A stretch of 64,000 bases of DNA from a virus. Shown here one piece after another: positions 1 through 64,000 of the stretch. The stretch lies in the UHGV virus genome UHGV-0039337. One strand, written 5' to 3'. Position numbers and translations under genes: made by a program. Position 1 is the stretch's first letter, and each line of letters begins with the position of its first letter. The notes under the pieces were generated by a model that was not told the DNA's origin, did not search any database, and saw only the letters and a list, made by a program, of their open reading frames with translations.

Positions 1-2863
1 AGGAGAAGCAAGTGTAGATGTTTATACTTCTAAATATAGATCAACATGGATAGGAGCACTGAATGTACCAGTTTCAGAAACAGGGCATGATAGTAAAACA
101 TTGGTATATTCTATGAGTTCAAGTGTGTGGGATGACTTTATTAGTGGAACTCATACTATATATTTTTTGTATCGTAGCAAAAATGTAACAGATGAACCAC
201 TTGCAGAATTTACTTTTATAAAAAAATACGACGGTTCTGTCGATCCTAAACCAGATCCTGATCCTAAACCAGATCCTGATCCTAAACCAGATCCTACTGA
301 AAAATTAGATACAAATTGGGTTGAACCAAACGATGAGTCTATAGTTAAAATGGGTATGCTTACAGATTTTGAATTCAGACTTTCTAGATCTAGAACGTTC
401 AAAAATGATTGGTATAATAGTGATTATAATAAAGAACCAAGTAATTTTTACAAAACTAGTTGTGACTATTGTAACTATTTATTTACTACTGCCACTAAAT
501 ATGAAAAAGAACATGACATGGAATGGAAATGGATTAAAACAGAAATAGATGGATCTGAAGCATATATATGTACATCAATGATTCTTATTAGATATCCAAT
601 AACTTATTATTATGATAAAATTCATAATAAAACTATGTGTATAGATGGAAAATATTATGAATTTAAAATATTAACACGTGATCAATGGACGGATTTATCT
701 ACTGATATTTTAAAAAAAATAGATTGGAATGGGTTTTATACAATTACCGATACCGACTACAATCCAGGTTCTCATGATTTAAAATATAAAATTACATATG
801 ATAAAGAAAACGGACTTGATTCTACATATGCAGAATATGATTCGTCTAGCTCAAGTAATACTGGGCTAATTCCAGTTTTATTTCCAATAACAGATCCTAC
901 TGGATATATCAGTCAATACGGAATTATTCATGATAAAAACGGAAATTTCGGTATAGCATTAAATGATCACGAGGGTTGCTATTATTTTGACAATGTTACT
1001 CATTCTAGTGAAAGTTGTAATTGGTATAAAACAAATATAAATGGTACAGAATTACTAGTTGGTAATGGTGGTATTATGATGTACAGTGCACCTCCCGATG
1101 TTGCTAAAACATATGAAGGCAAAACTGCATATATAAACGGAAATGTGTATAAAATTAGATTATTGTCTGAAGATGATATAAGAAATTTACCAAAATATAT
1201 TATAAAATCCATTAATTTTCTTGATTATAGACATAATGGTGTGAAGCTTTACGTATATACTACCACAACTTATGAAGACAAATGGAATTCGCCTAAATAT
1301 ATAAGATACGATAGTGCTAATGGTAAATTTGAGATACAACCATATGCAGCTAGTTCTATAGATCCGCAACCATATCCTTCTTTTGGATTAATGGTAGGTT
1401 TGGAATATATAGGATCAGCTCCTAATCAAATTAAATTAGGAGCTCTTAAAGATCTCAATAGAGATACAGTTTACTCTCCAAAAAAATATACAAATCAAGA
1501 ACTTTATGGCAATGAGGAAACAGTATATAATTATAATTTTATAGATACTGATGATGAAAGTAAAAAATGGTCTTGGATAGAAACTACTTTAAATGGAGAT
1601 CATATATTAATATCTAAATTTGGTGTAGGTCCAGCTGGATATGAATCTATATTAAATAATACTTATAAATTAATAGGAAGAAAAATTACGCTAGAAAACA
1701 AACAATACGAAATAATTAATTTATCTAGATCTGATGTACAAAAATTAGATTTTAGTGTTTTGAGTAGTATGGATTTTGGTTATAGCAGTAGTGCCCAATG
1801 GCATGATTTTACTAGTGAAATTACACCTTCTCATGATCCTAAATATGTAACTACTTTTAGTTTTTCTTGTTATCGTATTTTTGGAGAATTTGGACTTGAA
1901 TTTGTAGAAAATAACAGAGAAATAACTAGTTATTATGGTAGACATGCGTATTATCCTGTGCTTAAGTTATTGAATCAGCCTCCAACTATTTCAGAACAAG
2001 ATAAGCAACTAGAAGATAAAGTGAAACCATTTACTGTTTATTATTCTGTTGATGATGAAGATGTAGATGATAAGCTTACTATCACAGAAAAATTAAACGG
2101 CACAGTATACAGAACTATAACTAATGCCGTAAGAAAAAGTCAGTATTCATTTGAAATAAACAGTAGTATGTTTTCTAACTTAAAATTATATGAAATGAAT
2201 ACTATAGAGATTACAGTATCTGATGGTATGTTTTCTACAACTAGAACTTATATTTTTAGAAAAACAAATACTGCTCCAACTATTAATTATTCTGGAAGTG
2301 TTAACTTAGGAAGTATAACTTCAAAACCAACTATTGATTATAGCGTACATGATGCTGAAGGTGATGAAATAACGGTTACAGAAAGACTTAACGGTAAAAC
2401 TATACGTACTTTTACTACTACTTCTGATACTTCTTGTACTGTACAAATTTCAGATGATGCATGGCTTTCTTGTGGTAGTGATACAAGTACGGTAGAAATT
2501 ACAGTAAGAGATGATGTTGGAGGATCAAGTAGCAAAACTATTACTTTTAATAGAAATATAGACAGAATAGAAGCAATAACAAAGCCTATCGAAACTACAA
2601 ATGCAGTTACAAAAATATCATTAGAAATAGACTGGGATACAACTAATGCTTCAGGTAAAGTTTTTGTTTGCAATAATGGTTTTGATGATACTCCTACTTG
2701 GGAAGATATGACTACTTCTATCGGTCTTAATAATGCATATACTTTAACTAATAATACTAAAGTTGCCGATAAATGGGGTATAAGCGTTAAAGTCACAATT
2801 AAAAAAGATGAAGGAGCAACTAACGAAGTAAGCTTATATAGTATTAAAGGCACATATCAATAA
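1..2863 (+). CDS. Virion structural protein (tail-fibre/adhesin-like), probably 5'-partial. Contains a (DPKPDP)3 Pro-rich linker and repeated about 90-aa beta-sandwich-like 'E(K/R)LNG' modules.
   Basis: The frame is open from the window edge with no stop before the TTG at 101 or the ATG at 113, and there is no RBS at either, so the gene probably starts upstream. The 920-aa ORF is Asn/Tyr/Thr-rich, typical of fibre proteins. Modules are shared with the ORFs at 6232 and 7425. Confidence 0.6.
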   Translation, partial: GEASVDVYTSKYRSTWIGALNVPVSETGHDSKTLVYSMSSSVWDDFISGTHTIYFLYRSKNVTDEPLAEFTFIKKYDGSVDPKPDPDPKPDPDPKPDPTEKLDTNWVEPNDESIVKMGMLTDFEFRLSRSRTFKNDWYNSDYNKEPSNFYKTSCDYCNYLFTTATKYEKEHDMEWKWIKTEIDGSEAYICTSMILIRYPITYYYDKIHNKTMCIDGKYYEFKILTRDQWTDLSTDILKKIDWNGFYTITDTDYNPGSHDLKYKITYDKENGLDSTYAEYDSSSSSNTGLIPVLFPITDPTGYISQYGIIHDKNGNFGIALNDHEGCYYFDNVTHSSESCNWYKTNINGTELLVGNGGIMMYSAPPDVAKTYEGKTAYINGNVYKIRLLSEDDIRNLPKYIIKSINFLDYRHNGVKLYVYTTTTYEDKWNSPKYIRYDSANGKFEIQPYAASSIDPQPYPSFGLMVGLEYIGSAPNQIKLGALKDLNRDTVYSPKKYTNQELYGNEETVYNYNFIDTDDESKKWSWIETTLNGDHILISKFGVGPAGYESILNNTYKLIGRKITLENKQYEIINLSRSDVQKLDFSVLSSMDFGYSSSAQWHDFTSEITPSHDPKYVTTFSFSCYRIFGEFGLEFVENNREITSYYGRHAYYPVLKLLNQPPTISEQDKQLEDKVKPFTVYYSVDDEDVDDKLTITEKLNGTVYRTITNAVRKSQYSFEINSSMFSNLKLYEMNTIEITVSDGMFSTTRTYIFRKTNTAPTINYSGSVNLGSITSKPTIDYSVHDAEGDEITVTERLNGKTIRTFTTTSDTSCTVQISDDAWLSCGSDTSTVEITVRDDVGGSSSKTITFNRNIDRIEAITKPIETTNAVTKISLEIDWDTTNASGKVFVCNNGFDDTPTWEDMTTSIGLNNAYTLTNNTKVADKWGISVKVTIKKDEGATNEVSLYSIKGTYQ
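243..296. repeat. Three perfect tandem copies of an 18-bp unit (gatcctaaaccagatcct) encoding the DPKPDP linker.
   Basis: Read directly from the sequence at 243-260, 261-278 and 279-296. Confidence 0.9.
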
Positions 2864-2946
2864 TAGTTATTGATATTTAAATATAAATATTTTATCAATA
2901 TAGACCTGTGTAAATAATAAAATGGTCTATAGAAAGGAGGATATGT

Positions 2947-5900
2947 ATGTCTCGTTATTTGTGGCCGTTAGGTAGTAATTACAATAATGAATATATGGAT
3001 ACTGATGACTTCTTAAAAAATTGCCGAACAGTTGATAAACACGGAAATTACGTTAATATTAAATGGAGAGTACAACCAGGTTTTGTGCCTTTTAACTATA
3101 TAACTAATCATTATCCGCTTGAAGGACAATCAGAACAAATAGAAGCTAGTGGTATTTATTCAGAAGAAGGATTAGCATTAGATCCTTTCTTTAGAGGTTA
3201 TTACTTTTCAGATGAATATATGAGTGTACACGCTGAATCTCGTAAGAGAGTATTTGGTGGAGAAGGAGTAAGGTTAACAAAGCTTTACTATAGAATTAAT
3301 GATAATAAATGGATGGAATTATCTCCAGGATTAAAATTTATAGATTTCAATCTAACCAACAATGGTGATAAAATAGATATACAAGCCACTTATCAGGTAT
3401 GGACAATGGGTAATCCCCATAGTCCTATTCCGTTTATGTGGTTAGGAGATGAAGGCGGAGTTTATAATGATGGTAAAAATAAATTTACCGACTCTGTACC
3501 GATAAACCCTGGTAGAAAATATTCAGGTATGATTAACTATCATAAAGGTAAAGATTACAATGCAAGTTGGAAATTAAAAAATGTTAGTTGGTACGCTCCA
3601 GGTTCTACTATGTTAGAATCAAACTGGGCTTATCAAAACTCAATATTTTTTAGAAATGAAATATATAAAAAACATGGTAAGTATTTAGATACATGGAGTG
3701 AAGAATTAAACTGTCAAAAATTCAATGAAGAATTTATGGATGCACCTCCAGGATATTGGACTTTTAGTTGGAGTTCTGGTTGGAACTATAATTACAGTAG
3801 ATATAATACTTATGACACTACAAGTAAATGGTGGAAAAGTCCATATAAAACTAGAAAAGGTATATGGTGGGTTTATGAAAAAACATATACTGATTCTTTC
3901 GTAGCTTCTGATTTATACAGTTATTCCAAAAAAGAAAAAGTTAAAGATGTATCTTTTAAAGTATTGCCAATGGATAGAAATTGGACAAGAACAAAATGGC
4001 TTAACGGAACAAAAGGACAAATAGTTATTAATTTTAAAGGGCCATATGAAGCTTTTGTTGATATATATGCAAAACAATTGGTATACTCAACAGAAGTAGA
4101 GACACTATTAAAATCAAATGTTCGTATAACTAGTTATGGTGATAATAAAATAGATATAAGGTTTACGGATTATCCTGAATTGTATCGTTCTAAAGATATA
4201 GTATATTATATTAAAATATATCCTTCCGATGTAAACGATAAAAAATGCGAATATGAATTAAGCGATATATCGTATTTATCTCTTCTTAAATATGGTTCAC
4301 ATTATTATAATGATGAACCACCATGGATATCAAATGTACAAATAAAACGTATAGATAGTGCAGACGATATGCCTAAAGATTTTGATAAAAAAATCGATTA
4401 CGATTATTACTGGTCAGAAAATGAACGCATAAATGAAGAATGGATTAAGAATAAAGAACTGTATCAAATAACTTGGGATATACCTAAAGATCCGGATAAT
4501 GATATTGTAGATTATACATATATTACTGATAAAGGTAATTTAAGTGATGTAACCTTTTCTCCATCAGAAAATTATACAGTTGAATATGGTAGACAAAATG
4601 ATTGGACTTTGAGATATAGAAGAGGTCAAGAAGAAAGCAGTAATGAAAATGCAACTTTACAAGATGTGCAAGAAACAAATATAAAATATGATTCACGTAA
4701 AGAAAAGCTATATTCAAAGGATAATTTTGCATTATATCGTATACCATCTAAACGTTTTATTAAAGACGATAAAGGTAACTTTATAGATCCATTAAATTTA
4801 TGGATAATACCACACGATGGTAATAATAATAATTATTATTATGGTACTAGAGTAAATTTACTACATGTAGATAAAGCGCCAATAGTTTTAGAGGTACTAG
4901 ATAATAAAAATGAATTGAATGATGCTGGCAAACTTAAATTATTTCATGGAAATTATATAAATGCAACAGTAGATATAAAGATTCATTTATTTATGTCCGA
5001 TAAACCTCATGATAAGAGTACAGGTAAATATCTGGGAACAATTTATGAAGGTAAATTAGAGCCAGGATATACTACTAAAACTATAAATGCATATAGTAAA
5101 ATTAGCAATAATAAAAGAATCAAAAGAGGACACTATATTAAGTATGCTATAGAGTGTAAAAATCTTGATCAAAATTTCGATCCATATGCTACTGATGCAT
5201 GGGATTTAGCAGAAGGATATCATTTATTCAACTGCTTACCAACACCAGTAACTCCTTTTATATGTGAAAATAAAATAAATTTATTTGAAGATAAAAAAGC
5301 AACAATAGCATGGAATGAATCTATAGATAATGATAATGAACCTGTATCTTATATACTATATATAGCAGCTGTTAATAAGCCAGAAATGAATAAGTATACT
5401 GATCATTTTTGGATTAATGGAGATCAAGATGAGAATTATGAAAAGAGAAAATTCTGCAAAAAGGTAGATGTAGGTACAACATTGCCTAGTAAAGATTTTC
5501 CTTATCAACTTGATTTATCAGAATTTGAAGAGAACGACGGCATTAAAATATGGATAACTGCTAAAGATAATACTAGTTCTATTAGATTCTTAACTGGTAA
5601 TACGTTAGATATAAGTAATTTAAGTGTTCGTTTATATCCACCTCAAATTATAACTACTGATGCAAGAGCCATAGGATTATTAGGAGAAGACATGATTGAT
5701 GGAGATAGTGGATATGTTAAAGTATGTCAAGTCAATAATGAAGCTGAATTAGCTACTGTTACATTACATGCCATATGTAAAAAGATGAGCGGACCTGAAA
5801 AAGGTGATATGAAATTATTTGAAAATATAGCTACATGGAATCTTAATAGTGGTGAATGGTCACCTAATACTAAGATTAATTTTAAAGTAGCATTTGGTAA

Positions 5901-6195
5901 AGAATGGTCCAATAGTGAAGTAAGATATTTTGCAGTATCTACTACTAAATCAGGATTAAGCAGTTATGATTCAGATGAAATTACTACTGATGCTTATGAT
6001 ATATGGATAGATGGACACGTATATAATGAAGAGCCTAATGTATCTATCATAAGACGTAATAAACAAAAAAGTAACTTACATAAAAATGCATATATAGATT
6101 GGAGCTATATGATAGATGAACGCTTCACTGATAAAAATACAATTACTATAGTGGATGGAGCATATAATCCTGTAGTACCTAAGTTATTCTATTAA
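2947..6195 (+). CDS. Large virion structural protein (baseplate/fibre-like) with recurring GSHYYNDEPP and DPDND motifs.
   Basis: 1082-aa ORF with a GGAGG RBS at 2934-2938. The motifs LLKYGSHYYNDEPPW and WDIPKDPDNDIVDY recur in the ORF at 7425. Confidence 0.6.
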   Translation: MSRYLWPLGSNYNNEYMDTDDFLKNCRTVDKHGNYVNIKWRVQPGFVPFNYITNHYPLEGQSEQIEASGIYSEEGLALDPFFRGYYFSDEYMSVHAESRKRVFGGEGVRLTKLYYRINDNKWMELSPGLKFIDFNLTNNGDKIDIQATYQVWTMGNPHSPIPFMWLGDEGGVYNDGKNKFTDSVPINPGRKYSGMINYHKGKDYNASWKLKNVSWYAPGSTMLESNWAYQNSIFFRNEIYKKHGKYLDTWSEELNCQKFNEEFMDAPPGYWTFSWSSGWNYNYSRYNTYDTTSKWWKSPYKTRKGIWWVYEKTYTDSFVASDLYSYSKKEKVKDVSFKVLPMDRNWTRTKWLNGTKGQIVINFKGPYEAFVDIYAKQLVYSTEVETLLKSNVRITSYGDNKIDIRFTDYPELYRSKDIVYYIKIYPSDVNDKKCEYELSDISYLSLLKYGSHYYNDEPPWISNVQIKRIDSADDMPKDFDKKIDYDYYWSENERINEEWIKNKELYQITWDIPKDPDNDIVDYTYITDKGNLSDVTFSPSENYTVEYGRQNDWTLRYRRGQEESSNENATLQDVQETNIKYDSRKEKLYSKDNFALYRIPSKRFIKDDKGNFIDPLNLWIIPHDGNNNNYYYGTRVNLLHVDKAPIVLEVLDNKNELNDAGKLKLFHGNYINATVDIKIHLFMSDKPHDKSTGKYLGTIYEGKLEPGYTTKTINAYSKISNNKRIKRGHYIKYAIECKNLDQNFDPYATDAWDLAEGYHLFNCLPTPVTPFICENKINLFEDKKATIAWNESIDNDNEPVSYILYIAAVNKPEMNKYTDHFWINGDQDENYEKRKFCKKVDVGTTLPSKDFPYQLDLSEFEENDGIKIWITAKDNTSSIRFLTGNTLDISNLSVRLYPPQIITTDARAIGLLGEDMIDGDSGYVKVCQVNNEAELATVTLHAICKKMSGPEKGDMKLFENIATWNLNSGEWSPNTKINFKVAFGKEWSNSEVRYFAVSTTKSGLSSYDSDEITTDAYDIWIDGHVYNEEPNVSIIRRNKQKSNLHKNAYIDWSYMIDERFTDKNTITIVDGAYNPVVPKLFY

Positions 6196-6231
6196 AATAA
6201 AATATAAATAATATGGAGATGATAAGAAAAA

Positions 6232-7413
6232 ATGAGCGGCAGTATTTCAGTAAACGGTTCTACATCTTTGGGGGTAATAACAAGTCCCCCTTCTTTTTCA
6301 TTCGATATAACTAGCAATAAATCAACAGGAGTTAATTATTATTTAGATGATACATCTTATTGGGTAGGAGGGCAAGCTATTGGTTTTGATGAATGGGGCG
6401 GTGGAACTACTACAAGAAACGAATCAATGTCTCAATCGACATGGAATAATCTTGAAGATGGAGAACATACTTTATATATAAAAGGTATTAATGGTGAAAA
6501 TACAGCAAGTATAACGTTTATAAAGAATAATAGTAATGCTCCTGATCCATTACCTCCTTCTTATAATCCACCTGTATATAATCCACCTATATATGATCCA
6601 TCTTCATGGTATTATCCTCATTCATCTGACACTATACCTCCTCCTTCATATCCTAACTTTAAGGATAATGAAGTAGTAAAAATGGGTATATTATGCAAAA
6701 TAACTAATCGTAATGGAGAAATTAAAACAGAATACATTAAACAAAATAAAAATTATTATGAAGATTGGGATATTAATACTATCCCTCGTTATAGAGATGG
6801 TTCAGTTATATCAGCATACGAGAGTGGTCCATATTGGAGTCGTGAACAAATTAAGTTTGTAGATGCAGATAGTTCCCTTAATGAATGGACATGGATAAAA
6901 ACTACTATCGATAAGAAAACTTTTTTAATTTCTACTACTTTTGCTCCACAAGATTATTTATATCCATTAAATGAAATCATAGTATCATTAAAAGGTACAT
7001 TGTTTAAGCTTAGATCATTAACTTCAAAAGAATGGTTTAAAGTTGATAAGTCAATATTGGAGAAAATTGACTGGGATGGATATTATACTCCAACTAGAAC
7101 ATTTATGGGAAAAGATGATAGCTATTATAACTTTTTGCTTGATTATACAGATGATGAATTTAATAAATGGATGGATAATAATTTAGTTAAACTAAAAGAA
7201 GAACATCATGAAGCCATAACATATATTCCTGAAAAAATGAAATCACAAGTAATATCTTCTCGTGTTTCAAAATGGGAATACTTTTCAGATTATTTGAATT
7301 TTAGCACAGTATCTACAGCAGTATCATGGATACCAGTATTAGAATTAATTAATACAAGTCCAAGTATAGTATTACCAGATAAAGATAAAGAAGATAAAGT
7401 AATACATTTATAG
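6232..7413 (+). CDS. Structural protein paralog: Pro-rich NPP/PPS linker followed by the conserved VKMG...W.WIKT.ID module.
   Basis: 393 aa. Shares DNEVVKMGIL...WTWIKTTID and ILEKIDWDGYYTPT with ORF1 (DESIVKMGML...WKWIKTEID; ILKKIDWNGFYTIT). Confidence 0.6.
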   Translation: MSGSISVNGSTSLGVITSPPSFSFDITSNKSTGVNYYLDDTSYWVGGQAIGFDEWGGGTTTRNESMSQSTWNNLEDGEHTLYIKGINGENTASITFIKNNSNAPDPLPPSYNPPVYNPPIYDPSSWYYPHSSDTIPPPSYPNFKDNEVVKMGILCKITNRNGEIKTEYIKQNKNYYEDWDINTIPRYRDGSVISAYESGPYWSREQIKFVDADSSLNEWTWIKTTIDKKTFLISTTFAPQDYLYPLNEIIVSLKGTLFKLRSLTSKEWFKVDKSILEKIDWDGYYTPTRTFMGKDDSYYNFLLDYTDDEFNKWMDNNLVKLKEEHHEAITYIPEKMKSQVISSRVSKWEYFSDYLNFSTVSTAVSWIPVLELINTSPSIVLPDKDKEDKVIHL

Positions 7414-7424
7414 GAGGTGATATA

Positions 7425-10400
7425 TTGCATACAACTAAATACGACATAATTAATTCTATTGATGCTGACTTAGGAATGCTAGGTTCTGACGGCACACATT
7501 TATGGAATAGTAATTCTTCAACAATACATATAGGTAATATGGTAAGTTATACTAGCTGTACTTTAATTGCTTTGTTTAAAGGGCTTGATTCCGACAGATT
7601 ATTAGGAGGTCATGCTGCACTTACTGTAAGCATAGATGGAGGTTACGGATCTTTTATTCATAGTTTTATTATAGATCAATCAGATATAAATAATGGACAG
7701 AAATATGTGCAATGTGGTGTTTCTCCAACAAGTTCAGTATATGGTAAAGAATCATCATATAACTTATCAGTAGGAATTACGGTAGTAGATAAAAACGATA
7801 TAGTTGTTTGTGATTCTACAAGATCACTTAATTTTTCTGTTTTTTTTACTGTTCCAACTTATCCTGATCCAGAGCCTGAACCAAAACCACCAGCTAGAGA
7901 GAAACCTAAATATGATGTTAAATTTGGTACTTTATACATAAATAGCAAATCAATGCAACATAATAATTTTTCTAATGAATGTACTAGAGATGAAGGTACC
8001 ATGACTTTTAAAGATACAGTTAAGGGCAAAGAATGGGAATGGGTTAAAGTAGTAACAGATAAAAAAATCATATATGTATCTACAGTTTTTGCAAGAAGAA
8101 ATGTATCTATTGATGAAATAGCACAGGCTAATGACACTATTGTAACGATAGACAAAAATAAATATAAACTTAAAACATTAATAGAATATAATCAATTATG
8201 TTATATAATTAATGATATGATTGCAAATGAAAAAATAGACTTAGAGTATGATGCTGATACTTCAAAATATGATATACCACTTAAAAATATAGAAACGAAT
8301 AATAATTCATCAATTAATGAATATACCGTATGCTCTGTTAATAACCATTACCCATATATACATTATAATCATACTATAAAAGGAAAAGATAAAAATTATG
8401 ACACAGTCATTTTACCTATATTAGAGCCAATAAAAGATGAAGAAGAACCACCTAAAGGTATTGATCTTGGCGTACAAAATGCAGCATTTGGCGTACGTTA
8501 TTTAGCAAAAGATCCTGATAAAGAACAAACATTAACAGTAGTTGAAAAACTAAATGGAAATATAATACAAACAATAAATAATTTCGATAGAAGTCAGCCT
8601 GGTATGGTTAAAATAACAAACGAATTACTTAGACCATTACTGATTGGTTCTATAAATTATATAGAGATAGATGTTTCTGATGGTTTTGTTACAGTTAAAC
8701 AGATATTAACATTTACAAAAGGAAATACTCCACCAGTTGTTACTTGCTATTGCAGTGATGAATTAGGAGAATTAGAAGAAAGACCTGTTATAGAATATTC
8801 CGTTAATGATGTTGATGGAGATGCGGTAACAGTAGTAGAAGAAATAAATGATATACAAACAAGATCATTTACAGCTACATTAAATGAAAAATATACAGCA
8901 GAAATACCTAAAGAGTTTTGGGAAAAATGTGAATATAATAAAAACACATTAAAAATAACAGCTATAGACGCTCGTGAGGCAAAAGATGTTAAAGAAATAA
9001 ACTTTACAAAAGCTAAATTACGTACGGCTTATACTGTTTTTTATGCAGTAGATGGAGATTTAAGACGTGAAAAACTTTTTATATCTATTGATGGCAAAGA
9101 AGAAATGCGTAAATATACTTTTACTGATACTACTTATGACACTGGTATAAATTTTGATTTAAAAGATATATCTGAAGGAGTAGAAATAAAAGCATGGATG
9201 GTAGCTCATAATAATTATGCTACTGAAAAATATAAGAGTAGTAATATATTAACTTTTAAGAAAAGCCTATATGGTAAACCTAATCCTAAAGTTGTACTTA
9301 CTCAAAACCATAGTGAGTATGGCTATTTAAAATTAACATATGATCATGATGATTTAGAGTTTAAAGACAATAAATGGATATCAAAGGATCCTGACAGAGA
9401 ACCTAATGAATTTATAGGTAATGTAGAAATACATTGTTATATTGATGGAAAATATGAAAAACAATATCCTATTGAAAATAATATCATACACGGTGGAGAA
9501 TCTATAACTTATAAAATAAATTTCAATGAAATAAGTCCAGGTTCTCGTAGCCATAAAATACAATATTTAGTTATTATAACTGATATAGAATCAAATAAGA
9601 AAAATATCGATATTGAACCCGGTATGTTTAATGTTGATAATCCTGTGTTAGGTTTGCAAGCAATAGAAGGTTCTCACTATTATAATGATGAACCTCTTGA
9701 TCCTAATGTTAGTTATAGTAATAATAAGTATTCTAATAACGTGTTAGAATATGAATTTTCTCATATAGACTTCATCTGGGATGGAGGTAAAGATCCTGAT
9801 GGAGATAAATGTATATATAATGTGTATATAAAAACACCTGAATCACTTAACGAAACATTAAAAACTGTATCTATATCTAGCAGAACTGGACCACATGCCA
9901 TACAATATAATCGTAAATATAGAATAACAGAAATATACAATGAAAATAATGAAGTTATAGGTTCTAATGTAGAACGTTATGATGATAATAACACTTATAA
10001 ACATATACAAACTAATAAATATGTAGGTATACATATTGATTATTTAAAAGATAGTTTAGATAAGTTTTGGCCTGAAAATGAAAATTACACTATTTACGTA
10101 GAGGCAAGAGATGTTAGAACATGGGATAACAGCTATTATGGATTTGGTGGCGAAGCAGGTAAAGGTATTGAATATCATAGAAGAAAACATGCTTATCCTA
10201 ATGATGTACAGTTGACAATAATACCTAATTTGGTCGATGGATTAGGTGACGGAGAAAAAGGTAGAATTATTGTTTTATATGATCATTCAGAAATAACTGA
10301 TAAATCAGGTATAGTAGATATCTATGCTTATCAAGATAATCAATTAATATGTAAGGTTTATAGCGGAGAATTCTATCCAAAGAAAGAACAAACGATAACT

Positions 10401-11780
10401 ATAGATTTCTCATTGTATGAGCATAAATTAAAAGATATACAAACTTCTGTGCTAAAGAGAAGTAAAAATATTACTTATTATGCAGTAGCTACTGATGTTC
10501 TTGGTTTCACTTCGCTTGATAAATTTGAAGGTATTACTTTAGAATATGTGCCTTATTTAATTCCTAACGAAGATGGTACTTATAATTTATATGATGTTAA
10601 TGTAAATGGAACTATATATGATTTTAATAAAGATAATCATTACATGGGTCCTGTACAAAAAGGATGTCACTATTTTAATGAAGAGCCTCCTGCAACAACT
10701 CCTGTAGAAGTTGATCCTAATATTATAGGATATGAAAGTGCAGCTATTAAGTGGCCTCATGTTATTGATCCTGATGGAGATGAGGTTAAATATGAAATAT
10801 ATGTAGCGAATTCAATAAGCGCATATAACTCAGAAGAAAAAGAATTCTTTAACGATAATCAAGTAGATGATAATGATTATATAAACGGTGAGGAAAATAC
10901 TCATACTCTTGTAAGCACAAAACTTAATTATAATAAAGTCATTGATATACCAGCAAGTGTTGCAGCTGAATACTCACAAAAATTTGAAGTATCTCTTAAA
11001 GAATATATGGATGATAGTAGTGTTAATATATGGATAGTTAGTAAAGACCCTTATGTTAATAGTTACTATAGAGCTGGTGAAATAATAAATATTCCAAAGG
11101 GACATGAAGCTAAAGCAATTAATATAGCTTATCCTCGTAATGGTTCTATTGTTTATGCTAAACGACCTAGAATACTTATATATTTAGGTGAAGATAATCT
11201 TCAACAAACTACCTACGTTCAATGGAAAGAACATATATATAATAACAGAGATCATACAGAATTATTTAGTAGTCCTCCTAATATTAAAAACGTTACGGTA
11301 TTTAAACCACCTGAAGTATATACTGGTGTAAGTGGAGGTAAAGTAACTTTCTCTGTATGGACTCATAATAAGTGTACATACGGTCCTAAGACATATATAA
11401 CTTATACTTATAAAAACTTTTTTGATTCTTTTAGTGACGAGAAATTAATACCTATTAAATCTAGTCATGTTAATGCATTTAGGGAAGCTATAAATACTAC
11501 TCGTGATGCTTATGGATTAGATATATCTAAATTCTCTCGTAAGATAGAAAAGAATATGATATTAGAAAACTTTGACTTTAATGAAACTAAGCAAGCAATA
11601 ATAGATGTTAATGATAAAATAAATGATGCTGATAGTAGTGAAGGGTTAGATTATAATAATCCATTAATAGTAGATCTTAAAGATTTAGACTTAGTAGAAT
11701 ATAAAGGTTCAATCGCTGCAGGTTCGTATGAAGAATTCTTAGAATGGGCACGTTTGTTATATGTATTAGAAAATTTATAG
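7425..11780 (+). CDS. Large structural protein (1451 aa) of the same modular family: PDPEPEPKPP linker, VKFG...WEWVKVVTD module, LNG modules, and DPDGD loops.
   Basis: TTG start with a GGAGGTGA RBS at 7413-7420. Motifs VVEKLNGNIIQTI, GSHYYNDEPLDP, CHYFNEEPP, DPDGDKCIY and DPDGDEVKY. Confidence 0.6.
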   Translation: MHTTKYDIINSIDADLGMLGSDGTHLWNSNSSTIHIGNMVSYTSCTLIALFKGLDSDRLLGGHAALTVSIDGGYGSFIHSFIIDQSDINNGQKYVQCGVSPTSSVYGKESSYNLSVGITVVDKNDIVVCDSTRSLNFSVFFTVPTYPDPEPEPKPPAREKPKYDVKFGTLYINSKSMQHNNFSNECTRDEGTMTFKDTVKGKEWEWVKVVTDKKIIYVSTVFARRNVSIDEIAQANDTIVTIDKNKYKLKTLIEYNQLCYIINDMIANEKIDLEYDADTSKYDIPLKNIETNNNSSINEYTVCSVNNHYPYIHYNHTIKGKDKNYDTVILPILEPIKDEEEPPKGIDLGVQNAAFGVRYLAKDPDKEQTLTVVEKLNGNIIQTINNFDRSQPGMVKITNELLRPLLIGSINYIEIDVSDGFVTVKQILTFTKGNTPPVVTCYCSDELGELEERPVIEYSVNDVDGDAVTVVEEINDIQTRSFTATLNEKYTAEIPKEFWEKCEYNKNTLKITAIDAREAKDVKEINFTKAKLRTAYTVFYAVDGDLRREKLFISIDGKEEMRKYTFTDTTYDTGINFDLKDISEGVEIKAWMVAHNNYATEKYKSSNILTFKKSLYGKPNPKVVLTQNHSEYGYLKLTYDHDDLEFKDNKWISKDPDREPNEFIGNVEIHCYIDGKYEKQYPIENNIIHGGESITYKINFNEISPGSRSHKIQYLVIITDIESNKKNIDIEPGMFNVDNPVLGLQAIEGSHYYNDEPLDPNVSYSNNKYSNNVLEYEFSHIDFIWDGGKDPDGDKCIYNVYIKTPESLNETLKTVSISSRTGPHAIQYNRKYRITEIYNENNEVIGSNVERYDDNNTYKHIQTNKYVGIHIDYLKDSLDKFWPENENYTIYVEARDVRTWDNSYYGFGGEAGKGIEYHRRKHAYPNDVQLTIIPNLVDGLGDGEKGRIIVLYDHSEITDKSGIVDIYAYQDNQLICKVYSGEFYPKKEQTITIDFSLYEHKLKDIQTSVLKRSKNITYYAVATDVLGFTSLDKFEGITLEYVPYLIPNEDGTYNLYDVNVNGTIYDFNKDNHYMGPVQKGCHYFNEEPPATTPVEVDPNIIGYESAAIKWPHVIDPDGDEVKYEIYVANSISAYNSEEKEFFNDNQVDDNDYINGEENTHTLVSTKLNYNKVIDIPASVAAEYSQKFEVSLKEYMDDSSVNIWIVSKDPYVNSYYRAGEIINIPKGHEAKAINIAYPRNGSIVYAKRPRILIYLGEDNLQQTTYVQWKEHIYNNRDHTELFSSPPNIKNVTVFKPPEVYTGVSGGKVTFSVWTHNKCTYGPKTYITYTYKNFFDSFSDEKLIPIKSSHVNAFREAINTTRDAYGLDISKFSRKIEKNMILENFDFNETKQAIIDVNDKINDADSSEGLDYNNPLIVDLKDLDLVEYKGSIAAGSYEEFLEWARLLYVLENL

Positions 11781-11810
11781 GGCGATTTATTAATCGTCCT
11801 TTTCTTTTAC
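11781..11810 (+). terminator. Possible rho-independent terminator (GGCGAT-ttatta-ATCGTC followed by cttttcttttac).
   Basis: 6-bp stem with one G-U pair, followed by a T-rich tract. Confidence 0.4.
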
Positions 11811-11851
11811 GTAATAATCTAATAGATGTAATTAAGAGAGGTGAAAAATAG

Positions 11852-14800
11852 TTGGCTGATAGAAGATTTACCCTTGGTCGTCAAGGTGAACAATTAATGA
11901 ACGATAGGCTATTTAATGCATACAATAGAATAAAATATATAGGTAATGGTCTCGATGTTCCAAAACAAGAATATCAAACTCCTATACTAGATTATTCATT
12001 ATGGATAAATAGAGCTACTGGTAGTGATATACTTAACGTATATAATCAGTCTAATAAATCATGGAAAACCGCGTTCGAAGGATATTATCATCCTATTAAT
12101 TTAAAAGAACAACCATTATATCCAGTTGAAGGTCAAATTTTTATTGATGGCAACGGTGTGTTACGTTACTATGAAGATAAACAGTGGAAAGTTGTAGGTG
12201 CGGCTTCTGCTGAAGATCTTAATAATGCGTTAATGGGTATAGATAACTTTTTAATTATTCCCGATATGGCACCATTAACTGGCACTACAAGAGATTATGT
12301 AGTACCTAATGCAAAAGTAGGTAAATTATTTGATAATAAAAAGTTTATACCAAAAGATAAATATTATGATAAGAATATTAGAATAGTGTATCCTAAAGCT
12401 GATGGTTCAGTTCCAGAAGAAAAAGTAAGCTGGATACATGTTAATCCTGCTTTCTTATATGGCTCACGTAAAAGACTAATAAAAGTAACTAAATCTATTA
12501 AAGACAATAGTTATTTTGTTAGCACTCCTACTACTAATACAGAATTTTATGGTTTTATGCTTGGAAATCCTGTTGGGACTTTATTACGTTATATACAAGA
12601 TTATAGTAATGATGAAAATATAAGTTCAGAATCAACTGATACAATAAGTGATTATCGTATAGTTAATGGCGGAATACAATTAATTAATGGAGGACGAGAA
12701 TACGATTTTATTTATGCTATAACATATAAGTTTGATTCAATTGATAGCTCTGTTGGAAGCGTATTAACTGGTTCTTCTACTATAGGAGATAATAATCAAG
12801 TATATGTAGGTCAAATAAGTGGATTCCCTTTAGTATTTTTGAATGGTATGTATTACGAACAAGATAAATATACATATGATAGCAGAGAAGGCACATTAAC
12901 TTTTGAAGATACTAATATAACTAATGAAATGGATTTAACAGTAGCTGCATTTGCTGATGTTGTACGTTATACAACGACTGAATATCCTAATACTGAGAGA
13001 CAACAAAGACCTCCATTTGAATTGACTATTACCAATAAAAATATTGATAGTGATGGAATTATTACTGTTCAACACGAATATTTAAAACAGGCTAAAGATT
13101 TCAAACATCCTATAGCTTTTGTTCAAGGTGTTGCTGCTTTATATGATACTGAATACGGCATAACAGATGAAATAGAGTTAGATGCTGATAAGGGACAAAT
13201 AAAAATATTTAATTTTGGTCCAATTGACTCTACTGATGAAGTAAAAATATTAGTAGCAGATATTGGTGATGCAAAATTATCTAGTGGTTATACAACTACT
13301 AATAGGATAGTTGATAGCCGTATAACTCATGACGATAAATACTTAGTATTTATAAATGGTATATGTACATCTCCTAGCGATCATGAAGTTTATAATGGAT
13401 ATATAGAAATTGATGATCTATTAGAAAATACACAATATGTACTTATGTCGTTAAGTAAAGGTAATGCAGGTATAGATTTGTTATTTGATTCTTCCATTGC
13501 TTATTTTACGTTTCAAATAAATGATCATAATAAAGCTTCTGTATATAATAATTGCGATATGGTAACATCTTATATAACTAGCGAAGACGGTAGTGTTAAT
13601 GGATTACTATTGGATAGAACATTTATTGAGAAAAAATCAATCGGAGAAGAAACATATAGTACAGGTGAAATATTAAGAGTAAGAGATACTGCTAATGAAG
13701 ATGCATCTACTTATATATATAAAATATTTAACGTTAACGGTGATTATCAGTGGACTCCATATGAAAAAGAGTACGGAAATGAAGAAATGCTCAAGTTAGA
13801 TCAAATGTTGACTCAAATGAATGGTTTAGGTTCTATAAGTATTATAAGTAACGAGACGTTAAAAGGTAAAAATATAACTTATTATGCTTATACTTATGCG
13901 GATGAAACTGATGAACCTATTTTAAAAGGAACTGACATATACAGATTTGCAGTTAAAGATCATATCGCTAATACAAATATACCAGAAATCCAAGACTTTT
14001 ATGTTCGACGCACACATTTTTATGCTCCTACTAATAAAGGAATACTTGGCACATATGTTAATGGAATTCAAATGCAAAGTTATGATGATGAGCAAATCGA
14101 ATGTAAATATCATATCCCTACTCATAGCAATATAGACTTTAAAAAGACTTGGGGCAATAAATGTGACTTATATAATTTATTAAAAACTGTAAATGATAAC
14201 ACTACTCTTGAGCAATTAAAACAAATGAAAGATAATGAATTTAGTGAAGAATTAAGAGATTACTCTATTACAGATAATTTATTGTCTCGATTTAAATCTT
14301 TGCATAATGTAATAATTGAAATGGAAACAAATAATAAATTGAATTATTACGTAGAAAGGATAGAACAAGGAGAGACTTACAGTGCTAATAGAGATTGGTG
14401 TACATTTGCTAATAGATATATAGCATTTAACAATACTTATACTTCTAATACATATATAGGACCAGGTAATGTAGATATATATTTAAATGGAGTAATGCTT
14501 GATAGATCAAGTTATTCTATATTTGATTCATGCAACGTTATATTAAATGATTTATCTGTTGCAGGTGGCTCTGATGAGTTTGATTTTGATGATCCAAAAA
14601 CCCATCGTTTAATAAAATATTACATTAAAGACTATAATCCTGACTCTGAAAAAACAACAGGAGAAGTTAAACGTTTTTACTGCGAAACTCCAGATGAAGT
14701 ATTAATCGAATATCGTCCTGATACTTCTTTAAGAAAAACATCTTACGAAATAAAAGAAGTAACATACGATACTGGTGTACTTTTATATGATGATTATGAG

Positions 14801-15034
14801 TTTCCTAATAGTCTATTAAATAGCAAAGACGAAATTAAAATATGGATAGACGGTATACTATACACAGGTGGATATGAAATTAAAAATAAAAATATCGTAT
14901 TAAAAAATAGTCCATTACAATTAGATCCAATTAAAATGTATTTTGATATGCATCCTGATACATATAATGAATGGAAAAAAGATAATGGAGAATATGTTTA
15001 TAGAAGAAGTAGAATTATATTTGAATGGAGGTAA
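11852..15034 (+). CDS. Large virion structural protein (1060 aa), function unknown.
   Basis: TTG start after a GAGGTGAAAAATAG spacer. Same strand and tight packing as the neighbours. Confidence 0.55.
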   Translation: MADRRFTLGRQGEQLMNDRLFNAYNRIKYIGNGLDVPKQEYQTPILDYSLWINRATGSDILNVYNQSNKSWKTAFEGYYHPINLKEQPLYPVEGQIFIDGNGVLRYYEDKQWKVVGAASAEDLNNALMGIDNFLIIPDMAPLTGTTRDYVVPNAKVGKLFDNKKFIPKDKYYDKNIRIVYPKADGSVPEEKVSWIHVNPAFLYGSRKRLIKVTKSIKDNSYFVSTPTTNTEFYGFMLGNPVGTLLRYIQDYSNDENISSESTDTISDYRIVNGGIQLINGGREYDFIYAITYKFDSIDSSVGSVLTGSSTIGDNNQVYVGQISGFPLVFLNGMYYEQDKYTYDSREGTLTFEDTNITNEMDLTVAAFADVVRYTTTEYPNTERQQRPPFELTITNKNIDSDGIITVQHEYLKQAKDFKHPIAFVQGVAALYDTEYGITDEIELDADKGQIKIFNFGPIDSTDEVKILVADIGDAKLSSGYTTTNRIVDSRITHDDKYLVFINGICTSPSDHEVYNGYIEIDDLLENTQYVLMSLSKGNAGIDLLFDSSIAYFTFQINDHNKASVYNNCDMVTSYITSEDGSVNGLLLDRTFIEKKSIGEETYSTGEILRVRDTANEDASTYIYKIFNVNGDYQWTPYEKEYGNEEMLKLDQMLTQMNGLGSISIISNETLKGKNITYYAYTYADETDEPILKGTDIYRFAVKDHIANTNIPEIQDFYVRRTHFYAPTNKGILGTYVNGIQMQSYDDEQIECKYHIPTHSNIDFKKTWGNKCDLYNLLKTVNDNTTLEQLKQMKDNEFSEELRDYSITDNLLSRFKSLHNVIIEMETNNKLNYYVERIEQGETYSANRDWCTFANRYIAFNNTYTSNTYIGPGNVDIYLNGVMLDRSSYSIFDSCNVILNDLSVAGGSDEFDFDDPKTHRLIKYYIKDYNPDSEKTTGEVKRFYCETPDEVLIEYRPDTSLRKTSYEIKEVTYDTGVLLYDDYEFPNSLLNSKDEIKIWIDGILYTGGYEIKNKNIVLKNSPLQLDPIKMYFDMHPDTYNEWKKDNGEYVYRRSRIIFEWR

Positions 15035-15039
15035 AATAA

Positions 15040-16929
15040 TTGGCTAGTAAATCATTAATTAGTTTAGCTAATATACCAGTAGAAGATATTTATAATTATC
15101 TTACTATTGTTAAAGGTGTTAGTGTACGAAATGAAAATGCTGTTGATACTGATCGTGTAGATGGGATAGAAGCTAGTAAAATTGCTAAAGCTGCGACTGA
15201 TGAAAATGGAAACTTAGTATCTAACAGAGATACTGTACAAAATGCTTTACAATTAGGAGGCATTGATGCTGCACAATATTTACAACGTGATGAATCTACT
15301 ACATTATTAGGAGATACTTATCAAGTATCAACAATATTATCTAATGAACTAAAAGAATTAAGAGATGAAATATATCAATTAAAAGCTGAGTTAGCTAAGC
15401 AAGGCTATGTTCAACAATCTAAAGTATATGATGGATTTTATGATGCATTTAAAGATGGAGAAATAAGATATACAAATGAACAAGTAACTACAGTAGTAGG
15501 AGAACATCATACTTTTGACACTACTATTACTGTTGCTAACACATCTGATTTAACTGTTGGAGAATATATAGCTATTAGAGATACAGAGGGAAACATGTAT
15601 GCTAGTAGAATAGAAGAAATCAGCAATAATCAAATAACTATCAATAAAGCATTTGGTGTTACAGTATTAAACGATACTGGCGTATTCAAATATGCTGGTT
15701 CTTATTACAATGGTGAATATATATTTGGAAAGAATACAGGTTCATATATATCAACAGATATTACAAAAGCAATTATGAAAGATGGTAAAGATAGAACTAT
15801 AATACAAGTATTAGGTGATACTACTAAAGGTTTTGCCACTAAATTATCTAATTATTATAGTACTTATAGCACTCTTATAAGAAAGGTTGAATTTTCATTA
15901 GCTTATACTGGTAATCCAGGGGCTATAAGAGCTAGTATATGGAAAATGGATATAGATTCTTCCAAACAGAATCCTACATGTGAATTACTAGGCACATCTG
16001 AAAGCGTATATCCTTCTAGTTGTTCTAATACGTTAAGCGAGGTAGAATTTATGTTTACCGAACCTATTAGAATATCAGAAGGTACTACTTATTTAATAGC
16101 TTTATATGCAGGTGGTGTTGATAGTACTAATACGTGGAAAATAGGAGGATATGCAGACGCATATGATGGTATAAGCAGTGACTTATGGTATGTAGACGAT
16201 ACATATTATTTTGACAATAATAGTTTTAGTATAATACCTGGAGCAACAGATGCTTATTTAGCTTTACATATAAGTGAAGAATTAAATGTAAATATACGTT
16301 ATAACGATACAGGATTATATACTTGTGAAGAAACTATACAAGGTGGATTTACTAGAGCCAGAGTAGAACTAAGAGTAAATAGAGAAGGTATTTTTAATGT
16401 TGCTGACAGTGCTACTATTGCTACAATGTCTGGGAATGAATTAAAAATAACAGGAGAAGATACAAATCCTTTTAAAAAAGAAGATAAAGTAGTAGTAGGT
16501 AATATGATATCAACATTAACTGGCGAATGCACTAAAGATAGAATATATATGACTGATAATATATATAGTCCTGTAGGCGCAGATGTATATAGAATAGGCT
16601 ATACTGTTATAGCTAAATGTAAACGTAAGGTAAAAGATGTACCTTTAGAATATGATGCTCCTGTTATAGTTGAACTTCCATTAACATCTGTTATGTATGG
16701 TAAAGAACCTAATAAAGAAGCTTGTAGCACTGATAGATTAATATTTGAAGCAGAAATTGCTCCTGATGAATCAAACAGAACACTTAATACTTTTGATCAT
16801 ATAGAGGTACAAGTATTTTGGAATAGTTCATTAGAAAACGGAAGCATAAACGATAAAAAACAATTTGCAGGTAAAATCTTAGACTTATCAGTAGTTACTG
16901 ATAAATCATATAATAAAGCTAATAAATAG
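15040..16929 (+). CDS. Tail-fibre-like protein (629 aa) with an N-terminal coiled-coil segment.
   Basis: TTG start with a GGAGGTAAAATAA RBS. Coiled-coil segment ELKELRDEIYQLKAELAKQG and Asn/Thr-rich beta-type composition. Confidence 0.55.
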   Translation: MASKSLISLANIPVEDIYNYLTIVKGVSVRNENAVDTDRVDGIEASKIAKAATDENGNLVSNRDTVQNALQLGGIDAAQYLQRDESTTLLGDTYQVSTILSNELKELRDEIYQLKAELAKQGYVQQSKVYDGFYDAFKDGEIRYTNEQVTTVVGEHHTFDTTITVANTSDLTVGEYIAIRDTEGNMYASRIEEISNNQITINKAFGVTVLNDTGVFKYAGSYYNGEYIFGKNTGSYISTDITKAIMKDGKDRTIIQVLGDTTKGFATKLSNYYSTYSTLIRKVEFSLAYTGNPGAIRASIWKMDIDSSKQNPTCELLGTSESVYPSSCSNTLSEVEFMFTEPIRISEGTTYLIALYAGGVDSTNTWKIGGYADAYDGISSDLWYVDDTYYFDNNSFSIIPGATDAYLALHISEELNVNIRYNDTGLYTCEETIQGGFTRARVELRVNREGIFNVADSATIATMSGNELKITGEDTNPFKKEDKVVVGNMISTLTGECTKDRIYMTDNIYSPVGADVYRIGYTVIAKCKRKVKDVPLEYDAPVIVELPLTSVMYGKEPNKEACSTDRLIFEAEIAPDESNRTLNTFDHIEVQVFWNSSLENGSINDKKQFAGKILDLSVVTDKSYNKANK

Positions 16930-16945
16930 GAGGTGAGTAGCGTAT

Positions 16946-18424
16946 ATGAAAGGTATAAAAAAGTTAGATGAAAACGTTGTAGCTCCTAGTCGTTCGTTAA
17001 CGATTACAAATCCAAACTTAATAGATAATTCTAATTGGCAAATAGGTACTTTAAAATGTAATCCTAATTTAGCTGGATTATCTTATAAATCAAATACTGA
17101 TGGAGCTTTTTCTTTATTTGATGCTACTTACATTTTAGCTCCTAATACAGTAACTACGCAAATAATAAAAGATGGTACTATACAAACTATAGACTTATCT
17201 GATAAATGTATTATTAATAACAAAATAGCTGATAGAACTATCGATCATATAAAGTTAAAGGTTCATACTTTAACTGATGAAGAAATGGGTACTCAAAGTA
17301 TAACTACTCGTGCATTAAAAAATAAAAATATTACTGATGAAAAAATAGCTGATGCAACTATAACTAATAGACCATTATCTGACAGATGTATTCAATATAG
17401 AAATATGTGTGAAAATAGTGTTGGAACTATGCATGTAAGAGACAACACAGTTACAGAAAATAAAATAAGTAATGGTGCAGTTAGTACTAATAAATTAAAA
17501 GATTCTTCAGTTACTTACAAAAAAATAGTACCTTACACTATAATAGGTGGAGAAATGACAGAGTTAATAGAAAACGGTCAGCGTACTATGGCACAAGGTA
17601 ATATAGCGCAAGGAACTATTACTAGTTATAATATAGCTAACAACACAATTACTGGACAAAATATAATGGAAGGTGCTATCACTAATAAATGTATAGGTGA
17701 TTATGAAATATATGGAGAAAAAATTAAACCTAAATCAATATTATATACGCATATAGCTGACAATACAATTACTGGTAACCAAATAGCAGAGAATACCATT
17801 ATTACTAATAATTATAAAGATAAATCTATTACTATGAATAAATTAAGCGATGATGTATTTAGCAAAGTGAATAATGCTGTAACTTATGATAGTAAAGGAA
17901 ATGTTTCCATGTTAATGGAATCAACTACATCTTGTGCTGTTAGTATAGGATCAGAAGATGCAGACGGAAAGAGTATGAGTAATGGTTCTTTAAGAGTGTA
18001 TGGAGACGTAAGAGCTGATAGAGTTTATAATATGGCATACGCAGACTTAGCTGAAGGTTATGTTCCTGGTGAAAAATTAGAACCTGGAGATATAGTAGAA
18101 CTAAGAGAAGATGGCAAAGTATATAAAGCTTATTCAAGCAACATATCTTCTGTAGTGGTAGGAGTTATATCTGATGAATATGCTACATGTTTTGGAGCAA
18201 GCAAAGAAGAATTAATAGATGGCTCTAAAGTTGCAGTAGCTCTTATTGGTAAAGTTCATGTAAAAGTAGAAGGCCCAATAAAAATAGGTGAAGAAGTAAA
18301 AGTAGATACTATACCAGGTATAGGTACTACATGTTCTACTAATAGATTTGTAATAGGTCGATCACTAGAAACAGTTAAAGAAGATGGAATGCATAAGATA
18401 TTATGTTTAGTTAAACCAAGCTAG
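16946..18424 (+). CDS. Tail fibre / receptor-binding protein with repeats of about 20 aa.
   Basis: About 12 repeats of the type 'N-K-I-x-D-x-T-I-x-x-x-x-L' (NKIADRTIDHIKLK, ITDEKIADATITNRPL, TENKISNGAVSTNKLKD, NIAQGTITSYNIANNTITGQNI and others). Confidence 0.6.
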   Translation: MKGIKKLDENVVAPSRSLTITNPNLIDNSNWQIGTLKCNPNLAGLSYKSNTDGAFSLFDATYILAPNTVTTQIIKDGTIQTIDLSDKCIINNKIADRTIDHIKLKVHTLTDEEMGTQSITTRALKNKNITDEKIADATITNRPLSDRCIQYRNMCENSVGTMHVRDNTVTENKISNGAVSTNKLKDSSVTYKKIVPYTIIGGEMTELIENGQRTMAQGNIAQGTITSYNIANNTITGQNIMEGAITNKCIGDYEIYGEKIKPKSILYTHIADNTITGNQIAENTIITNNYKDKSITMNKLSDDVFSKVNNAVTYDSKGNVSMLMESTTSCAVSIGSEDADGKSMSNGSLRVYGDVRADRVYNMAYADLAEGYVPGEKLEPGDIVELREDGKVYKAYSSNISSVVVGVISDEYATCFGASKEELIDGSKVAVALIGKVHVKVEGPIKIGEEVKVDTIPGIGTTCSTNRFVIGRSLETVKEDGMHKILCLVKPS

Positions 18425-18452
18425 GATTAATTTTATTCCTAGCTTTTTCTTG
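18421..18452 (+). terminator. Possible terminator (CTAGGA-ttaattttat-TCCTAG followed by ctttttctt).
   Basis: Inverted repeat spanning the stop codon, then a T-run. Confidence 0.4.
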
Positions 18453-18483
18453 TGTAATATATAAATGTAAGGATGGTGATATT

Positions 18484-19989
18484 TTGGCTATTAATGATTA
18501 TACAAACTTTGATTATAATATAGATCAATTAACTAAACCTATAGACTTGGATATTAAAAAGCAAGGTAATGTATTAGATAGTGATAAATTTAATTCTTCG
18601 TTACTATCTATACAAGAAAATTTAGATGTATTATATGAAAAAACACGTTATTTAGAAGATAGTATAGATTATGCAAGAACATTCTTAGATCAGAAAATAA
18701 CTGCTTTTAATAATAGAGCAACATCTATTATTAAAAGTATAGAAGATATAAAATCTATTAATAAGAATATGTCATACTTAGAATTCTCAGTTCCTTTTCA
18801 AAAGAATACAGTTGATTCTACAGATAGAAATAAAGATTATAAAGTTGAGCCTTGTGACTTAAATGGAGATAATAAAGTTTTAACCCTTTCTGCTCATGCT
18901 AACAAAACATATAAATTATCATCTATTAATAAGACAAGTGTAGCAGTACCTTATGATTCTAATGTAAATGATATTATAAACGGAGAAAAATATAGAGCAA
19001 TATATATAGAAGATAGAATACAGAAAGATGGTATAAATGAAAACTATACATGTTATTTGCCTTATGCCATGGAAGTCAATAATATAGATATAGTACCAGT
19101 AAACTGTACAGTAAATAATATTACTTTAGTATATCCTAATGGAATTACAGAGTTACTTGATAATAAAATTACTGGAATTAACACTAACTCTCGTATGATT
19201 ACTCATTTTACTTTTAATCTAAAATGCACTACTTATGAAACAGTAGAATATGTTTTAGATAAAGAATTAGCTAATGCTGATAATATATGGAATGAATTAA
19301 AAACCTTTGAATATAATTTAAACTTTAATAAAGATACCAAAGTCGAGATTGAAGCATTAATAGAAAGAACTACTACTGACTCAAACGGTAAATCTAGAAC
19401 AAAAAAATATAAGGATGCTCCTGGAGAAACAATTACTGTAGTTAGATACATATATATAATGGGAATAGATACTATAACTGCTAATCTATTAATGTTAAAT
19501 AATAACTGTTATTTCTTATCTGAAAATATTAATACTGGTCACTTTGAACAAAATGATTATTTACAATTAGCTGTGTCTGATAATGTAGGCGAGTTTTCTA
19601 GTATAGAATATTTTATAGTAGATGGAGATATTGAAGTGCCCATATTACCTATGTCAGAAAAATATGTGCATAATGAACGTATATTTCCAGAAACTGATTT
19701 AAGGTTTGACATCGATATAGATTTATATAATTCTATAGACACTAAAATTAAACGTAATGGTATGACTATAAATTCATCATTAGATAATGTTATAGATCAA
19801 TATGATGCAGTATATTCTATATCATATCATCAAGCAGATAATGTATATAATTACACGCCTATTAATGATACTATAAGAATTAAGGCAATAATAAGATATT
19901 ATGGTTCTACTTTAGATACCATACCATATATAGAAACTATTAATATAAGAAAATATGGAGGAAATACATTATGGACACAACTATATTAG
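18484..19989 (+). CDS. Structural protein, unknown function (501 aa).
   Basis: TTG start after a GGATGGTGATATT spacer. Sits in the late block. Confidence 0.5.
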   Translation: MAINDYTNFDYNIDQLTKPIDLDIKKQGNVLDSDKFNSSLLSIQENLDVLYEKTRYLEDSIDYARTFLDQKITAFNNRATSIIKSIEDIKSINKNMSYLEFSVPFQKNTVDSTDRNKDYKVEPCDLNGDNKVLTLSAHANKTYKLSSINKTSVAVPYDSNVNDIINGEKYRAIYIEDRIQKDGINENYTCYLPYAMEVNNIDIVPVNCTVNNITLVYPNGITELLDNKITGINTNSRMITHFTFNLKCTTYETVEYVLDKELANADNIWNELKTFEYNLNFNKDTKVEIEALIERTTTDSNGKSRTKKYKDAPGETITVVRYIYIMGIDTITANLLMLNNNCYFLSENINTGHFEQNDYLQLAVSDNVGEFSSIEYFIVDGDIEVPILPMSEKYVHNERIFPETDLRFDIDIDLYNSIDTKIKRNGMTINSSLDNVIDQYDAVYSISYHQADNVYNYTPINDTIRIKAIIRYYGSTLDTIPYIETINIRKYGGNTLWTQLY

Positions 19990-21374
19990 ATAATAAAAAG
20001 CAATCATTAACTATTGATTATACTCCTACATATGAACAACTTATAATACATCCTGAAGAAGGAGAAAACTTTAAAATAAATAGTTCTTTTTCCAATATTT
20101 ATTATGATATGAAGCAAATAGATAGACTATTAATAAACCAAAGTTATATGCTAGATAATCTTATGAAGAATACAGTTTATAGACTTGACACTATAGATAT
20201 AAATATAAAATCAGAACAAGAACGTTTACAAGATATAAAAATGTTATGTAATAAGTATACAGATTTTGATAACGTTATACCTATAACTCAAAATAATGTT
20301 AATTCTGGTATATATACTTTTAATAATTGCGCTTTTTATTGCGGTATATCAAATCATAATAAACGTAAAGCTAATATTTTAAGTATAAATGGTAACGGAT
20401 TAGAAGGAAATAAATATGTATATAAAGATGAGCAGTATGTAAAGGACAGTGTAGATACATCTAATAGAATATATATAACAGATGCTTCAGATACTAGTTA
20501 TTATGAATACGAAAGAATAACTGCCAGTTCAACAGAACCATATCTATTGAGTGATTTTAATATAGATAGTGAAGATGCTAAATGTACTTTATCTTTTAGC
20601 ACTAAAGAAAATATCAATTTAATAACCATTACTTCTGACGATACTACGGTACGAGTAATAGGTGTTCAATATTCGTACGACGGAATTGAATATATGCCAT
20701 TAGAAATACCTGATATTATAATAAATAACAAACAGTATTGCTATGAAAATAGTGAATATATATGTGGTGACAATAAAATCTCCGTACCTTCTTGTAAATT
20801 CGTAAAGATAACATTTCAATCAGTAGGAACAACTGATGATATAATAGCTTATGATAGAGTAATGTTTTCTCATGAAGACGTACATAAAACATTAGAAGAA
20901 TTAGGATTGAATTACATACCAATAACAACTTCTAGAGCAACATATAACGATTTAAAAGATGCTACTATTATAATAAACTCTGCTAAAAGACATAATATTA
21001 AATTAAACGATATAACATTATCTAGTAATACATATGTATTATCATCTTATTTTACTACTAATGAACTTATAACTAATGGAAAATATTATTCTGCTGCTGT
21101 TTTCGCTAATGTATATATTCCTCAAGGATTAAGTTCTGATAATGTAAGTTTTGTTCTTACTATTAATGGTATAGATTATGATGCTATACCAATTAATGTA
21201 GATGGAAGCGGTAAGAAAGTATTTAGATATTCTCAAGGTAAAAGCAATTTAACATATACTCAATTACTTGATGAACCTATTAAAAGTCTATATCTAACTG
21301 TTAAAATGAACGGTACTAATGATATTACACCTTTTATTGGTAATATAAAGATTTTGTTAGGAGGCGAAATATAG
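19971..21374 (+). CDS. Structural protein, unknown function (467 aa).
   Basis: Overlaps the upstream ORF by 19 nt, suggesting translational coupling. Confidence 0.5.
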   Translation: MDTTILDNKKQSLTIDYTPTYEQLIIHPEEGENFKINSSFSNIYYDMKQIDRLLINQSYMLDNLMKNTVYRLDTIDINIKSEQERLQDIKMLCNKYTDFDNVIPITQNNVNSGIYTFNNCAFYCGISNHNKRKANILSINGNGLEGNKYVYKDEQYVKDSVDTSNRIYITDASDTSYYEYERITASSTEPYLLSDFNIDSEDAKCTLSFSTKENINLITITSDDTTVRVIGVQYSYDGIEYMPLEIPDIIINNKQYCYENSEYICGDNKISVPSCKFVKITFQSVGTTDDIIAYDRVMFSHEDVHKTLEELGLNYIPITTSRATYNDLKDATIIINSAKRHNIKLNDITLSSNTYVLSSYFTTNELITNGKYYSAAVFANVYIPQGLSSDNVSFVLTINGIDYDAIPINVDGSGKKVFRYSQGKSNLTYTQLLDEPIKSLYLTVKMNGTNDITPFIGNIKILLGGEI

Positions 21375-22574
21375 TTGATAAATGGATACCAAGACATGTT
21401 AGCAAAAGCTAAGTTTTATAAGAAACAAGTTATACAATCATTTATTAAACAGGGATATTTTCCTAGTAACGAAGAGATTCAAACTGCCCTATCTGATATA
21501 GACACTAGAAGCGCATTACTTGAAACATATTTATCAGCTAAGGGTTCATTATTCAATACTAAAGAGATAAATTACATGTTTGAATGTATATACAAAGATT
21601 TAAATATTTTATATGAGACATTAAATGAAATACTGATAAATCAATACAATAAACTAAAGTTAGATATAGAAGCTAGACTACTAGAAATGGAGCAAAAAGC
21701 TAATAATCTTAAAAGAAGAATGGACGAAGAAACAAATGGGACTACTTTAGGTACTACTATATTTTTTAAATCTAATCAATGGGAAGCAGAAACTAATGAT
21801 GATGTTACTATTATACCATTAACTACTATGGATTTAATAGACGGTTCTAGAATAGCCTTTTTTGCTAATATAAATAACATTGATGCTAGTTCAGTATATT
21901 TTCAACTTGATGCTCTAGATGATTCTAATAATAGATTCTTTGCATTACCATATAACTATAATGAAGATGTTTATACTGTACCAGGTACTTTAGGTATTAA
22001 TAGATATGAGCTTAACATGAATGGACAGCTTATCATTAATGGCGAAATTAATATAATACTTAAGAATGCAGATTATGATAATGATTATAAAGTATTAGGT
22101 GGCAGTACTGCAATGAAAGTAACGTATAAAGATGATAATACTGTTGTATATGAACCTTTTGCAGATAAAAATCGTTCATTTCGAGCTACAAGAGATTGTT
22201 ATATAGAGTTTTATATGCTAGACGATACGCAAATATCATATACCTTTAATAAAGCTCCTAATCATACTAACTTTGCTCTTAATGATGGAATAATAACTTC
22301 TACAAAGTCTATTACAAAAGTATTTATAGACGCTCCTGCTAATTTTATATGTAATTTTAATATAGAAAAAGGTGAAGTATGGGCAGTATGCTCTGATGCT
22401 TTAGTAAGAGGAGAAGATACAATAGTATACACAGATGATTATTCTTTACGTGATTTTATTATATTAGAATTTGTAAAAACTTATACTACTAAGTATAAAA
22501 TATCGTTAATATTAAAATCTAATAGTAATATAGTAAACTATATAGATTGTGTATATATAAAAGAAATAGATTAA
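21375..22574 (+). CDS. Structural protein, unknown function (399 aa).
   Basis: TTG start directly after the upstream stop, with a GGAGGCGAAATATAG spacer. Confidence 0.5.
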   Translation: MINGYQDMLAKAKFYKKQVIQSFIKQGYFPSNEEIQTALSDIDTRSALLETYLSAKGSLFNTKEINYMFECIYKDLNILYETLNEILINQYNKLKLDIEARLLEMEQKANNLKRRMDEETNGTTLGTTIFFKSNQWEAETNDDVTIIPLTTMDLIDGSRIAFFANINNIDASSVYFQLDALDDSNNRFFALPYNYNEDVYTVPGTLGINRYELNMNGQLIINGEINIILKNADYDNDYKVLGGSTAMKVTYKDDNTVVYEPFADKNRSFRATRDCYIEFYMLDDTQISYTFNKAPNHTNFALNDGIITSTKSITKVFIDAPANFICNFNIEKGEVWAVCSDALVRGEDTIVYTDDYSLRDFIILEFVKTYTTKYKISLILKSNSNIVNYIDCVYIKEID

Positions 22575-22584
22575 TATATACGAG

Positions 22585-22830
22585 GTGATGAATATGATAA
22601 ATTATAATATGAGATATAGAGGTCCATACGAATATGATAAATTCATACTTAATATTTTTCAATACAGTAATGCTATATATGATTTCGAGAACGATTTAAA
22701 CAAAAACAGTACCTTTACTACAATTAACGAAATAAAAGAAACAGTAGATAGTATTTATAATCAAATAATTAAAGAGAACGGTTTAAGTGATAATATATAT
22801 AAAACTTTAATTATGTTAGGAGATGAATAA
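22585..22830 (+). CDS. Small hypothetical protein (81 aa).
   Basis: ORF with a GAGGTGATGA RBS. Confidence 0.45.
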   Translation: MMNMINYNMRYRGPYEYDKFILNIFQYSNAIYDFENDLNKNSTFTTINEIKETVDSIYNQIIKENGLSDNIYKTLIMLGDE

Positions 22831-22835
22831 GATAC

Positions 22836-23942
22836 ATGGCTACATATAAACTAAGCTCCCAAGAGCTTAATGAAGAATTTGCTAATAAGAAAAATAAGAT
22901 AGACGAAATACAACTAACTGTTAATAATTTTAAAGCTGATATGAATAAAAAGCTTATGATTGTTAATTATGCGTTAGAAATAGCTAACAATAAATTAGGA
23001 CTATTAAATGCAGGAGTAAATACAGATAAGACTCTTATCACTTTTGACAATAATATTTATAACAATGGAATGTTTGAACAATATTGTTATGAGATACATC
23101 CTAAATTCAAATCAACACCTAACGATATATTCAATTTAAGTTTAACTAATGGCGGATGTATGTTTAAACAAAATGTAAAATGCATAGTGAATGGCGTTGA
23201 GAATGAAGAATGGATTAATGTATTACAATCAGAAAACATACCTACTAAATCCATAGTATTTGATGAATATTATACTGACACTATAGAAGTGTCATATACA
23301 ATAGATAATACTAGTACATGGGGTACTTCTAGATTTAATTTAATAGAGATAGATCCATATATAAGTGGTATATATTCTATTGAGTCTATAGATTGTTATA
23401 CTATAGATACTGCTAACAATTTATCGTCTGAACCTACTAAATCATTTTCTAACATAAATAACTTTGGAAAAATTAGATTAATACTAGATGAAAAAATAAA
23501 GTTCGGTAAAGTAGTTTTTAAATTTAAATGCAATTACAAATCACATATAAATGATTCTGTAGTATATCCATTTGGTATTAAACATATCTTCTTTAAAGAA
23601 GCGGATTTTGTTACTGAATCTTGTGCTATAGTTCATGCTAGATTTGATGACTACGTAGAATATATAGAAGATAAAATAATATTATTTACTCCTACTGGTA
23701 AAATAGAAACTAGTTGTTCTTATTATGGCATAGAAACATATACCACATATGAAAATAATACTCTATTGAATAAAGTTCAATATACAACTAAAGCTGGCAC
23801 GTACAGAATACCAAAAAACACTATGAGTCTATATTTTAAAATACCTTTGTACATAACTAATAGTGCAGATGATACTAAACAATATTTATGTCTTAATGGA
23901 TTAAAGGTAAATATATCAACTAAAGATTTATTAATAATTTAA
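22836..23942 (+). CDS. Structural protein, unknown function (368 aa). Last gene of the late block.
   Basis: ORF followed by a strong terminator. Confidence 0.5.
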   Translation: MATYKLSSQELNEEFANKKNKIDEIQLTVNNFKADMNKKLMIVNYALEIANNKLGLLNAGVNTDKTLITFDNNIYNNGMFEQYCYEIHPKFKSTPNDIFNLSLTNGGCMFKQNVKCIVNGVENEEWINVLQSENIPTKSIVFDEYYTDTIEVSYTIDNTSTWGTSRFNLIEIDPYISGIYSIESIDCYTIDTANNLSSEPTKSFSNINNFGKIRLILDEKIKFGKVVFKFKCNYKSHINDSVVYPFGIKHIFFKEADFVTESCAIVHARFDDYVEYIEDKIILFTPTGKIETSCSYYGIETYTTYENNTLLNKVQYTTKAGTYRIPKNTMSLYFKIPLYITNSADDTKQYLCLNGLKVNISTKDLLII

Positions 23943-23947
23943 AATTT

Positions 23948-24002
23948 CACTCTTCTTACTGCGTATATTATTATCAAAAAGCAGTGAGGAGAGTGTTTTA
24001 CT
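23948..24002 (+). terminator. Rho-independent terminator ending the structural operon.
   Basis: 15-bp arms CACTCTTCTTACTGC ... GCAGTGAGGAGAGTG (two G-U pairs) with an 18-nt loop, followed by TTTTACTTT. Confidence 0.65.
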
Positions 24003-24587
24003 TTGGATATTTTGAATAATTATATAGAGCTTATGTATGGTTTTGAAGTAACAGATTTATATATTATAAATCAAATCACAAGAATTATAGGATACTTAAA
24101 AGATAATAGTTATAATGATGATGAAATAATGCATTATCTATTACATAACGGTCCTGTTATAAGAGAATCATTATTTAATACACTTACTGATTGTGTATTA
24201 TATTATAATAATGAATTAGTCGTAGAGTCTAAAGCTCCTACATGGCATCCAGAAAAAGAAGAGACCATTACTGAATATTATAGAGAACCTAGATGTAGAT
24301 TTACTATGAACGATCTATTAGATATGTATTATACTAAGTTAAAAGTTCCATATGAGTTACAAGATAGAAAAAGAGATGGTGGCGCTTTAACTCATTTACT
24401 TGACAAATATAAATTTAAGTATTTCACTTCATTAGATTTCATAGTGACTATGATAAAACTAGCTGAGGAGAATAATGAATCACCTAGTTCAGTATTTAAT
24501 ATAGAAAAGTATACAGATGAAGCATTTAATCTATTAAACACATTAGCGCAATATAACAAAATAAGTATAGTGTGGAGAAATAAATAA
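24003..24587 (+). CDS. Hypothetical protein (194 aa).
   Basis: TTG start. Sits upstream of the primase-polymerase gene. Confidence 0.5.
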   Translation: MDILNNYIELMYGFEVTDLYIINQITRIIGYLKDNSYNDDEIMHYLLHNGPVIRESLFNTLTDCVLYYNNELVVESKAPTWHPEKEETITEYYREPRCRFTMNDLLDMYYTKLKVPYELQDRKRDGGALTHLLDKYKFKYFTSLDFIVTMIKLAEENNESPSSVFNIEKYTDEAFNLLNTLAQYNKISIVWRNK

Positions 24588-25591
24588 TGGCGTGCAATAT
24601 AATAGAAGTTGGAGGAGTAATAAACAATAACTTTATACGTAATAGATATTGTTTAAAATCAGAATTAAATGAAAGAATAAAACAGTTTACTGGAGATAAA
24701 TATATGACAATATATAGCTATGACTCTAAAGATATTAATACTTGTAATTTTATAGCTCCCTTGTATCTAGATTTTGATATAGATAATCTAAAAGATAATT
24801 ATGATAAGTTAATAAGAGACTTAAAAATAATAGTATACAGATTGAAAACAGAATTACATTTAGAAAACAGAGATATAGAAATATATTTTAGTGGCGCTAA
24901 AGGATTTCATATATTAATAAATCATAAAGTATTTGGATTCAAACCTTCACGTACTATTAATAAAGATTTAAAAACTGTAGCTGTATATTTTAAAGCTTCT
25001 ACTTTTACTAAGTGTATAGACACAAGTATATATGATTATCGTAGACTTTTTAGAGTACCTAATACTATTAATAGTAAGACGGGATTATATAAAGTACCTA
25101 TATCATATAGCAGATTAATTAAAATGAGTTATTCAGAATTATTAAGCTATGCATCTAAGCCTCGTAAGATGATTAAAAAGCCTGTGATTTATAATCAAAA
25201 GGCACATGATGCATTCTATGAATTAATAAACAAGATACAAGAAAGAAAGAAGCAAACAGTTAATACAGCTGTAGCTAGAGAATATGTGAATAGTAAAAAG
25301 CTTCTACCTTGTGTAGAATATTTATTACAGAATGGAGCAGAAGAGGGCCAACGTAATAATTGTACCATAGCACTTGCTAGTGCATTATTTCAGATAGGGC
25401 ACTCTAAAGAAGAAGTTATAGAAATACTTGATACTTGGAATCAAACTAAAAATGATTCTCCTATTTCTGATAGAGAATTGTACACAACTGTTAATAGCGC
25501 ATATAATAATTCTAAAAATAATATTTATTATGGATGCAGTGCTTTTAGAGAATTAGGAGTATGTATAAAAGACTGTCCAATAAATAAATAG
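24587..25591 (+). CDS. Archaeo-eukaryotic-type primase-polymerase (PrimPol/AEP) with a C-terminal PriCT-like domain.
   Basis: AEP motif I YLDFDID, motif II SGAKGFHILI, motif III RLFRVPNTINSKTG. C-terminal LPCVEYLLQNGAEEGQRNNCTIALASALF resembles PriCT_1. Confidence 0.75.
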   Translation: MACNIIEVGGVINNNFIRNRYCLKSELNERIKQFTGDKYMTIYSYDSKDINTCNFIAPLYLDFDIDNLKDNYDKLIRDLKIIVYRLKTELHLENRDIEIYFSGAKGFHILINHKVFGFKPSRTINKDLKTVAVYFKASTFTKCIDTSIYDYRRLFRVPNTINSKTGLYKVPISYSRLIKMSYSELLSYASKPRKMIKKPVIYNQKAHDAFYELINKIQERKKQTVNTAVAREYVNSKKLLPCVEYLLQNGAEEGQRNNCTIALASALFQIGHSKEEVIEILDTWNQTKNDSPISDRELYTTVNSAYNNSKNNIYYGCSAFRELGVCIKDCPINK

Positions 25592-25605
25592 GGAGAGATG
25601 ATATA

Positions 25606-26706
25606 ATGAGAGAAGATATTAAAAAAATATTAATGGGGCCAAAGAATGTATCTACTACAAAAAAGGAAAATGTCAAGGAAGTATTAAAAGAATCTGATAC
25701 ATTAACAGTAGAAATACAAGACTATTATAACAACTTAGCTAATGATATAGATAATTTCGATAAGTTAGCGTGGGAATCTAAAACAGGATATGATACACCA
25801 CACTTTCCTAGTTTTACTAAAAATTTAGAAGGTTGGACTCCTGGGTTTTATACATTTGCAGGTGCCGCTAACGCAGGAAAAACAGCATTAATGCTTAATA
25901 TACTAGAAGATTTATGTACTACAGAATCTAATAAGCTATTCGGTATATTCTTTTCATTAGATGATAGCAAAAATAAAGTTATACCTAGAGTAGTAGCAAT
26001 GAGAGAAACTATTCCTATATCTGCTGTATCTAAACCAGCAAGATATAAAGCAATGATAGATAACGGTCATGAAGACACATTATTATTTAATGAATACTTA
26101 ACCAAACGTAAAGAAGGATTAAAGTCTCTTAAGGCAGATAGTAATAAAATGATTATATTCGATTCTACAGAAATTAAAACATATACTCAACTATATGATA
26201 CTATTAAGAATATATATATGTATGTTAAAGCACAAGACGAAGAGGCCAATATTGTAATAGCTATAGATAGCTTAAAAGATGTAGTACTTGACGATGTAAA
26301 ATTAGATATCTCAGAACGTATAGCAGAAGTAGCACGTAGAATAAAAGATATATCTATAGAATTTAATTGTATAATATTATCTTCAATGCATCTAAGAAAA
26401 CTTAACGCTACACGTAGGCCAACATTAGATGATTTAAGAGAATCAAATACTCTTGAGTACGAATTAGATGTATGTTTTCTAATATATAACGATGTATCTA
26501 AGAATAAACAAAATGCTAAGATATTCAGATATGAAGATGATACAGATACAGAGAAAAAGCCTATACTTGAAATAGATTGGGCTAAAAATAAAATAAGTTC
26601 ATACAAAGGCGTGTCATTCTGTAACTTTTCTCCTGAATATAATAAGTGCATAGAAGTAAATGATGCAGCAGCTGAACAATATACAATAAAATTGTACACA
26701 TTATAA
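25606..26706 (+). CDS. DnaB/RecA-like replicative helicase (P-loop).
   Basis: Walker A GAANAGKTALMLN. Walker-B-like IVIAIDSLKD (DnaB 'VIDYLQL'-type). Adjacent to the primase. Confidence 0.65.
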   Translation: MREDIKKILMGPKNVSTTKKENVKEVLKESDTLTVEIQDYYNNLANDIDNFDKLAWESKTGYDTPHFPSFTKNLEGWTPGFYTFAGAANAGKTALMLNILEDLCTTESNKLFGIFFSLDDSKNKVIPRVVAMRETIPISAVSKPARYKAMIDNGHEDTLLFNEYLTKRKEGLKSLKADSNKMIIFDSTEIKTYTQLYDTIKNIYMYVKAQDEEANIVIAIDSLKDVVLDDVKLDISERIAEVARRIKDISIEFNCIILSSMHLRKLNATRRPTLDDLRESNTLEYELDVCFLIYNDVSKNKQNAKIFRYEDDTDTEKKPILEIDWAKNKISSYKGVSFCNFSPEYNKCIEVNDAAAEQYTIKLYTL

Positions 26707-26779
26707 TTATTATCCCCTTAATTAGTAATATTATAATGAAGAATACTAGATGAAGGGGATAAATTTTAATTATATATAA

Positions 26780-27475
26780 GTGTGCCCAATGTCTCCTTTT
26801 GATATACGTATTCTTACAATATTGAAAGGAGATTTTTGTATGCCTAAAAAAGATAAGATATTTGTTAGTGTTAAATCAGTGGTTGACGAATTAAAAGAAT
26901 CAGATTCCATTGATACTCAAAGAGACTACAGAAAAAAGATAGCTTATACTACTCAAGATATAGTAGATAAATTAGATCAACAAAAATTACGTGATATTGA
27001 ACTAGAATTTATGCGTAAAGCAACACGTGAAGAATTAGAAGACAGTATACGTAAATTAGATAATCATTCTATTTGTTCTGGTAATGTAGTATGTCCTAAA
27101 GATATTCCAGTAACTGTAGTTAAAGAAGATAGTAAATGTGAGGGGTGCACACCCAAAGAGCAAAAACAAAAGCTTACTCAATTAGTAGAAGAAGTGCACG
27201 GTCCTAATTGTCATTGCTCTAAATGTTGTCCGGATCCTAATCCAACTTTTTTACAAAAGCATAAGTTTAAGTTTTTAGCAGCCATAACCTTTGTATGTGT
27301 ATTGATACTATCTATAGGTTGGTTACCTTCAGGAGGAAGTTATGATGCTTTGCAAAAAGCATACGTAGAACTTATAGTAAGTTTACCAAAAATGGTATTA
27401 TTGTCTATAGCTGGTTTTGCTGTTTTTAAAATGGCTAAATCAAAAGATAACGAAAAAGACGAGAAGAAGAAGTAG
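26780..27475 (+). CDS. Membrane protein with a coiled-coil region and two C-terminal TM helices. The real start is probably the ATG at about 26840 (MPKKDK).
   Basis: Hydrophobic FLAAITFVCVLILSIGWL and MVLLSIAGFAVFKMA, with a basic tail KSKDNEKDEKKK. Confidence 0.45.
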   Translation: MCPMSPFDIRILTILKGDFCMPKKDKIFVSVKSVVDELKESDSIDTQRDYRKKIAYTTQDIVDKLDQQKLRDIELEFMRKATREELEDSIRKLDNHSICSGNVVCPKDIPVTVVKEDSKCEGCTPKEQKQKLTQLVEEVHGPNCHCSKCCPDPNPTFLQKHKFKFLAAITFVCVLILSIGWLPSGGSYDALQKAYVELIVSLPKMVLLSIAGFAVFKMAKSKDNEKDEKKK

Positions 27476-27478
27476 TTT

Positions 27479-28378
27479 ATGTATAAATTCATTACTATAT
27501 TATTATCATTTATGCTAACATCATGTTTGTTTACTAATTCTTTTGCAGATTCTAGTATCATATATGATATACTTAATAAACCATATGAGCAATCAACTGG
27601 TGAAGATATAATATATAACATTATTGGTAAAAAAAAGACTAATAAAGAGATAAAAGTTAAAATCTTAAATGAAAATTCTATAAGTGATGAATTAGAAAGC
27701 GAAAATAAAAAACAAGAAAAAGATACTAAAATTAAGTTAAATATACCAAATAAAAAATCAGATAAAAATGCTTATATAAAAGGTTTAGATATTTCTAAAT
27801 GGAATGGCAATATAGATTGGAACGCTGTAGAAAGAGCAGATATTAAGTTTGTTATTATTAGAGCAGGATATGGTACACATATAGATTATAAATTTGAACA
27901 GAACATAAATAATGCTATTAAACATAATATGATAATTGGAGTTTATTGGTTTGGATACGCTTATACCAATGATATGGCTGTTGAAGAAGCAAAAATATGT
28001 GATAGAACTATTAGAAAATATAAAAAGCATATTATATTACCTGTTTTTTATGACTATGAATATGATAGTGTTAATTATGCTGCTAAAATGGGAGTAAGAG
28101 TTAACAAAAGAATGGTAAGTTCTTTCACTAATTACTTTTGTTCTTTTATTAAAAATAAAGGTTATGCTACAGGTATATATACTAATATAGATTATGCTAA
28201 TAGATATTTTTCACGTAGCATATTGAACAAATATCATACTTGGATAGCACAATGGGTAGGTTCTTGCTCATATAAATATAACTATATTGTTTGGCAATGT
28301 ACGGATAGTTATTATATAAGTAACAAAAAATATGACCTTGATTATTTTTATTACAATAGATATATAGGTGATAAATAA
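27479..28378 (+). CDS. GH25 family muramidase (lysozyme) with an N-terminal signal peptide and probable lipobox (LTSC).
   Basis: GLDISKWNGNIDWNAV, FVIIRAGYG and GVYWFGYAY are GH25 signatures. The N-terminus MYKFITILLSFMLTSCLF looks like a signal peptide. Confidence 0.8.
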   Translation: MYKFITILLSFMLTSCLFTNSFADSSIIYDILNKPYEQSTGEDIIYNIIGKKKTNKEIKVKILNENSISDELESENKKQEKDTKIKLNIPNKKSDKNAYIKGLDISKWNGNIDWNAVERADIKFVIIRAGYGTHIDYKFEQNINNAIKHNMIIGVYWFGYAYTNDMAVEEAKICDRTIRKYKKHIILPVFYDYEYDSVNYAAKMGVRVNKRMVSSFTNYFCSFIKNKGYATGIYTNIDYANRYFSRSILNKYHTWIAQWVGSCSYKYNYIVWQCTDSYYISNKKYDLDYFYYNRYIGDK

Positions 28379-29079
28379 TGAAACGTAAAATACTTATAAT
28401 ACTATTATCTATATACATGGTTCTATCATGTACAAGTAGTTCAACGGCATATCCCTTAACTTATTCTGGTAAACCTTTAATAGATAAATCACAAGCTGAA
28501 CAATATTTAAAAGATCGTCATGCAAGTAAAAAAATGTTAGATTGTTTAGATTTTATTTACGATTATGCAGAGAAAATTCGTTTAGATCCTTCTGAAGTAG
28601 TTGCTATGTCAGCTATAGAAACCGGATTTGGTAAATCTCATTTATTTGTGGTTTACAATAATCCGGGAGGGATAAAATCATCTCATACTAGCAATGGTTG
28701 GGCACATTACAAAACAGCTGAAGATGGTTATAAGGGAATGATAAATCTATTAGCAACATACGACGGTTTAATAAATAAAAAATCATATTTATATGATGTA
28801 TCCGAAACTACGGAAGGATTAGCTGGTATTTACTGGACTAATTATGGTAACGATGCAGGGTATCATAAACAATTATCAAAAGTTATAGAAACTATGCGTT
28901 CTTATCCTATTAAAAAACAAAATACTATTAAACCAAGCAAACCTAAAAAGCTTATAAAAAAATCTACTGAGAAACCTATTATAACTAAAAATCATACAGG
29001 TATAGATATTATCTACGATATCTTAAATAAAGATGATAATACTAGTGGTTTTGATTATATAATGAACTTTCTAAAATAA
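28378..29079 (+). CDS. Exported (lipoprotein-like) peptidoglycan hydrolase, probably a glucosaminidase-domain protein.
   Basis: Signal peptide MKRKILIILLSIYMVLSCTSS. SAIETGFGKS...NPGGIK...GWAHYKT...GYKGMINLL resembles the mannosyl-glycoprotein endo-beta-N-acetylglucosaminidase domain. Confidence 0.6.
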   Translation: MKRKILIILLSIYMVLSCTSSSTAYPLTYSGKPLIDKSQAEQYLKDRHASKKMLDCLDFIYDYAEKIRLDPSEVVAMSAIETGFGKSHLFVVYNNPGGIKSSHTSNGWAHYKTAEDGYKGMINLLATYDGLINKKSYLYDVSETTEGLAGIYWTNYGNDAGYHKQLSKVIETMRSYPIKKQNTIKPSKPKKLIKKSTEKPIITKNHTGIDIIYDILNKDDNTSGFDYIMNFLK

Positions 29080-29094
29080 GGTGGTGAAAATATC

Positions 29095-29310
29095 ATGAAA
29101 AGATTTAATCTAAAAGAACAAGTACATAATAAATTCTTCTGGATGTCAATAGTGTCATTAATAGTTTTAGTAGCACAACAATTTGGATTAGATTTTATTC
29201 CTGCAGATTTTCAAGTATTTGTTAATTCTGCATTAACTATATTAGTTAGTATGGGAATATTAAATGATAATACAACTCCTGGTATTGGTACAGAAGATAG
29301 AGATATATAA
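29095..29310 (+). CDS. Holin (71 aa, two TM segments).
   Basis: Small protein with two hydrophobic helices (FFWMSIVSLIVLVAQQF; ALTILVSMGIL), directly upstream of the endolysin. Confidence 0.6.
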   Translation: MKRFNLKEQVHNKFFWMSIVSLIVLVAQQFGLDFIPADFQVFVNSALTILVSMGILNDNTTPGIGTEDRDI

Positions 29311-29337
29311 TACAAATAAGAAAGGATGTGATGAATC

Positions 29338-30252
29338 ATGACTAGATTAGTAGCTATTGATGCAGGACACGGTATGAAAACTGAAGGTAAAAGAACACCT
29401 ATATTAAAAAAAGATTTAGTTATTAATGGTGAAGTCGTTAAGAGAAAAGGTGAAATCATACATGAACATGAATGGAATAGAGCAGTAGCTAAATATATAG
29501 CAGCAGGTTTAGCAAGAAATGGAATAAATTATATGTATACTGCAGACATGATAGGAAATAGAGATATTGCATTATCAACTAGAGCAAGAAAAGCTAATAT
29601 TAAAAGAGCTGATATATTAGTATCTTGTCATTATAATGCAATAGGTAGCTGTATTAATTTTCAAAATAGAATAAAAGGTCTGTTAGTATTAAGAACTAGA
29701 AACTGTTCACAAGAATCTATTAAATTAGGTAATTTGATTCATAAACATTTAAGAGCTGATTGCGATTATGAATATAGCTATGGTCTTATGAGAGATGTAG
29801 ATATGTGTGGATTTACATTAGCAATATTAAGACAAACTAATATGCCTTCAGTATTAGTAGAGTATGGCTTTATGGACTACGAAAAAGAAGCTGTAAAAAT
29901 GTTAGATCCTGTTTGGCAAAAACAATGTGCGGAAGCCACAGTAAAAGGAATATGCGAATATTTCGGAACGGAATACAAAGAAGATACTGCTAAGAAAGAT
30001 GAACATAAAAAAGACAATGTAGAACAAGATACTAGTTTTAAACCTTATATAGTTAAAATAGAAGAAGACATCTTAAATGTAAGAAAAGGCCCAGGCGCTG
30101 AATATAATAAAGTAACAACAGTTAAAAAAGGTGATTCTTATACAGTAATAGATGAAGCAAAAAGTAAAGACGGTGATATTTGGGGTCTTTTAAAAGCGTT
30201 TAAGAAAAAACGTGACGGTTGGATAAACTTAAAATATACTAAAAAGAAATAA
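29338..30252 (+). CDS. Endolysin: N-acetylmuramoyl-L-alanine amidase (Amidase_3) with a C-terminal SH3b cell-wall-binding domain.
   Basis: LVAIDAGHGMKTEGKRTP, VSCHYNA and VLVEYGFMD are Amidase_3 motifs. The C-terminal YIVKIEEDILNVRKGPGAEYNKVTTVKKGDSYTV...DIWG is SH3b-like. Confidence 0.85.
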   Translation: MTRLVAIDAGHGMKTEGKRTPILKKDLVINGEVVKRKGEIIHEHEWNRAVAKYIAAGLARNGINYMYTADMIGNRDIALSTRARKANIKRADILVSCHYNAIGSCINFQNRIKGLLVLRTRNCSQESIKLGNLIHKHLRADCDYEYSYGLMRDVDMCGFTLAILRQTNMPSVLVEYGFMDYEKEAVKMLDPVWQKQCAEATVKGICEYFGTEYKEDTAKKDEHKKDNVEQDTSFKPYIVKIEEDILNVRKGPGAEYNKVTTVKKGDSYTVIDEAKSKDGDIWGLLKAFKKKRDGWINLKYTKKK

Positions 30253-30253
30253 G

Positions 30254-30280
30254 TCCGGTGTAACTATACCGGATTTTTTG
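30254..30280 (+). terminator. Rho-independent terminator after the lysis cassette.
   Basis: TCCGGT-gtaactat-ACCGGA followed by TTTTTT. Confidence 0.75.
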
Positions 30281-30321
30281 TGTATATTAGGTACGAAAAT
30301 AAAAATGGAGGATGATATTTT

Positions 30322-30681
30322 ATGGCATTGTTTCCTACAGATAATATAAAAAAAGATGGTATACAACTAGGAGGTCCTGATACTCTATGTTATAAATGTG
30401 AACTAGAACGTAGAGCAATGGATCGTGATAGTGATATACCATATGGTAAATTACAATATAAAGAAGTATTTAAAATAAATCAAGGCGGATTAGATACTTG
30501 TTTATGTATGAGACATTTTAAAGAAATGTGTGCTACTTCTCATTATATGTTAATAGATACTAATGAATGTATGGCAGTACCTCTATCAGCAATAGAAGAA
30601 TCTGCACCTGAAATAGAAGAAACACCCGAAGCAACAGAAGAAAAACCTAAGAAAAAAGATAAAAAGAAGGAGGAGAAATAA
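30322..30681 (+). CDS. Hypothetical Cys-containing protein with an acidic/lysine-rich tail (119 aa).
   Basis: ORF with a GGAGGATGATATTTT RBS. Cys pattern CYKCE...CLCMRHFKEMC. Confidence 0.45.
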   Translation: MALFPTDNIKKDGIQLGGPDTLCYKCELERRAMDRDSDIPYGKLQYKEVFKINQGGLDTCLCMRHFKEMCATSHYMLIDTNECMAVPLSAIEESAPEIEETPEATEEKPKKKDKKKEEK

Positions 30682-30817
30682 TGAAGAGTATATTAATAAA
30701 AAAGATAAAAGATGAATTTGGTATAGGTACTATAAGTGGTAAAAAATTAGAACTATATAATTTTTATGATTTAATAGGATTTGTAACACGTATGAGAAAT
30801 GGAGAAGACATAAAGTA

Positions 30818-31021
30818 ATGGCAATAAAAGAATTGAAAGCTATGATAAATAGCAGAAAAGACAAAATAGAAGCTTTAAAAAAAGTTATGTGTACAGTTGA
30901 TAGACAACAAACTATTGATCAAATAATAATAGAAATGGAAATGATATCTCGTGAGATATGGACTATAGAAGAAGTTATAATGAAAATAAAATATTTACAA
31001 GAAACAAATATAAATGATTAA
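30818..31021 (+). CDS. Small hypothetical protein (67 aa).
   Basis: ORF only. Confidence 0.4.
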   Translation: MAIKELKAMINSRKDKIEALKKVMCTVDRQQTIDQIIIEMEMISREIWTIEEVIMKIKYLQETNIND

Positions 31022-31117
31022 CTGGAGGTGATTTTATTAACAGAGTAGCCAAACAACCAAATAGAGTTAGAGGAAATATAATACAATGTATTAATTTTCA
31101 AATGTGTCCACTTTGTT

Positions 31118-31327
31118 ATGGTCGGTTGTCGTAATTATGATTCAAGATTAGAAGAATGTAGAGAGTGCTTTGAAGACGGCATACGACCAGGAGAGAAACG
31201 TAACTACAATGTATGTAATACAGATTTACATGAATCATGGAAAGTTAATAGAATGATATGCAAAAATACTGTAGAAATAGATGAAAATATAAAAATAATA
31301 AATGAAAGAGAGGATATAAATGAATAA
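31118..31327 (+). CDS. Small Cys-containing hypothetical protein (69 aa).
   Basis: Cys pattern CRNYDSRLEECRECF...C. Confidence 0.4.
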   Translation: MVGCRNYDSRLEECRECFEDGIRPGEKRNYNVCNTDLHESWKVNRMICKNTVEIDENIKIINEREDINE

Positions 31328-31514
31328 TGAAATACAAGTTATGGATGTAGTTGAATCTCTTAAAGTTCAGATAGCTGAGTTATCTTATCAAGTAGCATAT
31401 AGAGACGGTATTATAAAAGCTAAAGATAAAAGAATAGAACAGCTAGAACAAGAATCAGAGTTTGCCAAAAGAAAAAAGGCAAGCGGAGTTATAACGAAAA
31501 CTGTGGAGGAGTAA
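31320..31514 (+). CDS. Small coiled-coil hypothetical protein (64 aa).
   Basis: ORF overlapping the previous stop. GGAGG precedes the next gene. Confidence 0.4.
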   Translation: MNNEIQVMDVVESLKVQIAELSYQVAYRDGIIKAKDKRIEQLEQESEFAKRKKASGVITKTVEE

Positions 31515-31520
31515 TATAAT

Positions 31521-32069
31521 ATGCAATTTGATAAGCCATATGGAGTTAAATGTATAGAACTTATATCTTCGCTAGCGAATAAAGATAATAAACATAGATT
31601 TATAGACATCCTTAATCCTAGTTTAAAGAAATTTATAAACTTATGTTTAAATCATGCAGAAACAGAAGTATCAGACTTTGCTTTACTTGCTTGCGAAATA
31701 TTATGTGATTTAGGAGTATCAAGAGGTATATTTACTTATAATAAATTTGAAGATAAATATGAACCTTCAGAAGCATTGCAAACTATGATAGCTGCTATGA
31801 TGTTACATGATACATATATAGATGAAAAACATTTAACTACTTCTTTATATAAAGCTCGTGAAGAATTCTGGCCTATAGGTAAAGACTCTGATAATTTTAA
31901 TGGGTCAGTAATGAATGATCAAATATTAGGCCAAATATTTCAGTGTATAGAAGGACAATACGGAGCATCTACTCCAGTAGAAGGTTCTATACCAATAGTA
32001 AGATCACCACAAGAAGACTTTGCTGATGCTATATATATTGCTAAATGTTTAAATCATTGGATGAGATAA
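31521..32069 (+). CDS. Hypothetical protein (182 aa).
   Basis: ORF followed by a terminator. Confidence 0.5.
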   Translation: MQFDKPYGVKCIELISSLANKDNKHRFIDILNPSLKKFINLCLNHAETEVSDFALLACEILCDLGVSRGIFTYNKFEDKYEPSEALQTMIAAMMLHDTYIDEKHLTTSLYKAREEFWPIGKDSDNFNGSVMNDQILGQIFQCIEGQYGASTPVEGSIPIVRSPQEDFADAIYIAKCLNHWMR

Positions 32070-32094
32070 CGGCATATTCTGCCGTTATTTTTTA
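32068..32094 (+). terminator. Rho-independent terminator.
   Basis: AACGGCA-tattc-TGCCGTT followed by ATTTTTTA. Confidence 0.7.
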
Positions 32095-32136
32095 TGCTAA
32101 AGAATATATAGTATATTCAAACAAGATAACAAAGAG

Positions 32137-32994
32137 GTGGTAAATATACGCACTATAGAATTGCTTGATTATATTAAATTGCATAATGAAGTTTTATGCA
32201 AGAAAATATATAGAATTGAAATATCAAATTTACCATATGCAATTTACCGATTTGACTTATATAAAATACATAAGATGCTATGGTATATAAATTATAAATA
32301 TAACATAGTGGGTTACAAAGGAAGTATAGTAACTAAACTATTAAATAACAACCTAGACTATATTGTATATAACAGTGAAGGTTATACCAAAATGACTCCT
32401 ACCAATTATATAGATTTTGAGATGTCAAATAGTGAATATAAAAAATTTATAGAAAAATATAGCGATACATTAAGAACTATTTATTATTTATCTACATTTG
32501 ATACAGGATTCATAGTAAATAAAAAAGGAATAATACATTTAATAGCTGATATATACAATATATCATTAACAGGAGATGTAGATTATATAGATGAATCTAA
32601 AGAATATGAAATACATATAAATAATAAATATTATTTTACATCAATGGGTTATTTAAAAAACGAGTTAGGAATTAATAACATAATAAGAAATGATCTATGC
32701 TATGCTAGAGAAATAGGTCCTGGTGATATACAATCATATAAAAATTATACATATAATGTAGATATTTCATTACATAAAAATGATTCAACAAATACTATTG
32801 ATGATGATTTATTGACAAAAGGATACAAACATGAAGTGCTACAATGGTTTTATACACAAGATGAATCTAATATAATATCTTCGCCTTCTCCTAGCTATCC
32901 TGCACAAGTTACAATAGATACTGCAACAAACACTACACGATATTTTGATGGTAACCAATGGGTTACTGTAATAGGTAACGGTAGGGAGGCTTGA
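32137..32994 (+). CDS. Hypothetical protein (285 aa).
   Basis: ORF with an AAAGAGGTGG RBS. Confidence 0.5.
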   Translation: MVNIRTIELLDYIKLHNEVLCKKIYRIEISNLPYAIYRFDLYKIHKMLWYINYKYNIVGYKGSIVTKLLNNNLDYIVYNSEGYTKMTPTNYIDFEMSNSEYKKFIEKYSDTLRTIYYLSTFDTGFIVNKKGIIHLIADIYNISLTGDVDYIDESKEYEIHINNKYYFTSMGYLKNELGINNIIRNDLCYAREIGPGDIQSYKNYTYNVDISLHKNDSTNTIDDDLLTKGYKHEVLQWFYTQDESNIISSPSPSYPAQVTIDTATNTTRYFDGNQWVTVIGNGREA

Positions 32995-32995
32995 T

Positions 32996-33757
32996 ATGCA
33001 AATAGAATATAAAGACTTGGAGTTATATAAAAAATGTCCAGTTAAGCATTACATGAAAACATGTGGTTATCATGTATCTCATAAATCATATAACGACTAT
33101 TTACACGATATGTATAATTTTCTATTAGCAGCTATGTTTTATCATGGTGAAGATGCCGTTGGAATTACAGAAAAATACTGGGAAGATGCATATAGAAAGA
33201 ATCAAGATATAATAACAGAAAAGCAATGGCTCAAAGGTGTAGGTTATATGTGTAATATCTATGATTACTTTTTATATTCTAATATGAAAATAGTAGCTGT
33301 TAATTATCCTTATTTAATAGAGTTTCCAGAATATAATGTAGCACTAACAGGTAATATACCAATGATTGCTAATGAAGGCAACGATAATCAATATATTATT
33401 ATTGATCCTTCTTTTAGTAATAAAATGAAAACGAATAAAGACCTGGATCATGACATTAAATACAGCGCTTACTCTAAAGCTATAAGAGATTTATATGATA
33501 GTACAGCTATTATTATTAATAGAAATTTTAATTTAGGACAGGAATGTCTACCTATTATGCGTAATGAAATGCATTACTCAAGATTAGGATTGATAGTAAA
33601 AAATACAATAGAAGCTATTAAAAATGAAATATATATACCTTGTGATGATTATACATGTAATTCATGTAAACTATGTGGTATATGTACATATTGGGGAACA
33701 AGCGCTTTTATTAATCGTAATAAAGTACAGGCCGAACATATTACAAAGAATAAATAA
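32996..33757 (+). CDS. Hypothetical protein with a C-terminal Cys cluster. Possibly a PD-(D/E)xK (Cas4/RecB-like) nuclease carrying an Fe-S cluster.
   Basis: C-terminus YIPCDDYTCNSCKLCGICTYWG. IIIDPSF and YSAYSKAIRDLY resemble nuclease motif II and the QxxxY motif. The match is weak. Confidence 0.45.
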   Translation: MQIEYKDLELYKKCPVKHYMKTCGYHVSHKSYNDYLHDMYNFLLAAMFYHGEDAVGITEKYWEDAYRKNQDIITEKQWLKGVGYMCNIYDYFLYSNMKIVAVNYPYLIEFPEYNVALTGNIPMIANEGNDNQYIIIDPSFSNKMKTNKDLDHDIKYSAYSKAIRDLYDSTAIIINRNFNLGQECLPIMRNEMHYSRLGLIVKNTIEAIKNEIYIPCDDYTCNSCKLCGICTYWGTSAFINRNKVQAEHITKNK

Positions 33758-33772
33758 AGGTGGTGCTCTTGC

Positions 33773-33889
33773 ATGGGTAAAAGAAAAGGTATACTTATAA
33801 AAGAAGAAGTAGGATTTGTTCCACAAGTTATAGATAAGAAAAAATCTGATAATAAAGATAATAAAAAAGATAAGAAAACTAAGAAATAA
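33773..33889 (+). CDS. Small basic protein (38 aa, MGKRKGILIKEEVGFVPQVIDKKKSDNKDNKKDKKTKK). Not in the supplied ORF track.
   Basis: ATG preceded by an AAAGGTGGTG RBS, in a gap between genes. Confidence 0.3.
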   Translation: MGKRKGILIKEEVGFVPQVIDKKKSDNKDNKKDKKTKK

Positions 33890-33954
33890 AGGCGATAGAA
33901 ACGAAATACTTATTAAGTCTATCGATAAAATTAAAGGAGTGGGGAGATAATTAT

Positions 33955-34455
33955 ATGGCTAAGAAATATAAGAACAAGAAAAATAGTCGTGCTAGTATGG
34001 GTAAAATATTTCACAAGAAAACAACAATAGACGGGATAACTTTCGATAGTGAAACAGAAGCTAGATATTATGAATATATACGTGATAATAAAAAAGAACT
34101 GAATATAAAAGAGATAGAATTACAGCCACAATTTGTATTGCAAAATAAATATATACTTACTCCAAACGGTAGACGTATCGACTATAAAGATGATAAACAG
34201 TTTAGAATGGAGCAAAAGAAATATCCTAAATGTACGCATCAAGCTATAAAATATATAGCAGACTTTAAGATAACATATAATGATAACACTATAGATATTG
34301 TTGACGTTAAAGGAACAAAAACGCCAGATTTCAAAATAAAAGAAAAAATATTTAATTATGTGTATCCCGAATATCATAAGTTAAAATGTATAGCTTATTA
34401 TCGTGGCGAATGGTTATTATGGGATGACTATAAAAAGAAAAGTAAAAAGAAATAA
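33955..34455 (+). CDS. Basic hypothetical protein (166 aa).
   Basis: ORF with a GGAGTGGGGAGATAATTAT RBS. Confidence 0.45.
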   Translation: MAKKYKNKKNSRASMGKIFHKKTTIDGITFDSETEARYYEYIRDNKKELNIKEIELQPQFVLQNKYILTPNGRRIDYKDDKQFRMEQKKYPKCTHQAIKYIADFKITYNDNTIDIVDVKGTKTPDFKIKEKIFNYVYPEYHKLKCIAYYRGEWLLWDDYKKKSKKK

Positions 34456-34463
34456 TTGCAATA

Positions 34464-35381
34464 TTGGGAGCGATAAAATATATACTGCAAGGGAGATTAA
34501 AATTGAAACCATATGATAATCAAAATGCATTAGCTTTATCTAATGAAGAAAGATTAGAACAATGGGCAGAAGTTGAAGGATTAGTTTTAACATATCAACA
34601 ATATCTACATGACCCCACTGAATCATATCTATCAGAAGAGGCAGCTTACACACTTATGCAGAAATTCTCACCGTTATTCAAATCGTATTTAACAGTAATA
34701 AAATATAATCAAATAGATTGGTCTAGTAAAGAACAAAAGTTGTTTGTTGCTCAATTTATCGGTGACAGAAGACTTAGACAGTTCTTAACTTCTTCTAAAA
34801 AGAAATCAAGTTCAGAAACTAAAGCTAGAATATATGAAGCATTTAATTTTGTAGCAGTAACGTACGGATCATTAAATGAAGAAGATATATTAAGTGATTT
34901 ATATGTATGTTTTATGACATTAATGCAACGCTATAAACAAACAGGTAAAAACTTTTGTGCTTATGTAGCCAATGTATATCATTATGAAGTTTCTAGATAT
35001 ATTAAGAAGTTTACAAGTAACCCATTAGCTGTTAACTATAAGACTTGTACATACGAAGATTCTACCAATGGAGATAGTAATAGTAATATAGAGAACTCAT
35101 ATGAAGATTCCTATTATGAGTCTTATGTAGGTCTTCCAGATTATACATGGATAAATGGAGAAACATGTGATGAGTTATTTGATGACTTGAGTATATTACA
35201 ACGTAAAATATTAGTAGAATATTATATGGAAGATTATAATGATAGCCAAATAGGTGAACATACAGCTACTAATATAGGTACAGTAAATGGTAAACGTAGA
35301 AAAGCCATTAATAACATATGTGTTAAGCTTAACATAGATCCTAAAACAATTCCAAGACAAAGAAAAAATGGCAGGAGATAA
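34464..35381 (+). CDS. Sigma-70 family sigma factor with a long N-terminal extension. The real start is probably the TTG at 34503 after the AAGGGAGA RBS.
   Basis: Region-2-like DLYVCFMTLMQRYKQTGKNFCAYVANVYHYEVSRYIKK. Region-4 HTH LSILQRKILVEYYMEDYNDSQIGEHTATNIGTVNGKRRKAI. Confidence 0.6.
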   Translation: MGAIKYILQGRLKLKPYDNQNALALSNEERLEQWAEVEGLVLTYQQYLHDPTESYLSEEAAYTLMQKFSPLFKSYLTVIKYNQIDWSSKEQKLFVAQFIGDRRLRQFLTSSKKKSSSETKARIYEAFNFVAVTYGSLNEEDILSDLYVCFMTLMQRYKQTGKNFCAYVANVYHYEVSRYIKKFTSNPLAVNYKTCTYEDSTNGDSNSNIENSYEDSYYESYVGLPDYTWINGETCDELFDDLSILQRKILVEYYMEDYNDSQIGEHTATNIGTVNGKRRKAINNICVKLNIDPKTIPRQRKNGRR

Positions 35382-35394
35382 TCCTGCTTTTTTA
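35372..35394 (+). terminator. Rho-independent terminator (the sigma-gene stop codon lies in the loop).
   Basis: GCAGGA-gataa-TCCTGC followed by TTTTTT. Confidence 0.65.
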
Positions 35395-35438
35395 ATGTAT
35401 AAAAAGTATATATTAAGTACATAATAAAGTTAACGGGA

Positions 35439-37139
35439 GTGATAAATATTAAAATAATAGAGCGTAAAGCTGATATAAATAAGGTAAATGAATTATCAAA
35501 TAAATATAATATATCAAAAGATATAGTTAGTTTTCTATTAGGGCGTAATGTTCCTGATAATATAATTCCATTACTTGTAGCTAAAAATGAGATAGATTTA
35601 TTACCATATGATTCATTGACTAATGTAAAAGAAGCAGCAAGTATTATTGCTAAACATATAGAGAATGATTCCAATATATTTATATACGGAGATTATGACG
35701 CAGATGGAGTAAGTGCAACTTATATCATGTATCAAGCTTTAGTGGAACTAATAGAAGCTAACCTACAATACAATAGTAGCGTATATTATCATTTACCTAA
35801 TAGAAGTGAAGGATATGGACTTAATATAGATTGGTGTAAAGCTATTCCTACTAATAACTCATTAGTTATAACAGTTGATAATGGAATAACAAAAAGAGAA
35901 GAAGTTGAATATTTAAAAACTAACAATATAGAAGTGTTAATAACTGATCATCATAAACCACAAAAAGGTATGATACCAGACTGTACAATAGTAGATGCTC
36001 ATCTATATGATACAGATAATATAAATTCTTGTGGATTATGTGGCGCTGCAGTAGCATTTAAAATTATAGCTCAATTATATAAAAACTATGGATACGACTA
36101 TTCTTATATAAAAAAATATGTAGCACATGTAGGTATAGCTACTATAACAGATGTAATGCCTTTTACAGAAGAGAATGTAATATTTATTAGTAATGCTTTA
36201 AAATATATAAATGATTATCCTTATAGTAATGAAGAATACGCTCCAGTAACAGAATCTATATATTATTATGCTGAATCAAATAAAGGTAGTAAAGTTACTC
36301 CAAAAGACATAGCTTTTGGATTTGGTCCTCAAATAAATAGTTGTGGTAGAATGGGAGATATTCAAGTAGCTATGGATTTTATGTTAGCTACAGATGAAGA
36401 AGAACTATCAAATGTATTTAAAACAATGTGTCGACTTAATGACGACAGGAAAAATAAAACTAGCTTAAATATGGTTACTATACAACCTCCAAAGCTAACT
36501 GATTTAGCATTAATAATAAAACTTAATAATATAGAAGGTATAGCAGGATCTATAGCAAGTAATTTGTGCGAACAATACAATATGCCAGTAATAGTATTTA
36601 ATAACGAAGATGAAATATTATCCGGTAGTGCAAGATGTCCTGAATGTTATGATATGCAATGGTTATTGAATAATACAGATCATGTACTAACATTTGGTGG
36701 ACATACTAGTGCCGCAGGATTAAGCATAAAAGCTAAAGACTTTAAAATATTTAAAGACTCTTTTAATAAAGCAGTATCTAAAGCTCCCGTATCCGTATCA
36801 ATAGATGATACAGTATATGTAGATAAGATATTAACATCGTCTGATTTAAATAAATATACTATAACTCAATATGATAGCGTATTATTCTTTAATGAATTTA
36901 CTAGACCTATATATGCTTTAGAAAATATATACATAAAAGGCTATCATTTATCTAAAAATAATCCTAACAATATATGCTTTCATATTAAAACGAAAACTAA
37001 AGAAGTTAAGGTATGGTGTTGGGGTTACAAAGATAAATATAAAGCATTAGGTGAACCAAGTTTAGTAAATATAATAGGTTCTCTTGAAATATTTAACGGT
37101 ATGTTTGTAATAAATATATTAGATATAGAAGCGGTTTAA
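35439..37139 (+). CDS. RecJ-like single-stranded-DNA exonuclease (DHH/DHHA1 phosphoesterase).
   Basis: IFIYGDYDADGVSA (motif I/II), ITVDNGI, and VLITDHHKP (DHH motif). 566 aa. Sits immediately upstream of DnaE, as in the SPbeta YorK/YorL arrangement. Confidence 0.75.
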   Translation: MINIKIIERKADINKVNELSNKYNISKDIVSFLLGRNVPDNIIPLLVAKNEIDLLPYDSLTNVKEAASIIAKHIENDSNIFIYGDYDADGVSATYIMYQALVELIEANLQYNSSVYYHLPNRSEGYGLNIDWCKAIPTNNSLVITVDNGITKREEVEYLKTNNIEVLITDHHKPQKGMIPDCTIVDAHLYDTDNINSCGLCGAAVAFKIIAQLYKNYGYDYSYIKKYVAHVGIATITDVMPFTEENVIFISNALKYINDYPYSNEEYAPVTESIYYYAESNKGSKVTPKDIAFGFGPQINSCGRMGDIQVAMDFMLATDEEELSNVFKTMCRLNDDRKNKTSLNMVTIQPPKLTDLALIIKLNNIEGIAGSIASNLCEQYNMPVIVFNNEDEILSGSARCPECYDMQWLLNNTDHVLTFGGHTSAAGLSIKAKDFKIFKDSFNKAVSKAPVSVSIDDTVYVDKILTSSDLNKYTITQYDSVLFFNEFTRPIYALENIYIKGYHLSKNNPNNICFHIKTKTKEVKVWCWGYKDKYKALGEPSLVNIIGSLEIFNGMFVINILDIEAV

Positions 37140-37160
37140 TCAACCGTTTCTTTTTTTATG
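37131..37160 (+). terminator. Weak terminator/attenuator between recJ-like and dnaE-like genes.
   Basis: GCGGTT-taatc-AACCGT followed by TTCTTTTTTTAT. Confidence 0.4.
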
Positions 37161-37197
37161 CTATAATATATACTAAATATAAAATGAAAGCTAGGGG

Positions 37198-40100
37198 ATG
37201 ATTAATATAAGTTTTATACATTGTCATGTTCATACAATTTATTCTATGCTCGACGGCTACTGTAAAATAGATGACTTAATAGAAAAAGCCAAAGAATATA
37301 ATATGTCTTCAATATGTATAACTGATCATGGTACACTTGCAGGTATTTATGAGTTTAATGATAAATGCAAAAAAGCAGGATTAAAACCTATATTAGGTAT
37401 TGAAGTATATCAAACTCATGACATATCAAAAATAATACTGCCAGTAGAAGAAAGAAAAAAGATAGCTTGGGATAAATATTTAGAAATAAACAATATAACA
37501 GATGAAAAAAGCCTAGGCAAGCTAACTAATAAGAAAAAAGCAGAACTAAGTTCAGAATATATATATGATACCAAAGGATATCATTTAATCTTAATAGCAA
37601 AAAACCAAACAGGTTGGAATAATCTCGTTAAGTTAAGTAGTAAAGCAAATGATATAGCAATGTTTAATGGTAAAGGGCATATAGATTATAATTTATTAAA
37701 GCAATATAGCGAAGGATTAATATGCACTACAGCATGTATAAGTTCTATGTTTAATCATGCATTATCTAACAATAATATGGATAAAGCTGTTAAGCATATA
37801 AAAATATTATTGGATATATTTCATGATGATTTATACATAGAGTTACAACCTTTAGAATGGAATAAGCAGGTTGAAATAAATAAAAAAGCTATTAAAATAG
37901 CTAAACAATATAATATTAAAACTATAGCAACTAGTGATGTACATTATACCAATTATGAAGATGATTATGAACACGATATATTATTATGTATAGGTACTGG
38001 CAAAACATATAACGACCCTAATAGAATGAAATACGATCATGAATATTGGTTTAGAAATGAAAACGAAATGATAGATGGTTTTAATAGAAGTAATTATACA
38101 AGTGAAGAGATGCAAGCTATTAAAACTGCTATAAATAATACAACATTATTAGCAGATACTGTAGAAGATAATATACAAGTAGGTAGCGATCATGAACTAT
38201 TACCAGAGGTAGATGTACCTGAAGGTTATACAACTAAATCATGGTTAAAGCGTCAATGCTGGACTAACTTATATAAATATCTAACAGACAATAACTTAAT
38301 GGATAAACGTTATATTTATGAGTCTAGATTAAAAGAAGAACTTGATGTAATAATAACTAAAGGTTTTGCTGGATATATGTTAATAGTTCAAGACATAATA
38401 AATATTGGTCAACAAGCTGGTTGTAGTTTTGGGCCTGGACGTGGTAGCGTTGGTGGTTGTCTTGTAGCCTTCTTGCTCGGCATAAGTAAAGGAATAGATC
38501 CTATTGAATATGGATTACTATTCTTTAGATTTTTAACTGTTTCTAGAACTGCAAATCCAGATATTGATAGCGACTGCAGTCAGGTTGATAGACAAAAACT
38601 ATTAAGAATAATAAATAATAAGTATCATAACACTAATGTTACTCAAGTAGGTACATTAACTACATTAGGAGTTAAAAATGGCGTTAAAGATGTCATGCGT
38701 GTATTGAATTATAGTTTTGCAGAATCAAATGCTGTATCTAAAAAATTAGATGAAATATATGCTGAACCAGATTTATCTTTTAAAAAGCTTGATAGTTTTG
38801 AATCTGAAGATCCAGAATTATATAAAAAATATAAAGAGTTAGAATCAGAATATCCTAACGTATTTAAGTTAGCACGTAAATTTAATGGATGTCCTAGAAA
38901 TATGGGAGTACATGCTGGAGGTGTAGGTATAACACCTACTCCAATAAATGATATATATCCTACTAGAAATATTGATGGTAAAAAAGTTACTGTATGGGAA
39001 AAAGATACAATAGAAAAAGCAGGAATCGTCAAAATAGATATGTTAGGATTAAAAACTATATCTGTAATAGAATTATGCTTAAAGTTTATAAAAAAGAATC
39101 ATGATATAGATATATCATTAAACGAACTTTATAATAATAAAGAAATACGTAATGATTCTAATGTATTTAATATGCTATCAGAAGGTAAAACTGATGGTGT
39201 ATTTCAATTTGAAAGTAACTTATTTAAAAATGCTTGTAAGAACGTTAAACCTACAGATATAAATGACTTAATAGCAATTACTGCATTTAATAGACCTGGC
39301 CCATTATCTGCCGGCTTCGATAAGAAATATGCTAATAGAAAAAATGGATTAGAACCTGTAAATTATCCTTTAGGTTGTGATGATATATTAGGTGATACAT
39401 ACGGATGTCTATTATATCAAGAACAATGTATGTTAATATCAAAAAAGGTAGCTGGCTTCGATGATAATCAGGCAGATACATATTTAAGAAAATCACTAGC
39501 CAAAAAGAAACGTGCTTTAATAGATCTTTGTAGACAGTGGTTTATATATGGAAAACCTGAACATGACGAATACGGATCACCTATAGAAGGTGGTATTAAT
39601 AGAGGATATGATGAACAAGAACTTAAAGACTTTTTCGATGAGTTAGAAGGGTACGCTAGTTACGTTTTTAATAAAAGTCATGCAGCGAGTTATAGTCTTC
39701 TAACAGTAATTAGTGCATGGTTAAAATATTATTATTCTGAAGAATTCTTTGCAGCTCTTCTTACTTATTCAGTTGATGAAAAAGCTGATTTATATAATGA
39801 TATATTAAGTAAACAATATGACATACATATAACTGTACCAGATATAAAGAACTTATCTGAAAATTATAATCCAACACAAGGTAAAATAGCATATGGAATA
39901 TCTAAAATAAAAGGAGTAGGTGCTACAGCAATATCTACTATATTAAATGCAGGACCATATGAAAGTGTAGAAGATTTTATAACTAAAGTAAATAAGTATG
40001 ATAAAGCACGTGGTAGTAAAAAAACTGTTAATAAAACAGCTATTATTGCTCTTATTAAAGCAGGAGCTTTTGACTCCTTGGGTGAAACTAATAGATTTAA

Positions 40101-40509
40101 ATTAATTAATCAAGCTTATAATGCACGTAAAGATAAAGACGAAAGACTTGATGAATCTACATGGTCAAAATCTTGTGCTCAAGCATTAGAAATAGAGGTA
40201 TTAAATACATCTATAACTTATCCATTAATATTTAATTCTGCTATGGATAAAGATATTATAACTTTAGAAAACTGTAGAATAATAAACGTTACTGAGAAAA
40301 AAGATAAAAATGGTAAACTTATGGCTTTTGTAAAAGTAAAAGTTAATGATATAGAACCAGTAGATGTTGTAGTATTTAGTAGTTTATATTTAAATAATTA
40401 TGATTTATTTGATGTTAGATATGGCGATGTTATAAATATAACAGGAGAAAAAGACGGAAAGAAATTAAAATTTAAGAAAGGAAGAAGAGAAAAGAAAGAA
40501 GATAATTAA
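37198..40509 (+). CDS. dnaE: DNA polymerase III alpha subunit (DnaE-type, PHP domain), full length (1103 aa).
   Basis: N-terminal PHP motif HCHVHTIYSMLDG...ITDHGTL. FGPGRGSVGGCLVAFLLGI...RFLTVSRTANPDIDSD. Catalytic-region MGVHAGGVGI and a C-terminal OB-like region. Confidence 0.85.
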   Translation: MINISFIHCHVHTIYSMLDGYCKIDDLIEKAKEYNMSSICITDHGTLAGIYEFNDKCKKAGLKPILGIEVYQTHDISKIILPVEERKKIAWDKYLEINNITDEKSLGKLTNKKKAELSSEYIYDTKGYHLILIAKNQTGWNNLVKLSSKANDIAMFNGKGHIDYNLLKQYSEGLICTTACISSMFNHALSNNNMDKAVKHIKILLDIFHDDLYIELQPLEWNKQVEINKKAIKIAKQYNIKTIATSDVHYTNYEDDYEHDILLCIGTGKTYNDPNRMKYDHEYWFRNENEMIDGFNRSNYTSEEMQAIKTAINNTTLLADTVEDNIQVGSDHELLPEVDVPEGYTTKSWLKRQCWTNLYKYLTDNNLMDKRYIYESRLKEELDVIITKGFAGYMLIVQDIINIGQQAGCSFGPGRGSVGGCLVAFLLGISKGIDPIEYGLLFFRFLTVSRTANPDIDSDCSQVDRQKLLRIINNKYHNTNVTQVGTLTTLGVKNGVKDVMRVLNYSFAESNAVSKKLDEIYAEPDLSFKKLDSFESEDPELYKKYKELESEYPNVFKLARKFNGCPRNMGVHAGGVGITPTPINDIYPTRNIDGKKVTVWEKDTIEKAGIVKIDMLGLKTISVIELCLKFIKKNHDIDISLNELYNNKEIRNDSNVFNMLSEGKTDGVFQFESNLFKNACKNVKPTDINDLIAITAFNRPGPLSAGFDKKYANRKNGLEPVNYPLGCDDILGDTYGCLLYQEQCMLISKKVAGFDDNQADTYLRKSLAKKKRALIDLCRQWFIYGKPEHDEYGSPIEGGINRGYDEQELKDFFDELEGYASYVFNKSHAASYSLLTVISAWLKYYYSEEFFAALLTYSVDEKADLYNDILSKQYDIHITVPDIKNLSENYNPTQGKIAYGISKIKGVGATAISTILNAGPYESVEDFITKVNKYDKARGSKKTVNKTAIIALIKAGAFDSLGETNRFKLINQAYNARKDKDERLDESTWSKSCAQALEIEVLNTSITYPLIFNSAMDKDIITLENCRIINVTEKKDKNGKLMAFVKVKVNDIEPVDVVVFSSLYLNNYDLFDVRYGDVINITGEKDGKKLKFKKGRREKKEDN

Positions 40510-40534
40510 AAGATAATTAAAAAAAAAGAAAAAG

Positions 40535-40564
40535 AAAAAATAACCCGGAAGGGTTATTTTTTTA
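40535..40564. terminator. Bidirectional rho-independent terminator between convergent genes.
   Basis: A-run, then TAACCC-ggaa-GGGTTA, then TTTTTTT. Confidence 0.75.
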
Positions 40565-40581
40565 TGGTTTTAAAAAAAGAA

Positions 40582-40887
40582 TTATAAAGTATATATTAAC
40601 TCAATAATAGATGCTTTAGTTTCATCATCATATTTAGATCTTTTTATCACTTCAACTAAATCTTCTACTGGACTTATTTGCCATAAGTTATCATCAGACA
40701 TTACACTATATGTATTATCTTCGAATAATGCTTGTAATGTATATATACCTAATTCCTTATTTGATTCTGTGCGTACTGGCTTTATATCTATTATCTTACA
40801 TAATCTACTTTTATTAAAATTTGCCTTATCTATAGAATTCTCTAATTGTCCTATATGCAAATAAACTTTATCATTAATATTTAGCAT
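40582..40887 (-). CDS. Hypothetical protein (101 aa).
   Basis: ORF with a GGTGGT SD-like sequence upstream. Confidence 0.45.
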   Translation of the reverse strand: MLNINDKVYLHIGQLENSIDKANFNKSRLCKIIDIKPVRTESNKELGIYTLQALFEDNTYSVMSDDNLWQISPVEDLVEVIKRSKYDDETKASIIELIYTL

Positions 40888-40946
40888 GGTTTTTTACCAC
40901 CTTTTTTAGTGCCTTTCTTTCCGTCTTTTTTCTTTCCGCAAGCCAT
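40881..40946 (-). CDS. Possible 21-aa Lys/Gly-rich upstream ORF (MACGKKKDGKKGTKKGGKKPC) whose stop overlaps the start of the next gene (ccATGcTAA).
   Basis: Read from the minus strand. GGTGGTGATATAA precedes the ATG. Could be spurious. Confidence 0.25.
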   Translation of the reverse strand: MACGKKKDGKKGTKKGGKKPC

Positions 40947-40951
40947 TTATA

Positions 40952-41485
40952 TCACCACCAATTTAGATATCTTTTCTTAATGGTCTACAAGGAATAGGCT
41001 ATGCCGACTATTCCCTATAGACAAACTGTACAGTTATTTATTGAGGTATCCTCGCTAACTCGAGGATACTATTCTATGGCATCTGCCGTTTCTTTTTACA
41101 GTCGGTAATGTGCCATCACAGTTTGAAAATAACTTAAAAGCTACCAAGTTTCTGGACTCAAACCATTACCTACTTTTCTTTGTATAGTGAGAAAAAGCTT
41201 AAAAACTCACATATATATCACTTTTAAAAAATATGTATTTCAAAAAAGTTGCCCGTGATATCATAATTCTAATGAGTTGAGATACATTTTGCTCTCTTAA
41301 GTATAGTTTAAAAATATCTACCACAATTCAATACGAATGAAAGGAGGGAGCCACCGATTGGCTCCCTAATAAATATGGAGGGAGATATTATAAATCAACT
41401 GCAATTAAACTTAATTGCTTCCTAGGTACAGTTACTGTTGTAACTAATTTACTAGGCTCATAAGGTCGTTGTAACCTCATTGATA
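40952..41485 (-). other. GC-enriched, ORF-free, highly structured region. Candidate long structured 5' leader or ncRNA transcribed leftward.
   Basis: Multiple perfect hairpins (GTATCCTCG-ctaact-CGAGGATAC; GGAATAG...CTATTCC; GGGAGCC-accgatt-GGCTCCC; AGTTAC-tgtt-GTAACT) plus long-range complementarity (GGTAATG...CATTACC; GACTGTA...TACAGT). A minus-strand sigmaA-like promoter candidate, TTGAAA-17-TGATATATA, lies at about 41215-41255. Confidence 0.35.
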
Positions 41486-41524
41486 ATAAAATTAGAAAGA
41501 GAAAATATAAGAGCTTTTTGCTCT
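41486..41524 (-). terminator. Rho-independent terminator for the leftward operon, downstream of the giant hydrolase gene.
   Basis: On the minus strand: AGAGC-aaaaa-GCTCT followed by UAUAUUUUCUCUUUCU. Confidence 0.6.
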
Positions 41525-41573
41525 CTACTAACTATTACTTAATAATATCTGTCTAATAGATTGTTTTGTAGAT

Positions 41574-44500
41574 TTATTTATATTTAGTCCAAAAACTTTG
41601 ACTAGTTATATTAACATCGTCTTTACAGAATTTAGTTACTTTATAAGTTGTTCCTCCATTTTTAACATAGTCTCTCCACAAAGTTTCACTATGAGCCATA
41701 TGCTTATAACAATATGTAACTGAAGCTGATACTCCTTTGCCAGAACCCCAAGATACTACGTATACGTCCATACGTCTATTACCATAATATACACTAGCTG
41801 GACAACAAATATCAAAATCAAATCCTGCATTACCAGTATCAGTTACAGTAAATATACAACTAGGATTTGCTGTTTGTCTACCTTTAAAGTATGGAATATA
41901 TACTTTAGTTCCATATGGAAGGTTATGAGAAGCTACCGTATTACATCTATTACTATGTAATCGATTACCTAAAGCATCGTTATATCCGCCTTCTCCTTCT
42001 TTGTATTGAGTACACTTAGATCCTTTAAGAGCCATTATGTATTTTACTCCATCTATTTCGCCTGCAGTTTCATCTATACCTGAACCGCCATTTTTAGAAG
42101 ATTTATCTGCGTTTATTAATGATTGTGGTCTTAGGAAATAACTATGTCCTGCATGTTTTCCTGTTACATAATAGTCTGCTTTTTCATATTTAATTCCATC
42201 ACGAGGACTTGAACTATGAGCTATCATTCCGTCTCCCATATAGATAATAGCATGTGTAGCTTTACATTCACTACCATTTGATAGATTATTTTTATCTATT
42301 AAACCTGGGCCATATGTCATTAATACATCTCCTGGTAATGCTTTAGCCATACCTTCTTTATCAGCGAACCATATCTTACCGCCTTTTTTAACTACTTCTT
42401 GTGCTAAAGTATTTCCCCCTGGATTTCCTTGTCCTGTGCTTCCGCTATAGAAATCAGAAAGGCCTGCTGCTTTATAACAACATGATACAAATGATGTACA
42501 GTCATAACCTATTTTACCATCAGAACATTTTTGTGGTTTATCATGGTCTACAGTTCTTGGGCTATTAGAATATTTAGCTTTTCCATCTTTGTATTCTTGT
42601 ACTATAGTTTTAGCCATTTCCGTAATTTTCTTTCTTATTGTTGCTCCGTTACCGTTTACTGAATCATCTATATCAGAGTTACCGTTATTATTACCATTGC
42701 CATTACCAGCACTATTAGCAGTTAATCCTATATTGCCTTTAATTCCATTATCGTATTCATAACCAGTTCTATTAAGATTAAAGTTTTCAAAGTAGAAATC
42801 TAATGAACTGTATTTATTTATTTGGACACTATCATCTTTTTCTCTTGTGTCTATCCATTCACCAGAAGCTATAATATCATATGTCTTTTTATCGATGCCC
42901 ATTTGTGTAGACTTTTCAGCTGAAGCTACGTTATCTTCTCCTGGGTCACCTTTTTGATTTTTATACTTAGCTGCTATTTTTTCTGTAGGATAGGCTTTAA
43001 TATCTGGACGTTGTAAATCAACAGATTCTTCTGTCCAATCCATCATAAATAAATAATCGCTAGGAAGTAGTTTATCTAATTCTTTAGCTCGTTCTTCTTT
43101 ATCAGTATATTTTTTCTTTATTTCTTTTTCTTTTAATTTTTTGTCAGCTGTTTGCCATTCATCTATCAAACTCTTTGGTTTTTTCTTTTCTTTTTTATTA
43201 GTATTAATATAATTATATCTTGAACTTCTTTTTTCTACATCATTTAAATTTTTGAAATCATCTAATGACATATAAGACATTTGCATATCATCAAGTATAG
43301 CTGAACCGTTAAATCCTGTTTCATCAAGTATATCATATATTGCACCTACGATAGGTTCATATCTAGTACATGTTAAACATTGATCCATGGTAACAGTTGC
43401 ACCGTCATGTACTCTATCGTCTCTTAAACATCTTATACATTTATATTTTCCCATTACACTTTGTCCACCATAATATACACAGTTTATATTAACACGTGAA
43501 GCCATACGTCCTAGATATCTAGTTACTGTTGATAATATGTTTTCTATACGTACTAATCTTTGTTCAGTCATCTTAGATTGATTAATAGCCATATCATTAA
43601 GCATTGCAAAATTCTTAGCCATAGGATGTGCTATCGGACATCCAGGATGATTACAACTATATACTCTATTTTCTATTTCATCTATTAAAACTTTAGGATA
43701 ATGATTCTCTAAGTCAGTTATCTTATCGTCATATGGATAAGGGTCCATATAGTTTACTGGTTTACCACTAGATTTTTTAGTTTTCTTATCTAGTAATTTA
43801 TAGTCATATGAGTATGATTTATCAAGTGCATCTTCAAGAGATATAGAAGCATCTTCTATTGTTGTTAATGGTATACTATTTTTGCTTAAAGAATCATAAG
43901 TACTAGTAGTATATTTAGGAGGTATAACTAAGTCTGGATATATAGGATCAACCTTACAGTCCATATTCTTATATAGTACACTTAATTCATCTACTGGTTT
44001 AACACAGTGATCTACAGAACCAGGACCTGTTTCTACTACTTTATAACGTATCATATTATCAGTAAAAGTATAAATCTTTTCAGTTAATACTTCTAAACGA
44101 GAATCTGAAGTTAATCCTACAGTTTTAACTTCTACCAAATCTTTATCATATGGTTCAAATGAGTTAGTATATATGTCTATATTAGCTGCTGTAGAATATG
44201 TCATTATTTCTTCATATTCTTTTTGTGTTATAATAGTTTTTATATCTGGTTGTGTAGCGTTAGCTTCAGTAGGTTTTGCTACTTTATATATCATTACACC
44301 ACCATTATCTATAGATGTAGTACCTAATCCAGATAATGTTATTCCTGATGTACTGCTACTATCTCCTATTGTATTATCTATGTTATTCTTATATATTTTT
44401 TCTATTGTTATATCATCTATATATAAATCAAACTTATTTTTGCTTCCTATGAATAGTTTGTAATTACTATCTTCTAATCCAGTAAATATACATCCTATAC

Positions 44501-47500
44501 GTGTCCATATAGTATTTGATATTCCTGATATATCTACTTCTTTTTCGTATTTAACTTTATTTGATTTATCTAATAGTTTTATTGATATATTTGTCTGTTT
44601 TAGTTTGTCTGGATCTAGTGGGCCACTATTTTCATCTTTTTGTGTGACTTGTTTTATATAAAATAATACTCTTAAATAACATTTGCTATCTTTTGCGTCA
44701 AAGTTTTGTGATATACCTGATATCTTATTGCTCGCATTTTTTATACGTGCAAATCCAGTTTTTCTATAAGGCCAATGTCCTTTAGTTCCCCATTCTGGGT
44801 TTGTTATACGTGAGAATTCTATAGAACCCATTTTTGACCACATTGATATATCGTCTTCTTCGAAATCAGCATTTTTTAATGATACTAAGTCAAGATTTCC
44901 TGACGAATTATTATTTTCTTCTTCGCCGTTATCCGGTTTTATTACTTCATCTCCAGGATCTTTTCCATTAGATACTTTAAAATCAGAGTTATCAAATGTA
45001 ACAGCATATGCTTTAACGTATCCAGATGTATCGTTTGTTTTTATTTTATATAAGCCTAGTTTTACATCTGTTCCTATAATAACTACTTTAGTTTGCTCAC
45101 TAAGGTCTTTATTTTGTTTTGCTAATTTAGTGTCTTTATAATAATCTGTATTTTCAAATTTAATCCAACATGTTTGTCCAACATAACTTTGAGATACTTC
45201 TCCATGATTTTTACCTATTACTACCACGTCTTCTTTTAATACATAACCAGTTTTCTTATTAAATTTACATTTATAATATGTGTTCTTTTCTCCGGTTATT
45301 TCTAATTCATCACCAACTGCTAATTTTGCTACTTTGCCTGCTTTTTCTTTTGCATCCTTTTTCATTTCTGTTCCTGATGTATTACCTACATAACAATACT
45401 GCTTATCGTTTTTAGTTTTCGGAGCTCTCATAGCAAATGTAGATGCATGATTTTCTTCTTTTGGTTCATCATGATGGTCACTATCTCCAACCATAAGTAT
45501 TTCAGTTACCAATGTAATATTAGTTGTAGATTCTATTATGCTTTTTATATTATTATAATATGTTATATAATTATTTAATGTTATTCCATCAGAGTTAACG
45601 ATAGAATCTTTTAAATATCCCTCTGAATCCATTAAGTCTTTAGATATATCTATAAAATAAAATCCATTTTTTATACAGTATGATTTTAAATTATTATTGT
45701 ATTTATCAAGAGCTTCATTAAAAGCATCTGCACTTTTATAATCTTGCTCTGAATATCTTTTTCCACAATGAGGTAATTTAGCTACATATACAGGAACGTT
45801 ATTATATAGCTCTTTTATTTTATTTAAAAATCTTACTGTATCATTAGATTCTAAGTTTTCTTTTAATCTGTTATATCCTAAATGTATATATACAAATGAG
45901 ACGTCTTTATTCATTCCTTCTAGTCTGTCTATATTCTTAGTAGGATTGTAATAATAAGAAGAATCTTTAGATATTGCAGCTTCACATATACTATATGTTT
46001 CACCTGTACTGCTTACAAAGTAACTTCCTTCTAATTCATTACTATCTCCTACTATTAGATCTCTCATTTCATATTCCCAGTTATCTCCTATAAACAATCC
46101 AGGATATTGAGTTGGATATATTTCTTCGGTATCGTTATCATCATCTATAGTAGCAATAGCATTAACAGCTCTTTTCCTTGCGGCAAAAGTTTTGACTGCT
46201 GCAGATTTTGCATCACTGTTAGCACTTATGTGACTATCAGTATTATTTTTCTTACCATTTGGAGATACATAATTTAATGGATTTACTGGTGTACCTTTTG
46301 TACCTGAAAAATCTTTATGTACTTCAAAATGTAAGTGAGGTCCGGTACCTATACCAGAGTTACCTACTTCTGCTATCTTATCGCCTTGTTTAACTGATTG
46401 CCCTACTGTTACTATATATTTATTAAGATGTTGATATAATGTTCCTATTCCGTTTCCGTGATCTATTACTACGTAATTACCACGTCCACCATTATATCCT
46501 GTTTTTGCTACAACTACTTTACCAGAATCAGCTGCTATAACTTTTGTACCTTTAGATGCTGGTATATCTAAGCCTCTATGAAATGTAGAAGCTCCAGGAG
46601 TTGGCGCTTTTCTTGGTCCAAAATTTGAAGATATTCTAGTTGATCCAGGTAATGGCCATATAAAATTACCTGAGCCTTTCTCATTTCCGTCACTGTTATT
46701 GTCGTTATTATTGTTGCTATTGTCATTATTACCATTGCCATTGTTTCCAGGTACTATTACTCCATTAGGAAGTGGAGCTGTTTCTATAAAGTTATTAGTA
46801 TTTTGGTTCGTTAATAGATTATTAGGTATATAAGTCGATGTAACTTTACCATACTTTTTATTTAACCAACTTACTTGTTTATCTACTTCTTTACAAAATG
46901 CTATCCATTTATCCTTGTCTAAATACAAGAATGGTGACGGCGCTCTATTAAGATCAAATTCACGCCATAATTGTTTACTAGTAAAGCCTTCATCATATAA
47001 TGCTTTAGCGCATTGTTCTATTAATTTTTTCTCTGTTTTAGGATAATCAACATTACCTGTTTTTTCTACTAAATCATATTCATCATAGAAGAATTCTCCT
47101 ATACTTAATGTGTATTTAGGATGTTGATTATTAAATAGATTGGCGTCTATATATGTATGCGTATTGTTATCAACACTCGCAAAACATATTTTCCCTTTAT
47201 CTACTTTATCCCATGTTATAACTTTTTTATCTGTAGTATTAGATACTGTTTTATTTGTATTTTTTGTGTTTACAAATGCAGCTCTAGTCAAAGCAAACAT
47301 AGTTGTTTCGACTTGTGGGAAAGGATTCTTTTTATATCCTCCTCCAGGTTCTACATAATCTAATGGATCTACATACTTACCATCTATCAGCATTCCAAAA
47401 TGTAAATGCATTAAAGGATTTGACACTGTAACACCTGTTGTACCTATACATTGACCTTTTGTTACAGTGTCTCCTTCTTTTACCTTTATCTCATCAAGTG

Positions 47501-49415
47501 AACCATATACGGTTTGTACTTTATTTCCGTGATCTATACGTACGTAGCCTTTTAATTTAGTATCCGTTAATACTTTTTTTACTACACCATCTGCGTAACA
47601 GAATGCTCCGCTCCCTGTATAATTTGCTATATCAATACCTGGATGGTAATTATATCCGAGCGTATCCGTTCTATATCCAAAGTATGATTGTATATATGTT
47701 TGCATAGGTGCAGGCCAACCAAATGGCTCACTTTGTTGTTGCACTGTTATTTCATCGTTTAAATATGTGCCGTAATCATTTGCATATGCTGATATTTGTT
47801 CTTGATCATAAGATCTATCAGCAAATGTGCTAAATGTTTTCGCTCTTAATCGTTTAGAACCTGATGAGTTAGAAAATTTATCGTACCATTTTTGTGCGTA
47901 TTTTCCTCTAATTCCTGTACCATCCGCACCATCTTCCGCTCTTTCAAAAACATGGCCAAATATTTTAGCTGCTTGTTTAGGATCGGTTAACTTCTTCCAT
48001 GAATCTAGCGTCATATTATATCTTGATTTTCTTAAATGATCAATATATGAATCTCCGCTCCATTCTATCCACATATATTGTATTTGAATATCTGGATCCG
48101 ACCATTCTTTACCAGCTTTTTTGGCGTAATTTTTTAAGGCATTTGCTCTATCGCCTAATAGTTGAAATAATCCTGTAGCTCCTAATCTATTTACATTTTT
48201 TGGATCGAAACTAGATTCTGTTTCTGCATTACCTACTATACCACAAGCTGCAGCTACACTACATCCTTGTGAGATACAATAATTATATATTTTGGTAGGT
48301 ATATCATTTCCGTCTATCTTGTTTATCCCTTCTGATTCTTTTCCTTCCTCCGGTGTTGATCCATCAGTAGAGTTATTGCCTCCATTATTAACTGTAACAT
48401 TTTCTCCGTTTATGATTACAGTTTGATTTAATGGATCTTTAGGTTTTACTTCAAAATCTGATAACGATGAACCTACTATATTACCACCTGTAGTTTGTCC
48501 ACTTGCAGGTTTTTTATTAAAATCTATCTTAGTATCTTTATCCACTTTATAATGAAAGTTTCTATCCCACCCTAGACTTTCAAAATACTTAGCCATACTG
48601 TCTGCAGTACAGTCATGGTAAGGTGGATACATATGCAAGGTTATACCTTTTATCTTATGCATATCTACCCAGTTGTCACTTACATTAGCATTAGGTAATG
48701 ATTCTTGTACAGTAGTAGTGTTATTATAAATTACTGTTATGGAATTGCCTGAACCACTTCCATAATTATTCCCTGAATTACCTTCAGATGGTGCATTGTT
48801 TCCTGAACCATCACCTGTATTTCCATTATCACCAGGTTCTGCTCCGTCTTCTGAACCTAGCTTTTTAAATTTGCTAGAATCTAAATTAAATTTTTTATCG
48901 CCTATTTTAAAACCACAAATAAAACCATCTGATGCATGTGATCTAGGTCTTATTCCTGAAGAGAATACTCCTCTAGGGTCATTTATTACTACATCGTTTC
49001 CGCTCATGGCTACTAATACTACATAGTGTCCTGCTGGTCCATAGCATGTTCTTAAACATCTTTCATGCCAGCTTGTACCAGGATCTTTTCGTCCATCTAA
49101 TACTATTGGATATCCTTGTTTAGCTAATTCACAGCATTTATCAAAACTAGTTATCTTTTCTACTGGTACATTAAATTGTTTACTGATATAAGGGAATAAT
49201 GTATTTTTATCTGCGCCACCACTTGGATTCCATCCATGGCCTTTACATTTTTGACATAGCATATTAGGCGCTACATCTTTACCTAATGCTTTTAGTACCA
49301 TAGATATGGCAGTAGTTGCGCAACCTGCATTCATAATATCCTCATCTATATTTTTATAAGCAACTTGTGACCAATAAGGGAAATCGTTGACTGTTTGTAC
49401 TGGTAGCTCTTGCAT
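41574..49415 (-). CDS. Giant (2613 aa) multi-domain peptidoglycan hydrolase with six lytic domains. Probably a virion-associated tail/ejection lysin.
   Basis: Domains: C39-like Cys peptidase (GCATTAISMVL...HYVVLVAM); SLT-like (GNAETESSFDP...GATGLFQL); M23 no.1 (YHPGIDI...RIDHGN...HLHFGM); M23 no.2 (FHRGLDI...VIDHGNG...HLHFEVH); possible GDSL/SGNH (LIVGDSN; LMVGDSD); NlpC/P60 (GYDCTSFV...THAIIYMGDG); 3D (TVTDTGNAGFDFDICC). Confidence 0.85.
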   Translation of the reverse strand: MQELPVQTVNDFPYWSQVAYKNIDEDIMNAGCATTAISMVLKALGKDVAPNMLCQKCKGHGWNPSGGADKNTLFPYISKQFNVPVEKITSFDKCCELAKQGYPIVLDGRKDPGTSWHERCLRTCYGPAGHYVVLVAMSGNDVVINDPRGVFSSGIRPRSHASDGFICGFKIGDKKFNLDSSKFKKLGSEDGAEPGDNGNTGDGSGNNAPSEGNSGNNYGSGSGNSITVIYNNTTTVQESLPNANVSDNWVDMHKIKGITLHMYPPYHDCTADSMAKYFESLGWDRNFHYKVDKDTKIDFNKKPASGQTTGGNIVGSSLSDFEVKPKDPLNQTVIINGENVTVNNGGNNSTDGSTPEEGKESEGINKIDGNDIPTKIYNYCISQGCSVAAACGIVGNAETESSFDPKNVNRLGATGLFQLLGDRANALKNYAKKAGKEWSDPDIQIQYMWIEWSGDSYIDHLRKSRYNMTLDSWKKLTDPKQAAKIFGHVFERAEDGADGTGIRGKYAQKWYDKFSNSSGSKRLRAKTFSTFADRSYDQEQISAYANDYGTYLNDEITVQQQSEPFGWPAPMQTYIQSYFGYRTDTLGYNYHPGIDIANYTGSGAFCYADGVVKKVLTDTKLKGYVRIDHGNKVQTVYGSLDEIKVKEGDTVTKGQCIGTTGVTVSNPLMHLHFGMLIDGKYVDPLDYVEPGGGYKKNPFPQVETTMFALTRAAFVNTKNTNKTVSNTTDKKVITWDKVDKGKICFASVDNNTHTYIDANLFNNQHPKYTLSIGEFFYDEYDLVEKTGNVDYPKTEKKLIEQCAKALYDEGFTSKQLWREFDLNRAPSPFLYLDKDKWIAFCKEVDKQVSWLNKKYGKVTSTYIPNNLLTNQNTNNFIETAPLPNGVIVPGNNGNGNNDNSNNNNDNNSDGNEKGSGNFIWPLPGSTRISSNFGPRKAPTPGASTFHRGLDIPASKGTKVIAADSGKVVVAKTGYNGGRGNYVVIDHGNGIGTLYQHLNKYIVTVGQSVKQGDKIAEVGNSGIGTGPHLHFEVHKDFSGTKGTPVNPLNYVSPNGKKNNTDSHISANSDAKSAAVKTFAARKRAVNAIATIDDDNDTEEIYPTQYPGLFIGDNWEYEMRDLIVGDSNELEGSYFVSSTGETYSICEAAISKDSSYYYNPTKNIDRLEGMNKDVSFVYIHLGYNRLKENLESNDTVRFLNKIKELYNNVPVYVAKLPHCGKRYSEQDYKSADAFNEALDKYNNNLKSYCIKNGFYFIDISKDLMDSEGYLKDSIVNSDGITLNNYITYYNNIKSIIESTTNITLVTEILMVGDSDHHDEPKEENHASTFAMRAPKTKNDKQYCYVGNTSGTEMKKDAKEKAGKVAKLAVGDELEITGEKNTYYKCKFNKKTGYVLKEDVVVIGKNHGEVSQSYVGQTCWIKFENTDYYKDTKLAKQNKDLSEQTKVVIIGTDVKLGLYKIKTNDTSGYVKAYAVTFDNSDFKVSNGKDPGDEVIKPDNGEEENNNSSGNLDLVSLKNADFEEDDISMWSKMGSIEFSRITNPEWGTKGHWPYRKTGFARIKNASNKISGISQNFDAKDSKCYLRVLFYIKQVTQKDENSGPLDPDKLKQTNISIKLLDKSNKVKYEKEVDISGISNTIWTRIGCIFTGLEDSNYKLFIGSKNKFDLYIDDITIEKIYKNNIDNTIGDSSSTSGITLSGLGTTSIDNGGVMIYKVAKPTEANATQPDIKTIITQKEYEEIMTYSTAANIDIYTNSFEPYDKDLVEVKTVGLTSDSRLEVLTEKIYTFTDNMIRYKVVETGPGSVDHCVKPVDELSVLYKNMDCKVDPIYPDLVIPPKYTTSTYDSLSKNSIPLTTIEDASISLEDALDKSYSYDYKLLDKKTKKSSGKPVNYMDPYPYDDKITDLENHYPKVLIDEIENRVYSCNHPGCPIAHPMAKNFAMLNDMAINQSKMTEQRLVRIENILSTVTRYLGRMASRVNINCVYYGGQSVMGKYKCIRCLRDDRVHDGATVTMDQCLTCTRYEPIVGAIYDILDETGFNGSAILDDMQMSYMSLDDFKNLNDVEKRSSRYNYINTNKKEKKKPKSLIDEWQTADKKLKEKEIKKKYTDKEERAKELDKLLPSDYLFMMDWTEESVDLQRPDIKAYPTEKIAAKYKNQKGDPGEDNVASAEKSTQMGIDKKTYDIIASGEWIDTREKDDSVQINKYSSLDFYFENFNLNRTGYEYDNGIKGNIGLTANSAGNGNGNNNGNSDIDDSVNGNGATIRKKITEMAKTIVQEYKDGKAKYSNSPRTVDHDKPQKCSDGKIGYDCTSFVSCCYKAAGLSDFYSGSTGQGNPGGNTLAQEVVKKGGKIWFADKEGMAKALPGDVLMTYGPGLIDKNNLSNGSECKATHAIIYMGDGMIAHSSSPRDGIKYEKADYYVTGKHAGHSYFLRPQSLINADKSSKNGGSGIDETAGEIDGVKYIMALKGSKCTQYKEGEGGYNDALGNRLHSNRCNTVASHNLPYGTKVYIPYFKGRQTANPSCIFTVTDTGNAGFDFDICCPASVYYGNRRMDVYVVSWGSGKGVSASVTYCYKHMAHSETLWRDYVKNGGTTYKVTKFCKDDVNITSQSFWTKYK

Positions 49416-49831
49416 TATTTATCCCTCTTATCTGTTGAAGATGCAGTAATTGTATTATCTAATATTTGTTGTCTTATTTTAGCGGCAGCTTGAGAGTCAT
49501 GTATGCCTAAATTAGCATAATCTATATCCCAAGTGTCTTTATCTTCTTCATACCATTGCTTTCTATCTAACAATGTTTTATTCATATATTCTCTTTCTGC
49601 TTCACGTAATGAAGTTATATAATCAAAGCCTTCCATATATTGTTGCGCTTTAGCGTAACCTTCTTCTCTTTTCTTTTCCCATTTTCTATCATGAGCATAA
49701 TTAAAATCTATTATAGCTCCATCTGTTGTGTCGATAAAGTACTCATCGCCATAAGCTAATAACTTATAGTAAGGAATATCGCATCTGATGCATTCATTAG
49801 GTTCTGTTATTCTACATAATATTAATGACAA
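49415..49831 (-). CDS. Hypothetical protein (138 aa). Its stop overlaps the giant-hydrolase start (TAATG).
   Basis: ORF with a GGAGG RBS, translationally coupled to the downstream gene. Confidence 0.5.
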   Translation of the reverse strand: MSLILCRITEPNECIRCDIPYYKLLAYGDEYFIDTTDGAIIDFNYAHDRKWEKKREEGYAKAQQYMEGFDYITSLREAEREYMNKTLLDRKQWYEEDKDTWDIDYANLGIHDSQAAAKIRQQILDNTITASSTDKRDK

Positions 49832-49896
49832 AAAATCGCCTCCATTTCATAGTAATCGTATATAATATATATTACTGAAATGAAGACGATTATATC

Positions 49897-52800
49897 TTAT
49901 CTGGATATTTTAAGTAATTTTTTAGAGATAGTTGGTTTAGGTGCTCTATTAAATAGACTACGTAATTTTCTATGACCTCTATTATCCATAGGGATTTCTA
50001 TACGGTCAGGTTTTCTATTATGTTTCTTTTCTGTATTGCTTACTTGTTTTATATGAGTAGCTGATTTAAATAAATTTTTATCTACTGTATTTTTAATTCC
50101 GTCTACTACGTTTGAAGCTATTTGAGTTAATACATCTTGGTTATCACTCATGGCACGTAATCCTTCTTCACTAAATTTACCTTCCATTGATTGTGCGGCG
50201 TGTAATTTAGTAGCCATTAGAGATAGTGTAGCTTCTTGAGTAGTACCTTCATAATATAGGAAATATACAGTTATATCTTTAGTTTGTGACAATCTCCATG
50301 ATCTTCTTGACGCTTGTCTCATAGTATTTAAATTATATCCTAACTGATAAAATACTATAGTAGTAAAATCTAATAGATTTAATCCAGTTTCTATTAAAGA
50401 TGGATTACATATTAACACATCGTATTTGTCTTTAATTAGTTTATTAATAAATTCTTCACGCTTTTCTGCTTTAACAGATGCTTTTAACTCAGCACTTTTA
50501 TATCCATATGAATTTATTAGTAATCTTATATGGTCTCCTAGATTTGTAGTACCTACATCATTATAATATACTAATACCTTTTCTCCTGCTAATACTTTAG
50601 TATTTATTATATCTAATAGTGCTAAGTCTTTATTGGTTGTAAATTCTTCTATTTCTGGTGCAGCAAATAATAGATTACCATCTTCAGTTGCTTCATCTTC
50701 TATGCAATGTGGAGCATCAGGAATAGTAAGCATACGTCTACAATATTGTCTAAGATATTTTCTATTATTTATATCATTATCTGTAGCCATACGTTTTATG
50801 AATTGTTCATAACTATTATAATATTTCAATGTTGTTTCATCCATTTCTATACTATATGGTATTTCTGTATAATTAGGTAGTCCTTCTGTCATATCTTCAA
50901 GAGACACAAAGACTGTATTGTTTAATAGAAATTTAGTAAATACTAATGATGATATACCAGGAAGTAATTTAGAGCTTCTTTTTTTTACTGTTCTTCCATC
51001 TATTATGGAAGTAGTACTATTAACTCCATATATTCTATTAAATTCAGCTTCATCTTCGTAGTTAAATCCTTCTCTTTTCATAGATTGAGGAAGCAATCTA
51101 TATAATAAATAATACATACTATTTACGAATCCGTTCATTAATGTACCTGTCATGGTAATGGTTTTCTTGCATGATTGAGCTAAAATATGAAAGGCATGTC
51201 CTTGTTCTGTTTTACCTTTATAGCTTTGAGCTTCATCAAAAATTCCATAATCAAACACATTATTCATACGTTTTTTAATATAACTAGCTATAGGATACTT
51301 TTTAGTACCTATATATTTATTATTTACTGTGCCGTTTCTAATTAAACTATTATGTTGATCACTTAAGTTTGCAAATAATTCAGAGTCTTTACGCGTCATC
51401 TTAATTCCAGAATTTAAGTAATGATTCATTAATATTTCTATTGTGTCTTTATGAATCCATCCTGATTTACCTAATTTAACCCATTGTAAATTATCATCAT
51501 CTCTATTTACTGCAGTCCATAATTTATTATTACATTTTTTCTTTCTATACGCTTCTTCTTTAAAGTCATATACTTTAATAGTGTTAGTACATATATCATT
51601 AATAGAGTTTTCTTTAGTAAAATCAGTTAGATCTAATGGTACTATTCTTTTTACTTTACGTGATGCACCTGGGTAAATTGGTACAGTAACATACTTAGTA
51701 AGTACTTGTCCACATTCAGGGCATACAAATACATTATTTGCTTTTACCATGTTGCCATGTTCATTTTTGTAGTATCCAATCTTTTTAAACAATACAGCTG
51801 GTCTATTTCCATATCCTATTTTGGCACTTTCTTTAGATAATATTACAAAAGAATTTTCTATTTTATATGGATCAGTTAATATGTCTTTAATAGCTAATAA
51901 TTCTTCTAAGTTGTGTATTATATACGATCTACTATTAGGAACAAAACGTGCTACTTCATTTTTCCAGTTATTAACTAAGTGTGACGGACACATTACAAGA
52001 GTATTAAATCCTTTATTCTTATTAGCATTATGAACATAACAAGCTGCGGAAGCCATAAGAGTTTTACCACTACCCATTTCTCCGACTAAGAACGTATTAC
52101 TATTAACGTTCATATTATTCACTATAGCTTGTATTGCTGAACGTTGTGCTTCATATAAATTAACACCAGCATTATAATATGCATAATCATCTATGTTATA
52201 TAAATAATTATCATAAGTATCTTCACCCGGTATAAATTTAGGTCTAAAAGATGTTTGAATCTTTTTAGCTAATCCTTCTCCAAATAATTGCAAATAATTA
52301 TCTATTCCTGTACAGTTATCTAGTATTGTAGAATGTTCATTCGATCCCTTGATATTAATAACTTCACTATTAAGCCCATCACGTACTATTTCTTCTAATA
52401 TATGTCGTGATCCAATTAATACATAACATAGTAAAGGTTGTTTTCCCTCTAATGCATAATATTCAGTATCTAATTGATTAAATCTCAATTGTTCTTCTAA
52501 TTTCTGTTTTATATATGGTATCCATTCTCTAAGTATAGGTATAGATGAATATTTAACAAGACGTTTGTATAACTCATCTTCTATATTAGATTCGGAATTA
52601 GTAAATATATATGATGTATAATTTTCATGGTTATCTTTAGTAACATAACTATCATTTGCATATGCTATCATGTGCACATAATCAGAATTAGGCATTTTCT
52701 TTGTTTTAATTACATATTTACTACTTGATATTATATAATATCTATTGTTTGCATATATAGTATGTGTTTTATTGTTATTAAGCATAGGTTTAATCATATT

Positions 52801-52935
52801 AATAGTAGAATTATACCCAATCATAGATATGAATATTGCATGTCCATAATTATTTATGATTATTGTATCGGCTTTACAGCCACTAAAACCTCCAATAGAT
52901 ATATTAATATAATCGTTCATTCTTTCTGCTGTCAT
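49897..52935 (-). CDS. SNF2-family (SF2) helicase with an N-terminal extension of about 270 aa.
   Basis: Motif I FLVGEMGSGKTL. Motif II IFDEAQSYKG. C-terminal helicase domain with motif VI MRQASRRSWRLSQ. Confidence 0.75.
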   Translation of the reverse strand: MTAERMNDYINISIGGFSGCKADTIIINNYGHAIFISMIGYNSTINMIKPMLNNNKTHTIYANNRYYIISSSKYVIKTKKMPNSDYVHMIAYANDSYVTKDNHENYTSYIFTNSESNIEDELYKRLVKYSSIPILREWIPYIKQKLEEQLRFNQLDTEYYALEGKQPLLCYVLIGSRHILEEIVRDGLNSEVINIKGSNEHSTILDNCTGIDNYLQLFGEGLAKKIQTSFRPKFIPGEDTYDNYLYNIDDYAYYNAGVNLYEAQRSAIQAIVNNMNVNSNTFLVGEMGSGKTLMASAACYVHNANKNKGFNTLVMCPSHLVNNWKNEVARFVPNSRSYIIHNLEELLAIKDILTDPYKIENSFVILSKESAKIGYGNRPAVLFKKIGYYKNEHGNMVKANNVFVCPECGQVLTKYVTVPIYPGASRKVKRIVPLDLTDFTKENSINDICTNTIKVYDFKEEAYRKKKCNNKLWTAVNRDDDNLQWVKLGKSGWIHKDTIEILMNHYLNSGIKMTRKDSELFANLSDQHNSLIRNGTVNNKYIGTKKYPIASYIKKRMNNVFDYGIFDEAQSYKGKTEQGHAFHILAQSCKKTITMTGTLMNGFVNSMYYLLYRLLPQSMKREGFNYEDEAEFNRIYGVNSTTSIIDGRTVKKRSSKLLPGISSLVFTKFLLNNTVFVSLEDMTEGLPNYTEIPYSIEMDETTLKYYNSYEQFIKRMATDNDINNRKYLRQYCRRMLTIPDAPHCIEDEATEDGNLLFAAPEIEEFTTNKDLALLDIINTKVLAGEKVLVYYNDVGTTNLGDHIRLLINSYGYKSAELKASVKAEKREEFINKLIKDKYDVLICNPSLIETGLNLLDFTTIVFYQLGYNLNTMRQASRRSWRLSQTKDITVYFLYYEGTTQEATLSLMATKLHAAQSMEGKFSEEGLRAMSDNQDVLTQIASNVVDGIKNTVDKNLFKSATHIKQVSNTEKKHNRKPDRIEIPMDNRGHRKLRSLFNRAPKPTISKKLLKISR

Positions 52936-52951
52936 TTTTTTTCACCTCCTT

Positions 52952-54415
52952 TTATGTTAAATTATAAAATGTTCCATCAGCACCTAATGCTGTTATCTGT
53001 ACTTTATTTCTTATTGTATCTGTAGATTCTGTAATTATTCTTCCATTTTGTGTTGATTGTTCGGTAACCCTATCTGTTTCTTTAATAGTCATACCTTTTA
53101 TTACGTGGCATATTTCACCACCTTCTTCTACTATACCATCAAGTGAACCTGATGATAAAATAAGTCCTATTTGTCCTATATTAAAAGGAAGTAAGGGACT
53201 CTTGTCTTCTTCTTCTATATGTTCATTTACTGATTTGTAAAATTCATCATATAATCCATCATTTAGTATAGCATCATCTAGTTCTTGTTTATCTAGTATA
53301 CTACCTCTGAATATTTTAATTTCTTCTTCTGGTAAATTAATAGTATATGATTCAGTTAAATAGTTTAATAAATCATCATATTTTATTCTAGATAATCTAT
53401 TAAATTCATCGCTATAAGATGGATTTGATGATTTAATACCTATTATAGTTACATATTTAAGTGCATGTCGGTTTTTATTCATATCATCATCAAATTGTGG
53501 ATCGGTACATTTAAATATTTGAATGTTCTTGAGATTCTTAGCTAAGAATAATTTAAAACTTGGAGATATATCATAAAATGGTAAATTAAGAATGAATATA
53601 CCGCCTAATTTTAAATAACGCATACTATTAGTAATTTGTATATCTTCATTAGTAACTGCTAATCTGCCATCAATCTTTTTAGTGGTATTTATTGTTAATC
53701 TAGGATTAACATATACTATATCGAATACATTGTTACTAATAATAGAGCCTTTAATAGATCCTAAAGCTACTCTATCCATATTATCTTTAGCTTTATCGGA
53801 GCCATAAGTCTCTTCACTTAATCCATAAGTCTTAACTGTTATATTATTATTTCTTTCTAGTTTATATTTTAAAAAGTATTCGTCTTCTCCTTCTCCACAT
53901 TGTATAGAGAATATATTTAATGATTTATTAGTTTTTATGTTGTCTGTTATTTCTGTTATAAAATCTGGATGCATTTTATATATATTTGTATTATCTTCTC
54001 TTATTTCTTTTGCTGCATATGATAAATTATAGCTACATAAATTATAACATTCATTAATTGCATTATTTATAGTATTTACACATGTATCATTAAATGCTTC
54101 TTTAATAGTTTGTATAGTTTCGCATTCCATAACTGTATTTAAAAAAGACTCTATCGTATTTTTATGTGATTGTATTCTCTCAAATACTGTATAGTCATCA
54201 TCAATAATACACAATGTATAATTAAATAGTCTTATACATTCTGTAGCATGTTTATATATAATAGAGCGTGATTTATTTATATCTTCTTTATCTGCTAAAC
54301 TAATTGTAATGTATGATCTAAGAGTATTAAGTTTAATTACTAACTCTTGTGATGGTCTGTAAAATGAAGTTGTTATATATATCACTCCTTTTTCTAATAA
54401 TAAAGGAGCGTACAT
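52952..54415 (-). CDS. Putative SAM-dependent (DNA) methyltransferase-like protein. The motifs are weak.
   Basis: Possible motif I LNIFSIQCGEGE and motif IV-like FDIVYVNPR. Sits between DnaE2 and the SNF2 helicase with starts and stops 5-17 nt apart. The functional call is tentative. Confidence 0.4.
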   Translation of the reverse strand: MYAPLLLEKGVIYITTSFYRPSQELVIKLNTLRSYITISLADKEDINKSRSIIYKHATECIRLFNYTLCIIDDDYTVFERIQSHKNTIESFLNTVMECETIQTIKEAFNDTCVNTINNAINECYNLCSYNLSYAAKEIREDNTNIYKMHPDFITEITDNIKTNKSLNIFSIQCGEGEDEYFLKYKLERNNNITVKTYGLSEETYGSDKAKDNMDRVALGSIKGSIISNNVFDIVYVNPRLTINTTKKIDGRLAVTNEDIQITNSMRYLKLGGIFILNLPFYDISPSFKLFLAKNLKNIQIFKCTDPQFDDDMNKNRHALKYVTIIGIKSSNPSYSDEFNRLSRIKYDDLLNYLTESYTINLPEEEIKIFRGSILDKQELDDAILNDGLYDEFYKSVNEHIEEEDKSPLLPFNIGQIGLILSSGSLDGIVEEGGEICHVIKGMTIKETDRVTEQSTQNGRIITESTDTIRNKVQITALGADGTFYNLT

Positions 54416-54420
54416 ATAAC

Positions 54421-56313
54421 TTACGCTCCTATACTATTTATTATTATTTTATTATCATCTGTAAACTTTCCTTTAAAGTTTATAGTTTTGTCTTTTTTTA
54501 AATTACTTTTATATTTATCTAGATTGAATAATAAAGCTTCATAATTACCTTCTTTAGTATCTAATGATATAAAAGCATATCTCTTTCCTGATTTAGCTTT
54601 ACGTTTAGTCACTTTTGTTATAATAGCTTGGCCACTTACATAAATATCATTATATTTAAGGTCTTCCAGATTACAACACTTATTATGAATATAATTAGCT
54701 TGACATAAAATTAATTCTATCTCATCTTCTGATGCATATAGTTCCAGGTTAGTATCTTTATTAATGAATATAGAGTATTTAGGTGGATCTGGATGTTTTT
54801 TCTTGGCTGAAAGATAATATAATTCTTCATATAATTCTATAACATTAGAGCCAAATGCTCCTATTGCTATCATGCTATTTAATGCTTTTGTATTACATAT
54901 ACTTTTATTTACATGTTTATATATATGAGCCACTAAAGAATCATCTTTATTTTCTTTTTCTTTATTTAGCCAATAAGTAGCAGCATTATAAGCGTTCTCA
55001 GATACATTTGCAAGGCAGCAGAAGCCGAGTCTAATCCCCTCTGTTTCTACTGTACATTTGTATTTTGATTTAGTTATATCAAGAGGTAGAAATTTAATAC
55101 CTACTTTCATACATTCATTTTGTATTGTTTTAAATTTAGCTTTACGTTCATCAGTTTTACCTGATTTATTATTATACATACAAGTTAAAGTTGCCGCATA
55201 AAATTCTTTAGGATAGTAAATTTTATAATATGCTGTTTCATAACAAGTTAAAGCATAAGCTACAGCATGAGATTTGTTGAAACTATATTTCCCTGAATCT
55301 AATATTAATTGAAATATTTTTTCAAATATATCATCAGTCATAATATTTTTACTTAACTCTTTTAATTCTGCTTTATATGAAGCTATTTTATCAAATTTTT
55401 TTTTGCTAGATGATTTCATAAGCGAATATGCTTCATGCAATGGCAATCCCATATTTGCACAACATTGCATTAATTCTTCTTGATAAATCATAACTCCATT
55501 AGTTGTCTTAGTAGCTTTATCATAAGCTGGATGTATATATTCTATATTTTCTTTGCCTTCTTGTATTTTCATATAATGTTCATCGAGCCCTGATTGAATA
55601 CAAGGGCCACGGACAAGAGCAAGACAATCAGCAAGTTGTTCTATATTACGTGGGTTTAATCTTCTCATGCGTTGTTTGTAAGTATTACTGCCTATTTGAA
55701 ATAGCCCTGTAGTATTACGAGAACAGATTAAATCCCATACTTTTTTATCATTTAATGGATCAAATTCTATATCTATTTTATGACCTGTAAGTTTTTCACA
55801 TTCGCTTAATATACATAAAGTATTTAATCCTAAATAATCATATTTTACTAAGGCCTGACTTTCTGCATCATGTAAATCAAGGGCTGTAGCATTTAATTCT
55901 TTTTTGTCTTGTCTAACCATTGGTGCTACATCAGATACTTTAGATTTAACTATTAATGTACCTGCTGCATGTATAGAAGTATGACATGGTAAACCTTCAA
56001 GCTTCATAGCCATTTCAAATACTTCTGGATATATTTCTTGCCACTCTCTAAGTTCTGGTACTATCTCTAATGATTCTTCTATTGATAAATCGCTTTGCTT
56101 TTCTGTGCCATCTTCAGATTCTTCATATACACATTGAGGTATTAGTTTAGCTATTTTATCTTCGGTCTTTAAGTCTATATTATATAATTTGCATACGCTT
56201 CTTATTGATGATCTTGCTTTACGTATACTAAAAGTAGATACAGCTGCACAATGATCAAGTCCATAAGTATCTAAAGTATACTTAAACATAATATCTCTAT
56301 AGTCACTAGGCAC
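54421..56313 (-). CDS. C-terminal portion (630 aa) of a second DnaE-like DNA polymerase III alpha. Continues from 56327..57577 after a +1 frame change.
   Basis: Begins within PDIDIDVPSDYRD (the canonical DnaE 'PDFDVDF'). Contains the GLPCHTSIHAAGTLIV catalytic motif. The frame is open upstream to 56355. Confidence 0.7.
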   Translation of the reverse strand: MPSDYRDIMFKYTLDTYGLDHCAAVSTFSIRKARSSIRSVCKLYNIDLKTEDKIAKLIPQCVYEESEDGTEKQSDLSIEESLEIVPELREWQEIYPEVFEMAMKLEGLPCHTSIHAAGTLIVKSKVSDVAPMVRQDKKELNATALDLHDAESQALVKYDYLGLNTLCILSECEKLTGHKIDIEFDPLNDKKVWDLICSRNTTGLFQIGSNTYKQRMRRLNPRNIEQLADCLALVRGPCIQSGLDEHYMKIQEGKENIEYIHPAYDKATKTTNGVMIYQEELMQCCANMGLPLHEAYSLMKSSSKKKFDKIASYKAELKELSKNIMTDDIFEKIFQLILDSGKYSFNKSHAVAYALTCYETAYYKIYYPKEFYAATLTCMYNNKSGKTDERKAKFKTIQNECMKVGIKFLPLDITKSKYKCTVETEGIRLGFCCLANVSENAYNAATYWLNKEKENKDDSLVAHIYKHVNKSICNTKALNSMIAIGAFGSNVIELYEELYYLSAKKKHPDPPKYSIFINKDTNLELYASEDEIELILCQANYIHNKCCNLEDLKYNDIYVSGQAIITKVTKRKAKSGKRYAFISLDTKEGNYEALLFNLDKYKSNLKKDKTINFKGKFTDDNKIIINSIGA

Positions 56314-56326
56314 ATCTATATCTATG

Positions 56327-57577
56327 TCAGGGTATTGTGCCCTTGCGGTGTATACTTAAAAATCTATCAAACATAAGATTATATTTAATAGAATCTACTT
56401 TGGTTATTTGAAGTAAATAAGCAACAATAGATCCGCATACGCTGCCTCTTCCAGGGCCCATTTTTGCTCCAATCTTATTCATATATTGTATTAGATCTCT
56501 TGTTATTAAAAAATAAGAACTAAATCCTAAATCATCTATAACTTTAAGCTCTTCATACATTCTATCAACGTATTGTGCTGGATTTTTAATTTTATATTGT
56601 ATTTGATCTAATCTTTCTAAACATAATTTTTCTATATAAGTTTTAGGAATATAACCTGTAGGACATTCAAATTCTGGAAGGTTTAACTCTTCTTGGTTGA
56701 AATCATATGATTCAACTTTATTAGATAAGTCCATAGTATTGTCTAATGCTTGATTAATTATATCTGCATTATACAATTCACTATTAAAAGAATTAAAGAT
56801 TTCATCTCTAGACATCATATAATATATTTTATCTGCATATATACTTTCATCTTCATTTTCTGGTGCTTTTAAATTACGCGTAATTCTTATATGAAAATCA
56901 TGAGTTTTCCAATCTTCCTTATTTATATAATGCACATCATTAGTAGCAATGAGTTTAATGTTTTTCTCTTCTGCTATATTAATCATTGCATTATTAACTT
57001 TAATTTGTTCATCAAAATTACCTGGTTGAATTTCTAAATATAAGTCATCTCTGAACATATTATATAATTCTTCAATATGATTAATAGCTTGTTCATTTTC
57101 ATTGTTTATAATAAGTTGAGGGGCATATCCTCCTACACAAGCTGTAGTACAGATAAGCCCCTCAGTATAGTCTTTTATATGTTCTAAATCTATACGTGGT
57201 TTATAATAATAATATTCAACAGATGCATCTGATACTATTTTCAATAAGTTAGATATGCCTGTTTTATTTTTAGCTATTAATACCATATGATATAACTTTT
57301 TATGTTCACTGTCTTTAATAGTACAGTCTTCACATAAATATATTTCACAGCCTATAAGTGGTTTAATATTATTGTTTATACACTCATAATAGAATCCATA
57401 CATATTACTTAAAGATCCGTGATCTGTTATAGCTATGGATTTCATATTAAGTTTTTTAGCTTTAGCAATTATATCTTTATTTGTAGCGATGGAATCTCCT
57501 ACCGATCCTTTTGTAGTATGCAAATGAGTTATGCAATAATTATTATAATAAGAAGTCATCGTTATCATCTTCTTCAT
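56327..57577 (-). CDS. N-terminal portion (416 aa) of the second DnaE-like polymerase (PHP domain). Ends at a UGA inside the conserved RFLxxxR motif.
   Basis: ITHLHTTKGSVGD...ITDHGSL is the PHP motif. MGPGRGSVCGSIVAYLL...MFDRFLSIHRKGTIP is followed by a stop. Confidence 0.7.
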   Translation of the reverse strand: MKKMITMTSYYNNYCITHLHTTKGSVGDSIATNKDIIAKAKKLNMKSIAITDHGSLSNMYGFYYECINNNIKPLIGCEIYLCEDCTIKDSEHKKLYHMVLIAKNKTGISNLLKIVSDASVEYYYYKPRIDLEHIKDYTEGLICTTACVGGYAPQLIINNENEQAINHIEELYNMFRDDLYLEIQPGNFDEQIKVNNAMINIAEEKNIKLIATNDVHYINKEDWKTHDFHIRITRNLKAPENEDESIYADKIYYMMSRDEIFNSFNSELYNADIINQALDNTMDLSNKVESYDFNQEELNLPEFECPTGYIPKTYIEKLCLERLDQIQYKIKNPAQYVDRMYEELKVIDDLGFSSYFLITRDLIQYMNKIGAKMGPGRGSVCGSIVAYLLQITKVDSIKYNLMFDRFLSIHRKGTIP

Positions 57578-57854
57578 CTATTTCGAAAATGTCATCTATA
57601 CCTAAAGGAATTTCTCCATCGTTTTCTTTCATTGTACAATCTATACATTGTTTCTTTTTATGTCCGCTTTCAAACGCTAAACAAGAAAAAGTATAATCCT
57701 CATCTTCATCTATATCAATACTTATATGATTTTTTGTGCAATAGCATTTTATATTTTTAAAATCGTATGGACTTAAACAGCATGCTGTATTATATTTACA
57801 TCCAGTAAGATAACATTCTACAGTAGTTTTATTATTTTTGTTATTTGTTTGCAT
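57543..57854 (-). CDS. Small Cys-rich protein with an acidic C-terminus (103 aa).
   Basis: ORF with about 10 Cys residues (CYLTGC...CC...CYC...C...CIDC). Confidence 0.45.
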   Translation of the reverse strand: MQTNNKNNKTTVECYLTGCKYNTACCLSPYDFKNIKCYCTKNHISIDIDEDEDYTFSCLAFESGHKKKQCIDCTMKENDGEIPLGIDDIFEIDEEDDNDDFLL

Positions 57855-57857
57855 TAT

Positions 57858-58253
57858 TTATTCCTTTCTATATTCTTTACATTCTTGATTATTATATTCT
57901 AATATTTCTCTTAATATTGATCTATGACATATAATATCATTTTTTTCATAACAGATAAGGAATATAGTATATCCTTCATTATTTAAATCTATTATTTCTT
58001 TTAATCCATCAATGAAAAATGGATTGTCAAATGACTCATCTATATATTTTTGTCTATACTCTTTCCAATCAATACTACCATCTTTATACTTGGCTAATGT
58101 AAGTTCCGTGGGCGCAAGTTGAGGCGCCCACTCTATATTATATTTTTTTACGTTTATAGTATTTCTAGGTTTCCATCTAGTTATTAAAAATTTCTTAGTT
58201 GTATCATCATTTGGTAGATTTTTTAAGTTAGACAAATAAGTTGTGTATATCAT
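57858..58253 (-). CDS. DUF488-like protein (131 aa).
   Basis: RWKPRN...WAPQLAPTELTL...W.EYRQKYIDE resembles the DUF488 (YeaO-like) signature RxWPRG...WxxxLAPSxxL. Confidence 0.5.
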   Translation of the reverse strand: MIYTTYLSNLKNLPNDDTTKKFLITRWKPRNTINVKKYNIEWAPQLAPTELTLAKYKDGSIDWKEYRQKYIDESFDNPFFIDGLKEIIDLNNEGYTIFLICYEKNDIICHRSILREILEYNNQECKEYRKE

Positions 58254-58549
58254 TAATGACAGCCACCATTACAAACTCCATTACAATCTCTACTACATGT
58301 ATGTGCTTTTGATTCATTTAAGTTATGAGAAAACTTTTCTTTTCTTGAATCATACTTTTCTTGCATCATACTTCCAGTAGAACCATAACCATCTGCACCT
58401 CTTGTAGTTTCATCTAATTCATCTACTATAAAAGGTTGTGCTTCAAGTACTGGACATAATACTAATTGCGCAATTTTAGCATATTTCTTTAATACAAATG
58501 GTTCTGTTCCTATATTTTCTAGTTCAATACCTATTTCTCCTCTATATTT
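58253..58549 (-). CDS. dut: dUTPase exon 2 (motifs III-V) with an unusual Cys-rich C-terminal extension of about 40 aa.
   Basis: KYRGEIGIELENIGTEPF...IAQLV...RGADGYGSTG. The tail is CSRDCNGVCNGGCH. Confidence 0.75.
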   Translation of the reverse strand, partial: KYRGEIGIELENIGTEPFVLKKYAKIAQLVLCPVLEAQPFIVDELDETTRGADGYGSTGSMMQEKYDSRKEKFSHNLNESKAHTCSRDCNGVCNGGCH

Positions 58550-59401
58550 CAATTTGTTATGTATAGGCTCTTTATCCTATACTCTCCTACTTTCGTAGAA
58601 GTATCGGACTATATCATTAACTCTCATATAGAGAGCAGAGCGGGGCGCTCGTGTCGGTTTTATTGTTTACCTTACTCAACCGTTAGTCTCTGAACCTTCC
58701 GTATACTTTATAGGCTTCTACGGCTTGGCTGCTGATTAGCATATCTTTCGACTTAGCCTTCCAGCAATTCACCCCGTTTAAAGACTCCAAATTTATTTTG
58801 CTTTATTATATTTTCCTAAAATGTCATGTAATTTGGAATGCTTTGATCTTGATAATATAATTAAATTAGTAGGATCATTATTTATTTTATTTTCATCTAT
58901 ATGATGTACATCATAATTTGGATTTAAATACCATTTGCCATCTATTAATACTGCACAAGATTCAGTAAGTAAATACTGTTCTGCAATTAGCCTATGCTCT
59001 CTAATTCTTCCGAATTTATTTGCAAAAGGATGATCGGGAACATAAACATATATGTAATCATTATACAGTATTTTATTTTGAGTAAAACTAGCATTCAATG
59101 GACCTTTTAATCCATATTGATGATTTCCTTCTCCTTTCATATAATTACTTTTATTGATAATATTACACTCTTCTGAACAAGTTATCATATCTGGATGTTT
59201 TAGTCTTTTAAGTCTTGAAGGTTTAACATAAAATTTTGTGCCGCATATACAACATGAAACATTTGGTTTTTTATTCCATTTATTATACATGTCAGCACAC
59301 GCATGACTACAAACATTTTTTCTATGCTTTTTTATATTATCTGTTTCGTATTCTTCATTACAATAATCGCAATGTCTTAACAATTAAGCGACATCTCCCT
59401 T
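58550..59401 (-). mobile_element. Group I self-splicing intron (IA-type core, 852 nt) inserted in dut between the codons for ...GTIDS and KYRGEI. Carries an HNH homing-endonuclease ORF.
   Basis: Conserved core elements on the minus strand: P AAUUGCUGGAAGG (58757-58769), Q AAUCAGCAGCC (58727-58737), R GUUCAGAGACUA (58684-58695), S GAUAUAGUCC (58606-58615). The 5' exon ends in U (..GACUCU) and the intron ends in G (..AAUUG). Confidence 0.8.
58793..59383 (-). CDS. Intron-encoded HNH homing endonuclease (196 aa).
   Basis: N-terminal Cys-rich Zn-binding region. C-terminal HNH motif VHHIDENKINNDPTNLIILSRSKHSKLH. TTG start 18 nt after the 5' splice site. Confidence 0.8.
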   Translation of the reverse strand: MLRHCDYCNEEYETDNIKKHRKNVCSHACADMYNKWNKKPNVSCCICGTKFYVKPSRLKRLKHPDMITCSEECNIINKSNYMKGEGNHQYGLKGPLNASFTQNKILYNDYIYVYVPDHPFANKFGRIREHRLIAEQYLLTESCAVLIDGKWYLNPNYDVHHIDENKINNDPTNLIILSRSKHSKLHDILGKYNKAK

Positions 59402-59740
59402 AGAGTCTATAGTACCTGGAGCATTAGGTATTCTTATTTTAGTTTTTAAACCATTACCACTTGTAGGTCTAGCTTGCAATTCTGTGCCTAATGGTATAGA
59501 TGATGCCCAACCAGTGCATGCTAATACTGTTTCTCCTGGCATTATTATCCATGAGGAAACTCCTTTTGCAAAATCTTTATTATCCTCATATGGTTTTTTG
59601 TCTTCATTGAGTCTTTTTAATGCTATTGCAAACACATCCATTCCGCTATCTCCTGGATGTGCATATTTTAATTCTATAGCATCTTCTCTTAATCTTTTTA
59701 CTTTAATAGGCACTTGCGTATAAAAATTCAGTTTAATCAC
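59402..59740 (-). CDS. dut: dUTPase exon 1 (motifs I-III, N-terminal part).
   Basis: LKYAHPGDSGMDVFA (motif I-like) and ARPTSGNGLKTKIRIPNAPGTIDS (motifs II/III). The apparent ORF reads through into the intron for 5 codons before its stop. Confidence 0.75.
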
Positions 59741-59743
59741 TCC

Positions 59744-60283
59744 TTATTTTTTTAATTTTTTACTAACTAAATAGTCTATATATTCTATACCGAAGTTATC
59801 AAACTTACGGCATTTGTCAATTAATTCATTATAGGTCATCCACTTAGCATTCTTAGGTGCATCATATATTTCTTTAATTTTAGCACGATATACTATAGCT
59901 ATATCGTCTGGATTATTTTTTATAGTTTTAATAAATCCAAAATCTTTAACAGTTTTGAGGTCTTTTACTCCACACCTATTAGCATTATATGCTACTATAG
60001 ATTTGATAGGTTCATAATAAAAGATACTTTCTTTAATATAAGCTAAACCATTTCCATTAAATGAGTAACAACCATTACTCATTTTAAATACTAAGTAATG
60101 GTTGTTACTTTCTATTATTAGATATGGTATTATTCTATAGAATAATTTACAGTCATAAGTTACATTTCTATATAGCATATAATTATTATACTTAAGCCAT
60201 AAATTAGACTCGTCTATAGTTAATCCATTATCAAAAGATAGTTTGTATTTTGGTATAACTAATATTTCATTATTCGTCTTCAT
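59744..60283 (-). CDS. Hypothetical protein (179 aa).
   Basis: ORF with a 14-nt overlap with the upstream gene. Confidence 0.45.
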   Translation of the reverse strand: MKTNNEILVIPKYKLSFDNGLTIDESNLWLKYNNYMLYRNVTYDCKLFYRIIPYLIIESNNHYLVFKMSNGCYSFNGNGLAYIKESIFYYEPIKSIVAYNANRCGVKDLKTVKDFGFIKTIKNNPDDIAIVYRAKIKEIYDAPKNAKWMTYNELIDKCRKFDNFGIEYIDYLVSKKLKK

Positions 60284-60557
60284 TATTTAATCCATCTTTT
60301 AAAGTTTTAGAAGCTTTAAATGTGGCTCTTTTTTTAGAAGGTATCATTATTTTTTCTTGTGGATTTCTAGGGTTTCTCCCAACTCTTTCAGCTGCTACTT
60401 TAGTTTCAAATGTACCGAAATTTACTAACGATACTTTTTCTCCTGCTTTTAATTCATCTGTTATAGTATCTAATACTGTATTAACTACTAATGTAACATC
60501 ATCCACTGTTTTGTTTGTTTTTTTAGAAACTTTACTTATTAATTCAGACTTATTCAT
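60270..60557 (-). CDS. hup: HU/IHF-family histone-like DNA-binding protein (comparable to SPO1 TF1).
   Basis: MNKSELISKVSKKTNKTVDDVTLVVNTVLDTITDELKAGEKVSLVNFGTFETKVAAERVGRNPRNPQEKIMIPSKKRATFKASKTLKDGL matches the HU consensus throughout. Confidence 0.8.
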   Translation of the reverse strand: MNKSELISKVSKKTNKTVDDVTLVVNTVLDTITDELKAGEKVSLVNFGTFETKVAAERVGRNPRNPQEKIMIPSKKRATFKASKTLKDGLNNEDE

Positions 60558-60579
60558 AAAAAAAATCCTCCAATGTATA

Positions 60580-60960
60580 TTATTTTTTAGTTATTTTACC
60601 ATTATAAAAATCATCAATACAAGCTACATGACATTTAGCACAATTTTCAGATCTACAATTAGGTATATCTCTTTTTATGAGTTCTTTTTTTACATTATAG
60701 CATTTTAATTTTCCATTTTGTGATGGAATATTTAGATTATAATAATTATTTACACATTGAATTTTATGTATTTCATCTGTGTTTTTATTTTTAAATGACA
60801 TAAAACATATACAATCAGCAACTAACTCATAATTTGTTGTATTGTCTCCTGTTAATATTGCTCTTAAATCATCTATTGGCATACCATCTAATGTATTTTG
60901 ATTTTTTATTAATGATAAATATTCAAATAATTCTACGTTTTTCATGTTTATCACTCCCAT
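60580..60960 (-). CDS. Hypothetical Cys-containing protein (126 aa).
   Basis: ORF. Confidence 0.45.
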   Translation of the reverse strand: MGVINMKNVELFEYLSLIKNQNTLDGMPIDDLRAILTGDNTTNYELVADCICFMSFKNKNTDEIHKIQCVNNYYNLNIPSQNGKLKCYNVKKELIKRDIPNCRSENCAKCHVACIDDFYNGKITKK

Positions 60961-60964
60961 TTCT

Positions 60965-61774
60965 TTACTCTTGTAACATTTTCTTTAATCTTAACAATGA
61001 TTCATCTATTTCATCTATTGTACCAAATTCGGCTTCTAGCATATCTATTAATTGTGGTGATTTATAAGTTATAACTATTAGTAGATGTTGTAAGTTACTT
61101 TTTCCCCTTGATAACTTATACATGTCTACTATATCACCTACAATATCTTCTGCTATATCTATACCTACAAGTATTAATGCATGAGTTTTTGGTATATATT
61201 TATTTTCTTTAAGTGCTTCTTCATCAAATATACTATTTAATATATTTGTCCATGTATTTTTAGGTACTTTAGAATTATAATGAGGAACTGTTGGCTGTAC
61301 TTTTCCAACACATTCAGTATTTTCAAGATCTTTATGGATGAGCACTTTATCTCCTGTTATATTTTCTGTATATGGAATTATTTTATTGCATTTAGTACAG
61401 AATAGTTCATGTCTATCTCCTTTAAGTTGTATATACTGTATATCTTTTGATATCTTATCTTTTAAGTAACCATCAAAGTTAGCATCTATTACCGTATTTA
61501 CAATTCCTAGATTTAATAGTTCCAATAGGGCTTTTTGCTCTTTTGTTCCTGTTGTATTACGTTCATTTTCTGCTATATTTGTTTTATATAATGCCCAATA
61601 TTCTTTAGGCTTTTTTACCATATTTTTTCTTGAATATACTTGTTCATTAAATTCTGTAGCATGAAATAAATGAGCTTCACGTACAATATCATTACCTACT
61701 ATTACCACTGCATCTTTATACTGTAATAAATTATTTTTCATGCTTTCTAATGCTTTACTTTTATCTACTGCCAT
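60965..61774 (-). CDS. Hypothetical protein (269 aa). A weak Rossmann/SIR2-like resemblance was not accepted.
   Basis: ORF. Confidence 0.45.
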   Translation of the reverse strand: MAVDKSKALESMKNNLLQYKDAVVIVGNDIVREAHLFHATEFNEQVYSRKNMVKKPKEYWALYKTNIAENERNTTGTKEQKALLELLNLGIVNTVIDANFDGYLKDKISKDIQYIQLKGDRHELFCTKCNKIIPYTENITGDKVLIHKDLENTECVGKVQPTVPHYNSKVPKNTWTNILNSIFDEEALKENKYIPKTHALILVGIDIAEDIVGDIVDMYKLSRGKSNLQHLLIVITYKSPQLIDMLEAEFGTIDEIDESLLRLKKMLQE

Positions 61775-62236
61775 TTAATTATCATCTCCTTCATCCATTT
61801 CAAGTTCTGAAGTTAATAATTCTAATAATGTTGTATTGTCTGGTTTTTCTGCTATTTCTGCAGCATATAATTTTTCGTAACATTTACTACAATAATGTTT
61901 ATCTATTTCTAATGCTCCTTCTTTATTTAAGTCGGTATCACCATAATAAGCACAACTATCACATACAGAAGTTCCACATTTATTGCACTTATAAATTTCG
62001 CCATAAGTATTTGCACCACAAGTTGGGCATGTTTTAAGTTCTGGTGGATCATAACCATTATTTTTTTCCTCCCTTGGTATATTCTCCATCTTTTTTGTTA
62101 CTAATTTTAATGGCATTATATTATCATTATTATTTTTAATAGGATTAACTATGGCAGAATTAGTATTGTCTCTTACTATAGTTTTTTTTGCTTTTGTTTC
62201 ATCGACTTCTTTTAATGTACAACTATAAAATATCAA
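61775..62236 (-). CDS. Zinc-ribbon protein (153 aa).
   Basis: CPTCG...CNKCG...CDSC...CSKC. Confidence 0.45.
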   Translation of the reverse strand: MIFYSCTLKEVDETKAKKTIVRDNTNSAIVNPIKNNNDNIMPLKLVTKKMENIPREEKNNGYDPPELKTCPTCGANTYGEIYKCNKCGTSVCDSCAYYGDTDLNKEGALEIDKHYCSKCYEKLYAAEIAEKPDNTTLLELLTSELEMDEGDDN

Positions 62237-62309
62237 CTCTGGATTTTTACATATATATTCGTAGTGTTTGCATACTACTTTATGTTTACAATCTGAACAA
62301 AATATACTA

Positions 62310-63437
62310 TCACATCCTTATCTCTTCTCTAATAAATGATTCTATATTTTTTCTTTCTTGTTTTGGAACAAGCTGTAATATATCATCTATTTCTGGACGA
62401 TATCTAGCTTTTAATAAATATAGTTCGTTTAAATAATTAAGTATTATATCTTTAGCTTTCATATATCCATAAGTTATAATCCCTGAGTATATAATATCTT
62501 TTGTTTTAAATCTTTTTTCTAATGCAAAATCAGCAAGGTCATATCCACTAGGTAAAATATATATAAGTGGATATTGTCCTTTGCTGTATATTAAATCAGC
62601 TGCAGATCTTATAGATTTTTGCCCTTTTTCATCATTATCATATAATAATACAGGAATCAATCCTAGTTTATTTATTATCTCATAATGATGTTCTGAAAAA
62701 GAACAACCTAAAGTACATACTACATTATTTAATCCATATTTAGTAGCTAATATTACATCCATTACTCCTTCTGTTATAAATACATATTTTAGAGTTTTAT
62801 CTATATTGTTTATATTATATAAATATGATGATTTATTAAATACAGTATTATTAGAAGAGTGGATATATTTTTTATCTTTTACATTATCTATTCTTCTTTT
62901 ATTGAAGCCTACTATGTTGTTATACATATCATATAATGGAAACGTCAATCTATTTTCTATTATATCATAGCCTAATTCAAATTTAGCTATATCATAACTA
63001 TCTAATCCTCTTTTAAAACAATATTGTTTAACGTTAGTATCTAAATCACGTACATATTTTTCATTTAACTTTTTATTTCTATAATATATCTTTATATTTT
63101 TGTCTTTAGGAAGAGGTAGATTAATTCTTTTAGCTAAATATTCTAAAGATTGTACCCACGTTAGTTTACCTTGATTTATCCATTGAATAAAGGCTATGCA
63201 ATCACTACCATAATTATTGTTTATACCTTTTCTATCGCAATGACATCCAAAACAACACCAGCTATTAGTTTTACTATTAATAGTAAATGATGCTGTACTA
63301 TCATCATGATTCGGATTAGGACATTTACCTGTCCATATATAACGTCCAGCTTTTTTAAGTTCTGTATATTCGCTTGCTAATTCAACTAAATCTGTAGATT
63401 CTTTTACTTTATCTATAAAGTCACGCTGATATTTCAT
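62310..63437 (-). CDS. dnaG: DnaG-type primase (CHC2 zinc finger plus TOPRIM).
   Basis: CPNPNHDDSTASFTINSKTNSWCCFGCH is the CHC2 finger. TOPRIM: VFITEGVMDVILA...LLYDNDEKGQKS. Confidence 0.75.
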   Translation of the reverse strand: MKYQRDFIDKVKESTDLVELASEYTELKKAGRYIWTGKCPNPNHDDSTASFTINSKTNSWCCFGCHCDRKGINNNYGSDCIAFIQWINQGKLTWVQSLEYLAKRINLPLPKDKNIKIYYRNKKLNEKYVRDLDTNVKQYCFKRGLDSYDIAKFELGYDIIENRLTFPLYDMYNNIVGFNKRRIDNVKDKKYIHSSNNTVFNKSSYLYNINNIDKTLKYVFITEGVMDVILATKYGLNNVVCTLGCSFSEHHYEIINKLGLIPVLLYDNDEKGQKSIRSAADLIYSKGQYPLIYILPSGYDLADFALEKRFKTKDIIYSGIITYGYMKAKDIILNYLNELYLLKARYRPEIDDILQLVPKQERKNIESFIREEIRM

Positions 63438-64000
63438 TAATGAACCTCAAATTTATCCTCTTGAGGTACAACTACGACACCTGGTACTATCTTATTATCA
63501 ATAATCAATTCATTGTTATTATTCATTGTCGCATTTTTTTTAAGATCTTTCTTATTGACTTCAGTTTTAGTTCTTATATAATCATTAAGTTTATTTTGTT
63601 GTAAGAATTCTAAGACTTGTTTATCGTCATATATATACTTAGGTTGTTGTTTCTTTATAGTAAGTGTACCATTAGGTAATTTAATAGTCTTTTTATTATT
63701 TTCAGCATATTCATTTAATGTAAATGTTCTTAACGCCTCTTCATAATATGCTATTTGATTATCAAGTGGACGTATTCTATCCTCTCTATATTGTTGATAT
63801 AATTTAAGTTGTCGTTCTACTTCTTGATCTACAAACTCATTTATTTCCTCTTTTTGTTGTTTTAATTTGTTTATTTGCTTTAAATAAAAATCGGCATCAC
63901 TTTTATTTTTAACTAATAGTGTGCCGTCTTCTTTTGTATCTCCTGCTAGTTTAACTTTGAGTTCTTCTACTTCTGCAGCTAGCATAAACTGTTCAAGTTC
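63437..64000 (-). CDS. Coiled-coil hypothetical protein, probably 5'-partial because the frame is open to the window edge. Its stop overlaps the primase start.
   Basis: ORF 63437..63985. The upstream codons to 64000 are in frame with no stop. Confidence 0.45.
   Translation of the reverse strand, partial: ELEQFMLAAEVEELKVKLAGDTKEDGTLLVKNKSDADFYLKQINKLKQQKEEINEFVDQEVERQLKLYQQYREDRIRPLDNQIAYYEEALRTFTLNEYAENNKKTIKLPNGTLTIKKQQPKYIYDDKQVLEFLQQNKLNDYIRTKTEVNKKDLKKNATMNNNNELIIDNKIVPGVVVVPQEDKFEVH

Follow-up and report, generated by a model that had tools for sequence, protein, structure and literature searches.

Homing endonucleases encoded within group I introns are known in phages from classical examples such as the td intron of T4, with I-TevI, and the DNA-polymerase intron of SPO1, with the HNH nicking enzyme I-HmuI. 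The intron described here presumably resembles both of these in that it interrupts the conserved catalytic motif of a gene for nucleotide metabolism or replication and has its endonuclease ORF looped out of the ribozyme, while we take it to differ from both in its host gene, in the position of the ORF (the P1 loop), and in the sequence family of the endonuclease. A split dUTPase gene (dut) has already been noted in crAssphage (PMC7551546), and in the GenBank record of Carjivirus communis (BK010471.1) KP06_gp34 is annotated "contains intron insertion" and KP06_gp35 "putative intron-encoded HNH endonuclease." Judged by comparison with crAssphage (BK010471.1), cr1_1 (NC_055873), and cr50_1 (NC_055868), the present intron is thus not new in kind since in all three of these crAss-like phages the same dUTPase codon is the site of a homologous HNH intron. 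This tempers the view, expressed in an earlier note on this DNA, that introns are uncommon in phage dut genes.

The locus that we have analyzed belongs to a gut phage with a genome of ~270 kb and DnaE-type polymerase genes (the neighboring dnaE gene requires a +1 frameshift at CCC_UGA), of which a 64,000-nucleotide stretch, hereafter the window, was available. Its dut gene, on the minus strand, is in our judgment split inside the codons of motif III by a mobile group I intron encoding an HNH homing endonuclease, a reading of the sequence to which we give a probability of roughly 0.9. The predicted features are as follows.

59402..59740, minus strand: dUTPase exon 1, 113 codons when counted from GTG 59740 (from the ORF list and homologue alignment), with motif I, motif II, and the N-terminal half of motif III (…NAPGTIDS); matches positions 147-227 of the PHROG 135 dUTPase profile.
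58550..59401, minus strand: group I intron, 852 nt, consisting in order of a 5' leader, an HNH ORF that occupies the P1 loop, a guide sequence, the P3-P9.1 ribozyme core, and omega-G, the terminal G, at 58550.
59381..59401, minus strand: 5' leader, with a Shine-Dalgarno-like AAGGGAG at 59401-59395.
58793..59383, minus strand: HNH homing-endonuclease ORF, 196 aa.
58783..58792, minus strand: internal guide sequence, 5'-AUUU GGAGUC-3'.
58561..58776, minus strand: ribozyme core, from the Rfam alignment, helix coordinates, and covariation counts.
58253..58549, minus strand: dUTPase exon 2, 98 codons plus stop, with KYRGEIG (second half of motif III), KIAQLVL (motif IV), RGADGYGSTG (motif V), and a Cys-rich tail (HTCSRDCNGVCNGGCH); matches Pfam PF00692 (E = 1e-10) and positions 229-320 of the PHROG 135 profile.

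This layout agrees with the earlier note, which had described two minus-strand dUTPase halves 852 nt apart, an HNH ORF and a GC-enriched tail between them, and splice sites marked by a U and a G. The ORF at 59384-59740 ends in ...NAPGTIDS KGDVA and a stop, that at 58253-58552 holds both KYRGEIG and RGADGYGSTG, and the interval 58550-59401 measures 852 nt. The ORF at 58793-59383 contains VHHIDEN...NLIILSRSKHSKLH, and the group I core elements AAUUGCUGGAAGG, AAUCAGCAGCC, GUUCAGAGACUA, and GAUAUAGUCC all fall in a 243-nt tail with 41.6% G+C, whereas the HNH ORF has 26.4% and the window as a whole 28.5%. Exon 1 ends with U (59402), and the last intron nucleotide is G (58550). The start of exon 1 is uncertain, being placed at GTG 59740 in 118-aa gene calls and at GTG 59713 in 109-aa calls.

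As in the window, the dut introns of crAssphage, cr1_1, and cr50_1 fall between the codon that follows the Asp of motif III and the codons for xYRGE; the ORF likewise occupies the P1 loop, and the guide sequence immediately precedes J1/3-P3. Their HNH proteins are 34-39% identical to that of the window over 94-98% of the length (E down to 6e-29), crAssphage KP06_gp35 displaying 39% identity over 94%. The ribozyme cores of the crAssphage type share ~74% nucleotide identity with the window over 113-128 nt (blastn), J1/3, P4, P7, J8/7, and L9.1 being identical in sequence, and the crAssphage intron scores 65.9 bits against the Rfam group I model RF00028. In contrast, the phages themselves are unrelated, ~270 kb with DnaE-type polymerase genes for that of the window and ~100 kb for Crassvirales. 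The crAss introns are longer (920-1016 nt vs. 852 nt), differ in the lengths of P5, P6, P8, and P9, and, in cr1_1, start the HNH ORF at an ATG ~70 nt into the intron rather than at a TTG abutting the exon-frame stop. Cores with 72-80% identity (blastn) also occur in introns of ThyX, a flavin-dependent thymidylate synthase, from cr111_1 and Kolpuevirus "frurule," and in a Felixounavirus DNA-polymerase intron. These introns, whose P3, P7.1, P9, and P9.1 covary with those of the window intron, likewise reside in nucleotide-metabolism or replication genes. However, their host genes and guide sequences are unlike those of the window, and the ORF, which is in the P1 loop in the window, lies in P5 in cr111_1, between P7 and P3' in "frurule," and is absent from the Felixounavirus intron. 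The thyX introns also have a P2 hairpin, for which the window intron offers no convincing candidate.

Joining the two exons, neither of which contains stops or frameshifts, produces a continuous dUTPase of 211 aa, where ~210 had been predicted. The spliced protein matches the Pfam dUTPase family PF00692 with 58.6 bits (threshold 22, E = 7e-16), and the best dUTPase in the PDB, 8y1q_A, aligns without gaps over residues 65-173 (E = 9e-24), across the junction NAPGTIDS/KYRGE (the slash marks the splice site). The five motifs of trimeric dUTPases, GDSGMD, RPTSG, GTIDSKYRGE, KIAQLV, and RGADGYGSTG, appear in order in one polypeptide. Uninterrupted homologues with 77-91% identity (alignments A1 and A2), which come from the syntenic loci L009 and L042, align across the junction, where the uninterrupted proteins P0001-P0004 read NAPGTIDSKYRGEIG. 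The intron-less DNA of L009 reads ...GATTCT/AAATATAGAGGAGAA at this point, and the predicted ligated exons of the window read ...GGUACUAUAGACUCU/AAAUAUAGAGGAGAA (RNA GACUCU/AAAUAU). The junction put forward in the earlier note therefore restores motif III in a frame that matches uninterrupted homologues.

The insert was searched with the RF00028 covariance model, and the match, at 58584-58830 on the minus strand, spans the full model (1-253) with 80.8 bits (E = 1e-20), above the curated gathering threshold of 50. Whole-window Rfam scans with gathering and E-value thresholds did not recover the intron, nor did a 20-kb multi-locus scan. Since the match appears only when ~1 kb is searched, an effect of the speed filter, we discounted the absence of a hit in the large scans as evidence. 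A variant intron from locus L010 reaches only 28.8 bits. The core helices were assigned as follows.

58776-58770 with 58647-58641, minus strand: P3.
58766-58761 with 58735-58730, minus strand: P4.
58757-58739, minus strand: P5-P5a, with a GAAA loop.
58729-58694, minus strand: P6-P6a.
58690-58684 (GAGACUA, bulged A) with 58611-58606 (UAGUCC), minus strand: P7.
58682-58655, minus strand: P7.1.
58635-58621, minus strand: P8.
58601-58584, minus strand: P9, with a GAAA loop.
58582-58561, minus strand: P9.1.

The conserved group I core is thus present, with the P3-P7 pseudoknot, the P4-P6 domain, and the bulged A of P7, beside which lies a G-C pair that, by analogy, we take to bind guanosine. The P7.1-type extension is, we assume on the same basis, typical of subgroup IA. 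The minimum-free-energy fold recovers P4, P5, P6a, P7.1, P8, P9, and P9.1 (z = -2.6). Comparison of 11 related introns provides further support, 96.5% of the cells for 37 pairs being paired as against 34-43% with slid partners, although the helix segments were extracted by hand and concatenated (A5), which somewhat favors the proposed structure. This was done because, in MAFFT alignments of ORF-deleted introns (A3 and A4), neither the variable loops nor the 3' strand of P3 were correctly aligned. As many as 19 of the 37 pairs change on both sides, and none of 500 shuffles reached the observed values. P3 shows such two-sided changes in five of its seven pairs, while P4 and P7 are invariant and hence uninformative. 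A hairpin that Rfam places at the 3' end of the HNH ORF (model positions 1-40) was rejected, as it contains mismatches and is not conserved. Neither an intein nor a group II intron seems to fit the insert, which is not an in-frame protein insertion, lacks a reverse transcriptase, and has a full group I core. No second copy of the intron was found in the window, using an nhmmer profile of the intron family and regular expressions for the core motifs.

The guide sequence, which had not been located before, nor had P1 or P10, follows the HNH ORF, 610 nt from the start of the intron. Consequently, the ORF, flanked by the 5' splice site and the guide sequence, lies in the P1 loop, looped out of the ribozyme core. 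P1 is formed by the last six nucleotides of exon 1, GACUCU (59407-59402), and GGAGUC (58788-58783), the splice site being marked by a U.G wobble. P10 joins AUUU (58792-58789) to AAAU (58549-58546), the four bases with which exon 2 begins, and the two helices together make a 10-bp complement to the ligated exons. The splice sites proposed in the earlier note are therefore those that are paired by the intron's own guide sequence. Both P1 and P10 covary with exon sequence across five intron lineages. The pair at P1 position -2 tracks the exon codon, which encodes Ser, Cys, or Tyr, the guide sequence changing to match: C-G in the window (Ser), the L010/L011 variant, and cr1_1, G-C in cr50_1 (Cys), and A-U in crAssphage (Tyr). 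P10 is AAAU/AUUU in the window, GUUUA/UAAAU in L010/L011, and GGUUA/UAACU in cr1_1 and cr50_1, two of its pairs showing two-sided changes that follow exon 2 from lineage to lineage; in crAssphage it is weaker, with three of five positions paired. An alternative P1, a local hairpin at the 5' end of the intron in which CUCU would pair with GGAG from the leader's AAGGGAG, was rejected: neither L010/L011 (AAAGGAA) nor the crAss introns conserve it, whereas the distal guide sequence is both conserved and covarying.

These pairings bear on whether the RNA is spliced at all. Gene callers annotate three separate ORFs, exon 1 meets a stop five codons into the insert, and the exon 2 ORF (58253-58552) begins with (M)KYRGEIG, with a possible TTG start at 58552, as might be expected if a free-standing HNH gene had split dut without splicing, leaving halves that reassemble as polypeptides or a dead gene. 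We find this very improbable since the break falls inside motif III (GTIDS/KYRGE), the insert holds a full group I core above the Rfam threshold, both exons are intact and alignable to homologues in every lineage that carries the insert, and covariation of the guide sequence with both exon ends is unexplained unless the RNA is spliced. That the insert is instead a degenerate remnant no longer able to splice, with dut a pseudogene, is scarcely credible: the core helices have all been retained, with compensatory changes, none of the eight dut-intron sequences compared lacks the U.G wobble at the 5' splice site or the terminal G, and the exons are free of stops and frameshifts. A splicing-competent intron thus remains our preferred reading.

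Toward its N terminus the product of the HNH ORF contains a pair of Cys clusters, CDYC…CSHAC and CCICG…CSEEC, while the HNH motif, VHHIDEN…N…H, is C-terminal. Residues 155-183 match Pfam PF13392 (HNH_3) with 28.0 bits (cut-off 24.8), and 10 of the 11 PHROG families matched are annotated as HNH endonucleases (down to E = 2e-16). A sequence search of the PDB with the HNH protein produced no meaningful match, no solved structure being detectably related, and an IMG/VR scan with it found no relative. The ORF is intact in every copy inspected, with HH…N…H kept in all, and its dN/dS of 0.06-0.15 argues that it is under strong purifying selection. As it starts with TTG, with the Shine-Dalgarno-like sequence 11 nt upstream, its expression may be weak.

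Distribution of the intron points to movement. Locus L041, which has the intron, is 97.4% identical over 2273 bp to L042, which lacks it. The intron of the window is 94-99% identical to those of L012 and L041, while the flanks are only 80-88% identical; relative to L001, the flanks are 99-100% identical, yet the HNH ORF has a dS of 0.15. Moreover, intron-less alleles (P0001-P0035) are interleaved with intron-bearing fragments (P0036, P0039, P0057, P0061, P0066, and P0106). This pattern of presence and absence, together with the greater similarity of intron than flanks, indicates recent mobility. It could be argued that the intron splices but is fixed and immobile, with an HNH protein that is inactive or has been recruited as a maturase, since homing is deduced from sequence, the ORF has a weak start codon, and the intron is present in 8/8 loci (L001-L008) fetched by exact match to the neighboring DUF488 protein, which is carried by 19 contigs. 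This is very unlikely, considering that the intron varies in its presence among genomes that are 97% identical, is far more alike between lineages than the genes around it, encodes an HNH protein under strong purifying selection with its catalytic motif kept, and has relatives at the same site in an unrelated phage order. Elsewhere, scanning IMG/VR with the dUTPase alignment yielded distant genes only (34-39%), all uninterrupted, and an annotated phage collection contained no near-identical DNA and no split gene among the 40 best of 1460 dUTPase matches. Papers on Bacillus phages (Moonbeam, Silence, and Basilisk-like) mention introns and dUTPase but no intron in dut.

For a mobile, self-splicing intron, we propose the following mechanism, in which we infer splicing in vivo, the activity and target of the nuclease, and translational coupling. 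The dut gene would be transcribed as a single pre-mRNA, in which the 10-nt guide sequence would pair with the last six bases of exon 1 (P1) and the first four of exon 2 (P10). After folding of the P3-P9 core, a free guanosine at the G-C pair beside the bulged A of P7 would attack the 5' splice site, after which the terminal G (58550) would replace it in this site and the exons would be ligated, yielding an mRNA for the 211-aa dUTPase with GTIDSKYRGE intact. The HNH protein, translated from unspliced RNA or from the excised intron, would cut or nick, within the conserved sequence for motif III, those dut alleles of co-infecting relatives that lack the intron, and recombinational repair would copy the intron into the cut allele.

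The frame of exon 1 continues into the leader as KGDVA to a TAA (59386-59384) directly followed by the TTG of the HNH ORF (59383-59381), and in the variant intron of L010/L011 a stop and a GTG start overlap instead (UAGUG). That the HNH start abuts the run-on stop suggests coupling to dut translation, and ribosomes running from exon 1 into the unspliced intron may reinitiate there (at UAA-UUG in the window and UAGUG in the variant). It is possible, though doubtful, that a single intron lineage is now moving between Crassvirales and a DnaE-encoding jumbo phage, always at the same dut codon, with an endonuclease perhaps made by termination-reinitiation. Since homing needs co-infection, such movement, if true, would point to a shared host range (Bacteroidales-type hosts). 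Termination-reinitiation, if true, would tie nuclease output to unspliced RNA, translation competing with P1 formation.

While general knowledge of group I introns or homing endonucleases is unchanged, our analysis has consequences for annotation. Three ORFs called separately in at least a dozen metagenomic contigs would represent one dUTPase gene and a mobile intron, which automated pipelines and even a whole-window Rfam scan miss. It also adds a well-supported homing intron that targets the coding sequence of dUTPase motif III, with natural covariation in P1 and P10, and places one intron lineage both in crAss-like phages and in a jumbo phage unrelated to them, with indications that it has spread recently.

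We read the minus strand of 58000-60000 and listed its ORFs, which bore out the earlier note in describing two dUTPase half-ORFs with an HNH ORF between them:

59384-59740, minus strand: N-terminal dUTPase ORF, ending ...IPNAPGTIDS and followed by a five-codon run-on (KGDVA) to TAA
58793-59383, minus strand: HNH ORF, between the dUTPase halves, 196 aa, TTG start, containing VHHIDENKINNDPTNLIILSRSKHSKLH
58253-58552, minus strand: C-terminal dUTPase ORF, reading (M)KYRGEIGIELEN...RGADGYGSTG....

The junction and the four group I core elements proposed there also check out, every element being found in the sequence. Under these boundaries, exon 1 ends on a U (59402), the insert (58550-59401) is 852 nt long with G as its final base, and exon 2 begins with AAAUAU. 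The 243 nt past the HNH stop codon are 41.6% G+C, against 26.4% for the HNH ORF and 28.5% for the window.

Joining the exons gives the continuous dUTPase that the note had foreseen, 211 aa long when counted from the GTG at 59740, or 202 aa from the GTG at 59713, the start chosen by some gene callers. The spliced product matches the Pfam dUTPase family (E = 7e-16), displays all five dUTPase motifs in order and aligns with solved dUTPases without a gap at the junction (query NAPGTIDSKYRGEIG, 8y1q NAPGTIDADYRGEVK, E = 9e-24), while its two halves match PHROG 135 at adjoining profile positions (147-227 and 229-320). In a search of 5.8 billion proteins, uninterrupted homologues with 77-91% identity (P0001-P0004 and others) read NAPGTIDSKYRGEIGIELEN, which is exactly the predicted splice product. 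The same search returned exon-sized fragments from other genomes ending in ...DSK G[DN]VA* (P0036, P0039, P0057, P0061 and P0066), which share the run-on into the same intron, and P0106, a fragment of exon 2. The true start of dut, 59740 or 59713, is uncertain because the GTG lies 3 nt past the stop of an upstream 179-aa ORF, within AAGGAG (59741-59746). The junction at the other end is tight as well, the stop of dut and the start ATG of a DUF488 gene overlapping at 58253 (58250-58256). The protein also exhibits an insert of ~25 aa after motif I and, past motif V, a Cys-rich tail (HTCSRDCNGVCNGGCH, 58253-58303, minus strand; consensus HxCSxxCxGxCxGGCH), neither of which is seen in the aligned solved dUTPases. 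The tail, which is kept in most close full-length homologues, might bind metal.

The earlier note had assigned the insert to the group I introns, and an Rfam scan of 58450-59500 alone agrees, with a match to the full RF00028 model (58584-58830, minus strand; 80.8 bits, gathering score 50, E = 1e-20). Scans of the whole window, with either the gathering threshold or an E-value, gave no match. The 80-bit match was missed in both 64-kb and 20-kb scans and recovered in a 1-kb scan, and the same discrepancy between large and short scans was seen at other loci. This discrepancy comes from speed filters, and the match is real. Since large scans miss what a scan of ~1 kb finds, their negatives are uninformative for such introns, and routine whole-contig scans of AT-rich phage DNA can pass over ORF-bearing group I introns.

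The internal guide sequence (5'-AUUU GGAGUC-3', 58792-58783) is located directly 3' of the HNH stop codon, away from the 5' splice site, and the HNH ORF therefore sits in the P1 loop. This guide is the complement of the joined exon ends (GACUCU|AAAU), forming a 6-bp P1 with a U.G pair at the cleavage site and a 4-bp P10. From there, the core runs through J1/3, P3, P4, P5-P5a (GAAA loop), P6-P6a, P7 (5' strand GAGACUA, containing a bulged A), P7.1, the 3' side of P3, P8, the 3' side of P7 (UAGUCC), P9 (GAAA loop) and P9.1, and ends, past a tail of 11 nt, with the terminal G. No convincing P2 was found in the window intron. When the 243-nt core is folded to minimum free energy, every non-pseudoknotted helix is recovered, and z is -2.6 relative to shuffles.

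For comparison, we gathered introns from the same dut site: near-identical ones (related loci L001-L008, L012, L013 and L041), a 961-nt variant that is ~76% identical (L010 and L011), and those of the crAss-like phages crAssphage, cr1_1 and cr50_1. The U.G wobble of P1 is kept in all of them. Position -2 of P1 tracks the exon codon, being C-G with Ser UCU in the window, L010/L011 and cr1_1, G-C with Cys UGU in cr50_1, and A-U with Tyr UAU in crAssphage. Similarly, P10 tracks exon 2, with AAAU/AUUU in the window, GUUUA/UAAAU in L010/L011, and GGUUA/UAACU in cr1_1 and cr50_1. For the core, the set was extended by introns from thyX (two) and from a DNA-polymerase gene (one). As the variable loops came out misaligned with ordinary MAFFT, we concatenated equal-length helix segments instead. 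With the caveat that hand extraction of these segments biases somewhat toward the proposed model, the 37 pairs show standard pairing in 96.5% of cells, and 19 of them have changes on both sides. Sliding the partners by one to three columns lowers these values to 34-43% of cells and 2-7 pairs, and in 500 column shuffles the observed values were never attained. The P1/P10 result is independent of hand extraction, since the splice sites, together with the location immediately 5' of J1/3, determine its strands. The L010/L011 variant keeps P1/P10, P3, P6-P9.1 and the HNH ORF and scores only 28.8 bits on RF00028. Its P4-P5 domain (L010 1353-1560, and the same region of L011) is replaced by a different segment, 109 nt longer, in what looks like a domain swap between introns.

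As for the HNH protein, it matches Pfam HNH_3 (28.0 bits, cut-off 24.8), and 10 of the 11 PHROG families matched are annotated as HNH endonuclease, with E down to 2e-16. Two Cys clusters at its N terminus suggest zinc-finger DNA-binding modules; no related solved structure was detectable by sequence. The ORF is intact in every inspected copy with dN/dS of 0.06-0.15, and the protein is therefore under selection. The TTG start of the ORF comes immediately after the TAA that closes the run-on exon 1 frame (UAAUUG), while the L010/L011 variant has a GTG start that shares a base with the stop (UAGUG), an arrangement that suggests termination-reinitiation coupling.

Presence or absence of the intron varies among close relatives. 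L041, with the intron, and L042, without it, are 97.4% identical across 2273 bp from the insertion site onward, and the syntenic L009, with a 95% close exon 1, has no dut intron and reads ...GGAACTATAGATTCT|AAATATAGAGGAGAA at the junction. Between the window and L012/L041, identity is 80-88% in flanking genes, 94% in the HNH part and 98-99% in the ribozyme. The flanks of the window and L001 are 99-100% identical, yet their HNH ORFs differ with dS = 0.15. Such patterns would be expected for a homing element moving among co-circulating phages.

Proteins encoded in the window include tail-fibre, endolysin, DnaB, RecJ and DNA-polymerase proteins, and the deposited phage genomes contain no close relative. 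An exact copy of the protein from the adjacent DUF488 gene occurs on 19 contigs, with lengths up to ~270 kb, that come from metagenomes of animal-gut type, and one related locus bears a pig-gut label. The window thus belongs to an uncultured jumbo phage. The replication module around dut consists, in order, of Gam, DnaG, HU, dut, DUF488, DnaE and SNF2. A second large DNA-polymerase gene at 37198-40509 (plus strand; PHROG 405, E = 4e-270) means that there seem to be two polymerase genes, the other being a split dnaE (54421-57577).

This dnaE (DnaE, Pol III alpha) lies in two minus-strand frames, 56327-57577 and 54421-56313, and carries one base more than the intact gene (1046 aa) found in L001, L002 and L006. 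L003 and L005, from two independent assemblies, carry the same extra base and are identical to the window across that stretch. A +1 shift at CCC_UGA_C (56332-56326) restores ...KGTIP|DIDIDVP..., equivalent to KGSVPDIDLDF in L001. Several phages make use of CCC_UGA, a sequence documented as particularly susceptible to +1 shifts (PMC3082878), and this replicative polymerase may be subject to a programmed +1 frameshift, in some strains only. In L009, dnaE is interrupted past GPGRGSVCG (~5440-6642) by a stretch with an HNH ORF of 288+ aa (zf-FCS/HNH) and group I core-like elements (AAATTGCGGGAA..., GTTCAGAGACTA), which, from these motifs read by eye, looks like a candidate group I intron other than the dut one. 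The window has no insert at that site. A divergent exon patch around it (LITRDLIQYMNKIGAKMGPGRGSVCGS), common to the window and L009 but not L001, could be a co-conversion tract.

There is clear precedent for the dut intron. In crAssphage, an intron-encoded HNH endonuclease interrupts the dUTPase (PMC7551546), and some crAss-like phages have a high density of group I introns (PMC7886860). The crAssphage record (BK010471.1) gives the dUTPase CDS as a join of two pieces that "contains intron insertion," and KP06_gp35, a "putative intron-encoded HNH endonuclease," is the best deposited-phage match to our HNH protein (39% identity over 94%, E = 6e-29). The crAssphage intron scores 65.9 bits on RF00028. 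The annotation order in cr1_1 and cr50_1 is dUTPase, HNH endonuclease, dUTPase, and the insertion point in the crAss-like introns is identical to that in the window. The window intron thus adds a member, from a different phage group, to a lineage already known, and is neither a new kind of element nor the first dut intron. On sequence and comparative grounds, we support the original reading and put at about 0.9 the probability that dut is interrupted by a group I intron with an HNH homing endonuclease, the splicing and nuclease activity being predicted. That one intron lineage has spread across orders and, jointly, that its endonuclease is expressed by translational coupling is a tentative and rather unlikely combination; cross-order spread, if true, would imply shared hosts.
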